The notes below the pieces were generated by a model. That model saw only the letters and a program-made list of their open reading frames with translations. It did not search any database and had not been told where the DNA came from. Below, in pieces: positions 1-64,000 of a stretch of 64,000 nt of DNA. Source of the stretch: Limnothrix sp. BL-A-16 (GTDB lineage Bacteria > Cyanobacteriota > Cyanobacteriia > CACIAM-69d); assembly GCA_041937175.2 (NCBI GenBank), contig CP166615.1, forward strand, positions 544,001 through 608,000. Reading direction: 5' to 3'. Numbering within the stretch: the first letter of the stretch is position 1; every line of letters begins with the position of its first letter. The position numbers were made by a program, and so were the translations under genes.

Positions 1-1097
1 CCCAAGGCCAGCTTTAAACGCATCATCAGGCGAGGGATGTAGGTATAAAACCGATCATGGCGAAGCTGAATCGCATCAATGCTGCAACTGCCGCAATGGA
101 CTCCTGGCGGCGGAACAGCAATTCGCTGCACCACTTGATCGGAAACGCCGGCCCAGGGCAAGTGACCCACGGGACTTTGCAGGGAGCGGTTTAATTCCGA
201 CTCGTTGCGCCAATCGCTGCTGATGAAGTCCTGTTCGGTGCGGGGGGCGGCGATTTTCCAACCGACGCGATCGCGGAAGTTGTTCACGGCCGCTTCCAGG
301 TTGGTGGGATGGGCAATGGTGGCCGCTTGCCAGAGCCGCAACTGCACGCTGAGGCCGAAGCGGCCGTTGCTGGCCGCCAGCCAGGCTTGGTCAATTTCGC
401 GAATCAGGGCCGGATCAGTCAAGGCGGGGCTGGCCGGTGGCATGGTGGCAGATTCGGGGGCCAACAGGCGACGAGTGAGGCGATCGGCCTCAACCCAGTT
501 TTGGGCTTGCAGGTGGGTTTGGAGTTGGGCAATCAGTTGGCGGGCCGCTGCGTCGGTGGCTGGGGTTTCGGTTTGGCAAGCCCCAATGGTCGATCGGGTA
601 AATTTGCCAGCTCCGAAGTAATGCACAATCTGGATTTGTTTGGGCTGGCCGGCCATGGGTCGCAAACTGACGTAAAGCCCATGGGCCGAGGCGGGTGTGC
701 CATAGAGCCGATCGCCGTTATTGGGTTGAGCGCGAAACTCGCCATCAAAGGGCAAGCGGGAAAAGTCCGCATCGGGAGCCAATTGCCGGTAATCCTGAAC
801 TACGGCGTTTCGGATCAGGGTTTGCAGATGCCCGTTGCGGGTTTGCGTCAATACCGTGAGGGTGAGGGGGGTTGTGCCGGAAGATTCGGGCCCCGCTACT
901 GGCCCCGCCACTTGATAGGTCAAGGTGGTGTTGGATCCCCAAGTGGCCATGGTTTCGCAGGTAAGGCGGGTTGTGCTGGCTTGGGGCGTACTAGCTGGGG
1001 CTGCGTTAGCCTGAGCCGCGATCGGGTGGGTGGCAGCGGCCATGAGCGCCAGGGTGAAAGCTTGGCCCCATCGCTGGAAAAGCGCGAGTTTCAACAT
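1..1097 (-). CDS. GUN4-like domain protein with N-terminal signal peptide (3' end runs off the window)
   Basis: Absent from the ORF track; translated by hand from ATG 1097: MLKLALFQRWGQAFTLALMAAA...LQAQNWVEADRLT...LIREIDQAWLAASNGRFGLSVQLRLWQ...FRDRVGW...PVGHLPW, which are GUN4-domain motifs; frame open to position 1. Confidence 0.8.
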   Translation of the reverse strand, partial: MLKLALFQRWGQAFTLALMAAATHPIAAQANAAPASTPQASTTRLTCETMATWGSNTTLTYQVAGPVAGPESSGTTPLTLTVLTQTRNGHLQTLIRNAVVQDYRQLAPDADFSRLPFDGEFRAQPNNGDRLYGTPASAHGLYVSLRPMAGQPKQIQIVHYFGAGKFTRSTIGACQTETPATDAAARQLIAQLQTHLQAQNWVEADRLTRRLLAPESATMPPASPALTDPALIREIDQAWLAASNGRFGLSVQLRLWQAATIAHPTNLEAAVNNFRDRVGWKIAAPRTEQDFISSDWRNESELNRSLQSPVGHLPWAGVSDQVVQRIAVPPPGVHCGSCSIDAIQLRHDRFYTYIPRLMMRLKLAL

Positions 1098-1209
1098 AAC
1101 GGAATCACAAAATGACGGAGTGGCGAGTGATTGGGTTCGCTATCCGTGTTATCCGTTCCGTTGGGCGTTGACTCGGGAGTTAATGGACGCTTCCTGAAGT
1201 TGATCGCCA

Positions 1210-2484
1210 TTAGCGAGCGATCGGGGGCAGGTTGCTGAAGTGGTTGTAAGCGGCGCGGGAATAGTCGCGGATGGCTTCGGCGGCCTTGGGATCGTTGGGG
1301 GCCCGTTCTGCCAACACGGCAATTCCGTAGCGGCGGCCGTTGGGGGTATCTACCAAGCCCGTGTCTGCCAACAGCTTGGCCAATGTGCCGGTTTTGTGGG
1401 CCAACTCGCCACCTTTGCCAATGCCCTTCGGTAGCAGGCTGTTGGCCACCGTGCCGCGCATGATGCTCAACAGCCGATCGCGCGATCGCATGGAAACCAA
1501 TTCGCCCCGGTTAATCAGCGCCGTTAATTGCACCAAGTCCCGGGCGGTGGTGCGGTTCAAGCCAGTAATGTCCGGCAGCAAGTCGCGGATATTGGTGCCC
1601 TGTAGCCCCCAGGATTGAAACCGCTGGTTCAGGGGGCCCGAGCCGCCCGTGCGGGCCATGATCATGTTGGTGGCGGTGTTGTCGCTGATCACGATCATTT
1701 GGCGGGCGGTGTCGATCGCGGAGAATTTTTGGCCCGGCTTTTGATATTGCATCGTGCCCGCTTCGGGGGCCACAAACCGCGCCTCCATGGTCAGCATTTC
1801 ATCAAGGCGAATTTTGCCCGCATCCACATCCTGAAAAAAGGCTACGAGGATCGGCACTTTGATTGTGCTGGCGGCGGCGACCGATCGGGTATCGTTCCAG
1901 GCGGCAAAATCTCCCGTATCCAAATCCAAGGCAGCCGCATGAAGAATCAGGCTGGGATAGCGAGCGGCAATTTTTTGGAACTGATCGCTCAAGGGGGCGA
2001 TCGGCTGGCGAAAGGCGGATCCCGGCGGCGGCAGCGCAGGGCTGGCCAGTTGTTTTTGGCCTTGGCGCACCACTTGGTTAATTTGTGTGCCAGCGGGGGA
2101 AGCGGTTTGGCGCATGGCCGGGTCAAAGGCCATCAACACCGTGCCCACGATCGCCCCTAAACCGGCCCCGACAATCAGGGTGCGCAAAGCTTGTAACCAC
2201 AGAGGATCGCCCTTGCTGCGGCGTGTGGGCGGCCGGTCTGGGGCCGTTGGGCGGGGCCGGGCCGATCGCCCGTTGGCCTGGCCCGGTTCCGGGGCGGTGG
2301 GCCGGGTCAGCCGATCGACCGTACTTTGCAACCAATTTTGGTGAGCGGGAGGCCGAGAACGGGAACGACGCGCACCGGGCGGCGGGGGCACAGCAGCCAG
2401 GGGCCGAGGGGCGGGTAAAGGGCGGGGGCGATCGGGCGGTTGGGGCATGGCAAGTTCGGTTTCAGCCCAAAATTTGGCGGCCAT
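1210..2484 (-). CDS. Serine hydrolase, class A beta-lactamase-like, membrane anchored
   Basis: ASTIK (SxxK), SDN and HKTG motifs; N-terminal TM helix; start may be ATG 2448. Confidence 0.85.
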   Translation of the reverse strand: MAAKFWAETELAMPQPPDRPRPLPAPRPLAAVPPPPGARRSRSRPPAHQNWLQSTVDRLTRPTAPEPGQANGRSARPRPTAPDRPPTRRSKGDPLWLQALRTLIVGAGLGAIVGTVLMAFDPAMRQTASPAGTQINQVVRQGQKQLASPALPPPGSAFRQPIAPLSDQFQKIAARYPSLILHAAALDLDTGDFAAWNDTRSVAAASTIKVPILVAFFQDVDAGKIRLDEMLTMEARFVAPEAGTMQYQKPGQKFSAIDTARQMIVISDNTATNMIMARTGGSGPLNQRFQSWGLQGTNIRDLLPDITGLNRTTARDLVQLTALINRGELVSMRSRDRLLSIMRGTVANSLLPKGIGKGGELAHKTGTLAKLLADTGLVDTPNGRRYGIAVLAERAPNDPKAAEAIRDYSRAAYNHFSNLPPIAR

Positions 2485-2519
2485 CCCGAGCCAATCTCAA
2501 GATCGGGATGGCTGGCATT

Positions 2520-3257
2520 TTACTGGCCAGAGTTGGGGCGCGGCAAATGGTCGATCGCCCAATTCAGTTGCTTAATGGCTCCCCACAACAGCGCCATATC
2601 ATTTTGGGAAGGATTTGCCCGCTGCAAGATCCGCCGCAATTTTTCCATGCGACTGCTGGCCGTGTGGGGATATAAAAAGCCCGATCGCAACAACAGATCT
2701 GCCAAGTCTTGATGGAAATGCTCCACTTGCTCGAACGGGGCCAGGGCGATCGGCTCGGGGGCAACTTCGGGGCCGGGGCTGGCTTCTGGGGCTGGCCGGG
2801 CCCACTCATAGGCACAAACCGCCACCGCTTGGGCCAGGTTCATGGAGGGATAGTCATCGCTGGTGGGAATGCGGATCAATTGTTGGGCATATTTCAGCTC
2901 GTCGTTGGTTAAGCCCCGATCTTCCCGCCCAAAGACCAACGCGGCCGATCGCCCGGCCCGCAACCAGGGCAAGGCCGCCGCCGGTTCCCGCACCGGCACA
3001 GGAGAATCCCAATCTCGCCCGATCGTGGCTCCAACCCGATCGCACCCGGCCAAGGCCTCGGGCAAAGTGGCCACCTCGATCGCCTCTTCCAGCAAATCCC
3101 TTGCGTGGATGGCCATTTGCAGGGCTTCACGCCCCAGCCGATCGCATTGGGGATTCACCAATACCAACCGCCGCAACCCAAAATTCTTCATCACCCGCGC
3201 CACGGAACCCACATTCAGCGGCCCGGCCGGTTCCACCAGCACGATCGTTAACGACAT
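2520..3257 (-). CDS. trmJ: RNA methyltransferase, TrmJ/TrmH (SpoU) family
   Basis: IVLVEPAGPLNVGSVARVMKNFG, FGREDRGLTNDEL, YPSMNLAQAV. Confidence 0.85.
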   Translation of the reverse strand: MSLTIVLVEPAGPLNVGSVARVMKNFGLRRLVLVNPQCDRLGREALQMAIHARDLLEEAIEVATLPEALAGCDRVGATIGRDWDSPVPVREPAAALPWLRAGRSAALVFGREDRGLTNDELKYAQQLIRIPTSDDYPSMNLAQAVAVCAYEWARPAPEASPGPEVAPEPIALAPFEQVEHFHQDLADLLLRSGFLYPHTASSRMEKLRRILQRANPSQNDMALLWGAIKQLNWAIDHLPRPNSGQ

Positions 3258-3360
3258 GGTTCAAAAAAGGTAAAAATCAAAAGGCAAAAGGCAAAAAACA
3301 CAGAGAAATAGAACGGCTAGCCCAAATTTTCCTTTTTCCTTCTTCCTTTTTCTCCTTACC

Positions 3361-4572
3361 CTAGGGGCCCTGTAGCCGTCGCCAAGTCCATTGGCCATCC
3401 GGCTGCCGATGCCAACGCAGCAGTTGGGCCGGCGACTCGCCCCCGTAGGGATCCGCCGACTCGGGCAACCGACCCAAGGCCCGACGCGGCGCAATGGTGG
3501 CCAGGGCGATCGCCTGTTCCGGGGTGCAAAGTTGCCAACGAATCAGGTTCAAAACCCCTTCCAACAGGCTAAGGGTTGTGCCCGACAAGGTGCCATCGGA
3601 CAGGCGAGCTGTGCCATTTTTCACCTCAATGGTGCGTTCATCCCAAGGATAAATTCCATCGGGCAATCCCAAGGGAGCTAGGGCATCGCTCACCATAAAC
3701 AGCCCTCTAGGGCCCTCGCTGGCCCGCAACAGCACTTGCAACATGGTGGGGCACACATGCACCCCATCGGCAATGAAGCCGCAGCGCACGCCCGATCGAA
3801 CAATGGCCGCACCCAAAAGGCCCGGTTCTCGGTGGTGCAGCGGTGGCATGGCATTAAATGCATGGGTGACCATGGTGGCTCCCCGATCGAACGCGGCCAT
3901 GGCTTCCGCTGCCGTGGCCTGGGAATGGCCAAGGCTGACGGAAATCCTGCGCGATCGCAGCCAATCGATCGCCTCACCCGTGGGATCCAATTCCGGTGCG
4001 AGGGTCATCTTGGCAACCTGGGCCGCGTGGGAACCAACCACCGCCACCACCCGATCGACCGTCAGGGGCAACAGGAATTGCTGTGGATGGGCCCCGCGCT
4101 TTTGTGGATTCAGGAACGGCCCCTCAAGATGTGCGCCCCAAATTTCCGCCCGATCGCCTGCTGGGTATTGGGTTCGATAGTCCTGATAGGCCGCCAACGT
4201 GGCCAGGCTTTGGTGAACTTTCTCGATCGCCGTGGTCACAATCGTGGGCAAAAAAGCCTGTACCCCTTGCCGCCACAGCAATTGGCAAATGCGATCCACT
4301 TGGGGCAAGTCGGCCAAGGTCAGGTCTGGAAAGGCCAACCCCAAGGCTCCGTTAATTTGCAAGTCCACCCCACCGGGCGAGAGCCAATCGCCATGCAGGT
4401 CGATCGCGTCGGCATTCAGCAGCGTGTCTGCCCGATCGCCCACCCCAAAAATCTTGGGATCATGGGGGTCAATTTCCGCCACCAACCCCCGATCATCGCA
4501 GGTCAGGTCATAGAGTCCCGGTCGATCGATCAGCCGGGCGCGGTGGATGCGTCGATTTTGCCAATGGGTCAT
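3361..4572 (-). CDS. nagA: N-acetylglucosamine-6-phosphate deacetylase
   Basis: PGGVDLQING, HLEGPFLN...RGAH, TLAPE, GHS, THAFNAM, IADGVHV. Confidence 0.92.
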   Translation of the reverse strand: MTHWQNRRIHRARLIDRPGLYDLTCDDRGLVAEIDPHDPKIFGVGDRADTLLNADAIDLHGDWLSPGGVDLQINGALGLAFPDLTLADLPQVDRICQLLWRQGVQAFLPTIVTTAIEKVHQSLATLAAYQDYRTQYPAGDRAEIWGAHLEGPFLNPQKRGAHPQQFLLPLTVDRVVAVVGSHAAQVAKMTLAPELDPTGEAIDWLRSRRISVSLGHSQATAAEAMAAFDRGATMVTHAFNAMPPLHHREPGLLGAAIVRSGVRCGFIADGVHVCPTMLQVLLRASEGPRGLFMVSDALAPLGLPDGIYPWDERTIEVKNGTARLSDGTLSGTTLSLLEGVLNLIRWQLCTPEQAIALATIAPRRALGRLPESADPYGGESPAQLLRWHRQPDGQWTWRRLQGP

Positions 4573-4614
4573 CGATCGATCATGATTAGGTGGCTTTGGC
4601 GGAGACAGACTCGG

Positions 4615-4788
4615 TGGATCTAGTGGATCTAAATAGATCTAATAGATCTAGTGGATCTGAATCTGAATGGATCTATGGCTCTTCTAAGTGGATCTATGTG
4701 GATCCATATAGATCCATACAGATCTAAATAGATTTTGAACCTAAATAGATTCTGAACCTAGAATTCTGAACCGAAGATTCTGAACCTA
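4615..4788. repeat. Degenerate ~10-bp tandem repeat rich in RGATCY, followed by TTCTGAACCTA-like repeats
   Basis: GATC at 4617, 4626, 4636, 4645, 4654, 4670, 4691, 4701, 4711 and 4721 in the nagA/purE divergent spacer. Confidence 0.8.
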
Positions 4789-4932
4789 AAAAACGGCAGC
4801 TCAGAAACTAAGGCTTAAAAATCGGGTCTAAATCGAGTCTGAATCGGGTTGATCACACCAGTGTGGTGCTGTGCGATCGCGCCAACGCCTTAAATTTGAA
4901 CAGGTTAACCGACTCTTTCCCCCTGCACAACC

Positions 4933-5460
4933 ATGGCCACCACCGCCTCCCCCCTGATTGGCATCATCATGGGCAGCGATTCCGACTTGCCCACCATGGA
5001 AGCCGCGATCGCCGTTTGCGAAGAATTCGGCATTTCCACCGAAGTGGCCATCGTCTCTGCCCACCGCACGCCCGATCGGATGGTGAATTATGCCAAAACC
5101 GCCGTTGATCGGGGACTGAAAGTGATTATTGCAGGCGCAGGCGGCGCAGCTCACCTACCCGGTATGGTTGCCGCCCTGACGGTGTTACCGGTGATTGGCG
5201 TGCCCGTGAGCACCCGCCAACTCAGTGGCGTGGATTCCCTGTATTCGATCGTGCAAATGCCGGGGGGAATTCCCGTGGCCACCGTGGCGATCGGGAATGC
5301 CAAAAACGCCGGTCTGTTGGCGGTGCAAATGTTGGCGGCCCATGACCCGGAACTGCTAGCCAAGGTGCAAGCCTATCGGGACGGCTTGCGGCAAATGGTG
5401 GAAGACAAACAAACCCAGCTCGATCGCCTTGGTTACCGGGCCTACCTGCAACAGAACTGA
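4933..5460 (+). CDS. purE: N5-carboxyaminoimidazole ribonucleotide mutase
   Basis: [42 protein letters not shown]. Confidence 0.97.
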
Positions 5461-7011
5461 AAAACAGCGCTGAAAATACATGGCTCGATCGCCCCGGAGG
5501 CATGGGCGAAGCACGGAAGCGCTTCACTGCCTCCGTGGTCGCGACCAAATTAGTATCAAATTTGACTTCTGAAATTTCCTTAAAAACGTAAAACCTGAGT
5601 CTCTCTTGTGCCGGTTAATCAGCGGTGAACTCGTGCCCCATGGACTGAGTTAGCGATCGACCTTTGAGAGATTTGCATGATTTCAGGGGCGATCGGGTCT
5701 GGTATGGCCGATCAACCATCCCCTTTAGATTCCTTGACTCCTCGCATTGATCGCGATCACCAACGCCAACTGATATTTTGATGGCAGCGACGTGATTGGG
5801 ATCATGCCCAATTAATCAGTTTAAAAATTTGATAAAGTTTCGTCTGATCTTGAGCGTTTCCTAAATTTTTCATAAACAACCGTTCGCTCATCGTCGAACT
5901 GGTGTGCTCAAGGGACAACCACGAACTCCACACTCTCCATCGCCCTGCTCTCCACAGCCCTCTTTCCCTGCGAAAGGATTGTCACGCTCTCCCTATCTAG
6001 CCAGTACTGACCATTTCAAAATCAGACTCTGAACGCATTGACTGGGTTCCTCGTCTACCAATCCATTAGCCCCATTCAATGCGCTGCCTGGTCGGGGTTT
6101 TGAGAACTTGGGTCACTGCTCTTCATGACTTCAATTAGTTTGGTCGATCGCAAGATTTCCGCGATCAATAGCCTGTGGGGGGGAAGCCCCTTGAGTGGTT
6201 CAACTCCCTCTCAAATCGGTGGTTAAACCCCCGATTGCTGAGACCCACGATGAAGCCGCTTGGCCCGTTTGGCAATGGTAGATCAGTGAATTTTGACTGC
6301 TCGTGACTTATAGATTTGTTCTGTTTTTATCATTTTCAATTGTTTTTTTGTCAAATCATGTTCGCTTTGATACGTAAGACTTCTGTTTTTTTGATGATCT
6401 GTGCCAGGATCCGTTTAGAGGGTTTCGTGATTTTTAATCAACTCCGCTACTCGCAGATTTTTGACACATTTCTCAATCAATTCCATCGAATCACTCAATT
6501 GCGGACTCGGTTTGATGATGGATAGACTTCCAGCCCGATTCTGGCGTTGGTGCTGGCTAACTCTTAACTCTATCGGAGATGAATTACAGGTCAATTACAG
6601 ACAGGTTGCAAATCATCAATGCATTGCCCCGATTCATCGTAGTTTTCTTTTGAGATCAGTGATTTCAAGTCCCATAAAAACGGGAATAATCATCTAGGAG
6701 AACTTGAATTCAGCAATGATTTTGGTCTTCGATTTATGCCTGGCAATTGAACTGAATTTCAGGCGCTCCAAGGGCTTGACCGTGAGGTATTTATGGGAAA
6801 TCTAAAGGGCCAGTGCAGGATCTGACTTGGTGGCGTTGATTGCCGATTCTGTTGTTGCCATGCTGGTAATAATTATGACGGAGTTTGAGGGGGGAAAGGG
6901 GGATGCAAGGACTGTTGGCGGAGAGATGGAAAGGGTGCAGAGGCTATGGAGCGATTGTCGGAGGTCAAGCCGTTTACGACTGGTTTGCAACCGCAGGGAG
7001 TGCAGTTGGTA

Positions 7012-10000
7012 ATGGATCAAGAAACTGCTCAAGCGAATGAGCGGGCCCTGCGAACCTTAGAGCGGGCAATTGTGTTGTCAGAGGGCCAGTTTTCCCTGGT
7101 GTTGGTGCGTTGTAGTTATGAGCGCTTACGCCGGAGTGTGTTGGATTGGGTGGCCGATCGCTCGGGAGAGGGGCAGCCGTTCGATCGGGTGACTTGCCTG
7201 GTGGTTCCGCCCACCATCAAGACGCTCTATCCATTGGTGGCGGCGATTTCGGATCCCTGTCCGCCCCGGGCGGTGATGGTGCTGGGGCTGGAGATGGCGG
7301 AGTCGCTGGATACGGTGTTTGCGCTGGCGAACCAGATGCGCGATCGCTTCAAGCAGTTGCCGTTCCCGATCGTGTTGTGGCTGACGGATGAAAGCCTGGA
7401 CAAGCTAAAGCGGGTGGCTCCGGATCTCAAGAGCTGGGCCGCTACGCCGGTTCGGTTGGAGATGGACACGCAGGGGGTGATTGACTTTCTGCGGGAGCGG
7501 GCCAGTCAGGCGTTCGATCGGGCCTTTGCGGCTTCGGCGGGCTATTCAATCTATCAACTGCCGCCGGCCTTGGCGGAGGCCCGTCACCGGCAGGAGCTGG
7601 CGGCGGCGCGGGCGGACTTGGCCAAGCGGGGCGTGCAGTTGGATGTGGATTTGCTGGCTAGTGTGGAGTTCCTGGAAGGGTGGACGGCCATGGGCCGGGG
7701 GGACTATGAGCTAGCGCTGAAAATGTTTGGCAATGCGCTGGACAGTTGGCAAACCTTGGCCCAAGCTTTGCCACCGGAGGCGGGGAGTTCGTTGGTAGCG
7801 GCCACGGCGGAAACAGAGAGGGCGATCGCCCCGCCCCGGTTGCCCATTTCCCCGATCGAAGCCCAAGTGCGTTCAGGCCTGTTGCGGTTTTATGTGGGGT
7901 TTTGCCATGCACGCTTGGCCCTGGGCAACAGCAATCCCGTGGAATTGCCGGAAAGCCAGTCGGCCCGGGTTCAGCGCTGGCGACTGGCTCGGGAATCGCT
8001 ACAGGCCTGTGCGGATTGTTTCGCAGCGCTCGATCGCCCCGATCTCACGGCCAAGTTCATTGGTGCGTTGGGGGAAGTGCTCCAAGAACTCCACGACTGG
8101 TTGGGGCTGGAGCAGTTGGCCCAGGTGGCCACGGCGCTCCATGGCGCACCGGATCATCCGGGGAATCGGGCTGAGTTGGCTCGGGACTGTTGCTTTTTGG
8201 CGGAAGTGGCCCTGGTGCAAACCCGTTGGGAACAGGCCTGCGAGTGGGCGGAGCGGGCCTTGAACCATCTGTCCCATGCCAGTACCCATGACCCAACGGC
8301 CCTGGGGCCCGATCTGCTGCGGGCGGTGCGGTTGCGCCAAAGCCAAGCTTGGTTTCTGTTGGGGGAAGCCAATTGGCATTTGGGGCGCTCTGGTTTGGCC
8401 ATCAGTCATTTGGAGCGGGCCCGAGCCACGGTTTGGAACTTCGAGCAACCCCAGTTGACGGTGCGGTTGTTGTCGCGGTTGCGGGAGGTTTATTTTCAGC
8501 AAACCCGCTACCTGGATGCGTTCCGAACGAAGCAGGAACTGCGGCGCGTGGAACACCAATGCAGTTGGTTGGCGTTTATTGGTGCGGGCCAACTGCAACC
8601 GCAACCGGCGGCCCTGGTGGACGATGGCATGGTGCTGCCGGTGGCGGCCCCGGAAATTGCCGCCTCTGGCCGACAAAAAGATGTGGAAAATTTGATCGCC
8701 CGCTTGGCCCGGGCGGATCTAAAGCTTACGGTGGTGCATGGCCATTCGGGGGCGGGCAAGAGTTCGCTGCTGAAGGCGGGTTTGGTGCCGGAGTTGCATC
8801 GGCGGGCCTTGGGCGATCGGGATGTGTTGCCGGTGACGATCGAGGTTTACACGGACTGGATCGCAGCCACGGAAAATGCCCTTGATCGAGCGGCTGCCCA
8901 AAAGGGTCTCGACAGCGATCGCACCCTCACCACTTGGGACGACTTGGCGATCGAGGCGAATATTGCTTTACCCAGTTTGGATTTGTCGGTCAACAGTCAA
9001 GCACTGCGGTTGCGGGCCTTGCTCGATCGGCTCCAGCAGTTGAGCCAGCAAAACTTCGCCATCATTCTGATCTTTGACCAGTTTGAGGAATTGTTTTTCC
9101 ACTGGCCCACGGTGGTCGATCGCCAGCCCTTTTTTGAATTCCTGCGCGATTGCCTGAATGTGCCCTACGTCAAGCTAATCATTTCCATGCGGGAAGATTA
9201 CCTCCATTTCCTGCTGGAGTGGGAACGGGCCACAGACTTGTCAATCATTGATGACAACGTGTTGGCGCGCCAGGTTCGGTATTACGTGGGAGACTTTTCC
9301 CCCGCCGATGCCCGTGCCACGATCCAGAGCCTCACGGAGCGATCGCGCCTGGGCCTGGAGCCTGACCTGATTGATGCCCTGGTGGGTGAGTTGGCCCGCG
9401 AAACCGGTGAAGTCAACCCGATCGAGCTGCAAGTGGTGGGGGCTCAACTCCAGGCCGATCGAATCGTCACCCTGGCCGAATACCAACGGGAATATGGCTC
9501 CAAGGAAGTGCTCGTGGAGCGCTACTTGGAAAACACCATTCGCGACTGCGGCCCCGAAGGCGAAAACATCGCTCGCCAAGTGTTATTCCTGCTCACCGCC
9601 GAAAATGGCACTCGCCCCCTCAAAACCCGCACCGAGCTGGCCGTTGAACTGGGAGCCAGCGATGGACAACTGGAACTGGTGTTGAACATTCTGTCGGGAG
9701 CTGGTTTGGTGGTCATGTTTCGGGAGTCCACCGCCGACTTCTATCAACTGGTGCATGACTACCTCGTCACCTTCATTCGCCAACAGCGCCAAGCCGACGA
9801 ACGGGCCCGCTATCGTCTCACCCAGTCCCAACTAAACGCCATCCTCAAAAAACGAATTCAGGAACTCTATGCCGCTGGCGCAGTGCTCGGAATTCTGTTT
9901 TTGTCCTCCTCTAGCTTTGCGGTGTTGTTGGGAGCCGATGAAATCAGCGCCCAAATTGATGCCAGCACCGCCGTTTCTGAGGCCCTGATTGGTTCCAATC

Positions 10001-12060
10001 AGCCCTTTGAGGCCCTGCTCTCGGGTCTGCAGGCCTGGCAGCAACGGAGCCAACGTCAATGGCTGCTGTGGGCCAAACCCAACGCCCGCTTAGCCACGGA
10101 ACTGAAGGTGGGAGCCAGTTTGCAGCAGGCCCTCAAGCATGTGCGGGAGGTGAACCGAATTGAAGGGCGCTTGGGCCATGTGGAAACGGTTTGGGACGTG
10201 AGTTTCAGTCCCGATGGGCAATTTTTGGCCACGGCCAGCAGCGATCGCACCGTGCGGTTGTGGCAGCGCAGCGGAGAACCCCTGGCGGACAACCAAGGGC
10301 GACCGATCGTGCTGAACCATGAAGGGGCAGTGACCAACGTGGTGTTCAGTCCCGATGGGGAATTGTTGGCCACCAGCACCGGCAAACGGGGAACTGCCGG
10401 CAAATTGCGGCTCTGGAACAAGGCAGGCAAGTTGGTGCGGGAATTGGGTGAACATCCGGCCCGCATCAACAGCACCGCCTTCAGTCCCGATGGGCAACTG
10501 ATCGCCACCGCCAGCGACGATCGCACCGTGCGTCTGTGGAACCTTCAGGGCCAAGTGGTGCGCCAACTGACCACCCACGGTGGCCCCGTGCAATGGGCCA
10601 GCTTCAGCCCCGATGGGCAACTGATCGCCACCGCCAGTGACGATCGAACGATCAAGCTCTGGAGCCTGGACGGCCAAGAACTGGCCACCCTCCGCGGCCA
10701 TGGCAACAGCGTCATGAATGTGACCTTCAGCCCCGATGGTCAATTCCTTGCCTCCGCCAGCTTGGACAAGACCATCCGCATTTGGACTCGATCGGGCAAA
10801 CCCGTGCGCATGTTATCGGGACACCGGGATGGTGTCTTAAGCGTGGCCTTCAGTCCCGATGGGCGCTATCTGGCTTCCACCAGTGAAGATAAAACCATTA
10901 AATATTGGACGTTCTGGGGCAACTTAGAGCAAAACTTCGCCGGCCACACCGATCGGGTCACCAGCGTAGCCTTCAGTCCCGATGGATCCACCCTGGTTAC
11001 CAGCAGCTACGATCGCACCGTTCGGTTTTGGCGCTTGCAACCGGAATCGATCACCCAAATTACGGCCCACACCGATCGAATCTATGGCGTAGACATCAGC
11101 CGCGATGGGCAAACCATTCTGTCCGCCAGCCGTGATCAGCAGGTGAAGCTTTGGGATCGCAACACCTACCGCCCCACTCATTTCCAGGATCCCGGCGGTG
11201 GCGTGCGGGTGGCGGCCTTCAGCCCCGACAGCCGTTGGATTTTGGTGGGCAGCAACGATGGGCGGGCGCGGCTTTGGTCGCGATCGGGCCAACTGCAACG
11301 GGTCTTTGCCGATGAACTGGTGCTGCAAAACAACCCGATCGAATCGAACAACATTTCCAGCGTGGCCTTCAGTCCCGATGGCAAACTGATCGCCGCCACC
11401 TATCGCAGTGGTCGCGGTTACCTGTGGCAACCGGACGGCAAACAGGTGGCCGCCTTCAAGCTCACCTCCAGCGACGATCGGGCCAAACGACTCAACAGCA
11501 TCACCTTCAGTCCCGATGGCCGCATCCTGGCCACGGGTGGAGATGATGCCCTGATTCGGCTTTGGACTTTGCAAGGGGAACCCATCCGCACCCTCGCGGG
11601 CCACAGCAGTTTTGTGAATGATGTCACCTTCAGTCCCGATGGGCGTTACATCGCCTCCGCCGGGGACGATAGCACCGTTCGCCTGTGGAGTGCCAACGGT
11701 TCCCTACTGCAAGTGTTGGGCCATGGGGATGCGGTCAACAGCGTGCGGTTTAGCCCCAATGGTCAGTTTTTGGCCGCCGCCAGTTGGGATGGTTCCGTCA
11801 CCCTTTGGAGTCTGGATGGCAAGATGATCAAGGTTTTTCGGGAGCACAAATCCGGCGTGGGCGGCGTGCGGTTCAGCCCCGATGGCAAGCTGCTGGTCTC
11901 GGGGGGGTTTGATCAGCAGTTGGTGATTCGCGATTTGGACTTGGAAAACTTGCTCGATCGCAGTTGTCGTTGGCTCCAGGATTACCTGAGACCCAAGGGC
12001 GAAGCGGCGGGCAACTTGACGCAACTGGCGCGGGCCTGCCGCAATCGCTTTCGCCCCTAG
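7012..12060 (+). CDS. NLR-like STAND NTPase with TPR region, TM helix and C-terminal WD40 beta-propellers
   Basis: Walker A GHSGAGKSSL, Walker B LIFDQFEELF, SMREDY; TM helix LYAAGAVLGILFLSSSSFAVLLGA; about 14 FSPDG WD40 repeats; alternative start 6946. Confidence 0.88.
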   Translation: MDQETAQANERALRTLERAIVLSEGQFSLVLVRCSYERLRRSVLDWVADRSGEGQPFDRVTCLVVPPTIKTLYPLVAAISDPCPPRAVMVLGLEMAESLDTVFALANQMRDRFKQLPFPIVLWLTDESLDKLKRVAPDLKSWAATPVRLEMDTQGVIDFLRERASQAFDRAFAASAGYSIYQLPPALAEARHRQELAAARADLAKRGVQLDVDLLASVEFLEGWTAMGRGDYELALKMFGNALDSWQTLAQALPPEAGSSLVAATAETERAIAPPRLPISPIEAQVRSGLLRFYVGFCHARLALGNSNPVELPESQSARVQRWRLARESLQACADCFAALDRPDLTAKFIGALGEVLQELHDWLGLEQLAQVATALHGAPDHPGNRAELARDCCFLAEVALVQTRWEQACEWAERALNHLSHASTHDPTALGPDLLRAVRLRQSQAWFLLGEANWHLGRSGLAISHLERARATVWNFEQPQLTVRLLSRLREVYFQQTRYLDAFRTKQELRRVEHQCSWLAFIGAGQLQPQPAALVDDGMVLPVAAPEIAASGRQKDVENLIARLARADLKLTVVHGHSGAGKSSLLKAGLVPELHRRALGDRDVLPVTIEVYTDWIAATENALDRAAAQKGLDSDRTLTTWDDLAIEANIALPSLDLSVNSQALRLRALLDRLQQLSQQNFAIILIFDQFEELFFHWPTVVDRQPFFEFLRDCLNVPYVKLIISMREDYLHFLLEWERATDLSIIDDNVLARQVRYYVGDFSPADARATIQSLTERSRLGLEPDLIDALVGELARETGEVNPIELQVVGAQLQADRIVTLAEYQREYGSKEVLVERYLENTIRDCGPEGENIARQVLFLLTAENGTRPLKTRTELAVELGASDGQLELVLNILSGAGLVVMFRESTADFYQLVHDYLVTFIRQQRQADERARYRLTQSQLNAILKKRIQELYAAGAVLGILFLSSSSFAVLLGADEISAQIDASTAVSEALIGSNQPFEALLSGLQAWQQRSQRQWLLWAKPNARLATELKVGASLQQALKHVREVNRIEGRLGHVETVWDVSFSPDGQFLATASSDRTVRLWQRSGEPLADNQGRPIVLNHEGAVTNVVFSPDGELLATSTGKRGTAGKLRLWNKAGKLVRELGEHPARINSTAFSPDGQLIATASDDRTVRLWNLQGQVVRQLTTHGGPVQWASFSPDGQLIATASDDRTIKLWSLDGQELATLRGHGNSVMNVTFSPDGQFLASASLDKTIRIWTRSGKPVRMLSGHRDGVLSVAFSPDGRYLASTSEDKTIKYWTFWGNLEQNFAGHTDRVTSVAFSPDGSTLVTSSYDRTVRFWRLQPESITQITAHTDRIYGVDISRDGQTILSASRDQQVKLWDRNTYRPTHFQDPGGGVRVAAFSPDSRWILVGSNDGRARLWSRSGQLQRVFADELVLQNNPIESNNISSVAFSPDGKLIAATYRSGRGYLWQPDGKQVAAFKLTSSDDRAKRLNSITFSPDGRILATGGDDALIRLWTLQGEPIRTLAGHSSFVNDVTFSPDGRYIASAGDDSTVRLWSANGSLLQVLGHGDAVNSVRFSPNGQFLAAASWDGSVTLWSLDGKMIKVFREHKSGVGGVRFSPDGKLLVSGGFDQQLVIRDLDLENLLDRSCRWLQDYLRPKGEAAGNLTQLARACRNRFRP

Positions 12061-12172
12061 TCGATCGATCCCATCAAACTAATCGATCTAATCGATCCAC
12101 TGGCAAATCCAGCCCTTTTTATTGAATCGACGGCTGATCAAACGCCAAATCCCGCGTATGCCCGCGCCTTCC

Positions 12173-13054
12173 CTAGGACAGCATTGTGGCGGCGGCGGCT
12201 CGCATCTTGGAAAGGGCAGTCCGTTCAATTTGGCGAATCCGTTCGCGGGTGAGGTTCAAATCTGCCCCGATCGCCGCGAGTCGGGCATCCCCTTGAATTA
12301 AGCCAAACCGCCGCATCACCACCAGTCGCTCCCGTTGATCCAACAGGCCCAACAGGGTCACCAAAGCGGCGCGATCGTCCACCGCATCCAACACCTGATC
12401 CAGATTCACACTGGCATCAGGAATCAGGTCGATCGCATGGTCAGAATCGCAGTGATTCGTCAGCGGCGCATCCAAACTCTTGGGCGGCCGACCGTAGGCC
12501 AGCAACGTCTGCAATTCCGTAACCGTCAGCTCCATCGCCGCCGCCACCTGTGCCGTGGTGGGCGGGTGGCCCAACTGCCCCGACAGTTGAGCTGTCACCT
12601 TCCGCACCTTCCGCAGGCGATCGTTCACCTGAATCGGTAGCCGAATCGTCCGGCTTTGGTTGGCTAGGGCCCGCGCCACCGCTTGCCGAATCCACCAAGT
12701 GGCATAGGTACTGAACTTGTAGCCCAAGCGTTCATCAAATTTTTCAGCGGCGCGATCCAGCCCCAAGCTACCCTCCTGAATCAGATCCAGCAAATCCAGG
12801 CCCCGACCGGTGTAGTGCTTAGCAATGGACACCACCAGCCGCAAATTAGCCGCCACCAGCCGCGCTTTGGCCTGGCGACCTCGCCGGGCGATCGCCTTGG
12901 CCCGCGCAGACTGGGGCTGATCTCGATCGCGCAGGGATTGCCAGGCCCGAATGGCCGCACCCAATTCTCGCTCCTGTTCTGTGGTGAGGAGGGGAATTCG
13001 CCCAATTTCCTGCAAATAGACGCGCACCGTGTCAAAGTCAAGGGTTTTACGCAT
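12173..13054 (-). CDS. RNA polymerase sigma-70 factor, RpoD/SigA family (group 2-like)
   Basis: YLQEIGRIPLLT, LVAANLRLVVSIAKHY, DLIQEG, GYKFSTYATWWIRQ, TRERIRQIE. Confidence 0.92.
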   Translation of the reverse strand: MRKTLDFDTVRVYLQEIGRIPLLTTEQERELGAAIRAWQSLRDRDQPQSARAKAIARRGRQAKARLVAANLRLVVSIAKHYTGRGLDLLDLIQEGSLGLDRAAEKFDERLGYKFSTYATWWIRQAVARALANQSRTIRLPIQVNDRLRKVRKVTAQLSGQLGHPPTTAQVAAAMELTVTELQTLLAYGRPPKSLDAPLTNHCDSDHAIDLIPDASVNLDQVLDAVDDRAALVTLLGLLDQRERLVVMRRFGLIQGDARLAAIGADLNLTRERIRQIERTALSKMRAAAATMLS

Positions 13055-13426
13055 GATCGTGAGTGCTTCTTGCTTGCGACTTGCCGAAAAAGACTGCTAG
13101 CAATCCTCAGTCATCCCCAAAGGCAGCTCCAGAGATTGCCCCACAGACAGCCCCGCGAGAACGGTCACTGAGGGACGAGTTTGTAACGACAGCTTGGTTA
13201 ATAGCGTTCGCTCTGGAGGCGACTTTGATTGGCGACCTCGATTGGCGACTTTGATTAATGTACAATATTCGTACAGATATCACAAGGCTAAAATCTGCGC
13301 AAAAAATCCTCAACGAAAAACCCTCAGCCCAGAACTCTCAGCCCAGAATCCTCAACGAAGCCGATCGCCCTTGGGGAGAGGGTAATCCTGACTTTGATCG
13401 TGGATTCGAGTATGGACGTGCCCTCA

Positions 13427-13557
13427 GAGGATGTCTGAAAAGTGTCTTTTGGCACGGGCAATACACCAATAGTCGTGGGGGCAAGGGGCTTGAGCATCTT
13501 GTCTTCGTCGATCGATGAGGCGTGCAGAGTATCGATTTTGGCTTTTCAGACATCCTC
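13427..13557. mobile_element. 131-bp MITE, copy 1 (IS5-family-like ends, inferred)
   Basis: TIR GAGGATGTCTGAAAAG...CTTTTCAGACATCCTC flanked by a TCA/TCA duplication; second copy at 15208-15338. Confidence 0.85.
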
Positions 13558-13619
13558 TCAGCGAGAAGGTGGTGAGCCTCGATCGCCCTACTCGCTGCTT
13601 GAGCTAGCTAGTCACCAAA

Positions 13620-13654
13620 TAAAAAGCGGGAGCCATCATTTACTGGCTCCCGCT
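13620..13654 (-). terminator. Rho-independent terminator downstream of psb30
   Basis: GCGGGAGCCA-loop-TGGCTCCCGC hairpin preceded by an A-run (U-tract on the minus strand). Confidence 0.6.
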
Positions 13655-13725
13655 CCGTCATCTCTACCAATATTTTTTTTTGCAACAAAAAACTGAGGGG
13701 ATAGACCATCCCCGCTAGCAAGCTT

Positions 13726-13857
13726 TTACAGGTTGCCGCCCCGGAAGGCCAAAATAAACACAATCACCGGGCCGGCAATCACTAGAAGTGCCAACGTGGT
13801 CAGTTGCCCCACCACCAACCAGTTAATGCCGCCGATCGCATCCGTCAGTGCTTCCAT
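13726..13857 (-). CDS. psb30: Photosystem II reaction centre protein Psb30 (Ycf12)
   Basis: Below the ORF-track cutoff; hand translation MEALTDAIGGINWLVVGQLTTLALLVIAGPVIVFILAFRGGNL. Confidence 0.93.
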   Translation of the reverse strand: MEALTDAIGGINWLVVGQLTTLALLVIAGPVIVFILAFRGGNL

Positions 13858-14285
13858 AGTCTTCCCAGTCCCTTTAGGTCTTGAAATCGGTTTTGAGTTG
13901 TTTTTGAGTCATTAATGATCTGAGATGCTGAGATGCTCTGAATCATGAATGACTCGTTGATTCTCTGATCAGGGTCTGATCATGGGCCGAGTGGCTGGGC
14001 CAAGCTGGTTTTTGAACCAGATGTTGCCACCCATGATTGCAAAAAATCGATTCAATTATCCTACGGTTGGCGACTCGGTAGATTTAAGAAAGTTTACAAA
14101 AATCCATCTCAGCTCCCATCTCGCTTCCAGGGTTACCCGTGGGCTGACCGTTGGGCGGCGAAGTTGACCCGATCGCCCAATCCCCATCGAGTCTGAACGC
14201 ATCCGTTTGATAGAATATCTCCGTTCGGGCGCTCGCTCGGTGGCATGGCCTGAGCGCGCTGTGTTGGAAAATACGGAAAAATCCT

Positions 14286-14474
14286 ATGACGATCGCCTTT
14301 CAACTCGTTCTTTTTGCGCTGGTTGCGTTGTCGTTGGTCTTGGTTGTGGGTGTGCCAGTGGCCTATGCGCTGCCCCAAAGCTGGGATCGTTCCAAGCCTC
14401 TGCTGTACCTGGGTTCTGGTGTTTGGTTCCTGTTGGTGATTGCGGTGGCCGTTCTGAATTTCTTCGTGGCTTAG
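14286..14474 (+). CDS. psbZ: Photosystem II reaction centre protein PsbZ
   Basis: 62 aa, [28 protein letters not shown]...W...LNFFV; sits next to ribH as usual in cyanobacteria. Confidence 0.95.
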
Positions 14475-14661
14475 GGTTCGATCGCAGCCGCTACCACAAG
14501 TCAAACCAATACCAAATCGCAAGCCAAAGCAGTGGCCCTGAGCTGCTGTGCAAGGTTAAAAGCAAGGTTGATGGGGGCGATCGCTTGCCCCTAATTTGTT
14601 TTGGCCAAATTTCTTGGCAGATTGAGTTTCTTGGCCAATTGAGTCCAGTTTTGAGTGCAAC

Positions 14662-15207
14662 ATGGCTGTTTTTGAAGGAAGTTTCGATCGCGCTGGATCA
14701 CAACGATTTGCCATCGTTATTGGCCGCTTTAACGACCTGATCACCAGCAAATTACTGGCCGGTTGCCAAGATTGCCTCAAGCGCCACGGGGTGGATATTG
14801 ACCCCCAAGGCCGTCAGGTGGACTATGTTTGGGTTCCCGGTAGCTTTGAAATCCCCACCGTTGCCCGCCAATTGGCCCTGAGTCAGCGCTACGATGCCGT
14901 GATTTGCCTGGGTGCAGTGATTCGCGGTCAAACGCCCCATTTCGATTACGTTTGCGCGGAAGTTTCCAAGGGAATTGCCGCCGCCAGCTTCCAAACCGGT
15001 GTGCCAGTTGTGTTCGGCATTGTCACCACGGACACGATGCAACAGGCTCTGGAACGGGCGGGGATCAAGAGCAATTTGGGTTGGAACTATGCCATGAGCG
15101 CCCTCGAAATGGCGAGTTTGATGGCACAGGTGCGGGCGGTGGCTCCGGCGGTTGATGCGCCCCCGATCGCCCTAGGATCTCTGCCTCCCACTCTCACGGA
15201 AGCCTAA
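14662..15207 (+). CDS. ribH: 6,7-dimethyl-8-ribityllumazine synthase
   Basis: [38 protein letters not shown]. Confidence 0.96.
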
Positions 15208-15338
15208 GAGGATGTCTGAAAAGTGTCTTTTGGCACGGGCAATGCACCAATAGTCGTGGGGGCAAGGGGCTTAAGCCCCTTGTCTTCGTCGATCGATAGG
15301 ACTTGCAAAGTGGCAACCTGGACTTTTCAGACATTTCC
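15208..15338. mobile_element. 131-bp MITE, copy 2, inserted at the ribH stop codon
   Basis: GAGGATGTCTGAAAAG...CTTTTCAGACATTTCC flanked by TAA/TAA; the left TAA is the ribH stop. Confidence 0.85.
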
Positions 15339-15441
15339 TAAGCACTGATCGCCAGACCTGTTTTGCGAGGAATCTCTCGTCCGATGGCGGCACTGAACAA
15401 GCCATGATCAACCAATCATGATTAACGAGCATTAACGGGTA

Positions 15442-15837
15442 TTAACGAGTAACAATTTGTTCGATCGCCTGCTTCAGTTCTTCGGCACTGAGATCCGTGA
15501 TCACAAAGACTTCTTGAATCGTTTTGCCCTTGCGTGCAATTAACTTATGGCCGCCTCGGATCGGTACGGAAACTTTTAATTGTAATTGGGGGCTGTTGCT
15601 GCGGCCATGGGAGAGCACGGCCGGTGTGATGGTGCTGATGCCCGTCACTTGGGTTAGCTTTTCCAAAATCGGAATCAGCCCATCCAAATGAGTGGAATGA
15701 TTCCAAACCAGTCGCCCTGAAGTGGGGGTGGTTTTGGCTTTTTTGGAGTTTTTTGGGGACTGGTCTGGCTCGGGCGATCGGGTGTTGGCTTGGGGAGCGG
15801 GAATGGCGGCGGTGGGTTGTTTTTTGGATTTTGCCAT
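15442..15837 (-). CDS. DUF2103-family protein
   Basis: GRLVWNHSTHLDGLIPIL...LKVSVPIRGGHKLIARKGKTIQEVFVIT; start taken at MAKSKK. Confidence 0.75.
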   Translation of the reverse strand: MAKSKKQPTAAIPAPQANTRSPEPDQSPKNSKKAKTTPTSGRLVWNHSTHLDGLIPILEKLTQVTGISTITPAVLSHGRSNSPQLQLKVSVPIRGGHKLIARKGKTIQEVFVITDLSAEELKQAIEQIVTR

Positions 15838-15854
15838 GACGTTGGGCGCTGAAT

Positions 15855-16187
15855 TTAGGCGCTTTCTAGGGGAGCCATGGTTAGTCCTTCGCGGCTCAGT
15901 TGTTGGTGATAGAGTTCTGCTTGTTCTTGGGGGCCAACCCAAACGATGGCCTGCCCTTCGTTATGAATTTGATAGGTTAATTTCCAGGCCCGATCGGTTG
16001 TCATATTTGGAATATATTTCGACAAGCAATTCGCGACGTGATTGAAGGTGTTCACGTCGTCATTCAAGACAATTACTTTATAGTTTGGATAGGTTTTGCG
16101 GACGGTTTGATCGGCGCGTTCAGGAGTCTTGACCGGGGCTGTGGTGGCAGCCCGATGCAACGGTTGAGGAGCGAGCACAGCAGTCAT
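15855..16187 (-). CDS. clpS: ATP-dependent Clp protease adaptor ClpS
   Basis: YPNYKVIVLNDDVNTF...IHNEGQAIVWVGPQEQAELY. Confidence 0.92.
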   Translation of the reverse strand: MTAVLAPQPLHRAATTAPVKTPERADQTVRKTYPNYKVIVLNDDVNTFNHVANCLSKYIPNMTTDRAWKLTYQIHNEGQAIVWVGPQEQAELYHQQLSREGLTMAPLESA

Positions 16188-16309
16188 AGGGGCGATCGAG
16201 CGGTAGTTTTGCGGGGACAGAAAGCAGCGATCGGTTGAGCCAAATACGCAATGATCAGACTGATGCAAATTGTAACAAAATGATTTGGATTCGCGGCTCG
16301 ATCGCACCA

Positions 16310-17554
16310 CTAGCGATCACCCGCCCGATTCAATGCCAGATTCAACAATTGCTCGGCAATGCGGCGAGCGGCTCCGGGCGGGCCCAACCGTTGCCGGCCA
16401 TTGTCGATTTTGGCCTGCCATGGGGTTGGATCTCGAAGTAATTGTTCGATCGCCCCCGGGAGTTCCGTTGGCTCCTGAATCCAAGTGACGGAGGGGCCCA
16501 ACAGGCGGGTTTGGGCTTCCGCAAAGGCGGGGGTGAATTGGGGCCCGTTGCCCGACAGGGTAATGGCCGGTTTGCCCAAGCCCACCACCTGTTCCGTGGC
16601 TGTGCCGGCCGTGGCGATCGCGAAGTGGGCCGCCTTGGCCCAATCCCAAAATCGATCGCTAGCCAGCTCCAACTGGGCCAACCCGCAATGCCATTGTTCC
16701 CCGGTGCTCGATCGCCAGCCGGCCTGCTGAAGGGCCTGCTGAAGAGGCGCACGATCGATTCCAGGGGCGATCGCCGCCTGCAACATCACCACCCGTTCGG
16801 CCAAATCGGGCCAGGCTTGCAACGCCGTCAGCATTCGTTGCCAATTGTTCAGCGCCTCTGGAAAACGCGACCCCGGCAACAGCAGCACGCGCAAGGGTGA
16901 TCCCGGCTCTGGCCAAGTGCAATCGGGCAAATCTCCCGTGAAGCCGTCCATCATTGGATTGCCGCAGTCAAAGGTGCGATCGGGCAGCCAACGCCGCAAA
17001 ATCTGAGCCGTCAGGGTGTCGCGCGGGAACAAACCCCGACAGCGCGATCGCCCCATCAGCCACCGCTCCCAAGGTAGATAAACCGAACCCGACCAGCCCT
17101 CCCAACGCCGGGCCCCCAAAAACTGCCCTTGACTATCCCGCAGGTAATATTCCGATTTGGCCGTGCCCACAAAGCTATAGGGCGCACCGCTGGCCCAAGC
17201 AAACAACAGGGGCACAATGTCACCCACCGCCAACACCAACAGCGGTTCCGCACTGGTTGCCCGGTGTGTTTGCACCCATTGCCGAACCGATCGCCACTGT
17301 TGCCAAGTCAGGCCCACCAGCCCCCCGCGCATGTCCCGCAGCAGTTGGCCCGCATCCATATAGACAAAGCCACCCGATGGCAGGGTTTTCACTTCGCCAA
17401 TAATCGGAATTCCGGCGCGGCGGTAGGCGTTTCCTTCCCCCACCAATGGCAAAGCAAATCGATCGGGCTGGGCGGGTAACTGTGCAAAGGCTTGCAGAAT
17501 TTGCACCGCGATCGCGTCTTCACCATGGCCATTGCTGATGCACAGAAGCTTCAT
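16310..17554 (-). CDS. Lipid-A-disaccharide synthase-related glycosyltransferase
   Basis: SNGHGED, PSGGF, GTAKS, LLPGSR, AGTATEQ, GPQFT..FAEAQ.RLLG. Confidence 0.8.
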   Translation of the reverse strand: MKLLCISNGHGEDAIAVQILQAFAQLPAQPDRFALPLVGEGNAYRRAGIPIIGEVKTLPSGGFVYMDAGQLLRDMRGGLVGLTWQQWRSVRQWVQTHRATSAEPLLVLAVGDIVPLLFAWASGAPYSFVGTAKSEYYLRDSQGQFLGARRWEGWSGSVYLPWERWLMGRSRCRGLFPRDTLTAQILRRWLPDRTFDCGNPMMDGFTGDLPDCTWPEPGSPLRVLLLPGSRFPEALNNWQRMLTALQAWPDLAERVVMLQAAIAPGIDRAPLQQALQQAGWRSSTGEQWHCGLAQLELASDRFWDWAKAAHFAIATAGTATEQVVGLGKPAITLSGNGPQFTPAFAEAQTRLLGPSVTWIQEPTELPGAIEQLLRDPTPWQAKIDNGRQRLGPPGAARRIAEQLLNLALNRAGDR

Positions 17555-17662
17555 GGCACAAACCGATCGATCAGCTCGGTCAGCCGTTTTGGCACAACAA
17601 GATCCATGGGGATTATTCAGCTCAAAAGACTAGTTAGCTCAAAAAACGAAGCTCAGAATCAA

Positions 17663-17733
17663 AGCGGGCGGCGGGAATCGAACCCGCAACGACAGTTTGG
17701 AAGACTGTAGTTTTACCACTAAACTACGCCCGC
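17663..17733 (-). tRNA. trnG: tRNA-Gly(TCC)
   Basis: Reverse complement GCGGGCGTAGTTTAGTGGTAAAACTACAGTCTTCCAAACTGTCGTTGCGGGTTCGATTCCCGCCGCCCGCT folds as a cloverleaf with a TCC anticodon. Confidence 0.96.
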
Positions 17734-17976
17734 GAAGGCTGGTGGTTGGGTTTTTGGCAACCCGGGCAATCATTCTATCAGAGCCAAGGCCGATCGCACC
17801 GCCTGCGGCCAATTTAATTTCGGTCTGGCTTTGGCCACCCGATCGGGGGTTGGGTTGCGGTGGATTTCTGACGACGGAGAAGCCAACAGGACGGCAAAAG
17901 CCCTTGCGAAGATGAGGGGTGCGATCGCCCCAAACCAGCGGCTAGATTGTGGCCAGGTGTTCTGCAATCTTGGTTT

Positions 17977-19281
17977 ATGAAGTCCTGGCCGCTGTTGACT
18001 GACTATCGCCGCGCCTTGGAGCGGTTGCCGATCGACCGGCCCTTGACCCCAGCAGAAGCGATCGAGCTGCTGGAACTGCGCGATCGGGTGGCGGTGGAAC
18101 TGGCCCAGACTCCCGATCGACTCACTCCGGAAGTGGGGCAACCATTGCAGCGGCTCGATCGGCAACTGCGGGGCTGGAGCGATCGGCTCCTGGCCGCCCT
18201 GGAATCCGTTCCCGCTCATCGCCAACCCGAGGTCGATCGCCTGGTTCGGGAGCGATCGCTAACCCCCAGTTCCCAGCGGTGGGAACGGTTCGACCCGATC
18301 GCCAACGTTCTGAGCAGCATCTTTTTGACCGGCTCGGCGGGCTTGATTGTGGATATTGCCGCCAAGTTTTTTGTGCCGGGGGTGGATTTATTCGGATCGT
18401 TGGCCGTGGCGGGCCAAAGCGCGATCGCCCTGGTCACGGGCCGCACCCTGGTGACGGAAACGGGCCAAGCCTGGCTGAAACGCTGGCTGATTGCCCGAGG
18501 CATTGGCGATCGCTACTGGCAAGAGGCGGGCTGCTTGGGTTCCTTGGCGCTGTTGGGGTTTCTCATCGCGGTGCGTCAGGTAGGATTTCCGCTGCTGGCG
18601 GAACAATACACCCGCTGGGGCGAAAAAGCCTACAAAGACAACCGCCTAGCCACGGCGGGGGAATGTTATGAGCGGGCGCTGCTGTTTCAGTCGGAGGCGA
18701 TCGAGCCGCGTTACCTGGCGGGGCGTTTGGCCGACGAGGTGAGCGAGCCAGATCAGGCACAAACTCACTATCGATTAGTCCTGAAAAATCCGCCGGAGAA
18801 AACCGCTAGCTCCCAAGATTGGCAATTTTATTTGCAAGCGGCGAGCAATCTTTCACGGCTGTATCTGTTGAAAAAAGACCCGGAACAGGCGGCGGTGATT
18901 GCCCAGTTGGCGCTGCGGGCAAGCGCACCCATGCCCAAGGATCCCGCCTTGGATGATGGGCTTTACGGTCTCTATAAAAATCTTGGTTGGGCCCGGTTGG
19001 CCCGGGGGCGCTACGTGGAGGCGGAATCCTGGCTAGAGAAGGCGATCGCCCTGGAACCAATCGTCAAACGGGCCGATCGCGCCGCTGCGGCCCATTGCTT
19101 GATGGCCAAAACCTTGGATGGGTTGCAGGACTATCGATCGGCCTTGCCCCACTGGGAACGGTGCGCCAACGACGCGGCCCAACTGGGCACTCCCGAGGGC
19201 GATGCTTGGCAAGGACAAGCGGGCGATCGGCTCGAAAATCCCAACGCCAAGCCGCCGAAGTCTGCCAATACTGCTTACTAA
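17977..19281 (+). CDS. Membrane-anchored tetratricopeptide repeat protein
   Basis: Hydrophobic helices mid-protein; TPR-like YKNLGWARLARGRYVEAESWLEKAIAL. Confidence 0.7.
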   Translation: MKSWPLLTDYRRALERLPIDRPLTPAEAIELLELRDRVAVELAQTPDRLTPEVGQPLQRLDRQLRGWSDRLLAALESVPAHRQPEVDRLVRERSLTPSSQRWERFDPIANVLSSIFLTGSAGLIVDIAAKFFVPGVDLFGSLAVAGQSAIALVTGRTLVTETGQAWLKRWLIARGIGDRYWQEAGCLGSLALLGFLIAVRQVGFPLLAEQYTRWGEKAYKDNRLATAGECYERALLFQSEAIEPRYLAGRLADEVSEPDQAQTHYRLVLKNPPEKTASSQDWQFYLQAASNLSRLYLLKKDPEQAAVIAQLALRASAPMPKDPALDDGLYGLYKNLGWARLARGRYVEAESWLEKAIALEPIVKRADRAAAAHCLMAKTLDGLQDYRSALPHWERCANDAAQLGTPEGDAWQGQAGDRLENPNAKPPKSANTAY

Positions 19282-19351
19282 CCTTAGGACATGTCGTCAT
19301 TTCCTGGAGCGAGGTTGAAATGGTTGATCTTTCGTACCCCAACCGTCGTAA

Positions 19352-19371
19352 CAAGGGGCTTAAGCCCCTTG
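19352..19371. repeat. REP-like palindrome CAAGGGGCTTAAGCCCCTTG
   Basis: Perfect 20-bp palindrome; other copies inside the MITE (~15263), at 53005, ~55943 and ~56035. Confidence 0.85.
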
Positions 19372-19436
19372 CTGCTACACGATCCGCTAACGGTGGAATT
19401 AGGACTTTGGGCGGTTTGACGACAGCCCCTGCGCTC

Positions 19437-20552
19437 ATGATTCGACCTCGCCTGTTGCTGCTGACTGGTTGCCTACTGAGTGCGATCGCGGCGATCGCCC
19501 CGAGCCAGCCCGCGATCGCCCAAACCAGCTACAGCCTGGAGAGCTGGCAAGGGGATGTGAGATTAACCCGATCGGGTGGGCGCGAACAACGACTGACGCG
19601 CCAAACCGGGCGACGGTTGGACGCTCCGGATCAGTTGCGGCTGCAAGGGCGACGCAGTTGGGCTAATGTGCGCTGTCCGCAAGGCTTGGTGCTTTGGAAT
19701 GAAGTGCGCCAATCGCGATCGGTTGAGGAAATCTGTAACCCGTCCGGCACCATCAGCCGAAGCACGGACACTCGCGGCATCATTGCAGACCTGTCGGCGA
19801 TCGCCGCTTGTAGGTTTATGCCCAAGACCTACTTTGCGCCCCAGGTTGAGCAATTTTCTTGGCCCATGGAACCCACCGCCCGCCGCTATCGGGTGGAGTG
19901 GGTCGATCGCGATCGACAGGTCACGATCTGGCGCGGAGAAACCACCGCGACCCAACTGGCCTACCGCGGCCCCCGCTTGACCGGCCGGCGCTATGGCTTG
20001 CAGGTAACGGCGATCGGCGCGAACAATCGGCCCATCAGCACTTATACCTTGAATCATGTTTTGTCCCTGCCCAGTGAGTCAGCCCAAACATTTGCGAGCG
20101 ATTGGGCAGCAATTACGGGCGATCGCACCCTGATGCCCGATAGCCTGCGCTGGGCCCGGGCGGATTTGGCCCTGTCGGTCAGTCGGGCGGAGAGAGATCC
20201 GGAGCTGTGGTGGACGGTGGTGGCGCAACTGTCGCCGGAAGCCGACACCAAAAGTCCCATGGCTCACTTGCGTTTGGCCTTGGCTTATTTGTACCTGAAC
20301 CGGGGAACGGAAGCGCAACGGATGGCGCGGCGGGCCTTGGCTGCGATCGGGCAATCGCCTTCAGTGGAGCGGGCGGAGGCATTGCTGATGTTGGCGACGG
20401 CTTCGATGGTGATTAACGACTATCCCGAAGCGACAAGGGCGCTCACAGAGGCGCGATCGATCTATCAAGGTTTGTCAGAAACCAGTCAAGTGGAGTCGAT
20501 CGATTTTGTGTTCAATCAACTCGATCGCCGTTCTAATCAACCTTGTAACTGA
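19437..20552 (+). CDS. Exported hypothetical protein with C-terminal TPR-like helices
   Basis: Signal peptide MIRPRLLLLTGCLLSAIAAIAPSQPAIA; C-terminal EATRALTEARSIYQGL. Confidence 0.65.
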   Translation: MIRPRLLLLTGCLLSAIAAIAPSQPAIAQTSYSLESWQGDVRLTRSGGREQRLTRQTGRRLDAPDQLRLQGRRSWANVRCPQGLVLWNEVRQSRSVEEICNPSGTISRSTDTRGIIADLSAIAACRFMPKTYFAPQVEQFSWPMEPTARRYRVEWVDRDRQVTIWRGETTATQLAYRGPRLTGRRYGLQVTAIGANNRPISTYTLNHVLSLPSESAQTFASDWAAITGDRTLMPDSLRWARADLALSVSRAERDPELWWTVVAQLSPEADTKSPMAHLRLALAYLYLNRGTEAQRMARRALAAIGQSPSVERAEALLMLATASMVINDYPEATRALTEARSIYQGLSETSQVESIDFVFNQLDRRSNQPCN

Positions 20553-20624
20553 TCAAAGCGATCGCCATGGCATCTGAGTTGGTAATTCATGCGGGCTTTG
20601 GAGCAATCAAACCAACTGACTGTT

Positions 20625-20969
20625 TCATGTAAGTTGATCGATTAATGACTGAATCGGAATTCTGAGTTCAGGAATGTCTTGAGTAGCTGTAAGCCAAACT
20701 GTTGCAAGATCAACACCAAAATAATGATGAATCAACTTATCCCTCATGCCTGCCATTTGACTCCAGGGAATTGACGATTGTTGATCTCGTAGCTCTGATG
20801 AAAGCTGCTTGGTTGCTTCACCGATGATTTCGAGTTGACGAATTGTTCCATCTTGAATCAGCGAATTTGTCAAAAATTCGTCTTTTCCGATTCCTTGTAA
20901 ATAAGTGTCTATCTTCTGGATGGCATCAAGAATATGGTGCAAGTAAACCGAGTCATTGAACTTTTTCAT
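20625..20969 (-). CDS. HepT-like HEPN ribonuclease toxin (DUF86)
   Basis: RQLEIIGEA, IPWSQMAGMRDKLIHHYFGVD (Rx4HxY); alternative start 20996. Confidence 0.9.
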   Translation of the reverse strand: MKKFNDSVYLHHILDAIQKIDTYLQGIGKDEFLTNSLIQDGTIRQLEIIGEATKQLSSELRDQQSSIPWSQMAGMRDKLIHHYFGVDLATVWLTATQDIPELRIPIQSLIDQLT

Positions 20970-21291
20970 GATTTGAAAAATTCGCTTTTTGATCATGTTG
21001 ACTTGCGTCGTAGATGATCTTTAGCTCGCTCAGGATATTGTCGCGGAGATAGGGGGAAATTGCGCCTTCGGTGAGTAGGTCAATGGGACGATCGAGGGCG
21101 GTGGCGAGGGCTTGTTCGAGGGCAATGCAAGCTAACAGGCTAGTGGGGCGATCGAAGGTCACCACTAAGTCAATGTCGCTGTTGTCGGTGGCTTCGCCTC
21201 GGGCCATGGAACCAAACAGACCGATTTTGCAAACGTGGTGCGCTTGGCAAAGGGAAATCAGGCGATCGACATCAAAGGGCAAGGGCGGCAT
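20953..21291 (-). CDS. MntA-like minimal nucleotidyltransferase antitoxin
   Basis: LFGSMARGEATDNSDIDL (GSx10DxD); overlaps the HEPN gene. Confidence 0.9.
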   Translation of the reverse strand: MPPLPFDVDRLISLCQAHHVCKIGLFGSMARGEATDNSDIDLVVTFDRPTSLLACIALEQALATALDRPIDLLTEGAISPYLRDNILSELKIIYDASQHDQKANFSNHEKVQ

Positions 21292-21384
21292 GGGGCGATC
21301 GAGCGGGGTGGTTGTGGTCTAGTGTATCGGGCGGGAAATGGCAGCGGCTAGACTGGGGGTGAGCAGCATTTGCGGAGGATGCCT

Positions 21385-22203
21385 ATGTCTGTTTCGCCTG
21401 CGATCGGCGCGTCGTCTGAGCCGGTGATGGATGCGGGGGCGGGGGCGGCTACTGCTGAAAGTCGCCATCCGGCTTCCCCGTGGTTTGATCCGTCGGATCA
21501 AATTGTTTGGCCGGCTGCTGATTTAGACAGTTGTGAGCTGCCCTTGGAATCTGATCTGCATCTCTTCCAAATTATTTTGCTGCTGCAATCTTTGCAGTGG
21601 GCCTGGCGCGATCGCCCCAATTTCTATGCGGCAGGCAACCTGACGATTTATTACAGCCCGAATCAAAAGAAGAGTGAATATTTTCGGGGGTCAGACTTTT
21701 TTGTGGTGCTGGGGGTTGAGCCGCATCCACGCAAAAGTTGGGTGGTGTGGAATGAAAATGGTCAATATCCCCATGTGATTATTGAGTTGTTGTCTCCTTC
21801 GACGGCGGCGACCGATCGCGGTGAGAAAAAGCAAATTTATCAAGATATTTTCCGCACACCCAATTATTTTTGGTTTGATCCGCAGGGGGGCGAGGAACTG
21901 GCGGGGTTTCAGTTAATTAATGGGCGGTACGAGGCGATCGACCCGAACGATCGCGGGTGGCTGTGGAGCGAGCCGTTGGGGTTGTATTTGGGTTGCAATG
22001 GGGGGCGGTTGCGCTTTTTTGGTGTGGAGGGGGAGTTGTTGCCCACACCGGAGGAGTCGGCGTTGCAATCTGAGGCGGAATTGGCGCGGGTGCAAGCGGA
22101 GGCGCGATCGGCTCAGGAGCGTTGGCAATTGGAGCAGGCAAAGAATCAGCAGCTTGCGGATAAGTTACGGGAATTGGGCATTGATCCCGATGCGTTGGGA
22201 TGA
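21385..22203 (+). CDS. Uma2-family (DUF820) endonuclease-fold protein
   Basis: PLESDLH, DFFVVLG, IIELLSPSTAATDRGEKK.IY, YFWFDP, tail LRELGIDPD. Confidence 0.9.
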   Translation: MSVSPAIGASSEPVMDAGAGAATAESRHPASPWFDPSDQIVWPAADLDSCELPLESDLHLFQIILLLQSLQWAWRDRPNFYAAGNLTIYYSPNQKKSEYFRGSDFFVVLGVEPHPRKSWVVWNENGQYPHVIIELLSPSTAATDRGEKKQIYQDIFRTPNYFWFDPQGGEELAGFQLINGRYEAIDPNDRGWLWSEPLGLYLGCNGGRLRFFGVEGELLPTPEESALQSEAELARVQAEARSAQERWQLEQAKNQQLADKLRELGIDPDALG

Positions 22204-22234
22204 TTGAAGCTGACGTGATGTTGCTGGCTTGTTG

Positions 22235-22561
22235 TTAAGCGGTGGCGTGGGTGTCTTGTTCGTTGGGCTGATTGTCTCGATCGGCGATGAGTTGCTGTAG
22301 GGAAATTTTGGGGGTTGGAGTTGTTGACTCGTTGGGTTGCTGTTGGGCGATTTGAGTTTCGGTTTCTTCAAGGGAAAGAATCGGTAATTCAAAGGCTTCT
22401 TTGAACCATTGCAGGAGTTGCAGTAGTTCTTCGGCGGAGGAGCCAACGACGCTGACGGGGGCTTTGCTGATTTTGAGGATTTGGTTGTTGCGATCGCAGA
22501 AGATTTCGCGGATGGAGTGGCGACCTTGGCAATCGCGAAAGACTCGATATGTCCAAAGCAT
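22235..22561 (-). CDS. Hypothetical protein, candidate antitoxin
   Basis: 108 aa starting 3 bp after the RelE-like stop; acidic/polar tail. Confidence 0.6.
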   Translation of the reverse strand: MLWTYRVFRDCQGRHSIREIFCDRNNQILKISKAPVSVVGSSAEELLQLLQWFKEAFELPILSLEETETQIAQQQPNESTTPTPKISLQQLIADRDNQPNEQDTHATA

Positions 22562-22564
22562 CGT

Positions 22565-22852
22565 TTAGCCTCCTAGTCCATGAAAAATTACAGTGTTGTT
22601 TGGTTTTTCACCAATTCGTTTAATGCTGACAATTTTGATTGCATCATCAACATTGTAAAAGACTCGAAAGATACCAACTCTCAGCTCCCATTCTGCGATG
22701 TCTGGTGGATTGCGTTTGAACCGGTTTCTGGTTTCTAGAGTTGGTTCATAAACGAGCTGATCTTGGATAGCATCAATGACGATGTTTTGCTCGAATTTTT
22801 TGAGGTAACGCAGATCTTGCACAGCCTGCGAAGTGAATTCAACCTCATACAT
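22565..22852 (-). CDS. Type II toxin, RelE/ParE family
   Basis: MYEVEFTSQAVQDL...WELRVGIFRVFYNVD...IKRIGEK. Confidence 0.85.
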   Translation of the reverse strand: MYEVEFTSQAVQDLRYLKKFEQNIVIDAIQDQLVYEPTLETRNRFKRNPPDIAEWELRVGIFRVFYNVDDAIKIVSIKRIGEKPNNTVIFHGLGG

Positions 22853-22967
22853 AGTTTTGAAACAAGTTTTTAACTGTTACTTCAATTTTAGACGATAGCT
22901 AGCAACTGTGGCACTGCTGGTTGTCAATAAGTTAGATTAGCGGCGGATTGTTTGGTGAGGCGAAACC

Positions 22968-25900
22968 ATGATGCAGCGGTGGGGATTGGCGGGGGCGTTG
23001 GGGGTGTGGTTGTGGGCTTATCCGGTGGGGGCACTGGAGTCGCGGACGGTTCAAGGAGAGCTGACAGCAACAGATGAAAAAATTGGCGACAAGGTTTTTG
23101 ATTCGTATCAGTTTTCTGGGCGAGCTGGTGAAACAGTTGCCATTGAGACTAGAAGTCAAGACTTCAATACGATAATTGTTTTAGTTGACTCGACCGCTAA
23201 TCCTTTGGCGGGTGATGATGACAGTGGCATTAGTACAAATTCATTACTGGTTTTTGAGCTGCCTAAAACGGGTCAGTATGGAATTTTAGTGGTTTCAAAA
23301 TTACCCAATCAGCTTGGCAAATATGAGCTGAGCTGGAGAGCAGCAACACAAGCAGATCAATGGCGAGTTGAAGCGAGTCGCTTGAATCAACAAGCTGTAC
23401 AGCTTTATCAAAAAAGTCAGTTCAGGGAAGCTATTGCCCTACTCCAAAAGGTACTAGATCTCTACCGTGCTGCAAAAGATCGCGCGGGCGAAGGCGTAAC
23501 CCTCAACAACATCGGCGAAGTTTATAGAAGTTTGGGACAATACCCACAAGCGCTGGAGCAGTACCGCCAAGCTCTGGCGATTCGCAAAGAAGTGGGCGAT
23601 CGCGCGGGCGAAGGCACAACCCTCAACAACATCGGCTTGGTTTACGACAATTTGGGTCAATACCCGCAAGCGCTGGAGCAGTACCGCCAAGCCCTGGCGA
23701 TTAGTAAAGAAGTGGGCGATCGCGCGGGCGAAGGCACAACCCTCAACAACATCGGCTTGGTTTACCAGAGTTTGGGTCAATACCCGCAAGCGCTGGAGTA
23801 TTACCGCCAAGCCCTGGCGATTAGTAAAGAAGTGGGCGATCGCGCGGGCGAAGGCACAACCCTCAACAACATCGGCGCGGTTTACGACAGTTTGGGTCAA
23901 TACCCGCAAGCGCTGGAGCAGTTCCACCAAGCCCTGGCGATTCGCAAAGAAGTGGGCGATCGCGCGGGCGAAGGCACAACCCTCAACAACATCGGCGCGG
24001 TTTACGACAGTTTGGGACAATACCCGCAAGCGCTGGAGCAGTTCCGCCAAGCCCTGGCGATTCGCAAAGAAGTGGGAGATCGCGCGGGCGAAGGCGTAAC
24101 TCTCGCCAGCATCGGTTTGGTTTACGACAGTTTGGGACAATACCCGCAAGCGCTGGAGCAGTTCCGCCAAGCCCTGGCGATTCGCAAAGAAGTGGGAGAT
24201 CGCGCGGGCGAAGGCGTGACTCTCGCCAGCATTGGCTTGGTTTACTACAGTCTAGGACAATACCCGCAAGCGCTGGAGCAGTTCCGCCAAGCCCTGGCGA
24301 TTCGCAAAGAAGTGGGCGATCGCGCGGGCGAAGGCGCAACCCTCGCCAACATCGGCGCGGTTTACTACAGTCTAGGACAATACCCACAAGCGCTGGAGCA
24401 GTACCGCCAAGCCCTGGCGATTCGCAAAGAAGTGGGCGATCGCGCGGGCGAAGGCACAACCCTTAACAACATCGGCGCGGTTTACCAAGATTTAGGTCAA
24501 TACCCGCAAGCGCTGGAGCAGTACCGCCAAGCCCTGGCGATTAGCAAAGAAGTGGGAGATCGCGCGGGCGAAGGCACAACCCTCAACAACATCGGCGGGG
24601 TTTACAAAAGTTTGGGTCAATACCCGCAAGCGCTGGAGCAGTACCGCCAATCCCTAGCGATTTGCAAGGAAGTGCACGATCGCGCGGGCGAAGGCACAAC
24701 CCTCAACAACATCGGCTTCATTCTCTCAGCTCAACAGAAACCGATCGCCGCGATCGCCCTCTTCAAACAATCTGTTGCTGTCCGTGAATCTATTCGCCAA
24801 GACAACCGTGTTCTCACCCCAGAGCAACAAAAATCCTATACAGAAACTGTTGCTCACACCTATCGTGAACTTGCCAATTTGTTGATTAATCAAGGGCGAT
24901 TTGTGGAAGCCGAGCGTGTCCTTGACTTGTTAGCCATCCAAGAACTCAGCAACTACGACCCAGAAAACCGAGCCACCATCGACCCACTAGGAAAAATCCA
25001 ATTCACCCCAGCCGAACAAGCCATCCTTGACAAACACAACAGCATCATCGAATTTGCCCAAAAACTAGCCACCTGCAACAACAATTGCAGCCCCGATTTA
25101 CAACAGAAATACGACAAGCTCGCTCAGGAATTCCAAGCAGTTATTGCCCAAGTTGCGGAACAGGCCCGCCAACGGGAAGAACGCGGCATTCAAGACCCCG
25201 AAGAATTGCGAACCGGCGCGGCCGAAGTGGTGAAACAACAACCGGGAACGATCGTGATTCAAACGATCGTGCAGCGCCCCGAAGAAACCACCGATAAACG
25301 CGGTCGTTTGTGGCTGCTTTGGGTCACGGCGGGCGAAGTTGCCAACTTCCGAGAAGTGATTTTGCCCAGCGACTTTCGGCAGACCGTGTTTGAATTTCGT
25401 CGCGCTTTGACCCAGCCCGATGCCGACCCCGCTACCCTGAAAGCCTTGGGTCGCAAACTCTATGGCTGGCTAATTAAACCCCTTGAAACGGAACTGAAAG
25501 CCAACGACATTCAGCATTTGATCTTTCGGCTCGATCGGGAATTGCGCTACATCCCCGTCGCCGCCTTGCATGATGGCGAAGGCTACCTAGTCGAAAAATA
25601 CAGCGTCGCCAATTTTGTCACCCTGGGCGATTTGGATCTGACCGATCGCCTCGATATCCCCGATCGCACTCGGATTGCTGCCTTTGGACGCACCACGGGC
25701 CATGGCCAATTCAAACCCCTGGACTACGTGGCCGATGAGGTGGATGCGATCGTCCGAGAAGTCGATCGCTCCGATCCCCAAGGCGGCTTCTATCCCGGCT
25801 CCAGCTACTTGAATGAGGGTTTCACACGCGATCGGCTGCAAACCAGCTTGCTGAACCAGAACCGAATTTTGCACCTGGCCACCCACGGCAGCTTCAGCCC

Positions 25901-26348
25901 AATCACTGCCGCCAACTCATTCCTGCTGTTGGGTCGGGGCAATGATCAGCTCCCCTTGCCGCAAGTGGAAACCCTGCGCGGCTTGGGCAGTTTGCATTTG
26001 GTGGTGTTGTCAGCTTGCGAAACGGCCTTAACCGGCGACCCAGACGAAACAGGGCTGCGAGGGGCCGACGGTCGAGAAATCAACAGCCTGGCCTATTCCT
26101 TCACTCGGGCCAAACGAGCTAAAGCGATCCTGGCCAGTCTGTGGAACGTGAACGATCGCTCCACTAGCTTGCTGATGCGGGAGTTCTATCGCCGCCTCGC
26201 CGCTGACCCCAAGCTGACCAAAGCCGAAGCTTTGCGCCAAGCCCAACTCGCCTTTTTGCAAGGGAAACTGACCCGATCGGGCGAAGTGGCCAACCCCGCC
26301 CACCCGTTCTATTGGTCGCCCTTTGTGCTCACGGGGAATAGCTGGTGA
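22968..26348 (+). CDS. Exported PPC-like/TPR/CHAT (caspase-like peptidase) protein
   Basis: Signal peptide; PPC-like DSYQFSGRAGETVAI; 40-aa TPRs; CHAT dyad HLATHG and LSACET; ASLWNVND; HPFYWSPFVLTG. Confidence 0.92.
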   Translation: MMQRWGLAGALGVWLWAYPVGALESRTVQGELTATDEKIGDKVFDSYQFSGRAGETVAIETRSQDFNTIIVLVDSTANPLAGDDDSGISTNSLLVFELPKTGQYGILVVSKLPNQLGKYELSWRAATQADQWRVEASRLNQQAVQLYQKSQFREAIALLQKVLDLYRAAKDRAGEGVTLNNIGEVYRSLGQYPQALEQYRQALAIRKEVGDRAGEGTTLNNIGLVYDNLGQYPQALEQYRQALAISKEVGDRAGEGTTLNNIGLVYQSLGQYPQALEYYRQALAISKEVGDRAGEGTTLNNIGAVYDSLGQYPQALEQFHQALAIRKEVGDRAGEGTTLNNIGAVYDSLGQYPQALEQFRQALAIRKEVGDRAGEGVTLASIGLVYDSLGQYPQALEQFRQALAIRKEVGDRAGEGVTLASIGLVYYSLGQYPQALEQFRQALAIRKEVGDRAGEGATLANIGAVYYSLGQYPQALEQYRQALAIRKEVGDRAGEGTTLNNIGAVYQDLGQYPQALEQYRQALAISKEVGDRAGEGTTLNNIGGVYKSLGQYPQALEQYRQSLAICKEVHDRAGEGTTLNNIGFILSAQQKPIAAIALFKQSVAVRESIRQDNRVLTPEQQKSYTETVAHTYRELANLLINQGRFVEAERVLDLLAIQELSNYDPENRATIDPLGKIQFTPAEQAILDKHNSIIEFAQKLATCNNNCSPDLQQKYDKLAQEFQAVIAQVAEQARQREERGIQDPEELRTGAAEVVKQQPGTIVIQTIVQRPEETTDKRGRLWLLWVTAGEVANFREVILPSDFRQTVFEFRRALTQPDADPATLKALGRKLYGWLIKPLETELKANDIQHLIFRLDRELRYIPVAALHDGEGYLVEKYSVANFVTLGDLDLTDRLDIPDRTRIAAFGRTTGHGQFKPLDYVADEVDAIVREVDRSDPQGGFYPGSSYLNEGFTRDRLQTSLLNQNRILHLATHGSFSPITAANSFLLLGRGNDQLPLPQVETLRGLGSLHLVVLSACETALTGDPDETGLRGADGREINSLAYSFTRAKRAKAILASLWNVNDRSTSLLMREFYRRLAADPKLTKAEALRQAQLAFLQGKLTRSGEVANPAHPFYWSPFVLTGNSW
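23478..24717 (+). repeat. Ten-plus near-identical 120-bp coding tandem repeats (TPR)
   Basis: GATCGCGCGGGCGAAGGC recurs exactly every 120 bp from 23478 to 24678. Confidence 0.95.
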
Positions 26349-26365
26349 GGATTGAACAGCAACCA

Positions 26366-27355
26366 CTATCGCGACTGGAAAATGTTTTGCACCATCACCC
26401 GATCGAGGCCCGCCGCCACCCGATCGAGTTCGGCCACCTCGCCCGCATCCAGCAACCAGCCGATCGCCCCCGTGTTTTCCTTGGCCTGAATCAGGGATTT
26501 GGCCCCGGGAATCGGGATTGTGCCCTTGGCGATGCACCAGTTCAGCGCCACTTGGGCGATGGTTTTGGAACGTGCCTGGGCGATCGCCCCCAAACAGTCG
26601 AGCAAGGGTTGCAGCCCCGGTAATAGTTGCCGAAACAGCACCCCGCGAATTCCCTTCGGGAGGGTCGTTTGGGGGTTGTATTTACCCGTGAGCAAACCCA
26701 ACCCCAGGGGGCTGTAAGCAATCAGTTTGATCCCCAATTCATCGCAAGTTTCTTTCAGGCCTAATTCCGTGACCGGGTAGGTGGACAGCAGGGAATATTG
26801 CACTTGCAACGTGGCGATCGGGATGCCGCGTTCTTGGAATCGGCGGTGAACCTGTCGTAGCCGCTGGGGGCCAAAGTTCGAGAGGCCCACACCGCGCACC
26901 AGTCCTTGTTCGTAAAGGTCGCACAGCCCATCCAGGAGCGCCCATTCTTGCCAGGGGGCATAGTTGGCCGTGGACCAGTGCAGTTGGGCCAAGTCCACTC
27001 GTCCCAGGCGCTTGGCTGAAGCTGCACAGGCCCTGACCATGGATCCCCGAGTCAGTCGCCAGGGATAGGCCGCGAGCTTGGTGGCCAAACAGAGGCGATC
27101 GCCCTGCGGGCCCCGGTAGTCCCGGGCAAATTGCCCCAAAAGTTGCTCACTGCGGCCGTTTAGCCGTCCCGTGCCGTAGGAATCGCCCGTGTCAAACAGT
27201 GTCACGCCGGCCGCCATGCAGTGGTTAAACACCTGCTGCAACTCGCTGTCCATGGTTTCGTCATAACCCCAGAGCAGCCGGTTGCCCCAAGCCCAAGTGC
27301 CGCAACCCATCACGGGCAGGGCGATCGCCGAATTCTGCATCAGTCCGAGTTTCAT
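26366..27355 (-). CDS. Aldo/keto reductase
   Basis: GCGTWAWG, FDTGDSYG, VGLSNFG, IAYSPLGLG, IPIPGAK. Confidence 0.9.
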   Translation of the reverse strand: MKLGLMQNSAIALPVMGCGTWAWGNRLLWGYDETMDSELQQVFNHCMAAGVTLFDTGDSYGTGRLNGRSEQLLGQFARDYRGPQGDRLCLATKLAAYPWRLTRGSMVRACAASAKRLGRVDLAQLHWSTANYAPWQEWALLDGLCDLYEQGLVRGVGLSNFGPQRLRQVHRRFQERGIPIATLQVQYSLLSTYPVTELGLKETCDELGIKLIAYSPLGLGLLTGKYNPQTTLPKGIRGVLFRQLLPGLQPLLDCLGAIAQARSKTIAQVALNWCIAKGTIPIPGAKSLIQAKENTGAIGWLLDAGEVAELDRVAAGLDRVMVQNIFQSR

Positions 27356-28088
27356 CAACGGGTTGCACCAACGGTTTCCTAGTCTAGTGGAAGGATGGGG
27401 CATCGGTGCTGCTGGGGGGCGACTTGGGGTACAACCGGATTTAATCCGACTCAGCACCCTCCAAGGTCTGGCTCAGTCATTACCTCCGGTGAGCCGTTCC
27501 CGAGGCAATTTCTTGGCCCCCGTTTGGGCACATTAAAAAGTAGGGAGCAACGCGGAACGGGACTCCTTGGGGGAAGAAACTGGGTTCGATCGGGCGATCC
27601 CCGTCAGGAGCCGGTTTTGTGAATCTTCCTGGTTGGGCCCGGGCGCTGGATCTGCCGACTCGATCGGTTGGTCTGGAGGATGATCCAGTCATCTGACTGA
27701 AAATGCTCAGTGTTTTCAGGGATTTCAGCGGGGTTAATTAAGCTTGAGCGTCCTAGCTGAGCCTATCGATGGTTGAACCATTTCGCCCCCAGTGAATTGA
27801 TGGTTGAGTGATGAAAACCAAAGTTCTTGAATGTATAAAATGCGTCTCGAAACTCAATTGGGTTTAAGATTTTCGTCAATTTTCTGATCTAAACTATAAA
27901 TTTTCGATTGCGGGTTTCAGTTCCCTAAAATGCCCTTTGGTTCTGATCGAAAATATTAATGTAATTTAACAAGAAAATAATTGCTAATTTTTGTGGCGAG
28001 GATGGTCATCAAGGTTTGCTAATTTTTGTTTAAAAGGATAATAAGATAATCTCGGCATTTCTGGGATTTAGGGCTTATCGCTAAGATT

Positions 28089-31000
28089 ATGGCTACTAAC
28101 TTGCTCGTGGACGCAGAAGCAGATCAAGCCATTATGCGACATCCAATCCAGGTTGAATTGGATACGAGCCTTTGGGATGCCATTGGGCAAATGTATCAAA
28201 ATTGCCAATCCTGCTCTCTGAATGCACAAGATCATGATCATCATCGCCCTATTATCTATCTCGAATTTTCTAATCAAGACCTAGCTACTAATTCTGTCCA
28301 TTCAAAGAACAGTTTGTCAGCGGATGACACTTTAGGAACAGATGTTTCAAGTTCCTTGCTAAGTGGGTCTGCTGCAATGACAGTGAGCGATCAAACTCAA
28401 GCAGTTGCTGAACCGAATTTGGCCTTGGGCGATCGGTTAGAGGTGAGTCACTCACCATTGAATTCCGAGTTGAATTCCGAAGCAACGATGGTTGATTTGC
28501 CGGTTGCGGAGTTTCGCTGCGTTGTGGTGGTCGATCGGGGTCAGCTCTGTGGGATTTTGAGTGATCGGACGGTGGTTCGGCTGCTGGCTCAAGGGGTGGA
28601 TTTTCATCAGGTTAAAGTGGGCGAAGTGATGTCGCCGATTCCCTGTGTCTTAAGGCAATCGGAATTTAAAAATGCGCTGATTGCCATTAATTTAATGGAT
28701 CAGTTTGGTCTGGAATATCTGCCTTTAGTGGACGATCAAGGGCAGTTAGTTGGGTTGTTGAATGATGAAGGATTGCGACGAATTACCAACCCGGTGGACT
28801 GGTTACGATCGCGCTCTGTGGCGGATGCTTTGGTGACTGAAGTAGCCTGCGAAACCGCCAGAGCCAGCGTCGCTCAGATCATTCGTTTGATGGCGGAACA
28901 GGATACGGATTGTGTGGTGCTGATGCAGCCCCAGGAGCCGGATATCTTAGCGGCTGACTATCCACCAGTTCCAAAACCAGTGGGTGTGATTACTGAGTCG
29001 GATTTGGTTCAGTTTCAGACCCTCAGTTTGTCGGCGGAGCGAGTGATTGTTGGGGATGTCATGCAGGCGATCGAAAAGCCGGTTCGGCTTCAGGATTCGC
29101 TGTTGTTGACGCAACAATTTATGACCCGCCAAGATATTCAGCAGGTGGTGGTGGTGCGTGATGATGGATCGCTCTTGGGTTTGGTGACTCAACGGAGCAT
29201 TTTGAAACTGCTGAATTCCTCCGAGCTATATCAATGGGGCATTAGCCTAGAGCATAAAATTTCTCAGTTGGAAGCAGAAAAATTGGCCCTTTTGGAGCAG
29301 CGAACGTCTGAGCTGGAGCAACAAATTATTGATCGCACGGCTTCTTTGCAACGGCAAGCGGAGCGCGATCGATTAATTGCCAATGTGGCTTCTCAAATTC
29401 GATCGTCTTTAAATTTATCGGAAATTTTAAATTCTACAGTTCAAGAACTGCGAAACCTGGTTCAGTCCGATCGCGCCGAAATTTGGCAATTCCAAGCCGA
29501 TCAAACGATGGTAATTGCAGCGGTGGCTTTGCTAAATCCCAGTTTGGCCGTGCCCAGCAACTCCGTGAAAGACTGCTGCTTCGTGGAAGGACTCAGCCCC
29601 CTGACTAAGCAAGGCCATGTGCGCGTCGTGAATGATATTTATGCCGCCCAAATGACCCCTTGCCATCGTCAATTGCTCGAACGGTTGCAAGTCCGTGCCA
29701 AGATTTTGATTCCCCTGTTTCAGCAGGAAAATTTTTGGGGACTGTTGGCCGTTGTGGAAAGCAATCATCCGCGCTATTGGCGATCGGAAGATATTCAACT
29801 GGTGCAGCATTTGGCCATGCATTTGGAAATTGCCATTCAGCAGGCAACGGCCTATGAACAACTACAAACGGAACTCCATGAACGACGACAAACCGAAGAA
29901 AAATTACGAGCGAGCGAGCGTCGCTATGTCAGCTTAGCCAAAGCAATTCCCGTAGGAATTATTCGAACTAACCTAAAGGGCAAAAGCCTTTACGTTAATC
30001 AACGATTCTGCGACATTTTGGGACTGTCAGCAAGGGTTATTCATCAAATTGGCTGGGAGCGTTCAATTCATCCGGACGATCGCGCCTGGGTGATTGAAGA
30101 AATGCGTCATTACCGTAAACAAAAACAGCCCTTTTCGCTGGAATACCGAATTCAGCGTTATCAAGCTGGTGTTTGTTGGGTGTTGGCCCAATCCGTGCCC
30201 GAATATTCCGACCATGAAGAAGTGGTGGGCTACATTACTACGATCACGGATATTACCAACCAGAAAAAATCGGAAACAGCACTGCAACAACTCAACCAAG
30301 ATTTGGAAGCGAAAGTGCTGGAGCGAACAACAGCTCTCAAAAGTAGTGAGGAGCAGTTTCGGCGGCTATTTGAAAAAGAAAAAGTGCTCAGTTCCGTGAT
30401 CCGACGAATTCGCCAATCCTTGGAATTGGAATCTGTTTTGTTCAATACGGCGGAAGAGGCTCGACAAATCCTATTTGCCGATCGAGTCGTCATTTACAAA
30501 GTCTATGAACAAAGTAGCGGCAAAATTGTTGCTGAATCTCGGATTGACCATTGCCCTAGCCTCTTGGGCATGGAATTTAGTGCAGAAGTGTTCCCGGATA
30601 GTTGCTATCAGAAATATATGAATGGTTATGTTTGCACCATTACCGATCGGGATCACGAGCATTTGGCTAACTGTCTGGCTAGCTTCATGCAAACCCTGCA
30701 AATTCGAGCTAAGCTTGCCGTGCCAATTATTGAGCAAAAATCGAATCAACTGTGGGGGCTGTTAATTGCCCATCAGTGCAGTTCCCAGCGCTATTGGTGT
30801 ACTGGGGAAGTGGAATTTATGCAACGGCTGGCCGAACAATGCTCGATCGCTATTCAGCAATCAGAACTCTATGCCCAACTGCAAGAAAGCAATTTGCAAC
30901 TGGCCAGGGCCACGAAGCTCAAGGATGAATTTTTGGCTAATATGAGCCACGAATTGCGTACCCCTTTGAATGCAATTTTGGGCATGGCTGAGGTCATTCA

Positions 31001-32141
31001 GGACGGAATTTATGGAGAAATTAATAACCGCCAAGGGCAAGCCCTGAAAACGATCGAGCGCAGTGGCACGCATTTGTTGGAGCTAATTAACGACATTCTA
31101 GATTTGGCCAAAATTGAATCCGGTCAAATTCTTCTGAATCGAGCACCTACTCAAATCAATCAACTCTGTCAAGCAACCATTACCTTTGTTAAGCAACAGG
31201 CGTTGAAAAAACAAATTCAGCTTGGGGTGACCATTCAGCCCACCCTCCCGGATATTTTTGTGGATGAGCGCCGTGTGCGTCAGGTATTAATTAATTTGTT
31301 GAGCAATGCCATTAAATTCACGGCTGATGGAGGCCAAGTGACCTTAACGGTTTCGCAAATTTTTGAACGACCCACTAACACCTTAAAGTACTTTACTAAT
31401 TCTGATGCTCAGTCTACGGAAATTCAAGATGCGCACGCCCAAAATACCAAGCGCTCCCCATCGTTTATTTCCTTCAAGGTGACAGATACCGGGATTGGAA
31501 TTTCTGCTGTTGATCTTGAAAAACTCTTTAAACCTTTTATCCAGATTGATAGCTCGCTCAGTCGTCAATATGCTGGAACGGGGCTGGGCTTATCGCTCGT
31601 GAAGCGCATGGTGGAAATGCACCAAGGGCTGGTGTCCGTGACCAGTGAAGTTGGGGTTGGGAGTTGCTTTGAAGTTTGTTTTCCGGTGATGGAATTGGCG
31701 AATGCGCCAGTCACTGTCCCTGCGCCCCAACTGGAGACCTTCCCAGCCACAATTGCGATGGATCAACCCCGCCCAACCGTGATTTTGCTGGTGGAGGATA
31801 ATGAAGCCAATGTTAATACCATTTCCAGTTACTTAAAGGCTAAGAACTATCAAATTCTGCTAGCAAAGGATGGTGTGCAAGCGATCGAGATGGCAAAACT
31901 GCATCACCCCGATCTCATCCTCATGGATATTCAAATGCCCAATCTGGATGGCTTAACGGCAATGCGGCAAATTAGACAAACCCCAGAACTGGCGAGTACA
32001 ATGATCATTGCTCTCACAGCGTTGGCGATGCCAGGCGATCGAGAACGCTGTCTCAGCGCGGGTGCAAATGACTACTTCACAAAGCCAATCAAGCTCAAGC
32101 AACTAGCAGTCAAGATCCAAGAGCTATTAGCTGCTAAATAG
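28089..32141 (+). CDS. Hybrid sensor histidine kinase CBS-GAF-PAS-GAF-HisKA-HATPase-REC with cyanobacteriochrome-type GAFs
   Basis: CBS pairs; GAF1 with DCCF and PCH; GAF2 with EVFP and NCL; SHELRTPLN; DTGIG; GTGLGL; REC LMDIQMP. Confidence 0.9.
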   Translation: MATNLLVDAEADQAIMRHPIQVELDTSLWDAIGQMYQNCQSCSLNAQDHDHHRPIIYLEFSNQDLATNSVHSKNSLSADDTLGTDVSSSLLSGSAAMTVSDQTQAVAEPNLALGDRLEVSHSPLNSELNSEATMVDLPVAEFRCVVVVDRGQLCGILSDRTVVRLLAQGVDFHQVKVGEVMSPIPCVLRQSEFKNALIAINLMDQFGLEYLPLVDDQGQLVGLLNDEGLRRITNPVDWLRSRSVADALVTEVACETARASVAQIIRLMAEQDTDCVVLMQPQEPDILAADYPPVPKPVGVITESDLVQFQTLSLSAERVIVGDVMQAIEKPVRLQDSLLLTQQFMTRQDIQQVVVVRDDGSLLGLVTQRSILKLLNSSELYQWGISLEHKISQLEAEKLALLEQRTSELEQQIIDRTASLQRQAERDRLIANVASQIRSSLNLSEILNSTVQELRNLVQSDRAEIWQFQADQTMVIAAVALLNPSLAVPSNSVKDCCFVEGLSPLTKQGHVRVVNDIYAAQMTPCHRQLLERLQVRAKILIPLFQQENFWGLLAVVESNHPRYWRSEDIQLVQHLAMHLEIAIQQATAYEQLQTELHERRQTEEKLRASERRYVSLAKAIPVGIIRTNLKGKSLYVNQRFCDILGLSARVIHQIGWERSIHPDDRAWVIEEMRHYRKQKQPFSLEYRIQRYQAGVCWVLAQSVPEYSDHEEVVGYITTITDITNQKKSETALQQLNQDLEAKVLERTTALKSSEEQFRRLFEKEKVLSSVIRRIRQSLELESVLFNTAEEARQILFADRVVIYKVYEQSSGKIVAESRIDHCPSLLGMEFSAEVFPDSCYQKYMNGYVCTITDRDHEHLANCLASFMQTLQIRAKLAVPIIEQKSNQLWGLLIAHQCSSQRYWCTGEVEFMQRLAEQCSIAIQQSELYAQLQESNLQLARATKLKDEFLANMSHELRTPLNAILGMAEVIQDGIYGEINNRQGQALKTIERSGTHLLELINDILDLAKIESGQILLNRAPTQINQLCQATITFVKQQALKKQIQLGVTIQPTLPDIFVDERRVRQVLINLLSNAIKFTADGGQVTLTVSQIFERPTNTLKYFTNSDAQSTEIQDAHAQNTKRSPSFISFKVTDTGIGISAVDLEKLFKPFIQIDSSLSRQYAGTGLGLSLVKRMVEMHQGLVSVTSEVGVGSCFEVCFPVMELANAPVTVPAPQLETFPATIAMDQPRPTVILLVEDNEANVNTISSYLKAKNYQILLAKDGVQAIEMAKLHHPDLILMDIQMPNLDGLTAMRQIRQTPELASTMIIALTALAMPGDRERCLSAGANDYFTKPIKLKQLAVKIQELLAAK

Positions 32142-32192
32142 CGGAGCATGACGCTGAAATCTCTTGGAAAAGCACAGAATAGCAGGAGACAA

Positions 32193-33389
32193 ATGATGAC
32201 CATTCCTTCCATCTTAGTTGTTGATGATGAGCCGGATAACTTTGATGTTATTGAGGCTTTTTTGAGCGACCAGGATTATCAACTCCACTATGCCTGGAAT
32301 GGTCTAGAGGCGCTGAAATCTCTACATGTTTTCCAACCCGATGTGATTTTGTTGGATGTGATGATGCCCGAGCTGGATGGGATCACCACCTGCCAAAAAA
32401 TTAAGGCGATGCCCGAATGGAAATCAGTGCCAATTATTATGGTCACTGCTCTCAGTGATAAGGAGGATCTGGCTCGCTGCATTCAAGCAGGAGCCGATGA
32501 CTTTATCAGCAAGCCGGTTAACAGTACAGAACTGAGAGCACGAGTGCAATCGATGCTGCGCATTCGGCAGCAGTATCAAAGCATCCAAGAACTATCCCAA
32601 TTACAAGAAAGAACGATCGACATTCTTCAGGGTAGTCTTGATGAACTGCGAGGCAGTTTGTCGATGAGTTTGCCTCACGAATTAAATACCCCTTTAAATG
32701 GAATTTTTGGTGTTCTGGGCATCCTCATTGAGGAACATGAGGATATGGATCATGAGGAAATCGCAGAGCTATTGCAGCTTGCTAAAACCTCAACCATGCG
32801 TCTGGAGCGGGTCAGCCGCCGCTACCTGAACTACATTCAGCTCGTCCGTGATAGCAGCCTGAAATTAGTGAATAATTCAGCGATGGCAGTCAAGGCCGAA
32901 GGGGCAATTCCTGAGATTGCGCTGGAAACCCTTGACAGCGCTGAGTGGATTGCCAACGCTTCAGGCTCTCAGGCGAACTCGGTTAAGCGATCGGCTGATT
33001 TGGTTTTGGATTTGGCTACTGCGCAACTGTGCATGTCGATCAAGCATTTGCAAACCATTATTGAGGAATTGCTGGACAATGCCATCAAGTTTTCCCAGGC
33101 AGGTACGCCGATCACGATTAAAACGGAGCCGATGGATTCCTGGTTGTACTTATCCATTACGAATCAAGGGCGCGGCATGACTGAATTGCAAATTGCCCAA
33201 ATTGGAGCGTTTATTCAATTTGAGCGCCGCAGTTATGAACAACAGGGGCTCGGGTTGGGGTTGGCGATCGTTCAAAAATTGATCGATCGCTATGGTGGCT
33301 CACTCCTGATCCAAAGTGTTGTAGATCAAGAAACCACGGTGACGGTAAAATTACCCCTCGCAGTTCAACCTCAAATGGCCATGGTTTAG
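32193..33389 (+). CDS. Response regulator-histidine kinase hybrid (REC-HisKA-HATPase)
   Basis: LVVDDE...LLDVMMP...K; PHELNTPLN; GLGLGL; AGGAG ribosome-binding site before 32193 (alternative start 32148). Confidence 0.88.
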   Translation: MMTIPSILVVDDEPDNFDVIEAFLSDQDYQLHYAWNGLEALKSLHVFQPDVILLDVMMPELDGITTCQKIKAMPEWKSVPIIMVTALSDKEDLARCIQAGADDFISKPVNSTELRARVQSMLRIRQQYQSIQELSQLQERTIDILQGSLDELRGSLSMSLPHELNTPLNGIFGVLGILIEEHEDMDHEEIAELLQLAKTSTMRLERVSRRYLNYIQLVRDSSLKLVNNSAMAVKAEGAIPEIALETLDSAEWIANASGSQANSVKRSADLVLDLATAQLCMSIKHLQTIIEELLDNAIKFSQAGTPITIKTEPMDSWLYLSITNQGRGMTELQIAQIGAFIQFERRSYEQQGLGLGLAIVQKLIDRYGGSLLIQSVVDQETTVTVKLPLAVQPQMAMV

Positions 33390-33524
33390 GGTTGGTGCTT
33401 GTTCATGACTAGACAGTTAACTTTCAATGACAGGCACGAGATCACAGGGACAAGATGGGAAACAGGTTAAGATAGGGAAAATCTCTGCTTCCGTTGTCTT
33501 TTCCTCATTTATGATTACGCAGTC

Positions 33525-36299
33525 ATGGCTTACAGTTCAGTTCTGGTAGTTGACGATGAGCCGGATAATTTCGATGTCATTGAATCGTTACTGAGCGATC
33601 GCCCCTACCAGTTACACTACGTTTCCAACGGCATTGATGCCCTTGAGTCCCTAGACCTTTTTCAACCGGATGTGATCCTGTTGGATGTGATGATGCCTGG
33701 GTTGGATGGGATTGAGGTTTGCGCTCGCATCAAAGCCATGCCCAATTGGCACACCGTCCCGATCGTCATTGTCACGGCGCTAACGGAAAAAAAAGACCTG
33801 GCCCGCTGTATGGCGGCTGGGGCCGATGACTTCATTACTAAGCCCATTAACGGCATTGAACTGCGAGCGCGCGTGCAGTCAATGTTGCGAATTAAACAAA
33901 CCTATATTGATCTTGAACAGCAAGTCCAAACCCGCACCGCAGCGCTCCAAGCAAAGGCCGAGCGCGATCGGGTTTTATCAATTATTGCTACTCAGATTTG
34001 TGCGTCCTTTGATTTCAACGAAATTGTTGAAACCACGGTTCAGGAAGTGCAACAACTCTTCCAGTGCCGTGCGGTTGCCATTTGGCAATTACAATCCTCA
34101 ATTGCGGATCACAACAGCGAAGTGGCCACGGTGGTGGCCGCGGCCCAGGATCCGACCATGGCTCCGCTCTTGAAAGATCGTGACCAAATCCACCTGAGCC
34201 GCGTCAAACTGCAAGCCTATCAGCTTGAAAAAGGCGATGATGCCACGGTTCATTTTCAGGATTTGATGACCGATTGTCCTGAGAAATTTCCACGAACCGC
34301 TCACTGTCAACAGCTTGCCGTGCCCATCTTGCAAAATGAAAAGCTCTGGGGATTTTTAAGCGTCCTTAACTGTCAAAGCTCAGAGCATTGGCCCACGGAA
34401 GAACAGGAATTTCTAAAACAGCTTTCAACACAATTGGCGATCGCCCTTCAGCAGGCCCAGGCCTATCATCAATTGCAAACGGAGCTAAACGAACGACGAC
34501 AAACGGAAGTGCGGCTGCGGGAAAGCGAACAGCGCTATATCAACCTGGCCAATGCAGTGCCCGTTGGAATTTTCCGCACGGATGCCAATCATCAATGTCT
34601 TTACGTGAATCAACGATGGTCGCAGATTACGGGTTACTCCACCCGAGCGGCCATGGGGATGGGTTGGCTAGATTACATTCACCCGGATGATCAGGTGAAA
34701 TTCCAAGACGAATGGCAGCGATTTGTGAACGAACAACGGCCCTTTCAGTTGGAATATCGCTTGCGCAGTGATTGTCACGAAGAACCTTGGGTTTTTGGAC
34801 AAGTGGTGGCGGAATACGATGCCCAAGATCAGGTGGTGGGCTATGTGGGCACGGTGACGGATATCAGCGCCCTGAAGCGAGCCGAAGCCCAAATTCTGCA
34901 CAATGCCCTACATGATTTGCTGACGAATTTGCCCAACCGATCGCTCTTAACGGAGCGCTTGGAGTTGGCCATTAACCGTTCAAAGCGAGTTAGCAGTTAT
35001 CGCTATGCGGTGCTGTTTTTAGATCTAGATCAGTTCAAGGTGATTAATGATAGCTTGGGGCACTTAATTGGCGATCGGCTGCTAGTGCAAATGGCCCAAA
35101 ACCTCAAAAGCTATTTGCGCTTCAGCGACTTTCTCGCCCGAGTGGGGGGAGATGAGTTTGTGATTCTCTTGGAAGATTTGGAAAGCTTGGATGCGGCGGT
35201 GCGCATGGCGGAGGGAATTCTCAGCAGCTTTGAAAGGCCGATCGCCATTGATGATTATGAAATTGTGATTACTGCCAGCATTGGCATTGTGTTGGGCAGC
35301 GCCGACTACGATCACCCCTCGAATCTGTTGCGGGATGCGGATATTGCGATGTACCGCGCCAAGTCATCGGGGCGCAGCACCTACAAGATTTTTGGAGCAG
35401 AAATGCATCACCAGGCGATTAATCGCCTGACCTTGGAAACTGATTTGCGCAAGGCCCTAACCCAAGAAGAATTCCGGGTTTACTATCAACCGGTGATTAA
35501 TTTAGCCAAAGGCCGATTGGTGGGTTTCGAGGCTTTGGCCCGTTGGCATCATGCAACGCGGGGCTGGATTTCTCCGGCAGAATTTATTCCCGTGGCGGAA
35601 GAAACGGGCGTGATTCAACAACTGAGTCGATGGATTTTGCGCCAGGCCTGCCAACAATTGCTGCATTGGCAACGGTCTTTCCCGGAGTTTGCGCCCTTGA
35701 AGATGAGTGTGAATCTTTCGGCGCAGGAGTTGCGAAAACCAACGATGGTTTCAGAAATCTTGCAAACGTTGGATGAAGTGGGTTTGGAGCCGCATTATCT
35801 GACCCTGGAAATTACGGAGAGTATGTTAATTGAAGATATTAATCAGACGATCGAGCTGTTGACGGAGCTAAAACGTCACCATATTCAAATCAGCATTGAT
35901 GACTTTGGAACAGGCTACTCATCCTTAAGCTACTTGCACCGCTTGCCCGCTGACTATTTAAAAATCGACCGATCGTTTGTGGGGCAAATGGAAAAAGGGA
36001 ATCGCAATTTCCAAGTGGTCAGCACGATCGTGGCCCTCAGTAATCAGTTGGGTTTGGATGTGGTGGCGGAGGGGGTGGAAACCCAGCAGCAATTGCGGTG
36101 GCTGGAGCAGTTGGGCTGTGAATTGGGCCAGGGCTATTTGTTTGCGAAGCCGCTTCCCCCGCAGGAAATTGAGCGCCAGTTTTTTGCCCAGGGATCAAAT
36201 CCCGAATTGATCGAAGAGGAGCGACGAAGTGTGATCAATCAAAGCTTGATGAGCCATGACCAGTCCCGATCGGGGTCTTGTCCCGGTTCGTCGGTTTAG
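33525..36299 (+). CDS. REC-GAF-PAS-GGDEF-EAL diguanylate cyclase/phosphodiesterase
   Basis: REC; PAS IHPDD; RFSD I-site plus intact GGDEF; EAL; DDFGTGYSS; KIDRSF. Confidence 0.93.
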   Translation: MAYSSVLVVDDEPDNFDVIESLLSDRPYQLHYVSNGIDALESLDLFQPDVILLDVMMPGLDGIEVCARIKAMPNWHTVPIVIVTALTEKKDLARCMAAGADDFITKPINGIELRARVQSMLRIKQTYIDLEQQVQTRTAALQAKAERDRVLSIIATQICASFDFNEIVETTVQEVQQLFQCRAVAIWQLQSSIADHNSEVATVVAAAQDPTMAPLLKDRDQIHLSRVKLQAYQLEKGDDATVHFQDLMTDCPEKFPRTAHCQQLAVPILQNEKLWGFLSVLNCQSSEHWPTEEQEFLKQLSTQLAIALQQAQAYHQLQTELNERRQTEVRLRESEQRYINLANAVPVGIFRTDANHQCLYVNQRWSQITGYSTRAAMGMGWLDYIHPDDQVKFQDEWQRFVNEQRPFQLEYRLRSDCHEEPWVFGQVVAEYDAQDQVVGYVGTVTDISALKRAEAQILHNALHDLLTNLPNRSLLTERLELAINRSKRVSSYRYAVLFLDLDQFKVINDSLGHLIGDRLLVQMAQNLKSYLRFSDFLARVGGDEFVILLEDLESLDAAVRMAEGILSSFERPIAIDDYEIVITASIGIVLGSADYDHPSNLLRDADIAMYRAKSSGRSTYKIFGAEMHHQAINRLTLETDLRKALTQEEFRVYYQPVINLAKGRLVGFEALARWHHATRGWISPAEFIPVAEETGVIQQLSRWILRQACQQLLHWQRSFPEFAPLKMSVNLSAQELRKPTMVSEILQTLDEVGLEPHYLTLEITESMLIEDINQTIELLTELKRHHIQISIDDFGTGYSSLSYLHRLPADYLKIDRSFVGQMEKGNRNFQVVSTIVALSNQLGLDVVAEGVETQQQLRWLEQLGCELGQGYLFAKPLPPQEIERQFFAQGSNPELIEEERRSVINQSLMSHDQSRSGSCPGSSV

Positions 36300-36487
36300 G
36301 GGATGGGGCAAATGGATGGCGATTGGAAATTGGGTTTGCGGAAGCTGGGTGTGCATAATGTCGCTGTTCGCAAATTCCACCATCAAACCCCTTAAGATGA
36401 TAGGCGCTAACCGCCCGATCGCCCGTTGGCTGGCTGCGACCCTTGCGGGCGATCGGGTTGTGTCCTTGGTCAATTTCACGATTCACT

Positions 36488-36895
36488 ATGCGCGTCTTCG
36501 TTCTACTCTTCAACGCCCGCACCGAAAATGAAGGAATCTACAGCATTTGGCTGCGAGATGGGGAAGGTGTGGAACGTAACTGTGTCCTGATGTTTGAGGA
36601 CGAGGACGATGCCACTCGCTATGCGGGCTTGCTAGAGGCTCAGGATTTTCCCTTGGCCACCGTGGAGCCGATTGAGGATGACGAAGTGCGGGAGTTTTGC
36701 AAAGAAGCGGGCTACGAGTGCCAGTTGGTGGCCCAAGGGGAATTGGCGATCCCGATGGAAACCAATCGATCGACCGATGACATGAGTTGGCAAGTGGAGG
36801 GTGAAGCGCCGCCCACGCCTAGTGAAGAGGATGCCGGATCCATGAGTGCTGCCGAGCTGGAGCGGATCCGACGGCGATTGGAGGGATTGCTCTAG
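36488..36895 (+). CDS. DUF3110-family protein
   Basis: MRVFVLLFNARTENEGIY...MFEDEDDATRYAGLLEAQDF...IRRRLEGLL. Confidence 0.8.
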   Translation: MRVFVLLFNARTENEGIYSIWLRDGEGVERNCVLMFEDEDDATRYAGLLEAQDFPLATVEPIEDDEVREFCKEAGYECQLVAQGELAIPMETNRSTDDMSWQVEGEAPPTPSEEDAGSMSAAELERIRRRLEGLL

Positions 36896-36941
36896 AGATT
36901 CCTGCCCTCGATATCCAATCGGGCGACAGTCATTGGAAATT

Positions 36942-38189
36942 TTAGGGATTATGCAGCACCGTGGACCAGCGACTGAGCAACCCTTCAGTTGCCTGAAGAC
37001 AGCGCTCACTGTCCCAACCGGCGGCACAACTGGCCGCGATCGCCGCCCCGCCGGCCCCAACTCCTTCCTTCACAAATCCAGCTTCATAGGCCCGTAACTG
37101 CGTCCAGGTGGATTGGGCAAAATTCAGCAAAGTTGTGAGCAGGATGGGTTCCTCCTCCGGTGGGGCGATCGCCTTGGCCAGGCCAATGGTGTCGCCGCTG
37201 GCATCGTAGGCCACCCAACGGGTTGTACCAACGGCGATCGCCTCCGGTTTCCAGGGCAACTGTCGGCGTTGGGCGATCGCCCGGGCCAGGGCATAGACCG
37301 CCAACATTTGGGTTCCCCCCGCCAACAGCACACCGCTGGTTTGGCTGGCCGCGAGGGCCATGCCCGCCGCCACCGGCTGCATGGGGTCGCCCACCGCCGC
37401 CACCACGGCCAGCGGATCTTGGTCGAGGGATCCTTGCACGCAGTGTCGATCGGGATGCCACTCGCCCAGACCCGATCGCCGCAAGCCCGTAAGAGCCAAG
37501 TCCAATTTCTGGGCATGGTTACAGAAAATATGGCTGCTGTTGACCCGGTTGGTGGCATCAATCCCCAGTCCCAACAGGACTGCCAGGGCCGTGCTGGTGC
37601 CGCCCACAACGCATTCAGAAATCAGCAAATAGTCCGGCGGCAGGGGGTTGCCCTCGGTGGCGAGCTGTTGTCCCAAACGATAGCCCGCCGCAAAGAGCTG
37701 CTCCACCACGGCCCGATCGAGCGCATAGCCCGTACTTAAACAGCGGGCTGGCAGTCCGCCCATGCGGATGTGGGGAATGGAGGGTGAATCCTGTAGCCCC
37801 GCATTGATCACGCGCAATCGCCAGTGAAGTGATTCCAAAATGGCCCGAGAAATCAAAACCGGCGAAGCCCCACCCGCTAAGGGCGGCAGTGGATAAGCTG
37901 GATTACCTCTGGGCCCATTCACCAAAAATTCCGCATCGGCCAGGGCCGTGTAGCGGCGATCGGCCGGAGTGGCCCCGGCCGCAGAGATGCCCGGAATCAA
38001 CCCCGTTTCCGTGAACCCCAACACACAGCTAAACAGCGGTTGTTGGCCGCGTCGTGATTGCACCCAAGCGCGTGCTCGATCGCCCCCCGCCAAAATTTGC
38101 AACGACGGGGGCAGCATCGAGTCGCAGTTATCCGCTGGCAATGGATCGATCGACAATGGCTGAATATCCTGTGGCTGCATCATTGCCAT
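36942..38189 (-). CDS. cobT: Nicotinate-mononucleotide-dependent phosphoribosyltransferase CobT (cyanobacterial/archaeal type)
   Basis: IPGISAAGAT, ECVVGGTSTA, GDPMQ, LAGGTQM, YEAGFVKEGVGAGG. Confidence 0.85.
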   Translation of the reverse strand: MAMMQPQDIQPLSIDPLPADNCDSMLPPSLQILAGGDRARAWVQSRRGQQPLFSCVLGFTETGLIPGISAAGATPADRRYTALADAEFLVNGPRGNPAYPLPPLAGGASPVLISRAILESLHWRLRVINAGLQDSPSIPHIRMGGLPARCLSTGYALDRAVVEQLFAAGYRLGQQLATEGNPLPPDYLLISECVVGGTSTALAVLLGLGIDATNRVNSSHIFCNHAQKLDLALTGLRRSGLGEWHPDRHCVQGSLDQDPLAVVAAVGDPMQPVAAGMALAASQTSGVLLAGGTQMLAVYALARAIAQRRQLPWKPEAIAVGTTRWVAYDASGDTIGLAKAIAPPEEEPILLTTLLNFAQSTWTQLRAYEAGFVKEGVGAGGAAIAASCAAGWDSERCLQATEGLLSRWSTVLHNP

Positions 38190-38216
38190 AGCGCAGATCG
38201 CCTGATCAAGCGTTAC

Positions 38217-38915
38217 CTAGTCTATCTCGAGTAAGGTTTGAACCCAGCGCGGCGGCGGCGGCAACCGCAGGCCCAACCGCTCAAAGACGGCCCAGGAGAC
38301 CAAATGCACCGCGAACACATACACGGCTGCGTTGACCAGGATCATCAAAACCGTTGCCCCTTGAACTGCTCCCAGTTCCGGCCGCCAAAGCAGACCCAAC
38401 CGGGTGGCTCCCCACTCCAGCAAGCCGGTGACCTGTACGGTGACATAAGTCCACAGATCATCCCCGAGCAGGGTGGAAACCAACGCAATTCGGAAAAACA
38501 GCCCCGTGGCGCTCAGGAGCGTTCCCAGGGCAATGGAACGGCCCCAACCCACACCACGCCGCCATAGACAGCCTAGCAAGACCCCCAGAAGTCCATAGGG
38601 CATCACGTATTGGATGCTGCGAGGCGGGCCCATCAGCACCGATAGCAAGAGTCCGGACACAATGGCCGCCATCCAAGCCGATCGGGATCCCCATCGGAGG
38701 TATACCAAGGCGATCGGGAGGGAAAAAAAGACCCGCAGCGCCGGCCCAAGGGGGAAATAAAAATTGACTAACCAAATGAGGCTGGCGGCGCTGGCTAAGA
38801 AGGCCGTTTCCACCAGGGCTAGCGGGGCGATCGTGTCTTGGCGGGGAGGCTGAAGTGGGCGGTTCTCCGGCTCGGGGGGTAAATCGGCGGGCGATCGGGG
38901 AGGGGAAACAGTCAT
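38217..38915 (-). CDS. DUF2232-family membrane protein
   Basis: LVETAFLASAASLIWL...LLSVLMGPPRS; multiple TM helices. Confidence 0.8.
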   Translation of the reverse strand: MTVSPPRSPADLPPEPENRPLQPPRQDTIAPLALVETAFLASAASLIWLVNFYFPLGPALRVFFSLPIALVYLRWGSRSAWMAAIVSGLLLSVLMGPPRSIQYVMPYGLLGVLLGCLWRRGVGWGRSIALGTLLSATGLFFRIALVSTLLGDDLWTYVTVQVTGLLEWGATRLGLLWRPELGAVQGATVLMILVNAAVYVFAVHLVSWAVFERLGLRLPPPPRWVQTLLEID

Positions 38916-38958
38916 GGGCTGAATCGATTGATGAAGATGGGTGTGTGATCAAGTGGCC

Positions 38959-40311
38959 CTAGATCGCCCCGATCGGTTCCAAAGCTACCGTGCTCGATCG
39001 CCCCCACACCAGGCCTAAATAGCGTCGCCAACGGGTTCCAGCCACGGCATCGAGAGCATACCACCCACTGGCCAAGCATTGAAATGGTGATTGGGCGGCC
39101 AGTGCTTGATAGTCCGGATCCGCGAGGGAATTGGGAGCCAAACTCGGGTGGGGCAACAGACCGGGCGGAATTTCCCCCGCCAACAGTTGCTGAATCGATC
39201 GACGGCAGGTGCGGCCGTGAATGCCATCTTGGGCCAAGGCTTCCAAGAGTCGGTCGATCGGTTGGGGTTCCGGGGTCAAATGGCGCAACAGGGCCGCAAA
39301 CAGAAAGTAGTCATCATAGGGTTTGGCATCGTCCCAGGGCGGACAGTCCACCAGCCGACTCAACCCCATGGCCAGTCGTCCCAGGGGTTGGGAGGGGGGT
39401 TCCCAATGGAGCGTGGCGCTGGGGCATTTTTGACGAAGGTAATCCTGAATCATCCGGGTCGGTTCGCCCGATCGGGGTTCCTGGGCGATCGCGCCACGCA
39501 ACAAAACCCGTTCCACCTTTTGGGGCGCAATGCCCGACTGGGCCACCAAATGATTGAGGGCTGAATTCAGGGTCTCGATCCATTGGGGCCAACTGTGCCA
39601 TGGGCCAGTTAAGCCGTGGGTTTGGCCCAGTTGTCGGCCAAAGTCCCGATCGAGCAAGGTGATTTGGGTTAGGTGGGATGGGGTTACGGGAGCTTGGGTG
39701 GGCGATGGGTGAAGTGGCAGGTGATCTTGCAGCGCCAGATCAATCACCCAGCAGCAGCCCCAACCTTGTAGCCCATCCCATCCCAAGGCCGCCCCCAATC
39801 CTTCGGCCGCCGTCATCACCCGTTGACCATGGGTGACCAAGCCAGCCTTCAGCACCAGTTCTCGACTGTTGAACCGAAAGGCCTCCCCGGAGGGCACAGG
39901 ATAGCCCACCACCACATCCTCAACCGATCGCAGCACCTGGCTCGGCACAGGTTTTCCGGTGGCGGTAACCCAGGCGATCGCCGGATCCTGCAATCTTGCT
40001 AGGGACTCGGCTAGCGTCTCTAGCAATTGTGGCAAGGGCCGCAATTCACCGGCCCAGGAGACCAGGGGATGTGCTTGGCCCGTTTGGGGACTGCGGTAGG
40101 GCAATCCTGCATCCAACAGCAACCGAGAGCCGCCGGATCCCGGTGACTCCCAATCCAACAAACTCCAGGGTTGAGCGAAGGTTGCGCCACTGGCTTGGAC
40201 TTGACCGAGCAGCCCAACCCGATCGGACTGGCGATCTCGCAGGGCCGCTGCCCAGAGGCCGTCTCCTAAGCTAAGGCCCAAACACCAGCGCCCATCAGTC
40301 GATCGGCTCAT
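38959..40311 (-). CDS. Hypothetical protein, possibly a degenerate actin/Hsp70-like fold
   Basis: 450-aa ORF with an ATGA overlap to the upstream gene; N-terminal WCLGLSLG resembles a decayed GID phosphate-1 motif. Confidence 0.55.
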   Translation of the reverse strand: MSRSTDGRWCLGLSLGDGLWAAALRDRQSDRVGLLGQVQASGATFAQPWSLLDWESPGSGGSRLLLDAGLPYRSPQTGQAHPLVSWAGELRPLPQLLETLAESLARLQDPAIAWVTATGKPVPSQVLRSVEDVVVGYPVPSGEAFRFNSRELVLKAGLVTHGQRVMTAAEGLGAALGWDGLQGWGCCWVIDLALQDHLPLHPSPTQAPVTPSHLTQITLLDRDFGRQLGQTHGLTGPWHSWPQWIETLNSALNHLVAQSGIAPQKVERVLLRGAIAQEPRSGEPTRMIQDYLRQKCPSATLHWEPPSQPLGRLAMGLSRLVDCPPWDDAKPYDDYFLFAALLRHLTPEPQPIDRLLEALAQDGIHGRTCRRSIQQLLAGEIPPGLLPHPSLAPNSLADPDYQALAAQSPFQCLASGWYALDAVAGTRWRRYLGLVWGRSSTVALEPIGAI

Positions 40312-43300
40312 TCCTTCTTGGTTTCGTCCAGGTCTGTATCCGCCAGCAGGGATTCCGCCAGCAGCGCATCCAGCTCTGGATCCAGTTCGCCCAAGGGGGA
40401 AACCGCTGACTCACCAAATTCCGTTAGGGCCGCATCGAAGGCCGTCGGGTCAAAATCAGTCCCACCGGTCAAATCTAGGGCGATCGGATCCAATGAGCCA
40501 TCCGTTGACGCATTGGGCAGCTCAAAGGCTGCCATTCCCATGTCAAGGGCTTGATCCAGGCTGCTGATTTCCAGGGGATTCGCCGTCACATCATCCAGCG
40601 ACAGCGGCTCACCCATGGCCTCATCAAAGGAAGGTAGATCCAAATCCAGCGGATCCAAACCGGCCAGCGGCTCTGCGTTGGTTGTGGCCCCGTCGCCAAA
40701 GCCGAGATCCTCAGCCTCAGCATTGAAATCTAGAAGGGAAGGGGCGATCGCCCCATCATCCGTGGCCTCCCCCATCTCCAACAGCAGGTTATCCATCTCC
40801 AGCGGTGCAGCATCTCCTTCCGGGGCGATCGGGGGCGTGGAATCCGCGGCCCAATCAAAATCGCCTGCGCTGGCTTCTGCGGCCAGGTTGAGATCCGAGC
40901 CGAGATCCAGATCGGCAGCGAAGTCCGATTCATCCTCAGCGACAAGTTCCGGCAGTTCCAAACCTGAGTCATTGGCAAACTCCAGGAGCGGATCGTCATT
41001 GGCTTCACCAACCACCGCCAAGAAATCAGGATCCGCATCGGTTTCCAGATTGGTCTCCAAGTCCGCCAAGGGATTGAACTCCGTGGATCCCAAATCGGCC
41101 CCTAGACCCGGGTTGAAGTCAGCGCTGAAATCTGGCTCTAAACCCAAATCATCACCCACCTCATCGCTCAGCCCCTCGATGCCGAACGCCGTCCTGGGAT
41201 CGTCGCCCAAATCCTCGATCGGGGAATCCAGGTCATCGCCAAAGTCTAGAGACTCCAGGGATGCTGGTTGCTCTTCAGCTTCAGCGGCCGTTGACGGTTG
41301 ATCGCTGAACTCCACGAAATAGGCAGCAAGATCACTGGACTCCTCTGGATCAGCGACATTGGAATCGCTGGCGTTGTCTAAGTCAGTCCATGCGTCAGTC
41401 ATGAATTGACCTAACTCCATGGGAGCGCTGATGCTTGGATTGTCGGCGTTGCCTAGATCGGTCCATGCGTCAGGGGTCGCCGTCTCCGTGGCCAAGTCCT
41501 CGGCGGTCAAATTCTGCTCAACGGCCGGTTCCGCCAAGGCCGCTTCCCAATCCACCTGCTCAGGAAGATTGAGGGCTGCGTCGGTTTCCAGTTCCGGTGA
41601 CTCTGCTGTGGCCTCGAAATCCAGGGCATTGCCAAAAGCGTTGCTGATGTCACCAAAACTCAGGTCATCGCGCAACCCCGCGATCGCCTCTAAACCGGCA
41701 TCGAAGGGATCACTTTGGGTTTGTTCATCCGCTGGTAAGGACAGATCCAAACCCAAGTCGCCCACAGCAGCCGACTCGGCTGGGAATGCCTCTGCAAATT
41801 CGTTCGGCAACGAGGGTTCCGATGAGTCCAGCGGATCGGAAGACCAGTCCAGATCTGGGGTTTCCAGAGACTCAAGGGCTGCATCCCCGGAGCTGGCGAT
41901 CGCAAAATCGGTTGCTTCCGAGGTCAAATCGATCACGGAACCGATGGCCGCGTCGGTCGTGAAATCATTGGGTTCCTCGATCGCCTCATCCACCGGCAAA
42001 TCCAAACCCGGCAGCAGATCATCGCCAAAGTCTGCGCCAAAATCAGCCCCGGAACCGTCGTCCGGCAATACCAAATCGCCTACATCCGACCCTTCGGATG
42101 CCAACTCGGGTTCCAAGGCTGGCTGATTCGCCTCGCCATCCCAGAAATCAAACGTTACTTCCGCTTCGGTCTCTTCGATCGGTTGCCCCTGGTCGGAGGT
42201 CAACAGGCTACCGATGGGGGCGGCCAAGAATGCCAGGTTCTCGAAATCTGGGGTGTTGGGTTCGTCGGCCGGAGTGGACAGATCGAGATCCGCGCCCAAG
42301 TCTGTGCCCAAGGCCGCTGCCAGATCCGATCCTGGGTCGTCAGCCAGATCAGCGGCCAAGTCCAAATCATTCAGATCACCACCCAGCTCACTCGCTCCAT
42401 CGCCCTCCAGTTCGATGGCTCCCAGGTCAGCGACTCCAAAGTCTGCCAAGTCGCCCTTGTCCGGGTCAGCCTCCAAGCCCAGGGGGAGCGATTCAATATT
42501 GCCGGATAGGTCGATCGCCCCGAGGTCGCTGTCACTGGCCACATCTAGCGTGAGGTCAAGGCCGAGGTCATCATCCGCCGCGCCTCCCAGGAGTTCTGCT
42601 GGGGCCGCCGATTCCGCGGCCAGCAGATCTGAAGGCTCATCGGACCAGGATCCTTCAAACCCGGGCGTTTCTTCTGCCACGAAGCGGGTGTCGGGTGTGC
42701 CGTCGAAGGCAGACATCAACTCCGGCTCTAGTTCGATCGCTGGGTCAAGATCTTGCGCGAAAAGATCATCCTCGGACTGATCTAGCGACGGCTCAGGCAG
42801 TTGGCCAAAAGATTCCTCAAGGGGTTGCTCAAAAGATTGGTCAAACTGATTGAGCGGATTGAGCGGATCAAAGGTGGCAACGGCTTCCGGCGGGGGCAAT
42901 TCCAAAGTACTGGGAGCGATCGAGCTTTCGATCGGCTGTTCCTCTTCCTCCACTTGCCAGAAGGAATCTTCGATGGACGGGGCGATCGACTCCAGATCAT
43001 CACTGACCCCAGCATCACTGGGTTGCTGCCAAGCGGCCAGCTCCGCCCGCAAATCACCGCCCAAATCTTCCGACTCGGAAGCCAATTCGGCGGCCAGCGG
43101 CGGTAACTCCGGCTCCGGATCCAGCCCAAGACCGAAATCCAGACCAGCGCTGGGGTCAGGCTCGGAGGGGAATGCTTGAGCAAACTCTGAATCCTCGGCA
43201 TCGGGTTCCAGGGATGGAACGTCATTCCCCAAATCCCAAGCATCGGTCGGCTCAAGGGGCGAGCTACCCGCATCCGGGGCTTCCACCGCAATTTGATCCC

Positions 43301-45416
43301 ACTGGCTCACATCCTCGGCCAGGTCTGCATCACCCGTGAGTTCCGAGTCCAGCCAAGGTTCCGGCAAAACGCTATCGGCGGGGGCGGCCGCTTCCAAATC
43401 CGGCTCCACCGACCAATCCTCAAGCCCTGCGAGGGGGCTAAATTCACGGGCGGCGGCCGCTTCGATCGCCTCCGGTGCAGCAGTTGGCTCCCCGATCGCC
43501 TCAAAATTCACCTCTGAAGGGAGGTCTAACCCCAGCGCCGGGCTGGGCCCATCCAGATCCAAGCCGTCGGCCGTTGCGAACGAACCTCCACCGCCGCTAA
43601 AGCTGCTCAAATCTGCCGTAGCGGTGGATTCCGCTTGCCAAGGCAGATCCAGGTTGGTGACCTCGCTGGCAATATCCACCGCGTCGATGATGTCCGCCGG
43701 GGATTGGCCCTCGGGCAAAGAGGGGCTGTCGCTGAGATCCGGCTCTGCGCCGTAATCGAGAGAGGGGGGCGGGGCGATCGCATCCAGGGCGATCGGCAGG
43801 TCTGCGGGCGGGAGGGCGGCTTCGACTGAAGCGGCCACACCCAGCAAGCCAACGCCGGCCACGGTTGTCCCCGTCACGGCGGCCAGGGGATCCCAATCGC
43901 TTGGGTTGGCATCATCTGAGGCTGAATCGCCCGGGGCGGTGGTTTCCGGCTCCACGGGGTCATCAAACCGGAAGATGGCATCCACATCCGAGAAAATTTC
44001 CTCCTCGGAGCCGATCCAGGTGGGATCGCTGGTTTCCAGGTCGTCGCTGGCGGCTGGGGCGGGCGCTTCGGTGGCGATCGCTGGTTCCGTGGTGGGCGAG
44101 TCGATCGCCTCGTCCAGTCCGGCTACTGAATCTCCCGTCGCGATCGACTCCGTTGTTAAGGGCGGCAGATCCAGGGCATTGAAATCAATGTCGCCATCGG
44201 GAGCGAGCATGGGATCCGGTTCGGTGCCCAAAGTGGCCGCTGAGTCAGGGTGGCCCTCAACTGGGGCGATCGTGCTCAGATCTGCCGTGGGGTCATGGGC
44301 CGTGGAGTCGATCGCCAGGTCTAGATCCAAATCCAGCGCATCCGGCACTTGGCCAGCCTCGGCCGTGGCCAGCGCCCCCCCCTGTTCAGTGGCCTCAGGT
44401 TCACCGAAACCCGAACTCCCCGCCCAGTCCGACGCGGCATCGGCGGGTAAGTCATAGTTCAGATCCAAATCGAGGGGCGCTGCTTCCGTAGCGTCGGCGG
44501 GGTCTGCGGTGGCCGCAGCCGTGGCCGCGATCGCCCCACCCCCCAGGGCCGACAGGGCCAAACTGGTGGCGATCGCCGATGAGCGTTCGTCGGCCGCGTT
44601 CGTCGCCTCGGAACGGCCCTCGATCGCGGCCTCGTCGGCCGGCAAATCGCGGCCCAGGGCCGAAGCCAATCGACTGAGCCAATGGTCGAGCACTGCCTCG
44701 CTCTCTTCGCCCAGCACATGCATCCGCTCCAGGGCCGCATTCAGGGCCTCTTCGTAGCGCTGCGAATTGGATTGCAGGGTGCTGGTGATGGCGTTTAGGG
44801 TTGTTTGCAAATGCTCCAGAATGTTGCTGGCGGAGCTATCCAGTTCCGTGAGGTCTTGGTCACTAGGGGCCGCTTCCTTGCGGGCCACAAGCTGCGAAAC
44901 TTGGTCAGTGATGCTGGTTTGCAGGCGATCGCGCACTTGCTGCAAAAAGTCACCAATGATCTGTTCTTGGTTCGCCTGCTGCTGGGCCAAGGATTGGTAA
45001 TACTGGCGCTGGTTTTCCAGTTGGGCAATTTCTTCGCTCAGGATTTGGCGCTGTTGACGCAGAGACTCCAAATCCGACTGGATTGGGGCGATCGCCCCTT
45101 GGCGCAGTTGGTCAATCTCCTGCTGCATCGATCGCAGCAGCCCTTGGGCCAAGGCTTGCACGGTGGTGGTGGCCGGTGGTTCCGTTTGCAAGTCCGGCGC
45201 GAGCGCATCCCAAGACTGCTGAACCCACAGGGCCTCATCGATCGCTACCTCACCGGCATCCGTGGTCGGAGTCGCCAATTGGGTTAAACGACTTCGCACC
45301 TGCTCGATTAAGGCTCGGGGCGCTTGAACCTGCGTTGTATCGTTACCAGCCGCAGCAAGAGCCGCGTCTAGGTCGGCCAAAAGGCTTTTAATTTCCAAGT
45401 CTTGATCGAGCGTCAC
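40308..45416 (-). CDS. Giant acidic low-complexity protein with N-terminal coiled coil
   Basis: 1702-aa ORF; Q/L/E heptad region in roughly the first 250 aa, then D/E/A/L/P-rich with almost no K/R. Confidence 0.8.
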   Translation of the reverse strand: MTLDQDLEIKSLLADLDAALAAAGNDTTQVQAPRALIEQVRSRLTQLATPTTDAGEVAIDEALWVQQSWDALAPDLQTEPPATTTVQALAQGLLRSMQQEIDQLRQGAIAPIQSDLESLRQQRQILSEEIAQLENQRQYYQSLAQQQANQEQIIGDFLQQVRDRLQTSITDQVSQLVARKEAAPSDQDLTELDSSASNILEHLQTTLNAITSTLQSNSQRYEEALNAALERMHVLGEESEAVLDHWLSRLASALGRDLPADEAAIEGRSEATNAADERSSAIATSLALSALGGGAIAATAAATADPADATEAAPLDLDLNYDLPADAASDWAGSSGFGEPEATEQGGALATAEAGQVPDALDLDLDLAIDSTAHDPTADLSTIAPVEGHPDSAATLGTEPDPMLAPDGDIDFNALDLPPLTTESIATGDSVAGLDEAIDSPTTEPAIATEAPAPAASDDLETSDPTWIGSEEEIFSDVDAIFRFDDPVEPETTAPGDSASDDANPSDWDPLAAVTGTTVAGVGLLGVAASVEAALPPADLPIALDAIAPPPSLDYGAEPDLSDSPSLPEGQSPADIIDAVDIASEVTNLDLPWQAESTATADLSSFSGGGGSFATADGLDLDGPSPALGLDLPSEVNFEAIGEPTAAPEAIEAAAAREFSPLAGLEDWSVEPDLEAAAPADSVLPEPWLDSELTGDADLAEDVSQWDQIAVEAPDAGSSPLEPTDAWDLGNDVPSLEPDAEDSEFAQAFPSEPDPSAGLDFGLGLDPEPELPPLAAELASESEDLGGDLRAELAAWQQPSDAGVSDDLESIAPSIEDSFWQVEEEEQPIESSIAPSTLELPPPEAVATFDPLNPLNQFDQSFEQPLEESFGQLPEPSLDQSEDDLFAQDLDPAIELEPELMSAFDGTPDTRFVAEETPGFEGSWSDEPSDLLAAESAAPAELLGGAADDDLGLDLTLDVASDSDLGAIDLSGNIESLPLGLEADPDKGDLADFGVADLGAIELEGDGASELGGDLNDLDLAADLADDPGSDLAAALGTDLGADLDLSTPADEPNTPDFENLAFLAAPIGSLLTSDQGQPIEETEAEVTFDFWDGEANQPALEPELASEGSDVGDLVLPDDGSGADFGADFGDDLLPGLDLPVDEAIEEPNDFTTDAAIGSVIDLTSEATDFAIASSGDAALESLETPDLDWSSDPLDSSEPSLPNEFAEAFPAESAAVGDLGLDLSLPADEQTQSDPFDAGLEAIAGLRDDLSFGDISNAFGNALDFEATAESPELETDAALNLPEQVDWEAALAEPAVEQNLTAEDLATETATPDAWTDLGNADNPSISAPMELGQFMTDAWTDLDNASDSNVADPEESSDLAAYFVEFSDQPSTAAEAEEQPASLESLDFGDDLDSPIEDLGDDPRTAFGIEGLSDEVGDDLGLEPDFSADFNPGLGADLGSTEFNPLADLETNLETDADPDFLAVVGEANDDPLLEFANDSGLELPELVAEDESDFAADLDLGSDLNLAAEASAGDFDWAADSTPPIAPEGDAAPLEMDNLLLEMGEATDDGAIAPSLLDFNAEAEDLGFGDGATTNAEPLAGLDPLDLDLPSFDEAMGEPLSLDDVTANPLEISSLDQALDMGMAAFELPNASTDGSLDPIALDLTGGTDFDPTAFDAALTEFGESAVSPLGELDPELDALLAESLLADTDLDETKKE

Positions 45417-45456
45417 GACGACAAACCCTTACCCAAACGTTTTGGTTACAGCGCTG

Positions 45457-45520
45457 TTGACATCTTCTCCACCCCTGATGGGCGGCGATTCCCGAGCCTC
45501 GCGAGTCGGGTTCCTGCTTC
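45457..45520 (-). mobile_element. Orphan IS200/IS605 right-end / TnpB omegaRNA-like remnant
   Basis: Minus strand reads GAAGCAGGAACCC...GGGAATCGCCGCCCATCAGGGGTGGAGAAGATGTCAA: subterminal hairpin plus TCAA end; no tnpA or tnpB nearby. Confidence 0.55.
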
Positions 45521-46183
45521 TTTCCGTTACGGCTTCTCTAAATCATGGCTGCGACTCGCCAGCGAACGCGGCAATCAGGAGGCTTCCTGCTTTATTGCGG
45601 CGAAGTCGGCTTCATCCGCTCAATCACCGTTGATTAACCCTTACGTTCTAACAGCTACAACCCCAGACATCAACCAACGCGCCGGTCAGCCGCTGCCTTT
45701 GTCCCTTTTGGGTCTTGTTAAATATCCCTGGGCGCGGGTGCGATCGCCCTGCCCATTGATGAGCGATCGCGCTGGGTCGCTTGAAGGGGGGATAGTACCG
45801 TTGATTAACCCCAAAGAAGGTCAGAGAACCACGATGGCCCCAAAGGAGGGCATGGTCACCGCCAGGCGCGGTTGTCCTTGCGCTCAATTCACGCCTACTT
45901 TGCTGGTGGTTTTGCGATTTTTTAACTATCTTTAACAACTGACCGGTGGCCGATCGGCGGTCAATCTTAACCTCTAACTGGGTCTCTCATGCAATTCCGA
46001 TGGGGTGGCGATTCCGGTGGGCTGTAATTCGTCCTGATCAACCCAATCATTTGCTTTTGGCGGCGAGGGCCTTGAAACTAGAGACCAAGGCTTGGCATGA
46101 GGGAGAGAGAAAGTGCTAGGTCTAAAGGTTAGGCGTAAGGTTAGGTATTGATTAATGTTCGTAATTTTGGAGACGATCGCGTC

Positions 46184-46645
46184 ATGAATAGCTGTGTGTT
46201 GATGGCAGAGGTGGTGAAGGATCCCGAACTGCGCTACACGCCGGATAACTTGGCGATCGCGGAGATGTTGGTGCAATTTCCGGGGCAGCGCCCTGAAGAT
46301 CCGTCCGCGACGATTAAGGCGGTGGGGTTTGGCAATTTGGCCAATGAAATTCAGCAGTCTTGCCATCAGGGCGATCGGGTGATTTTGGAAGGCCGACTCA
46401 CCATGACCACGATTGATCGTCCCGAAGGGTTTAAGGAAAAACGGGCCGAGTTGCGGGTGGGCCGCGTTCACAGCCTGGGATCGCTGGCCAGCTCGGCCAT
46501 GGCCGCCCCCGTGGCCCCGCCCACCAATGCCAGCTATCGATCGGCTCCGCCGCCGGCCGCCACCGTGCCGCCCCGTTCGGCCCCGGCTCCGACCCCGGCT
46601 CCGGCTCCGAGTGATGACCTGGATTATGATGAAATTCCGTTTTAA
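46184..46645 (+). CDS. ssb: Single-stranded DNA-binding protein
   Basis: PELRYTPD, GDRVILEGRL, acidic C-terminus DYDEIPF. Confidence 0.92.
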   Translation: MNSCVLMAEVVKDPELRYTPDNLAIAEMLVQFPGQRPEDPSATIKAVGFGNLANEIQQSCHQGDRVILEGRLTMTTIDRPEGFKEKRAELRVGRVHSLGSLASSAMAAPVAPPTNASYRSAPPPAATVPPRSAPAPTPAPAPSDDLDYDEIPF

Positions 46646-46729
46646 CGAGTTGAATTCAGTCAAATTTAGTTGAATTTAGTTGAATTCAAAGGTTCAAACT
46701 TTCGGAGTTGAACTCCTTGAATCAGGCCC

Positions 46730-47923
46730 TCAGGCTACGATCTCGCCCGATCGCACCGTCAGCACCTGGGCCGAATCCAGCCAGCGAGCATCAAAGGCTC
46801 CCAGGTGCGTGGTGGTGACAATGGTTTGAAACCGATCGGCGATCGCCCCCAATAATTGGTTTTGGCGGGCTAAGTCCAGTTCCGCCAACACGTCATCTAA
46901 CAGCAACAACGGCGGTTCCCCCACCACGGCCTCGATCGCGCAAAGTTCCGCCAGCTTCAGCGCCAAAACTAACGTGCGTTGTTGCCCTTGGGAGCCGTAC
47001 TGTTTGGCCGGGGCATCATCCACCGCCAGGATCACTTCGTCCCGGTGGGGGCCCACCAGGGATGTGCCTTGGTATTGCTCAATGTCTGCCCGATCGCGCA
47101 TTTGGGCCAGCAAGGTGGCTTCAATGGCCCGCGCTTCTTCCAGGGCCGGCAACTGCCACACATCCGGCACGATCGCCACATTTGGCGCGTAGGTAATCGT
47201 CAGGGTTTCCACGCGGCCGCTAATGGCCCCATGCCAACGACTGGCCAAGGGGGCTAACCGAGCGATCGCCCTGGCTCGCCGTCGAATTAGTCGGGTTCCC
47301 GTAGCCGCCAATTGCGCATCCCAAACGGCCAACTCCGCCGCCCGATCGCTCAGGGCCTGCCCCTGGCGGCGTTGCTTGGCCCAATCCCGCAGCAGGGCAT
47401 TCCGTTGGCGTAACACCCGCTCGTATTGGCGCAGCAGGTGCGCATAGATTGGCTCCAGTTGCATCACCAAGCCATCTAACCAACGGCGGCGCTGTTCCGG
47501 CCCGCCCCGCACCAAATCCAGATCCAGACTGGAAAATTCCACCGCATTCAGGGATCCCAGCCCGTCCAATTGTCGCCGCAGGGTTTCGCCACTCCGTACC
47601 AGGGTGCGTCTGCCCACCCGTCGCAGACTCAAGCTCAGTTCCAGGGGCCCCGCTGCCCGATCGATCCAACCGGTAATTTGGGCGCAGTCTTGGGCCGATC
47701 GCACCAAGTCTCCATCTCGGCTGGTGCGGTGCGATCGCAGGGTGGCCAACAACTCCACCGCCTCCAAGAGGTTGGATTTGCCCTGGGCATTGTCTCCCAC
47801 CAAAATCGTCTTGGGTGCAACAAATTCAACCCACTGCTCGGCATAGTTCCGAAACTGGCGCAGATGCAGACGCTGGAGATACACGACGGCGACCGGGGCG
47901 ATCGAAAAGAACCCAACCATCAA
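46730..47923 (-). CDS. recF: DNA replication/repair protein RecF
   Basis: [40 protein letters not shown]. Confidence 0.96.
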
Positions 47924-48084
47924 AACACCAAACGTCCTCTCCCACGCGCCGCAAGTTCGTTGTGCCGGTGCAAACCCGTTCGCTCGGGGGACTGAAGCCT
48001 ACGCTGCTAACGAATACTCCAATGAGCACTCACTCCAATGAGCACTCAATAAGCACTCATTAGATATCTAGATATCTCCTAGGA

Positions 48085-48609
48085 TCACTTGTGGCGGGCC
48101 GCACGAATTACATGGGGCAATACACCGACGGCCGCCGCTAAGACTTGATCGGGTAACTTGTCAATATCAGGGCGATCGAAAAATTCTTCAAACTGATCCA
48201 GCAGCTTGCGGGCCCGCTGCTTAGCATCACCCCGTGCCGTGAATCGTTCCACCAACTTCAGCCATTGCAACCGAATTCGATAGCCTGTTTCCTGCTCCTT
48301 CAGAGACTTGGGCAGCAACAGCTCAAAATCTCCCAATGGAATCACCGCCTGACAGTCTTGATCCACCAGACCGCCCACCGCCGCCCCGGGCCCCGCAAAT
48401 TCAGCATAAAATTCCTTGATCAACAACAGGCCATTGCGACGGCGGTTGTTGACAATCCAAACCTGACCACTCAGAACACGGCCGAGGGGCGATTCGGGGT
48501 TGATCGGATCGAGGGGGGGTGGGTCAAGCTGAAACACAGAGGCGGCGTGGGACGAGTCTCGGTGGGCGGCGACTGAAAAACGATCGGGAGAGAGAGAGAG
48601 GCGAATCAC
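48085..48609 (-). CDS. Conserved cyanobacterial hypothetical protein
   Basis: NNRRRNGL...AEFAGPGAAVG; C-terminal helix-turn-helix-like LAAAVGVLP. Confidence 0.6.
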   Translation of the reverse strand: MIRLSLSPDRFSVAAHRDSSHAASVFQLDPPPLDPINPESPLGRVLSGQVWIVNNRRRNGLLLIKEFYAEFAGPGAAVGGLVDQDCQAVIPLGDFELLLPKSLKEQETGYRIRLQWLKLVERFTARGDAKQRARKLLDQFEEFFDRPDIDKLPDQVLAAAVGVLPHVIRAARHK

Positions 48610-48618
48610 GGTCGTAGC

Positions 48619-49254
48619 TTACCCCAATGGCTTTTGCAACAACAGACGTGTGGGACGTTGCCAACTGGGTCGAGAACCACCGCCCGATCGCCCGCTGGGC
48701 AAAAAGCCAGCTCGATCGTATAACCGCCTCGCCGCACAATTATCGGCCAGGACATGAAGATACAGGGCGGAACTATCCCAGTGACGTGCCACTTCTTCGC
48801 AAGCGGACAGGAGCTGGGTGGCAACTCCCCGCCGACGATAATCGGTGTGTACCGCCAGATTGGAAATGTAGGGATAGTGATGTTGGTTCAATCGCCAAGG
48901 CAGATTGGAGCGTGCTGCAATCTCGATCGTGCCGATCAGCTCAGGATGATGAACCCGACCCGTCGCCGCCGTGGGAGCCGTGAGAGCCACCAAACACAGA
49001 CAGCGATCGCGTTGGGATTGCAGTCGCGTTCGCAAATCTTCGTAGATGCCAGCCCGCAACAGGGGAAATAGCCAACGCCACCAGCCTTGTCGTCGGTGAA
49101 AGCTGTCCGCCAACAAATCGGCTAACTCGGCTAAGTCTCGAAACTCCGCCGGTCGGATTTGCAAGGGCAGATCAGCGCATGGATAACGCGATCGAACCAA
49201 GTTTTGGGGAATCAGCATGAGCAACGGGGCCACAATCTTAGGAACACCAACCAC
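48619..49254 (-). CDS. GNAT-family N-acetyltransferase
   Basis: YISNLAVHTDYRRRGVA, LYLHV..N..A..LY...GF. Confidence 0.88.
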   Translation of the reverse strand: MVGVPKIVAPLLMLIPQNLVRSRYPCADLPLQIRPAEFRDLAELADLLADSFHRRQGWWRWLFPLLRAGIYEDLRTRLQSQRDRCLCLVALTAPTAATGRVHHPELIGTIEIAARSNLPWRLNQHHYPYISNLAVHTDYRRRGVATQLLSACEEVARHWDSSALYLHVLADNCAARRLYDRAGFLPSGRSGGGSRPSWQRPTRLLLQKPLG

Positions 49255-50305
49255 CCATCAACAGCAGCGAACTGCCTTGATGCTAACCATCTTCACACCT
49301 GTGCCGACTGTTGATTAGCCTCCTCAGTCTCGGGCATTTTCTGGGGTGCGTTTGGGGCCCCCGATGGGGACTCTTTTTGAGGTCTTTGGGGGATGGGGTG
49401 TCTGGCCACCTAGCGATCGATCAACACTCAACACCATGGTTGATAACAATCGATAGGGAAAATTGCGGGAAGGTTAACTGAATTTCGCCTACCTACCAAT
49501 CAAATCCCTGTCAATGTCGATACCATGAAATCTCATTGCCCCAATGCCGCATTGGCAAGCTCCTAGAACTCATTTATCTCCGCTTAGAACCAACAGTCCG
49601 GTGGTTTCTGAGCGGTTTTTTGAATCATCTTCTTGGGGGAAGAGCAAAGTTTGTGTTTGATCATATCCCGCTCTGCCCAAAACCAAATCAGGGTCTGATC
49701 CTAGGCAATCGGGTATTGATTGACACATGGAGATCCTGGAAAGCCGAGATCTGCAAAAAAGAGGAGCGATCGCCTCAGTCCAGCATTCAATTAGGTGCTC
49801 AGAAAGCAGGTCTCAACAATCCGCTAGGTATGAAACTTAACCTGAATTTGATTAATTCAGGCTCTGTTGCGATCATAAAGCAACAAGAACTAAATTGAAT
49901 TTAGAGAAAACACCATCCAAACTTCAGCTTAATTTAGACCCCAAATGTTGACAAATGGGTATGGCTACAGCTTCCTGACAGACTTTCTTGAATTGTGCCG
50001 CGCACTATCCTCACAGCACCCATACAACCCATCTTGAGTTGATTCTAGGGTTGTCGTTAAATTACGATTCATCCATTATTTGGCGAAATCCATAAAAACT
50101 CAATCTATCTCTCCAATCTTCAAGCAATCTTTAAATAAGATCGACAAAATCAGGTTGCTCATCCATCACTTTTACTAAAGGGAGAAGTCAGGTTTTCGGA
50201 GGGGTAGAGACGGATTTTGGCAGCAACCAATCCCCATAGGACGCAATGGGGCTGGTTGCTGAAGGGGCTGATGCAGCCCAGCGATCGGCCGCGCGTGGGC
50301 GATGA

Positions 50306-52144
50306 CTAGCGATTGGAACGGAAGGCGGGATTGAAAAAGAGTCGGCGGATGGTTTGTTGGCGGCGCTCTCGGTTCTCAGAGGTCAAATTCCAGAGGCTTT
50401 CATAGAAAAAGAAGGACACGCCGGCCAGTTGCTTTTGGCGCACCAGTTGCACTTGGGTGGCCACGCGATCGATCGGCATGGGCTTGACCTTCAGCCCCGT
50501 GAGAATGCCGACGCTGACGGGAATTTTGTAACTGGCAATTTGTAAATCCCGATCGAGCAGTTCCGCTTCAAAGAGGGCCGGATCTTCCCGGTAAATTTGC
50601 ACAATCAGTTCATCAATCCAGCCACGCCCCACCCAGTCTGACCAAGATTGCAAGGAAGTGCTGTAGGCAAAGGGTTGGGGATTGGGCGAAAGGGACATGA
50701 TCGCGGTCGATCGCTTGGCCTTGAGGGTTTGTTGAATTTGCCCCATCAGTTGCGTTAGCCGCCCCGATCGCCAGCGCATCCAGTCTGGATCGGTGGCTAA
50801 ATCCGGCGGGGTTTGGCCATCTCGCTCCAGGGCGTATTGGGCCAAGGTGGTGGGGTCATAGCCCAACTCCACCGGATAGGCGAAATGATCGTCAAATTGA
50901 ATCCCATCCACCGGGTAGCGAGCAGCCAGCTCATCCACCAAATCGGTCATAAATTTCTGCACATCCGGGTGGCCAGGATTCAGCCAAACTCGGGTATCGC
51001 GTCCGTATTGAAACCGGTTGGAGCCGTCACGGCGCTGGGCAATCCAGCCCGGATTCCGTCGAGCTAACTCGGAGTTGGCCGGAGCCATTAGCCCAAATTC
51101 CAGCCAGGGCACAACGGCCAAACCCAAACGACGACCTTCGGCGATCGCCTCGGCGAGGATGTCTCGCCCTTGCAGGCCGGGGTGGGGGTCAATGCGTTGA
51201 CCGCTGGCCCGTTCAGCCACTTCGCTGGGGTAGAGGGTGTAGCCACCGTTCCAAACGGTGATGTAAACGGTGTTGAAGTTGGCGGCCTTCAGGTTTTCGA
51301 GGGCCTGGCGCAGGCGATCGCGATCGAACAGAATATCGCTGTCAATGTTGGTTAACCAAGCGCCGCGTGTTTCCGGCGGCCGGGCCACGAAGGGCGTGAA
51401 GGCATCGGTGGCGGGGGTTTCCAACCGATCATTCAGGGCCTGGCAGAGGAAAGCGGCGGCTTCCCCTCGGGTGACCGATCGCTCCGGTTCCAAGCGGCGG
51501 GGATTGGGATAGCTCACCACCTTGCCAGCCCGGACGGCGGCGGCCACGGCCGATCGCACCGGAAATTCCACCCGTTCGCCATCTTCAAAGGTTTGACGCA
51601 GCAGGGTTCCGGCCCGAGGGTCGGCCGCGTTATCCGTCCAGCCCAAGCGGGTCATGATGATGGCAATGGCCCGATCGCGGCGCAGGGGTTCGTTGTCTTT
51701 GCTGGTGCGGGCGATCGGGGGGCCTTCCGGCACGGCCTGATTCAACAGGTGGGCCAAATCTCCCGGGGTGGCCGGTTCATCGGGCTGAAATTGTCCGGCG
51801 CTGTTCAGGGGTAACCATCGCCGCTCAGCCAAGGCCGCCAAGCAACTGCGCGACCAATGATCGCCGCCATCGGTGGGGGCTGCGATCGCCCCCAGCGCCA
51901 GGGGCCCCGCCACGATCGCGCCCGAGAGTAATGCGCCCGAGAGTAATTGGCTGGGGCGTAATCGGCCCGACAATAACCCGCCCGAAAGTAATTTGCCCGG
52001 GCGTAATCTGTCCGGGCGTAATCTGCCCAAGAATAGTTTGGTGAAGGTCTTCGTGAATAACTGGGTTGAGCGCTGAGTAAATGGCTTGGCTAATGCTTGG
52101 GAGTTGGCCAAAACGCCGGATGGGGGCGCTGGGGGGTTGGTCAT
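50306..52144 (-). CDS. SLH-domain glycoside hydrolase-like 10 (GHL10/DUF187) protein
   Basis: SLH-like VTRGEAAAFL; RGAWLTNID; PWLEFG; WLNPGHPDV; VDGIQFDDHF. Confidence 0.85.
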   Translation of the reverse strand: MTNPPAPPSGVLANSQALAKPFTQRSTQLFTKTFTKLFLGRLRPDRLRPGKLLSGGLLSGRLRPSQLLSGALLSGAIVAGPLALGAIAAPTDGGDHWSRSCLAALAERRWLPLNSAGQFQPDEPATPGDLAHLLNQAVPEGPPIARTSKDNEPLRRDRAIAIIMTRLGWTDNAADPRAGTLLRQTFEDGERVEFPVRSAVAAAVRAGKVVSYPNPRRLEPERSVTRGEAAAFLCQALNDRLETPATDAFTPFVARPPETRGAWLTNIDSDILFDRDRLRQALENLKAANFNTVYITVWNGGYTLYPSEVAERASGQRIDPHPGLQGRDILAEAIAEGRRLGLAVVPWLEFGLMAPANSELARRNPGWIAQRRDGSNRFQYGRDTRVWLNPGHPDVQKFMTDLVDELAARYPVDGIQFDDHFAYPVELGYDPTTLAQYALERDGQTPPDLATDPDWMRWRSGRLTQLMGQIQQTLKAKRSTAIMSLSPNPQPFAYSTSLQSWSDWVGRGWIDELIVQIYREDPALFEAELLDRDLQIASYKIPVSVGILTGLKVKPMPIDRVATQVQLVRQKQLAGVSFFFYESLWNLTSENRERRQQTIRRLFFNPAFRSNR

Positions 52145-52275
52145 GGTGTTTGCTGCCCGTTCGATCGCATGTTCACCGCAGGGGCGGAAATGCCCAAGGA
52201 TATAGCGCAATACGAACCATTGCTGACGGGGCCGGCATAGATTGCCTAAAAATCTCCGTCTATCCGCCTATTTCC

Positions 52276-52881
52276 CTAACCTTCACCCTTCTCGCCGCAG
52301 AGAATGAACAACGGGTCGATCGCCGCCAAAACCTGGCTGTTGGCCCGCCGCTCCAAGCGATTGCCCGCCGCTTGCACCACCTCAATGTTCAGCGCTTGCA
52401 CCTCCGCCAGGGCTTCCGAAAGGGCGTATAGGCCCTCCAGGCTGGTAGACAGGGCCACCACCCGCCCCCCCAAGGGCAGCCGTTCCCACACCGTTTCCAG
52501 CAATTCCTTCAGGGGCCGCCCACCACCGATGCAGACTCGATCGGGCGGTTGCTTCAGTAGACCAAAACAGTCCGGCGCGCTCCCTTCCACCACCCGCACA
52601 TTCTTGACCCCAAAGCGATCGCAGTTGGTGCGAATCAGTTGCACCACGTCGGAATCTCGCTCGATCGCCACCACTCGCCCTTGCGGAATCATCAAAGCCG
52701 CTTCCACCGAAATCGTCCCCGTTCCTGCGCCGATATCCCACAGCACGGAATTGGCCGACAACCGCAGCATCGACAAAATCGCCAGCCGGGTTTCGCGCTT
52801 GGTCATCGGAATGCCCGGCAACCGCTCAAACAAGTCGTCGGGAATACCAGGTGTGACGTAGGGCCAAAGAGGTGTGGTCAT
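52276..52881 (-). CDS. cbiT: Precorrin-6Y C5,15-methyltransferase subunit CbiT
   Basis: PGIPDDLF, PMTKRETR, WDIGAGTGTI. Confidence 0.9.
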   Translation of the reverse strand: MTTPLWPYVTPGIPDDLFERLPGIPMTKRETRLAILSMLRLSANSVLWDIGAGTGTISVEAALMIPQGRVVAIERDSDVVQLIRTNCDRFGVKNVRVVEGSAPDCFGLLKQPPDRVCIGGGRPLKELLETVWERLPLGGRVVALSTSLEGLYALSEALAEVQALNIEVVQAAGNRLERRANSQVLAAIDPLFILCGEKGEG

Positions 52882-52900
52882 AAGAACTCAACGATATCAA

Positions 52901-52945
52901 GGTTTCGAGAACTGGGGTTTCGAGAACTGGGGTTTCGAGAACTGG
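52901..52945. repeat. 15-bp tandem repeat x3 (GGTTTCGAGAACTGG)
   Basis: Three exact copies. Confidence 0.9.
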
Positions 52946-53002
52946 TCGTCATTGTCTGGAATCAAGCGGAAACGGTTAATTTTTCATGCCCTAACCGCCC
53001 TA

Positions 53003-53150
53003 GACAAGGGGCTTAAGCCCCTTGTCCCCACGATCCGCCAACGCCCTTGCCACCCCGATTCGCCAACGCCCTTGCCACCCCGATTCGCCAACGCCCTTGC
53101 CCCCCCGATCCGCCAACGGTGGAATCAGGATTGTGGGAGACTTGACGGCA
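53003..53150. repeat. REP-like palindrome followed by a 25-bp tandem repeat x3.5
   Basis: GACAAGGGGCTTAAGCCCCTTGTC, then CGATYCGCCAACGCCCTTGCCMCCC units at 53031, 53056, 53081 and a partial unit at 53106. Confidence 0.85.
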
Positions 53151-53653
53151 ATCACTCAGCCCCTGCCCCGATTCACTCAGGGTGGAATCAGGGTTTCGAT
53201 CGACTGGCCGATCGCCCCGGAATGGGCTGATTTATAAATTAATAATTCTGATTAATCAAGATTTGTTTCATTAGTTGATTGGATGACGCTTGATTCTTCA
53301 ATCGCTTTATAGTTATAAAACGAATACAGGTTCGGGCTGGGGTCACTCAATTCCTGGGAGATTGAGCGTCCCATCTCAATGGGCAATGTCATCAGGTCAG
53401 GGGCTGAAGGCTAATTGGGCGATCGCTTGCGGGTTGCTCAAAGCATTAGCTCTCTGAATCTAAGGCATTGCCCGTCACTGGAGTGCTAGTCCCATAGGGG
53501 CATAGGGAATCGCTTTCGACTTGTTCGATCGCCCCTGTGCCCCCATTTAATTCCTGCTTACCCGGCCTCCAGTGGCCATAACCCCAAGTCTGGTGGGCTT
53601 TCTGAGTCCCCAGAATACCAACCTTGACCAAGGTTTGACAGAGGTATTACCCC

Positions 53654-54781
53654 ATGACCATTTCTTTGCGATCGACTCCCGCGCCTAGTCGCTGGGATCG
53701 GTTCTGTAACTGGATCACCAGCACCGAAAATCGCCTGTACGTGGGCTGGTTTGGTGTGTTGATGATTCCCACCATGCTGACAGCCGCGATCGTCTTTATC
53801 CTGGCATTCATTGCCGCGCCGCCCGTAGACATTGACGGCATCCGCGAACCTGTTGCCGGTTCCCTGCTCTATGGCAACAATCTGATTTCCGCCACCGTTA
53901 TTCCCCCGTCCGCCGCGATCGGGTTGCACTTTTACCCCATTTGGGAAGCCGCCTCACTGGATGAATGGCTCTACAACGGCGGCCCCTACGAGCTAATCGT
54001 TTTCCACTTCCTGATTGCGATCTACAGCTACCTGGGTCGTCAATGGGAACTGAGCTACCGATTGGGAATGCGCCCTTGGATTCCCGTGGCCTTCTCGGCT
54101 CCTGTGGCTGCTGCCACCGCTGTTTTGTTGATCTACCCGATCGGGCAAGGTAGCTTTTCCGATGGCATGATGCTCGGCATTTCCGGCACTTTTAACTTCA
54201 TGATTGTGTTCTCGCCGGAGCACAACATCCTGATGCACCCCTTCCACATGTTGGGCGTGGCCGGTGTTTTTGGGGGCGCACTGTTTTCCGCCATGCATGG
54301 CTCGTTGGTGACCTCTTCCTTGGTGCGGGAAACCAACATGAACGAATCGCCTAATCATGGCTATAAGTTCGGCCAAGAAACGGAAACCTACAACATTGTG
54401 GCTGCCCACGGTTACTTTGGCCGGCTGATTTTTCAATACGCCAGCTTCAACAATTCCCGTTCGTTGCACTTCTTCCTAGCCGCTTGGCCCGTAATTGGCA
54501 TTTGGTTCGCCGCCTTGGGCGTTTCCACCATGTCTTTTAACCTGAATGGATTTAACTTCAATAACTCCATTTTGGATAGCCAAGGGCATCCGATTAACAC
54601 CTGGGCTGATGTGCTGAACCGAGCCAACTTGGGCATCGAAGTGATGCATGAACGGAACGCGCACCAGTTTCCTTTGGATTTGGCAAGTTCGGCGGACTTT
54701 CAACCCGTTGCGGCCTTGCAATCGGACTTTCAAGCGGACTTTCAACCCGCTAGCCTGACGGCTCCCGCAATTGCAGGCTAA
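53654..54781 (+). CDS. psbA: Photosystem II D1 protein, microaerobic D1' type, with extended C-terminal propeptide
   Basis: Full D1 sequence; Y161, D170, E189, H190, H332, E333, D342 and A344 intact; A80, L158, A286, P144, F147, M173. Confidence 0.95.
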
Positions 54782-54920
54782 CTGAAAGTTGGTGGTGTTG
54801 AAATTGGTCTTGAGGCTGATGAAAATGGCGAATTAATGTCATGGTTGGCATGAATTTATTACCCAGTAGAAGCGCAACAGATTAACTTCTCAGATTCGTC
54901 ATTCTCAGCACTCAACGAAT

Positions 54921-54955
54921 GGGGGAGACTGCGCGATCGCACCTCCCCCTTTTTG
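54921..54955 (+). terminator. Rho-independent terminator after psbA
   Basis: GGGGGAG...CTCCCCC hairpin followed by a T-run. Confidence 0.65.
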
Positions 54956-55017
54956 CTTGACCAAACCACCTCAGCCGAAATCACCGGTTTATTTGTGGCT
55001 CTTGAGGAGTTGTGTTC

Positions 55018-55869
55018 ATGACCGTTATTTGGAAACAGCTATCAGCCGATCGTCCGCCGGTTAAATTAAATCTGTTGGCCGTAGGTTTCTTTGCTGTCTT
55101 TCATCTTGTTGCCCTCTCTGCCCCCTGGTTTTTCTCTTGGTCAGCTTTGGGAGTTTGTCTCCTGTTGCACTGGCTATTTGGCAGCATTGGCATCTGTCTG
55201 GGCTTTCACCGCCTCCTCAGCCATCGCAGTTTCCAGGTTCCCAAGCCCCTAGAGTATCTGATTGCCCTCATTGGCTCCATGGCTCTGCAAGGCGGGCCGA
55301 TTTTTTGGGTTGCGGGTCACCGACTGCACCACGCTTTCACTGAAGATGAAGACAAGGATCCCTATTCCTCTCGGCGCGGTTTTTGGTGGAGCCATATGCT
55401 CTGGATGTTGTATCCGCGGCCGGAGTTTTTTGAATACGATCAATACCAACGCTACGCGCCAGATTTGGCCCGCGACCCCGTTTATCGGTGGTTAAATCAA
55501 AACTTCCTGTGGCTGCAACTCCCGATCGCGATCGGGCTGTATTTCTGGGGTGGTTGGTCTTTCGTGATTTACGGCATTTTCTTGCGAGCCGTTTTGCTTT
55601 GGCATTCCACCTGGTTCATCAATTCCGTAACCCATTTGTACGGGGGCTATCGTCCCTTTGCGACTGAAGACACCACTCGGAATCTCTGGTGGGCGGCCAT
55701 TTTGACCTATGGCGAAGGTTGGCATAACAATCACCATGCCTACCCCCATGTGGCGAAATGTGGTTGGCGTTGGTGGGAAATTGATATGACCTGGTGGGCA
55801 ATTTGGGTATTGTCTATTTTGGGTTTGGCTCGCAATATTCATCAGCCACCGGAGTTGCTGGAATCATAA
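55018..55869 (+). CDS. desC: Delta-9 acyl-lipid desaturase
   Basis: His boxes HRLLSH, HRLHH and HNNHH; TWFINS; GEGW. Confidence 0.88.
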   Translation: MTVIWKQLSADRPPVKLNLLAVGFFAVFHLVALSAPWFFSWSALGVCLLLHWLFGSIGICLGFHRLLSHRSFQVPKPLEYLIALIGSMALQGGPIFWVAGHRLHHAFTEDEDKDPYSSRRGFWWSHMLWMLYPRPEFFEYDQYQRYAPDLARDPVYRWLNQNFLWLQLPIAIGLYFWGGWSFVIYGIFLRAVLLWHSTWFINSVTHLYGGYRPFATEDTTRNLWWAAILTYGEGWHNNHHAYPHVAKCGWRWWEIDMTWWAIWVLSILGLARNIHQPPELLES

Positions 55870-55888
55870 GCCTTTGATCCGGAAGCTT

Positions 55889-56073
55889 GAAATAGAATCC
55901 GTGACTCAATAACCAAAAAATCGAACTGAAAACCATCGAGGCAAGGGGCTTAAGCCCCTTGTCTTTGTTGGTGAATTTATTTTGATAGGATCTGTGATTC
56001 AATGACCGAAAGATCGAGCTGAAAGCTATTGGGGCAAGGGGCTTAAGCCCCTTGTCTTTGTTGGTGAATTTAT
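55889..56073. repeat. Two diverged ~92-bp tandem units, each containing the REP-like palindrome
   Basis: Both units end GGCAAGGGGCTTAAGCCCCTTGTCTTTGTTGGTGAATTTAT. Confidence 0.85.
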
Positions 56074-56304
56074 CTTAAATTGAAGAGCTTTATTAAAACT
56101 AAATCTTAAAACTAAACCTTAAAACTAAATCTTAAAACCTATGAATTGGTCGATCGATTGGATGGGTCTGACCATTAACCATTATTGAAACGATCGAAAC
56201 GGTTGACGATCGGGTCATGTCGTTCGGGAAGCCGTGCGGCATAATGGGGCGTGGTCTCGGCTTTGGGGCCGATCGACTGGGATTTTTGACCGAGATCGCT
56301 CGCC

Positions 56305-57414
56305 ATGATTGAAGTGGAACAGTTGCGGAAGGTCTACGGCAGCACCGTAGCCATTCGCGAGGTGACGTTTTCTGTGGAGCCGGGAGAAATTTTGGGGTTT
56401 CTGGGCCCCAACGGTGCAGGCAAAACCACCACAATGCGGATTTTGACCGGCTATTTACCGGCCACCAGTGGCACGGCGCGGGTGGCGGGGTTTGATGTAC
56501 ATGACGATTCGATGGCGGTGCGCGAACGGATTGGCTATTTGCCAGAAACGCCGCCCCTCTACCCGGACATGACGGTGGAAGGATTTTTGAACTTTGTGGC
56601 GCGGATTAAGGGTGTTTCGGCGGGCGATCGGGCGGAGCGGGTGCGCTGGTCGATCGAGCGCTGTGGGTTGAGCGATCGCCGCAAAACTATCATCAATAAA
56701 TTGTCGAAGGGCTATCGCCAGCGGGTAGGGATTGCCCAGGCGATCGTGCATGATCCCCCGGCGATCGTGTTGGATGAGCCAACGGTGGGGTTAGATCCGC
56801 GCCAAATTGCAGAAGTCCGCAACCTGATCAAAAGTTTGGCGGGTGACCATACGGTGATTTTGTCCACCCACATCCTGCCGGAAGTGAGCATGACTTGCAG
56901 TCGGGTGGCGATCGTGAACGGTGGGCGGGTGGTGGCCACCGACACCCCCGACAACCTGATGGCGGGTCGTGTGGGCGGCGCGGCCTACGATTTGGAAATC
57001 GATGGTGCTGAATCGGCGTTGGTGACCCTGACGGAAGGAGAACCGCCACAATTGCTCGATCGAGCGTTGCAGTTGGTGGAGCGGCTACAAACGTTGGCGG
57101 GAGTGCGATCGGTCACGCCCCAGGGATCTCCAAGCGATCGACCCGATCGATTGCGGTTGAAGGTGGCGATCGCGCGAGATACGGAACCGGCCCAGGAAAT
57201 TGCCCGCGCCGTCATTGCCGCTGATTTGGGGCTATGTGAATTACGCCGCAGCCAAGCCACCTTGGAAGATGTGTTCTTGGATTTGACCACCGAGGAACCG
57301 ACGACCCCAACGGAGACAACTGGGGCGATCGCCTCGCAGGATGTGGCAGTTTCGGATCCCGCACCGATCGAGGTTGAAACCTCCCCGGAATCGCCCCTGG
57401 AGACTGCTGAATAA
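56305..57414 (+). CDS. ABC transporter ATP-binding protein (GldA-like)
   Basis: GPNGAGKTT, LSKGYRQR, VLDEPT, STH. Confidence 0.92.
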   Translation: MIEVEQLRKVYGSTVAIREVTFSVEPGEILGFLGPNGAGKTTTMRILTGYLPATSGTARVAGFDVHDDSMAVRERIGYLPETPPLYPDMTVEGFLNFVARIKGVSAGDRAERVRWSIERCGLSDRRKTIINKLSKGYRQRVGIAQAIVHDPPAIVLDEPTVGLDPRQIAEVRNLIKSLAGDHTVILSTHILPEVSMTCSRVAIVNGGRVVATDTPDNLMAGRVGGAAYDLEIDGAESALVTLTEGEPPQLLDRALQLVERLQTLAGVRSVTPQGSPSDRPDRLRLKVAIARDTEPAQEIARAVIAADLGLCELRRSQATLEDVFLDLTTEEPTTPTETTGAIASQDVAVSDPAPIEVETSPESPLETAE

Positions 57415-57698
57415 TGGTCGCTAGTTTGGACTTGCCAGCTTTGATTTGCCAGTTTTGATTTGCCAGATTTTCTGAACATGAATTACGGCTTCAAAATAGG
57501 TAACCGGCTAGTCAACAAATCGCATGATCCAAAAGCACTTTTTCTGAATTTTTCGCCTAACCTTTTCCTGCTTCAATTCCCACGACTAACTTGTCTGATT
57601 GCTCAATTTCCGATTCTCAACCCTTGCTTCTCAATTCTGTTCGCTGATCTTCCACGGCTTACTTTTATATTTTCCTCAAGGATGGTTGAAACTGAGGC

Positions 57699-58535
57699 AT
57701 GGCTGTTAACTTAGGACATCGATTACGAGTGATCTTGGCTAATATTGTGGCCATCTATCAACGAGAATTACAGAGCTATTTTGTTTCTCCCTTGGCCTAT
57801 GGTGTGGCTAGTATTTTTTGGTTAATTGCAGGCATTTTCTTTGTGGCGGTGTTGCTGGGGCCGGCGGGCATCATTGCCCAATCGGCCATGCGTGATATGC
57901 AGGGCCAGCAAATGGGCATTCCTGTGCCGCCGATCGATGTTCCCTACGAGTTTCTGAAAATTTACTTGGGGAGTTTGGGGTCATTATCCCTCTTCATTTT
58001 GCCGATTTTGTCCATGAGTCTCTACACGGAAGAGCGCAAACGCGGCACGATCGAACTTTTAGCCACATCCCCAATCACGAACTGGGCCGTAGCCCTGGGC
58101 AAGCTCTTGGGGGTGCTCACCTTTTTTGCCAGCATTTTGGCTCCAATTCTGTTGCTGGAACTGATTGTTTTGGCGGCCTCCAATCCGCCCATTTCCCCTT
58201 GGGTGGCGGTATCGGGACACTTGGGGTTGTTGCTGATGGGGGGTAGTGTTTTGTCTCTGGGAATGTTCCTGTCATCCCTAACGGCCAGCACGGTTTTGGC
58301 GGCGATGATGACCTTTGCCCTTAATCTGTCCCTCTGGATTATTGATCTGTTGGCTAACGCGATCGGGGGGGATTTGGGTCAGGCGATCGGGCATTTATCT
58401 TTGTTGAAGCATTACGAAGCGGCGGTGCGTGGCGTGCCCGAAACAGGCAGTGTGATTTTGTTTTTGAGCTATATCCTACTCGGCATTTTTCTGACGGCTC
58501 AGTCGGTGGAAACCTTCCGTTTTCAGCGCTCTTAG
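57699..58535 (+). CDS. ABC-2 type permease (GldF-like)
   Basis: RELQSYFVSPLAY, EERKRGTIELLATSP, multiple TM helices. Confidence 0.88.
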   Translation: MAVNLGHRLRVILANIVAIYQRELQSYFVSPLAYGVASIFWLIAGIFFVAVLLGPAGIIAQSAMRDMQGQQMGIPVPPIDVPYEFLKIYLGSLGSLSLFILPILSMSLYTEERKRGTIELLATSPITNWAVALGKLLGVLTFFASILAPILLLELIVLAASNPPISPWVAVSGHLGLLLMGGSVLSLGMFLSSLTASTVLAAMMTFALNLSLWIIDLLANAIGGDLGQAIGHLSLLKHYEAAVRGVPETGSVILFLSYILLGIFLTAQSVETFRFQRS

Positions 58536-58681
58536 GCATATCCTCACAGGCTGAATTCTGGAGCGATCGCCTGAGTTTTATCGCCTAGGTTCAATTGCCT
58601 GAATTCAAGCACCGGAGTGTGATTAGAAAAATGCAATTCAGTCACTGCAATTGAGTAAACGAAATTGCAGCAATGAAATTA

Positions 58682-58794
58682 CAGCCTTTACCTCGCTTAA
58701 CAAGTACAGCAAGCTGTGGGGTGGGCATTGCTCACCGATTAACAGCTTCATGGCATCTGCGATCTGACGTACCAATCGTTTGAGGTAAAGGCTG
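58682..58794. mobile_element. 113-bp MITE with TA target duplication (IS630-like, inferred)
   Basis: TIR CAGCCTTTACCTC...GAGGTAAAGGCTG flanked by TA/TA; internal REP-like GGTGGGCATTGCTCACC. Confidence 0.75.
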
Positions 58795-58849
58795 TAAGTG
58801 GGTTCAGTATTCATTTTGGCGTTTTTGCCATTCAGGGGGAACTGATTCA

Positions 58850-60589
58850 GTGGCTATGAAACCGACATCCGTGCAGCAACTGTTGCCTCGTTATCTCAAA
58901 TCTGGGCTGAGATATCTCGTTAAATATCTAATTTTTGTGGGTCTGTTCCTGATGGCGGCGGGCCTGTCAGCGGGCTTTGTGGGTGGCTGGGGCCCCTTGG
59001 CTGGGGGGCTGATGGTCGCTGGCATTGTGGCGATCGGGATTTGGCTGGTCACCCAAGGGAATTTGCGCCGCACTTGGAGCCAGCGATCGACCCAATCCAA
59101 TACCAATGCACTGTTGGCAACCTTGGCGGCTTTGCTAATTTTTGGGGCGATCAATTTCTTGGGATCTCGCTACAGCACCAAGTTTGATTTAACCGAAACC
59201 CAACTGTTTACGCTGGCCCCTGAAACCCAGGAAACGGTGCGCAATTTGGGTCAAAAAATCAAAATCTTGGTTTTTGATCGATCGCTCTCTGATACCGATC
59301 GAGAACTGCTAAATAATTACGCCAAATTAAATCCCAACTTCACCTATGAATTAGTGGATCCACAGGTGGATTTTGGCCGGGCCCAAAGTTTCAAGGTCAA
59401 ATCCTTTGGGGAAGTGTATTTGGAATCGGGCGACCAAAAACGTTTGGTGACCACCTTGGGGCCCGAAAGTCGCCTGAAGGAAACGGAGTTAACCAACGCG
59501 ATCGCCCAGCTTTCCAGCACCACCCAAGCAACGGTTTATTTCCTGCAAGGTCACGGGGAACGCCCAATTGAAGGGGAACAGGGCGGTTTGACGGAAGCGG
59601 TGACGGGCCTCAAGGCCAAGAACTTCATCGCCAAACCCTTAAACCTGATTCGCGAGGGCAAAATACCCGAGGATGGCATTGCTTTAGCCATCATCGGCCC
59701 CCAACGTCCCTTGCTCGATCGGGAACTGACGCTTTTGGAAACCTATTTGCAGCGGGGTGGGCGGCTGTTGGCGCTGCTGGATCCCGCGTCCGATGGCGGT
59801 CTTAGCCAACTGTTAACCCGTTGGGGGGTGAAGTTGGATAACCGCCTGGTGGTGGATGCGTCGGGAACGGGTCAGTTGGCCGGTTTAGGCCCCGATGCCC
59901 CGATCGTCACCCAATATGGCGACCATCCCATCACCCAGGATTTCAAAGGCGGGGTTTCGATTTACCCGGTGGCGCGATCGCTCGAAATCGTCAACACCAG
60001 CGGCATCACGGCCACGCCTCTGATCAAAACTGACGAAAAGAGCTGGGCTGAAAGTCAACCCACCGCCCAACAACTCACCTTCACGCCCCCGCAAGATCGC
60101 CAAGGGCCGTTGGTTTTGGGGGTGGCCTTGGAACGGGCGATCGCTCCTGAACCGGCCGTGAGTCCCTCTCCGTCTCCCAGCCCTAGCCCAACGACCAGCC
60201 CGATCGCTAGCCCCAGTCCGACCGTCTCTCCAACCGCATCCCCGACTGGATCCCCAACTGCTAGCCCCAGTCCGGCCCCGAGTCCTTCGCCGAGTCCCTC
60301 CCCCAGCCCGGCCCCTCCGAAAGCCGCTCGGTTGGTGGTGATTGGGAACTCGTCATTTATGGCGGATGGGCTATTTAGCCAGCAGCTCAATGGCGATGTG
60401 TTTCTGAATTCCGTGGGTTGGTTGGGCGATCGCGCCGCCAGCAGCCTTTCCATTCGGCCACGCGAACCCAATAATCGCCGTTTCACGATCACGAATCAGC
60501 AGTCCGCGCTGTTGCTGTTGTTGGCGTTGGGGGTGTTCCCGATCGGGGGGCTGACCTTGGCGGGTGTGATGTGGTGGAAGCGACGCTAG
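58850..60589 (+). CDS. GldG-like ABC transporter auxiliary component with Ser/Pro linker
   Basis: FDLTETQLFTLAPET, YFLQGHGE, RLVVIGNS, C-terminal TM helix plus WWKRR. Confidence 0.82.
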   Translation: MAMKPTSVQQLLPRYLKSGLRYLVKYLIFVGLFLMAAGLSAGFVGGWGPLAGGLMVAGIVAIGIWLVTQGNLRRTWSQRSTQSNTNALLATLAALLIFGAINFLGSRYSTKFDLTETQLFTLAPETQETVRNLGQKIKILVFDRSLSDTDRELLNNYAKLNPNFTYELVDPQVDFGRAQSFKVKSFGEVYLESGDQKRLVTTLGPESRLKETELTNAIAQLSSTTQATVYFLQGHGERPIEGEQGGLTEAVTGLKAKNFIAKPLNLIREGKIPEDGIALAIIGPQRPLLDRELTLLETYLQRGGRLLALLDPASDGGLSQLLTRWGVKLDNRLVVDASGTGQLAGLGPDAPIVTQYGDHPITQDFKGGVSIYPVARSLEIVNTSGITATPLIKTDEKSWAESQPTAQQLTFTPPQDRQGPLVLGVALERAIAPEPAVSPSPSPSPSPTTSPIASPSPTVSPTASPTGSPTASPSPAPSPSPSPSPSPAPPKAARLVVIGNSSFMADGLFSQQLNGDVFLNSVGWLGDRAASSLSIRPREPNNRRFTITNQQSALLLLLALGVFPIGGLTLAGVMWWKRR

Positions 60590-60602
60590 GGAGCGAACAA
60601 CC

Positions 60603-61283
60603 ATGAAGCTCAAATCTTCGACCCTTTGGATTTTGGCGATCGCCCTGGGGGTGGCCGGTGGCGTGGCTTTGTTTGAGACGCAATCCACCCAAAAACAAGC
60701 CCAACAACAGCAACAGGCCAAGCTGTTTAGCGTTGCGGAAGCGGATATTCAACAGTTGACCCTGAAACTGGGCGATCGAACCGTGCAGCTCGATCGCCGA
60801 GCCAACTTCCAACCGGGGCAAACCCTGTGGGAACTGCGGTTGAATGGAGGCACAGCGGAACCGGCCAGCGATGGAGCCGTGGCCTTTCTGACCAGTTTGC
60901 TGGCCTCGTCTCAGCGCGATCGCACCATTGAGCGATCGCCCGCCCAGCTTGCGGAATTGGGACTCGATCGCCCCCGGGCCGAAATCACAATGCGTCTGAA
61001 AACCGGCCAGCAACATCGACTGGCGATCGGGCAAGCGGGCTTTGATGATTCGTTTCTCTACGCGCTGGTCGATCCGCCCAATCCCTTGCCGGATCAGGTG
61101 TCCGTTGCCCTGATTCCCAAGGATTTTCAGCTCGCCACGGTCGATCGACCCTTGGCCGAGTGGAAGCAACCGCCGCCGCTCCCGAGTCCCAGCCCCAGCG
61201 CCAGCCCGAGTGAATCGGTCTCGCCCAGCCCGACGGCTAGCCCGACAGTCAGCCCAAGTCCCAGCCCAACAGCCTCGCCGTAG
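60603..61283 (+). CDS. DUF4340-family protein
   Basis: N-terminal anchor; LAELGLDRP; SPSP tail; usual last gene of the Gld-like ABC operon. Confidence 0.72.
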   Translation: MKLKSSTLWILAIALGVAGGVALFETQSTQKQAQQQQQAKLFSVAEADIQQLTLKLGDRTVQLDRRANFQPGQTLWELRLNGGTAEPASDGAVAFLTSLLASSQRDRTIERSPAQLAELGLDRPRAEITMRLKTGQQHRLAIGQAGFDDSFLYALVDPPNPLPDQVSVALIPKDFQLATVDRPLAEWKQPPPLPSPSPSASPSESVSPSPTASPTVSPSPSPTASP

Positions 61284-61501
61284 GGGCTTACGGCCGCACG
61301 CCCTCCGGTGTCTGCTATGCCCGATCGCCCCGATCGGGTTGGTTTAGTGGGTTGCATTGTGCCCAATCAATGGGGCGAGGCCGGTTCGGCGATCCGCAAG
61401 TGGCTTCAGTACAATTGCAAGAAAATGTGAGGTGCGATCGCCCATGGCCCGCAACCAGCAGGGGTTGATCGCCCCAAGATCGCCCCAATCTAGGCAAGAC
61501 G

Positions 61502-61909
61502 ATGGAACCCACCACATTGGCATTGGCAGGTATCGCGGTTTTGATGGCCAAAAAGTCCGCAGAAACCGTCAGCGAGGTTGTAACGAAGGAGGCACTGGAG
61601 GCGACATTGCCAGCCCTGAAGGCCGTCGCGGGACAGTTGGCGGCTCCGCTGCGCGATCGGGTGGCGGCCTTGGGCGATCGGGTGGTGGCGCGGCTCCCGG
61701 CGGCCAATCTGGAAAATCCGTTCGATGATTTGGCGTTGTTGGAGGCGATCGTGGTGGAAGAGGCGGCCGATCCGGCAATGGCAGCCACGGTTGATGAGGT
61801 GGTGGCGGCGGTGGCTCCGATCATGCCTGCGATCACGATCGAAAACTGGAAAGGCATCAACGTCAAAGGCGGTCAGAATACGATCTCGGGCAACACCTTC
61901 CAATTTTGA
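61502..61909 (+). CDS. Small helical Bell/HeLo-like putative effector with C-terminal amyloid-like motif
   Basis: Hydrophobic N-terminal helix MEPTTLALAGIAVL; ~110-aa helical body; C-terminus ENWKGINVKGGQNTISGNTFQF. Confidence 0.72.
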   Translation: MEPTTLALAGIAVLMAKKSAETVSEVVTKEALEATLPALKAVAGQLAAPLRDRVAALGDRVVARLPAANLENPFDDLALLEAIVVEEAADPAMAATVDEVVAAVAPIMPAITIENWKGINVKGGQNTISGNTFQF

Positions 61910-61928
61910 AGCGGCGAGGGCGATGGAG

Positions 61929-62387
61929 ATGAGTGATCGAGCCATTACCTACGACAGCGACTTCTATGGCTGGGTGCAGCAACAAACGGCGCTGATTCGC
62001 CAAGGCCAGTGGAGCGAGCTGGACGCGCAGAATCTTTTGGAGGAGCTGGAAAGCTTGGGGCGATCGGAAAAGCGGGCGTTGATTAGCCAAGTGGCGCGGC
62101 TCTGTGCCCATCTGCTGAAGTGGCGCTATCAACCGGCCAAGCGCAGTCGATCGTGGGTGTTGAGCATTCGCAGTGCCCGCCAGGAAATTGCGGCGATTTT
62201 GCGCGATAACCCCAGTTTGCGCGCCAAGTTGCCGGAGGTGTTTGCGGATGGCTACGATCGCGGTCGGTTGATGGCCCTCGAAGAAACGGGCCTGGCCGAT
62301 CGCGAGATTCCCGAGGTTGCGCCCTTTGATTGGCAAACGGCGATCGAACAGCCGATCGATCTGAACTCCCCCACCGATGCCCCATGA
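61929..62387 (+). CDS. DUF29-family protein
   Basis: YDSDFYGWVQQQ, NLLEELESLGRSEKR, HLLKWRYQP, NPSLR; alternative start 61923. Confidence 0.9.
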   Translation: MSDRAITYDSDFYGWVQQQTALIRQGQWSELDAQNLLEELESLGRSEKRALISQVARLCAHLLKWRYQPAKRSRSWVLSIRSARQEIAAILRDNPSLRAKLPEVFADGYDRGRLMALEETGLADREIPEVAPFDWQTAIEQPIDLNSPTDAP

Positions 62388-64000
62388 GTGACCCGCAACA
62401 ACCGCAGGAAAATTGGCAAGGGTTGAATATCAAGGGCGGTACGAATGATATTCACGACAATGCGTTTAATCAAAACCATAGCGGCCCAGGCGATAACGTT
62501 GCGGGCGATAAGAATGTCACCGTCCAGCCCACAACCCAGCAAGGCAATGTCTTCGATGGCCAGTCGCAGGGGCATTTCTATGGCCCGGTGAATCAATATT
62601 TTGTGCCGCCGCCGCTGGAGCCGACGATCGATGGGCCGCCCAACAATCTGACGAAGTATGGTTTGTCGCCCGATCGCTTTGTGGGGCGGGCGGCGGACTT
62701 GGCGCGGTTGCATGGGCTGTTGCAGACCCAAACCCAAGTCGCCATTGCCGGGGTGAGTGGTCTGGGTGGCGTGGGCAAGAGCGAGCTGGCGTTGCAATAT
62801 GCGCGGGCGCACCTGGGCGACTATCCCGGCGGGGTGGTGTGGTTGCGGGCGGCGGCGGCCTGTGGGGAGTTGGTGGCCTTTGCCCAGCCCCGTTGGTTTG
62901 CCCAGGTGGATTTTACGCCGTTGGACACCCTGGAAAAGCAGGCGATCTTTTGCCAAGCCCATTGGCCCAACACGGCCCAGAATCCGCCGGGTCGGGTGTT
63001 GTTGATTTTGGATGATGTGACGGATTTTGGGGGGCAGGTGCAGGGGTTTCCAGTGGTGGGCGATCGGTTTCGGGTGCTGATCACCAGTCGGGAAAAATAT
63101 TTGCTCCCCGAGGCGCGGCTGGATTTGGAGGTGTTGGAACCAGCGGCGGCGTTGGCGTTGTTGAGCAATTTGGTGGGGGAAAGTCGGATCGCGGCGGAAT
63201 GGGCGACGGCGGAGAAGCTGTGCGAGTGGTTGGGTTATTTGCCCTTGGGGTTGGAGTTGGTGGGCAGCTATTTGGCGGCGGATCCAGAGTTGTCGTTGGC
63301 CAAAATGCAGCAGCGGTTGGAGCAGAAACGGTTGGCGGCCAAGGCGCTGACCCAAGTGCCCGCCACCACAACAGCCGAACGGGGTGTGGCGGCGGCCTTT
63401 GAGTTGAGTTGGCAAGCCTTGAGCGAGGAAGCACAACGGCTGGCGGTGTTGTTGGGTTGTTTTGGGCCGGCTCCGGTGTTGTGGGCTTGGGTGGAAGGCT
63501 GTTTGCCCAACGATGACGAGGAGGATTTGGAGGCGGCGCGGGCGGAGTTGGTGCGGTTGAGTTTGTTGGAGCGGCTGGGCGATCGGCAATATGGCTTGCA
63601 TCCGCTGATTCGGGAGTTTTTCGCGGCCAAGCTGATGGATCAGGCGGATAGCCTTGACCTCAAAATTGCTGTGGCTGGGGAATTGCTACGGGCAACGAAA
63701 TCGATCAGCCAAACCATGACCCTCGACCAAGTGCAGGATCTAGGAGCGGTGATTCCCCATGCTAGGGCCGTGGCCGAGTGGCCAGATCGAGCAGAAGCGA
63801 TCGCTGACTTACTCGCTCGGCTGAATAATCAACTGTGCTCGTTCTACTATTCCCAAGGGCTATTTAGTTTGGCGGAGGTTTGGGCCAAGCGATCGCTAGA
63901 AATTCATGAGCGATTGCTGGGAGCCGACCATCCCGACACCGCCACCAGCCTCAACAACTTGGCATACCTCTACTCATCCCAGGGACGGTACGAGGCAGCG
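62384..64000 (+). CDS. NLR: N-terminal amyloid-like motifs, NB-ARC and TPR (3' end runs off the window)
   Basis: Absent from the ORF track; hand translation: MSDPQQPQENWQG..., FVGR, Walker A GLGGVGKS, Walker B LLILDDV, VLITSR, LGYLPLGL, LHPLIRE, TPR GADHPDTATSLNNLAYLY. Confidence 0.9.
   Translation, partial: MSDPQQPQENWQGLNIKGGTNDIHDNAFNQNHSGPGDNVAGDKNVTVQPTTQQGNVFDGQSQGHFYGPVNQYFVPPPLEPTIDGPPNNLTKYGLSPDRFVGRAADLARLHGLLQTQTQVAIAGVSGLGGVGKSELALQYARAHLGDYPGGVVWLRAAAACGELVAFAQPRWFAQVDFTPLDTLEKQAIFCQAHWPNTAQNPPGRVLLILDDVTDFGGQVQGFPVVGDRFRVLITSREKYLLPEARLDLEVLEPAAALALLSNLVGESRIAAEWATAEKLCEWLGYLPLGLELVGSYLAADPELSLAKMQQRLEQKRLAAKALTQVPATTTAERGVAAAFELSWQALSEEAQRLAVLLGCFGPAPVLWAWVEGCLPNDDEEDLEAARAELVRLSLLERLGDRQYGLHPLIREFFAAKLMDQADSLDLKIAVAGELLRATKSISQTMTLDQVQDLGAVIPHARAVAEWPDRAEAIADLLARLNNQLCSFYYSQGLFSLAEVWAKRSLEIHERLLGADHPDTATSLNNLAYLYSSQGRYEAA

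Follow-up and report, generated by a model that had tools for sequence, protein, structure and literature searches.

A Limnothrix NLR-like protein with three different amyloid-like motifs at its N-terminus, one of them shared with an adjacent putative Bell-type effector

The N-terminus of an NLR-like protein of Limnothrix sp. BL-A-16 is probably a tandem of independent BASS7, BASS11-like, and QQG...QxF modules (m1, m2, and m3) that were joined by recombination at their borders, with m1 serving as the working circuit. The gene lies at the end of the window, a 64,000-nucleotide stretch of contig CP166615.1 (positions 544,001 to 608,000). In the cell that carries the window, the working circuit is most likely the classical m1 pair of this receptor and a small effector encoded nearby. 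The features of the locus, numbered from the first nucleotide of the window, are as follows.

61502..61909, + strand: effector gene (135 aa, from the ORF list), two genes upstream of the NLR gene
61841..61900, + strand: effector-side copy of m1, ENWKGINVKGGQNTISGNTF (aa 114-133), with the stop codon two residues later
61923..62387, + strand: DUF29 gene between the effector and NLR genes (Pfam PF01724, E = 5.5e-45); its stop codon overlaps the NLR start (ATGA)
62384..64000, + strand: NLR-like gene (NB-ARC and TPR), continuing beyond the window end; full protein of 936 aa
62408..62467, + strand: m1, receptor-side BASS7-type motif (aa 9-28), whose partner is the adjacent effector
62471..62518, + strand: m2, BASS11-like motif (aa 30-45), consensus INQxHSGSGDNVAGDK, matched by GapS6a/GapS6b profiles
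62537..62602, + strand: m3 (aa 52-73), of the QQG...QxF family common to effector C-termini and NTPase N-termini elsewhere
62603..62647, + strand: Pro-rich linker VPPPLEPTIDGPPNN, kept in all alleles of the NLR clade; 3' border of the cassette region
62699..63337, + strand: NB-ARC domain of the NLR (aa 106-318, Pfam PF00931)

The window NLR is a STAND NTPase of the NLR-like type, in which a P-loop NB-ARC domain is followed by repeats. The NB-ARC domain scored 39.5 bits against a Pfam cut-off of 23.5 (E = 5.1e-10), TPR_10 and TPR_12 were both above their own Pfam cut-offs, and the Walker A sequence GGVGKS and the stretch LLILDD can be read directly in the translation. The start codon at 62384 is supported because it overlaps the stop codon of the upstream DUF29 gene and because homologues begin with MSD or MSE. 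Translation from this ATG placed three N/Q/G-rich segments at exactly the positions where an earlier note on this DNA had proposed three separable motifs, with spacers of 1 residue between m1 and m2 and 6 residues between m2 and m3. They are followed by the Pro-rich linker, the NB-ARC domain, and the TPRs; the protein has no EAD. The N+Q+G content is 43.1% in residues 9-73 and 14.6% in the remaining protein, and the former value is reached by 0.087% of the 101,265 65-residue segments from the long open frames of the genome. Each of the three segments maps to a different motif family; therefore, their separability is stronger than the sequence alone could tell.

As in BASS7, m1 is present both at the C-terminal end of a putative Bell-type protein and at the N-terminal end of an NLR encoded close by. 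The two copies are identical at 12 of 20 residues without gaps, and the effector tail is the sole non-self match of m1 with an E-value under 10 (E = 4.7e-4) in a search of 88,765 six-frame ORFs. The two genes are collinear and separated by 477 bp, and the DUF29 gene lies in that gap. Compared by eye, m1 fits the BASS7 pattern ENWxGINIKGGxNTIxxNTFxF and class C12 of the published BASS data set. We infer that C12 is BASS7 from how the classes are ordered and how large they are, as the 17 entries of C12 equal the size of BASS7. Judged by its sequence pattern, m1 is a probable member of the BASS7 family. Classical effector/NLR pairs bearing the BASS7 motif were also found in three other genomes (G195, G248, and G296), where each of the three receptors has a single motif.

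The same DUF29-NLR junction is present at a sister locus (G001:C90), a DUF29 gene is also present at the G002:C33 locus, and the own genome has seven DUF29 copies. The m1 codons differ from those of the G001:C90 NLR by 9 synonymous and 4 non-synonymous differences of 20, and from those of the G002:C18 NLR by 8 and 3, respectively. The motif is apparently under purifying selection in G001 and G002, both of which have no intact BASS7 effector; therefore, orphan modules may have a role outside the explanation preferred here.

The effector has an N-terminal hydrophobic helix beginning with MEP, read as MEPTTLALAGIAVLM. In the AF2 model (mean pLDDT of 77.1), helices were predicted at residues 3-22, 29-43, 48-64, 73-88, and 91-104, while residues 111-135 had pLDDT values below 50 and form a disordered C-terminal tail that holds the BASS7-type motif. 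The available text of the Bab preprint describes a 'MEPIS' motif region and a typical Bell size of ~100 aa (bioRxiv 10.1101/2024.11.07.622273). The window effector agrees with this description in its MEP-type hydrophobic N-terminal helix and the five-helix domain at residues 3-104, and 11 of 14 aligned homologues begin with MEP or MDP. We regard it as a putative Bell domain on the basis of its MEP-hydrophobic N-terminus, its size, and the helical model. Homologues occur in 14 of 301 cyanobacterial genomes, and a scan of the genome contigs with the effector alignment returned two loci only. The protein belongs to no Pfam or NCBIfam family, and searches with the model gave nothing significant: the top Foldseek match was a plant Rx CC domain (E = 1.9), and the top VIA-align (wide) match had Z = 4.9. 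A complex prediction for NLR residues 1-80 and effector residues 96-135, made without control runs, scored 0.02 against a mark of 0.34 and speaks neither for nor against binding.

The second motif appears to be BASS11-like, as suggested by weak profile hits; the comparison was made through the GapS6a and GapS6b profiles alone. All 10 m2 instances match NF047935 (GapS6a) at the end of the profile and 9 of the 10 match NF047936 (GapS6b) at its start, and no other family among 18,950 was matched. These matches are weak (best E = 3.1e-4, all far below the family cut-offs). In a GapS6a scan of the own genome, the three m2 sites rank first; 5 of 14 control genomes also give some match at E <= 1. The available text on the Bab/Agp abortive-infection system of E. 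coli locates BASS11 at residues 86-108 of the 109-residue Bab and at residues 2-25 of the 1094-residue Agp, names Q92, D99, and N100 as key residues of Bab, and reports the motif also with NB-ARC and EAD domains (bioRxiv 10.1101/2024.11.07.622273). The Q, D, and N that are invariant in the m2 alignment correspond to positions 91, 98, and 99 of the GapS6a profile, an offset of 1 from the Bab residues. The GapS6a C-terminal end and the GapS6b N-terminal start correspond to the BASS11 position. GAPS6 is described, in the available part of the source, from GMT islands of Vibrio (bioRxiv 10.1101/2023.03.28.534373), and is presumably the same system as Bab/Agp, given the size and domain content in the two preprints. 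Unlike Bab/Agp, however, the window NLR has no Bab-like neighbour, its m2 is the second of three motifs and is not terminal, and the similarity is weak and at the profile level.

In the own genome, m2 recurs in two other proteins (E = 5.6e-6 and 7.1e-4 among 88,765 ORFs), one with LRRs and the other a membrane protein with pentapeptide repeats. Neither is an NLR, and they are encoded ~220 kb and ~1.5 Mb from the NLR gene. In both carriers, the motif is internal and is followed by a helical tail. Across cyanobacteria, 33 of 301 genomes encode m2 immediately ahead of a conserved helical tail of ~90 aa. Pfam gave nothing above its cut-offs for these tails, and an Atlas search returned only clusters of cyanobacterial hypothetical proteins and a TCAD2 lead at 0.88. 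A small protein (P0017) contains three tandem copies of m2. At the window locus, m2 is not carried by both products of adjacent genes; an adjacent arrangement was found only in G003, where EAD1 and m2 are followed by a stop codon and then by NB-ARC.

The third motif belongs to a family that neighbouring genes share, with the motif at the C-terminus of the effector and at the N-terminus of the NTPase. Six effectors terminate 1-2 residues past the QQG...QxF motif, at least 10 NTPases carry it at the N-terminus, and adjacent effector/NTPase pairs with the motif (m3 or m4) are present in G073 (two pairs), G001, and G002. A profile built from 19 family members of other genomes, with the window m3 left out, recovered the window m3 as the sole match among 88,765 ORFs (E = 3.1e-5; the next best has E = 2.1). 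Orthologous effectors in sister genomes end with the motif, and their NTPases begin with it. In the own genome, the m3-type effector is represented only by a truncated fusion elsewhere, which ends after the first third of the motif. Short BLAST and the profile search of the whole genome found no other carrier of m3. The best short-BLAST match, 13 residues of a 154-aa frame that belongs to no known family (E = 0.59), was not confirmed by the profile. The words QQGI, QQGN, VEQNF, VQNF, IANDQ, and IANDN are absent among the listed BASS entries of the published data set, and the word TQNF occurs in one listed C03 (BASS3) entry. The earlier note had matched only m1 to the adjacent effector and had found no partner for m2 or m3 in the window; this was correct, and the whole genome adds the two m2 carriers and none for m3.

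Closely related NLRs from Limnothrix-named genomes show how these modules vary. Their motif sets are m3; m2+m3; m2+m4; m1+m4; m1+m4+m2; and m1+m2+m3. A variant m1 alone and m2 alone were also seen in this NLR clade. The m3-only NLR of G002:C33 shares 88% identity with the window NLR, and the DNAs of the two match almost completely from the QQG codons on and are unrelated before them; within m3, 21 of 22 codons are identical and one differs synonymously. The window m2 DNA is ~94% identical to that of G001:C60 up to the same QQG, where m4 then replaces m3, and m1 with the DUF29 junction resembles G001:C90. The breakpoints are sharp and lie at motif borders. The triple block also occurs on a second NB-ARC protein (P0002), where the block is ~96% identical and the NB-ARC part is only ~30% identical. 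In sequencing run X4, a 3.2-kb contig has the effector-DUF29-triple-block order of the window, and contigs of two lake metagenomes depart from the window sequence precisely at 62471, where the first codon of m2 lies. The earlier note had proposed cassette-like accretion at the 5' end and a comparison of orthologous N-termini for modular gain or loss. The comparison returned one, two, or three motifs in varied combinations; accretion is well supported by these mixed sets on near-identical NLRs, by the breakpoints, and by the metagenome divergence.

Effector types track the receptor motif sets. At the G002:C33 locus, for example, the m3-only NLR is accompanied by an m3-type effector that is intact and by the dead remnant of a BASS7 effector. 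Sister effectors come in types that match and types that mismatch the receptor motifs. When the first 100 NLR residues were searched against 1.84 billion representatives, 9 matches reached E <= 0.001; the top match, P0011, is a repeat protein of 5183 aa that is rich in G/D/V/S (30 stretches) and was rejected as a composition artefact. A word-index search in its shorter form yielded nothing beyond a fragment of a sister NLR. No sequencing run contained half of the sampled words, and RNA runs contained small shares. In X1, a joint 62396>62608 that skips m1-m3 was seen in one contig with a 24-letter side; it is a hint only.

We propose that m3 would be the older, proximal module of the NLR body, and that m2 and then m1 with its DUF29 junction would have been gained on the 5' side. 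A ligand would cause oligomerisation of the NB-ARC/TPR protein, and the clustered m1 copies would take on a cross-beta fold and serve as a template for the m1 copy in the adjacent effector tail. The N-terminal hydrophobic helix of the effector would then be freed and may damage the membrane, leading to cell death in the form of abortive infection or regulated cell death. In this tandem, m3 would be intact without a partner, its effector type being truncated elsewhere in the genome, and m2 would be an intact module with only the two non-NLR proteins as other carriers. The HET-S/NWD2 system of Podospora works by a comparable route, in which the N-terminal motif of the receptor templates the C-terminal motif of an effector with an N-terminal membrane-targeting helix. 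However, it is fungal, uses another motif family, and has its repeats on the effector side and of one kind.

The additional motifs can be read in other ways. In one reading, all three modules are active outputs: m1 would trigger the adjacent effector, m2 would recruit the LRR and pentapeptide-repeat membrane proteins, and m3 would be kept for effectors acquired by gene transfer. The presence of exactly two other m2 carriers, the recurrence of m2 before the helical tail, the tandem copies in P0017, the EAD1+m2 arrangement in G003, and the conserved orphan m1 of G001 and G002 argue for it. In one genus (g2), moreover, the effector is solitary and several unlinked NLRs have m2+m4; therefore, signalling in trans looks normal there. 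However, m2 is internal in its distant carriers, their tails have no known function, and m3 has no intact partner in the genome; we consider this reading unlikely. These observations divide the suggestion of the earlier note that one receptor is wired to several effectors encoded elsewhere: the other m2 carriers and the m3 effector type of the sister genomes agree with it, but an effector role of the m2 carriers is unsupported and the m3-type effector of the own genome is cut off. Signalling to several effectors in the window cell is possible.

The three motifs may instead stack in cis as unlike rungs of a beta-solenoid, giving better or tighter templating of the single BASS7 effector and mirroring the two pseudorepeats of the HET-s effector with the roles reversed. 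The module length of ~16-22 residues, roughly one rung, and the short spacers would suit such a core, and effector-side pseudorepeats are reported for BASS1, BASS6, and HET-s in the available sources. However, each module comes from a different family, the same NLR body is also found with single modules or with modules in another order or combination, and the three other BASS7 receptors have a single motif; a composite core therefore seems improbable to us. It is harder still to credit that m2 and m3 are unconserved low-complexity linker without an identity of their own. Their composition is N/Q/G-rich, and extra sequence beside the motif is common because the BASS-bearing NLR N-termini in the available part of the published data have 23-134 aa (median 70). 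Nevertheless, both segments are conserved, each as a distinct unit, in different genomes and protein contexts, they barely differ from the sister alleles at the DNA level, m2 matches only GapS6a and GapS6b, and m3 was found by an independent profile. The earlier note would have given way if m2 and m3 had no other carriers and were unconserved linker, which is clearly not the case. The reading of a tandem array with m1 as its circuit is preferred.

The window NLR differs from known BASS effector/NLR pairs in having motifs of three different families on the receptor side. Bell effector/NLR pairs with BASS were described by Dyrka et al. (bioRxiv 10.1101/2020.01.06.895854; data set in the PMC8086366 supplement). 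As in the window, Bell/BASS7 pairs consist of a small helical effector and a collinear, closely linked NB-ARC/TPR protein, and share a ~20-residue motif between the effector C-terminus and the receptor N-terminus; the pattern of m1 is that of the C12 entries. Unlike the published pairs, the window pair has a DUF29 gene in between, and in the available text of Dyrka et al. the NLR has a single motif, which occurs in repeated form only in effectors. In a fungal NLR case, more than one amyloid-like motif is likewise present on a single NLR N-terminus; however, the available part of that source mentions two motifs in passing, with no partners, allele series, or recombination analysis. The EADs of NTPase conflict systems (EAD1, PF19955) are also homotypic N-terminal adaptors of NTPases that could link a receptor to unlinked partners, but they are folded helical domains and not short beta-arch motifs.

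NLR-effector amyloid signalling is known as a system of one motif and one pair, and here one natural receptor has motifs of three families. The near-identical receptor bodies with varied motif sets are a natural allele series, which bears on motif orthogonality, on several outputs per receptor, and on the evolutionary rewiring of circuits. The m2 results suggest that BASS11, a motif proven by experiment in enterobacterial antiphage systems, has a counterpart that is widespread in cyanobacteria, and that GAPS6 and Bab/Agp belong to one type of system. A more tentative view, which we hold to be possible rather than probable, is that these proteins form a combinatorial amyloid network, in which receptors carry orthogonal module barcodes, one receptor may address several effectors and several receptors one effector, and recombination at motif borders rewires strains. 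If this is true, m2 would tie NLRs to a large class of proteins with m2 and a helical tail, which would be a new effector type.

The window (G000:C1:544001-608000) belongs to a cyanobacterial genome of 4.56 Mb (55% G+C), in which the palindrome GCGATCGC occurs 5,209 times. For the proteins treated here, the closest named relatives bear the name Limnothrix in their database sources. Three collinear genes form the end of the window:

61502-61909, plus strand: 135-aa protein (effector)
61923-62387: DUF29 protein (Pfam E=5.5e-45)
62384 (start): NB-ARC/TPR protein (NLR), 936 aa in the genome, with an ATGA overlap with the DUF29 stop

The DUF29 gene is translationally coupled to the NLR gene through the ATGA overlap. 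This junction also occurs in another cyanobacterial genome (G001:C90), and the G002:C33 locus contains a near-identical DUF29. There are 7 DUF29 copies in the source genome, and the protein may belong to the system as a third member or simply hitch-hike with it.

The earlier note described three N/Q/G-rich segments ahead of the NB-ARC domain, and we located them at exactly those places: m1 (aa 9–28), m2 (aa 30–45), and m3 (aa 52–73), followed by a Pro-rich linker and the NB-ARC domain. The N+Q+G content is 43.1% in aa 9–73 and 14.6% in the remaining protein; a content of at least 43.1% is reached by only 0.087% of 101,265 background windows from the same genome. All 88,765 six-frame ORFs of the source genome were searched with the motifs. 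The sole match of m1 was the C-terminus of the 135-aa protein (12 of 20 residues identical, E=4.7e-4; next E=12), m2 matched two further ORFs (E=5.6e-6 and 7.1e-4), and m3 had no credible match outside the window NLR.

The published BASS data set (supplement of PMC8086366) contains a class, C12, with effector-side entries such as ...IENWKGINIKGGTNTISNNTLTFN and receptor-side entries such as MSENWHGINIKGGKNEIKGNTFIFN...; one C12 entry ends in GNTFQF, as does the window effector. The C12 entries run from s001 to s017 with no s018, which gives 17 entries, the published size of BASS7. The order of the classes and the sizes of the others also agree with BASS1-10, and BASS7-10 are described as cyanobacteria-specific. 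Therefore, C12 probably corresponds to BASS7, and m1 would be a BASS7 motif by its sequence. Of 301 cyanobacterial genomes searched with an m1 profile, 8 contain the motif. Three of them (G195, G248, and G296) have classical pairs, in which an effector of ~130–150 aa ends in the motif and the adjoining NLR begins with a single m1 copy directly followed by a short linker. Therefore, a single receptor motif is the rule outside the group of the window. In G223, an m1-type motif is present on the effector, and none is found in the listed receptor frame.

The AlphaFold2 model of the effector (mean pLDDT 77.1, pTM 0.66) has a five-helix domain (aa 3–104) and a low-confidence tail bearing the motif (aa 111–135). 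Its N-terminus is MEPTTLALAGIAVLM, and 11 of 14 aligned homologues start with MEP or MDP. An 'MEPIS' N-terminal motif region with a hydrophobic first helix is described as conserved in Bab, Bell, and Hell domains, and the typical size of Bell is ~100 aa (bioRxiv 10.1101/2024.11.07.622273). Searches of Pfam, NCBIfam, Foldseek, and VIA-align with the effector gave no significant match; therefore, its assignment as a candidate Bell-domain protein rests on the MEP-type start, the hydrophobic helix, the size, and the BASS7 tail.

Two non-NLR proteins in the source genome carry m2:

C1:825259-826599: LRR protein, third gene of three tandem LRR paralogues
C1:2137541-2139658: pentapeptide-repeat membrane protein

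Both carry the motif internally, ahead of a helical tail of ~100 residues. Of the three LRR paralogues, the third alone has m2. The LRR tandem array spans C1:821914-826599 on the minus strand, and its third member also has a Gly/Ala-rich hydrophobic tail. An alignment of ten m2 instances (24 columns) gave the consensus xxINQxHSGSGDNVAGDKxV with invariant Q, G, G, D, N, and V, and a search with it detected m2 in 33 of 301 cyanobacterial genomes. Among the 7 other family genomes, 6 have the motif, and G004 has eight copies of it. NLRs of the sister genus are typically m2-first, with m2 alone or followed by m4 (an m3 variant) or m3. In G003, m2 follows an EAD1 domain (Pfam E=2.8e-10), and the frame then ends at a stop codon ahead of an NB-ARC protein. 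Elsewhere, m2 lies directly before a conserved helical tail, either in motif-first proteins of ~115 aa or near residue 505 of ~610-aa proteins. The combination of m2 with a conserved helical tail of ~90 aa is a recurrent cyanobacterial module (loci L046–L071). A second m2-associated tail type has a hydrophobic stretch at its end, and the database protein P0017 has three tandem m2 copies after an N-terminal membrane helix.

When the m2 instances were compared with 18,950 NCBIfam models, only two families matched, antiphage_GapS6a (NF047935) and antiphage_GapS6b (NF047936). GapS6a matched all ten instances on the last 17 of its 104 profile positions (best E=3.1e-4), and GapS6b matched nine of the ten on the first 17 of 1,089 positions. 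A GapS6a scan of the source genome placed the three m2 sites on top (E=4e-4, 8e-3, and 0.19), none of them near the family cut-off; 5 of 14 control genomes gave some match at E<=1. GAPS6 is described as a two-gene antiphage system with TPR and PIN domains on the second protein (bioRxiv 10.1101/2023.03.28.534373). BASS11 is an experimentally proven amyloid motif common to Bab and Agp (bioRxiv 10.1101/2024.11.07.622273). The m2-like motif lies at the end of the GapS6a profile and at the start of the GapS6b profile, just as BASS11 lies at residues 86–108 of Bab and 2–25 of Agp. GAPS is not mentioned in the Bab preprint; judging from sizes and domains, we take GAPS6 and Bab/Agp to be one type of system described under separate names. 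The invariant m2 residues Q, D, and N align with GapS6a profile positions 91, 98, and 99, each one below the number of a key residue mutated in Bab (Q92, D99, and N100); this fits a kinship between m2 and BASS11. We regard m2 as a probable relative of BASS11 through this well-placed but weak link, which runs via the profiles rather than the Bab, Agp, or GapS6 sequences.

Searches of eight family genomes and 301 class genomes yielded orthologous loci. The G002:C33 effector has the same helical domain (67% identical) and ends in ...KAGMMFNDQSAPVFNAPITQNFSL; its downstream NLR starts with MSDRSKI, followed by m3 alone. The G001:C60 effector ends in ...QQGNVFNDQSAPVFNAPITQHFS, and the adjoining NLR has m2 first and then QQGIVGNDSTTINIQTVEQRF, which is m4. 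G073 contains two more adjacent pairs of effector and P-loop NTPase with the motif on both members, and in G003 and G005 the effector with an m3-type tail is solitary. Six effector C-termini end 1–2 residues past the m3-family motif, which is also found on at least 10 NTPase N-termini (consensus QQG-[INV]-[VIN]-x-N-D ... [VI]-x-Q-x-F). m3 and m4 are alternative forms of the motif at one position, and m3 is a real pairing motif. A profile built from 19 sequences of other genomes, with the window's own string left out, found exactly one site in the 88,765 ORFs, aa 52–73 of the NLR (E=3.1e-5; next E=2.1). In the part of the PMC8086366 supplement that was compared, six characteristic m3/m4 words were absent from the BASS entries, and one further word occurs in a BASS3 entry; this comparison placed the family in no numbered BASS.

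A second effector homologue lies outside the window:

C1:895291-896820, minus strand: 510-aa open frame (locus L018)

Its effector part is ~80% identical to the sister effectors and breaks off after ...INSKIDQQKTGVMFNN, the first third of an m3-type motif. The frame continues into an NLR segment that comprises the winged-helix and TPR part but lacks the P-loop region; a frame change splits the TPR part into a second frame. A long same-strand open frame lies directly upstream, as at G001:C60; the frame at G001:C60 has ABC-transporter ATPase motifs. The simplest reading of this locus is a second effector/NLR pair in decay. Neither the effector homologue search nor the m3-family profile found an intact m3-type tail in the source genome.

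The NLRs compared share the linker ...LEPT(I/G)DGPPNN, and their NB-ARC domains are closely similar in most, not all, cases.

Motif sets of the window NLR and related NLRs (P, database proteins; G, other genomes)
m1+m2+m3: window; P0002
m3: P0003 / G002:C33; P0012; P0013
m2+m3: P0015; G003:C175
m2+m4: P0004 / P0010 / G001:C60; two in G004; a fragment in G005
m1+m4: P0005; P0006; P0018; G002:C18; P0016 (217 aa, no NLR body)
m1+m4+m2: P0009 / G001:C90
variant m1 alone: P0007; P0008
m2 alone: two in G004; one in G248

P0005, P0006, and P0018 have an extra basic domain of ~90 aa ahead of m1+m4; therefore, m1 is not always at the very N-terminus. P0016 has a charged, helical-looking region after its motifs and no NB-ARC domain; either the gene call is truncated or the motif pair sits on another type of protein.

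The accretion of motifs at the 5' end, which the earlier note had offered as one explanation, is backed by these mixed sets and by DNA breakpoints at motif borders. The window and G002:C33 are almost identical from the m3 QQG codons through the linker (21 of 22 m3 codons identical, one synonymous difference) and are unrelated upstream. The window is ~94% identical to G001:C60 over m2 to the QQG codons; the two diverge after QQG (m3 versus m4) and re-converge at the linker. Over the DUF29 3' end, the start codon, and m1, the window resembles G001:C90 and G002:C18. The whole-protein identity of the window NLR is 88% to G002:C33, 63% to G001:C60, 56% to G001:C90, and 41% to G002:C18. In P0009, TMGDRIEQ precedes the internal m2 and corresponds to the start (MGDRVEQ) of the m2-first allele. 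In the simplest history, recombination with paralogous or allelic NLR genes gave an m3-type receptor first m2 and later m1 together with the DUF29 junction. The triple motif block is portable in its own right: P0002 is ~96% identical to the window NLR over aa 1–104 and then only ~30% through the NB-ARC part. A 3.2-kb contig from sequencing run X4 covers 61401-62703 with 25 differences and is then unlike the window, as is P0002. Contigs from two lake-water metagenomes (X1 and X2) match the window from 62471, the first m2 codon, and have ...VEQTMGDRVE ahead of it, the m4-then-m2 arrangement. One X2 contig departs from the window within m2, at 62512, and one weak X1 joint omits 62397-62607, the entire motif region.

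Dyrka et al. described effectors on which one motif recurs as two or three pseudorepeats, and NLRs that have it once (bioRxiv 10.1101/2020.01.06.895854). Published N-termini of BASS-bearing NLRs measure 23–134 aa (median 70). In contrast to the one motif on those NLRs, the window NLR has three, from different families. In the literature searched on bacterial amyloid signalling, Bell, and BASS11, to which the bioRxiv supplements could add, we found no account of a bacterial NLR with three different motif families, nor of NLR alleles that exchange cassettes. By analogy with BASS, HET-S/NWD2, and Bab/Agp, the window receptor would oligomerise, m1 would nucleate, and the BASS7 tail of the effector would be templated by m1; the first helix of the effector would be freed, and the effector may then damage the membrane. 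Each of these steps is borrowed from the analogous systems, and our own evidence consists of sequence relations. Rival readings, in which m2 and m3 may act as well, are true multiplexing and a composite nucleus.

Receptors and effectors co-vary, imperfectly. G001 and G002 have one intact effector each, of the m3 type, and the m1 profile search found no intact BASS7 effector in either genome. The start of G002:C33 (L023 1–125) contains a collapsed BASS7 effector, MEPLAMGAGAIGVLMIK joined to TIETC-stop-GINVKGGQHTVSGNNFQF-stop, in which the first 17 residues are fused to the motif region and an in-frame stop lies inside the motif. Downstream of this remnant lie DUF29, then the intact m3-type effector and, after two small genes, the m3-only NLR. 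The two small genes (L002 840–1492) look like a possible toxin-antitoxin-type pair. The second NLRs of both genomes still carry m1; of its 20 codons, 9 differ synonymously and 4 non-synonymously between G001:C90 and the window, and 8 and 3, respectively, between G002:C18 and the window. The orphan motif is m1 in G001 and G002 and m3 in the window genome. Thus, orphan modules are common and apparently conserved, which fits either frequent exchange in a shared pool or function in trans.
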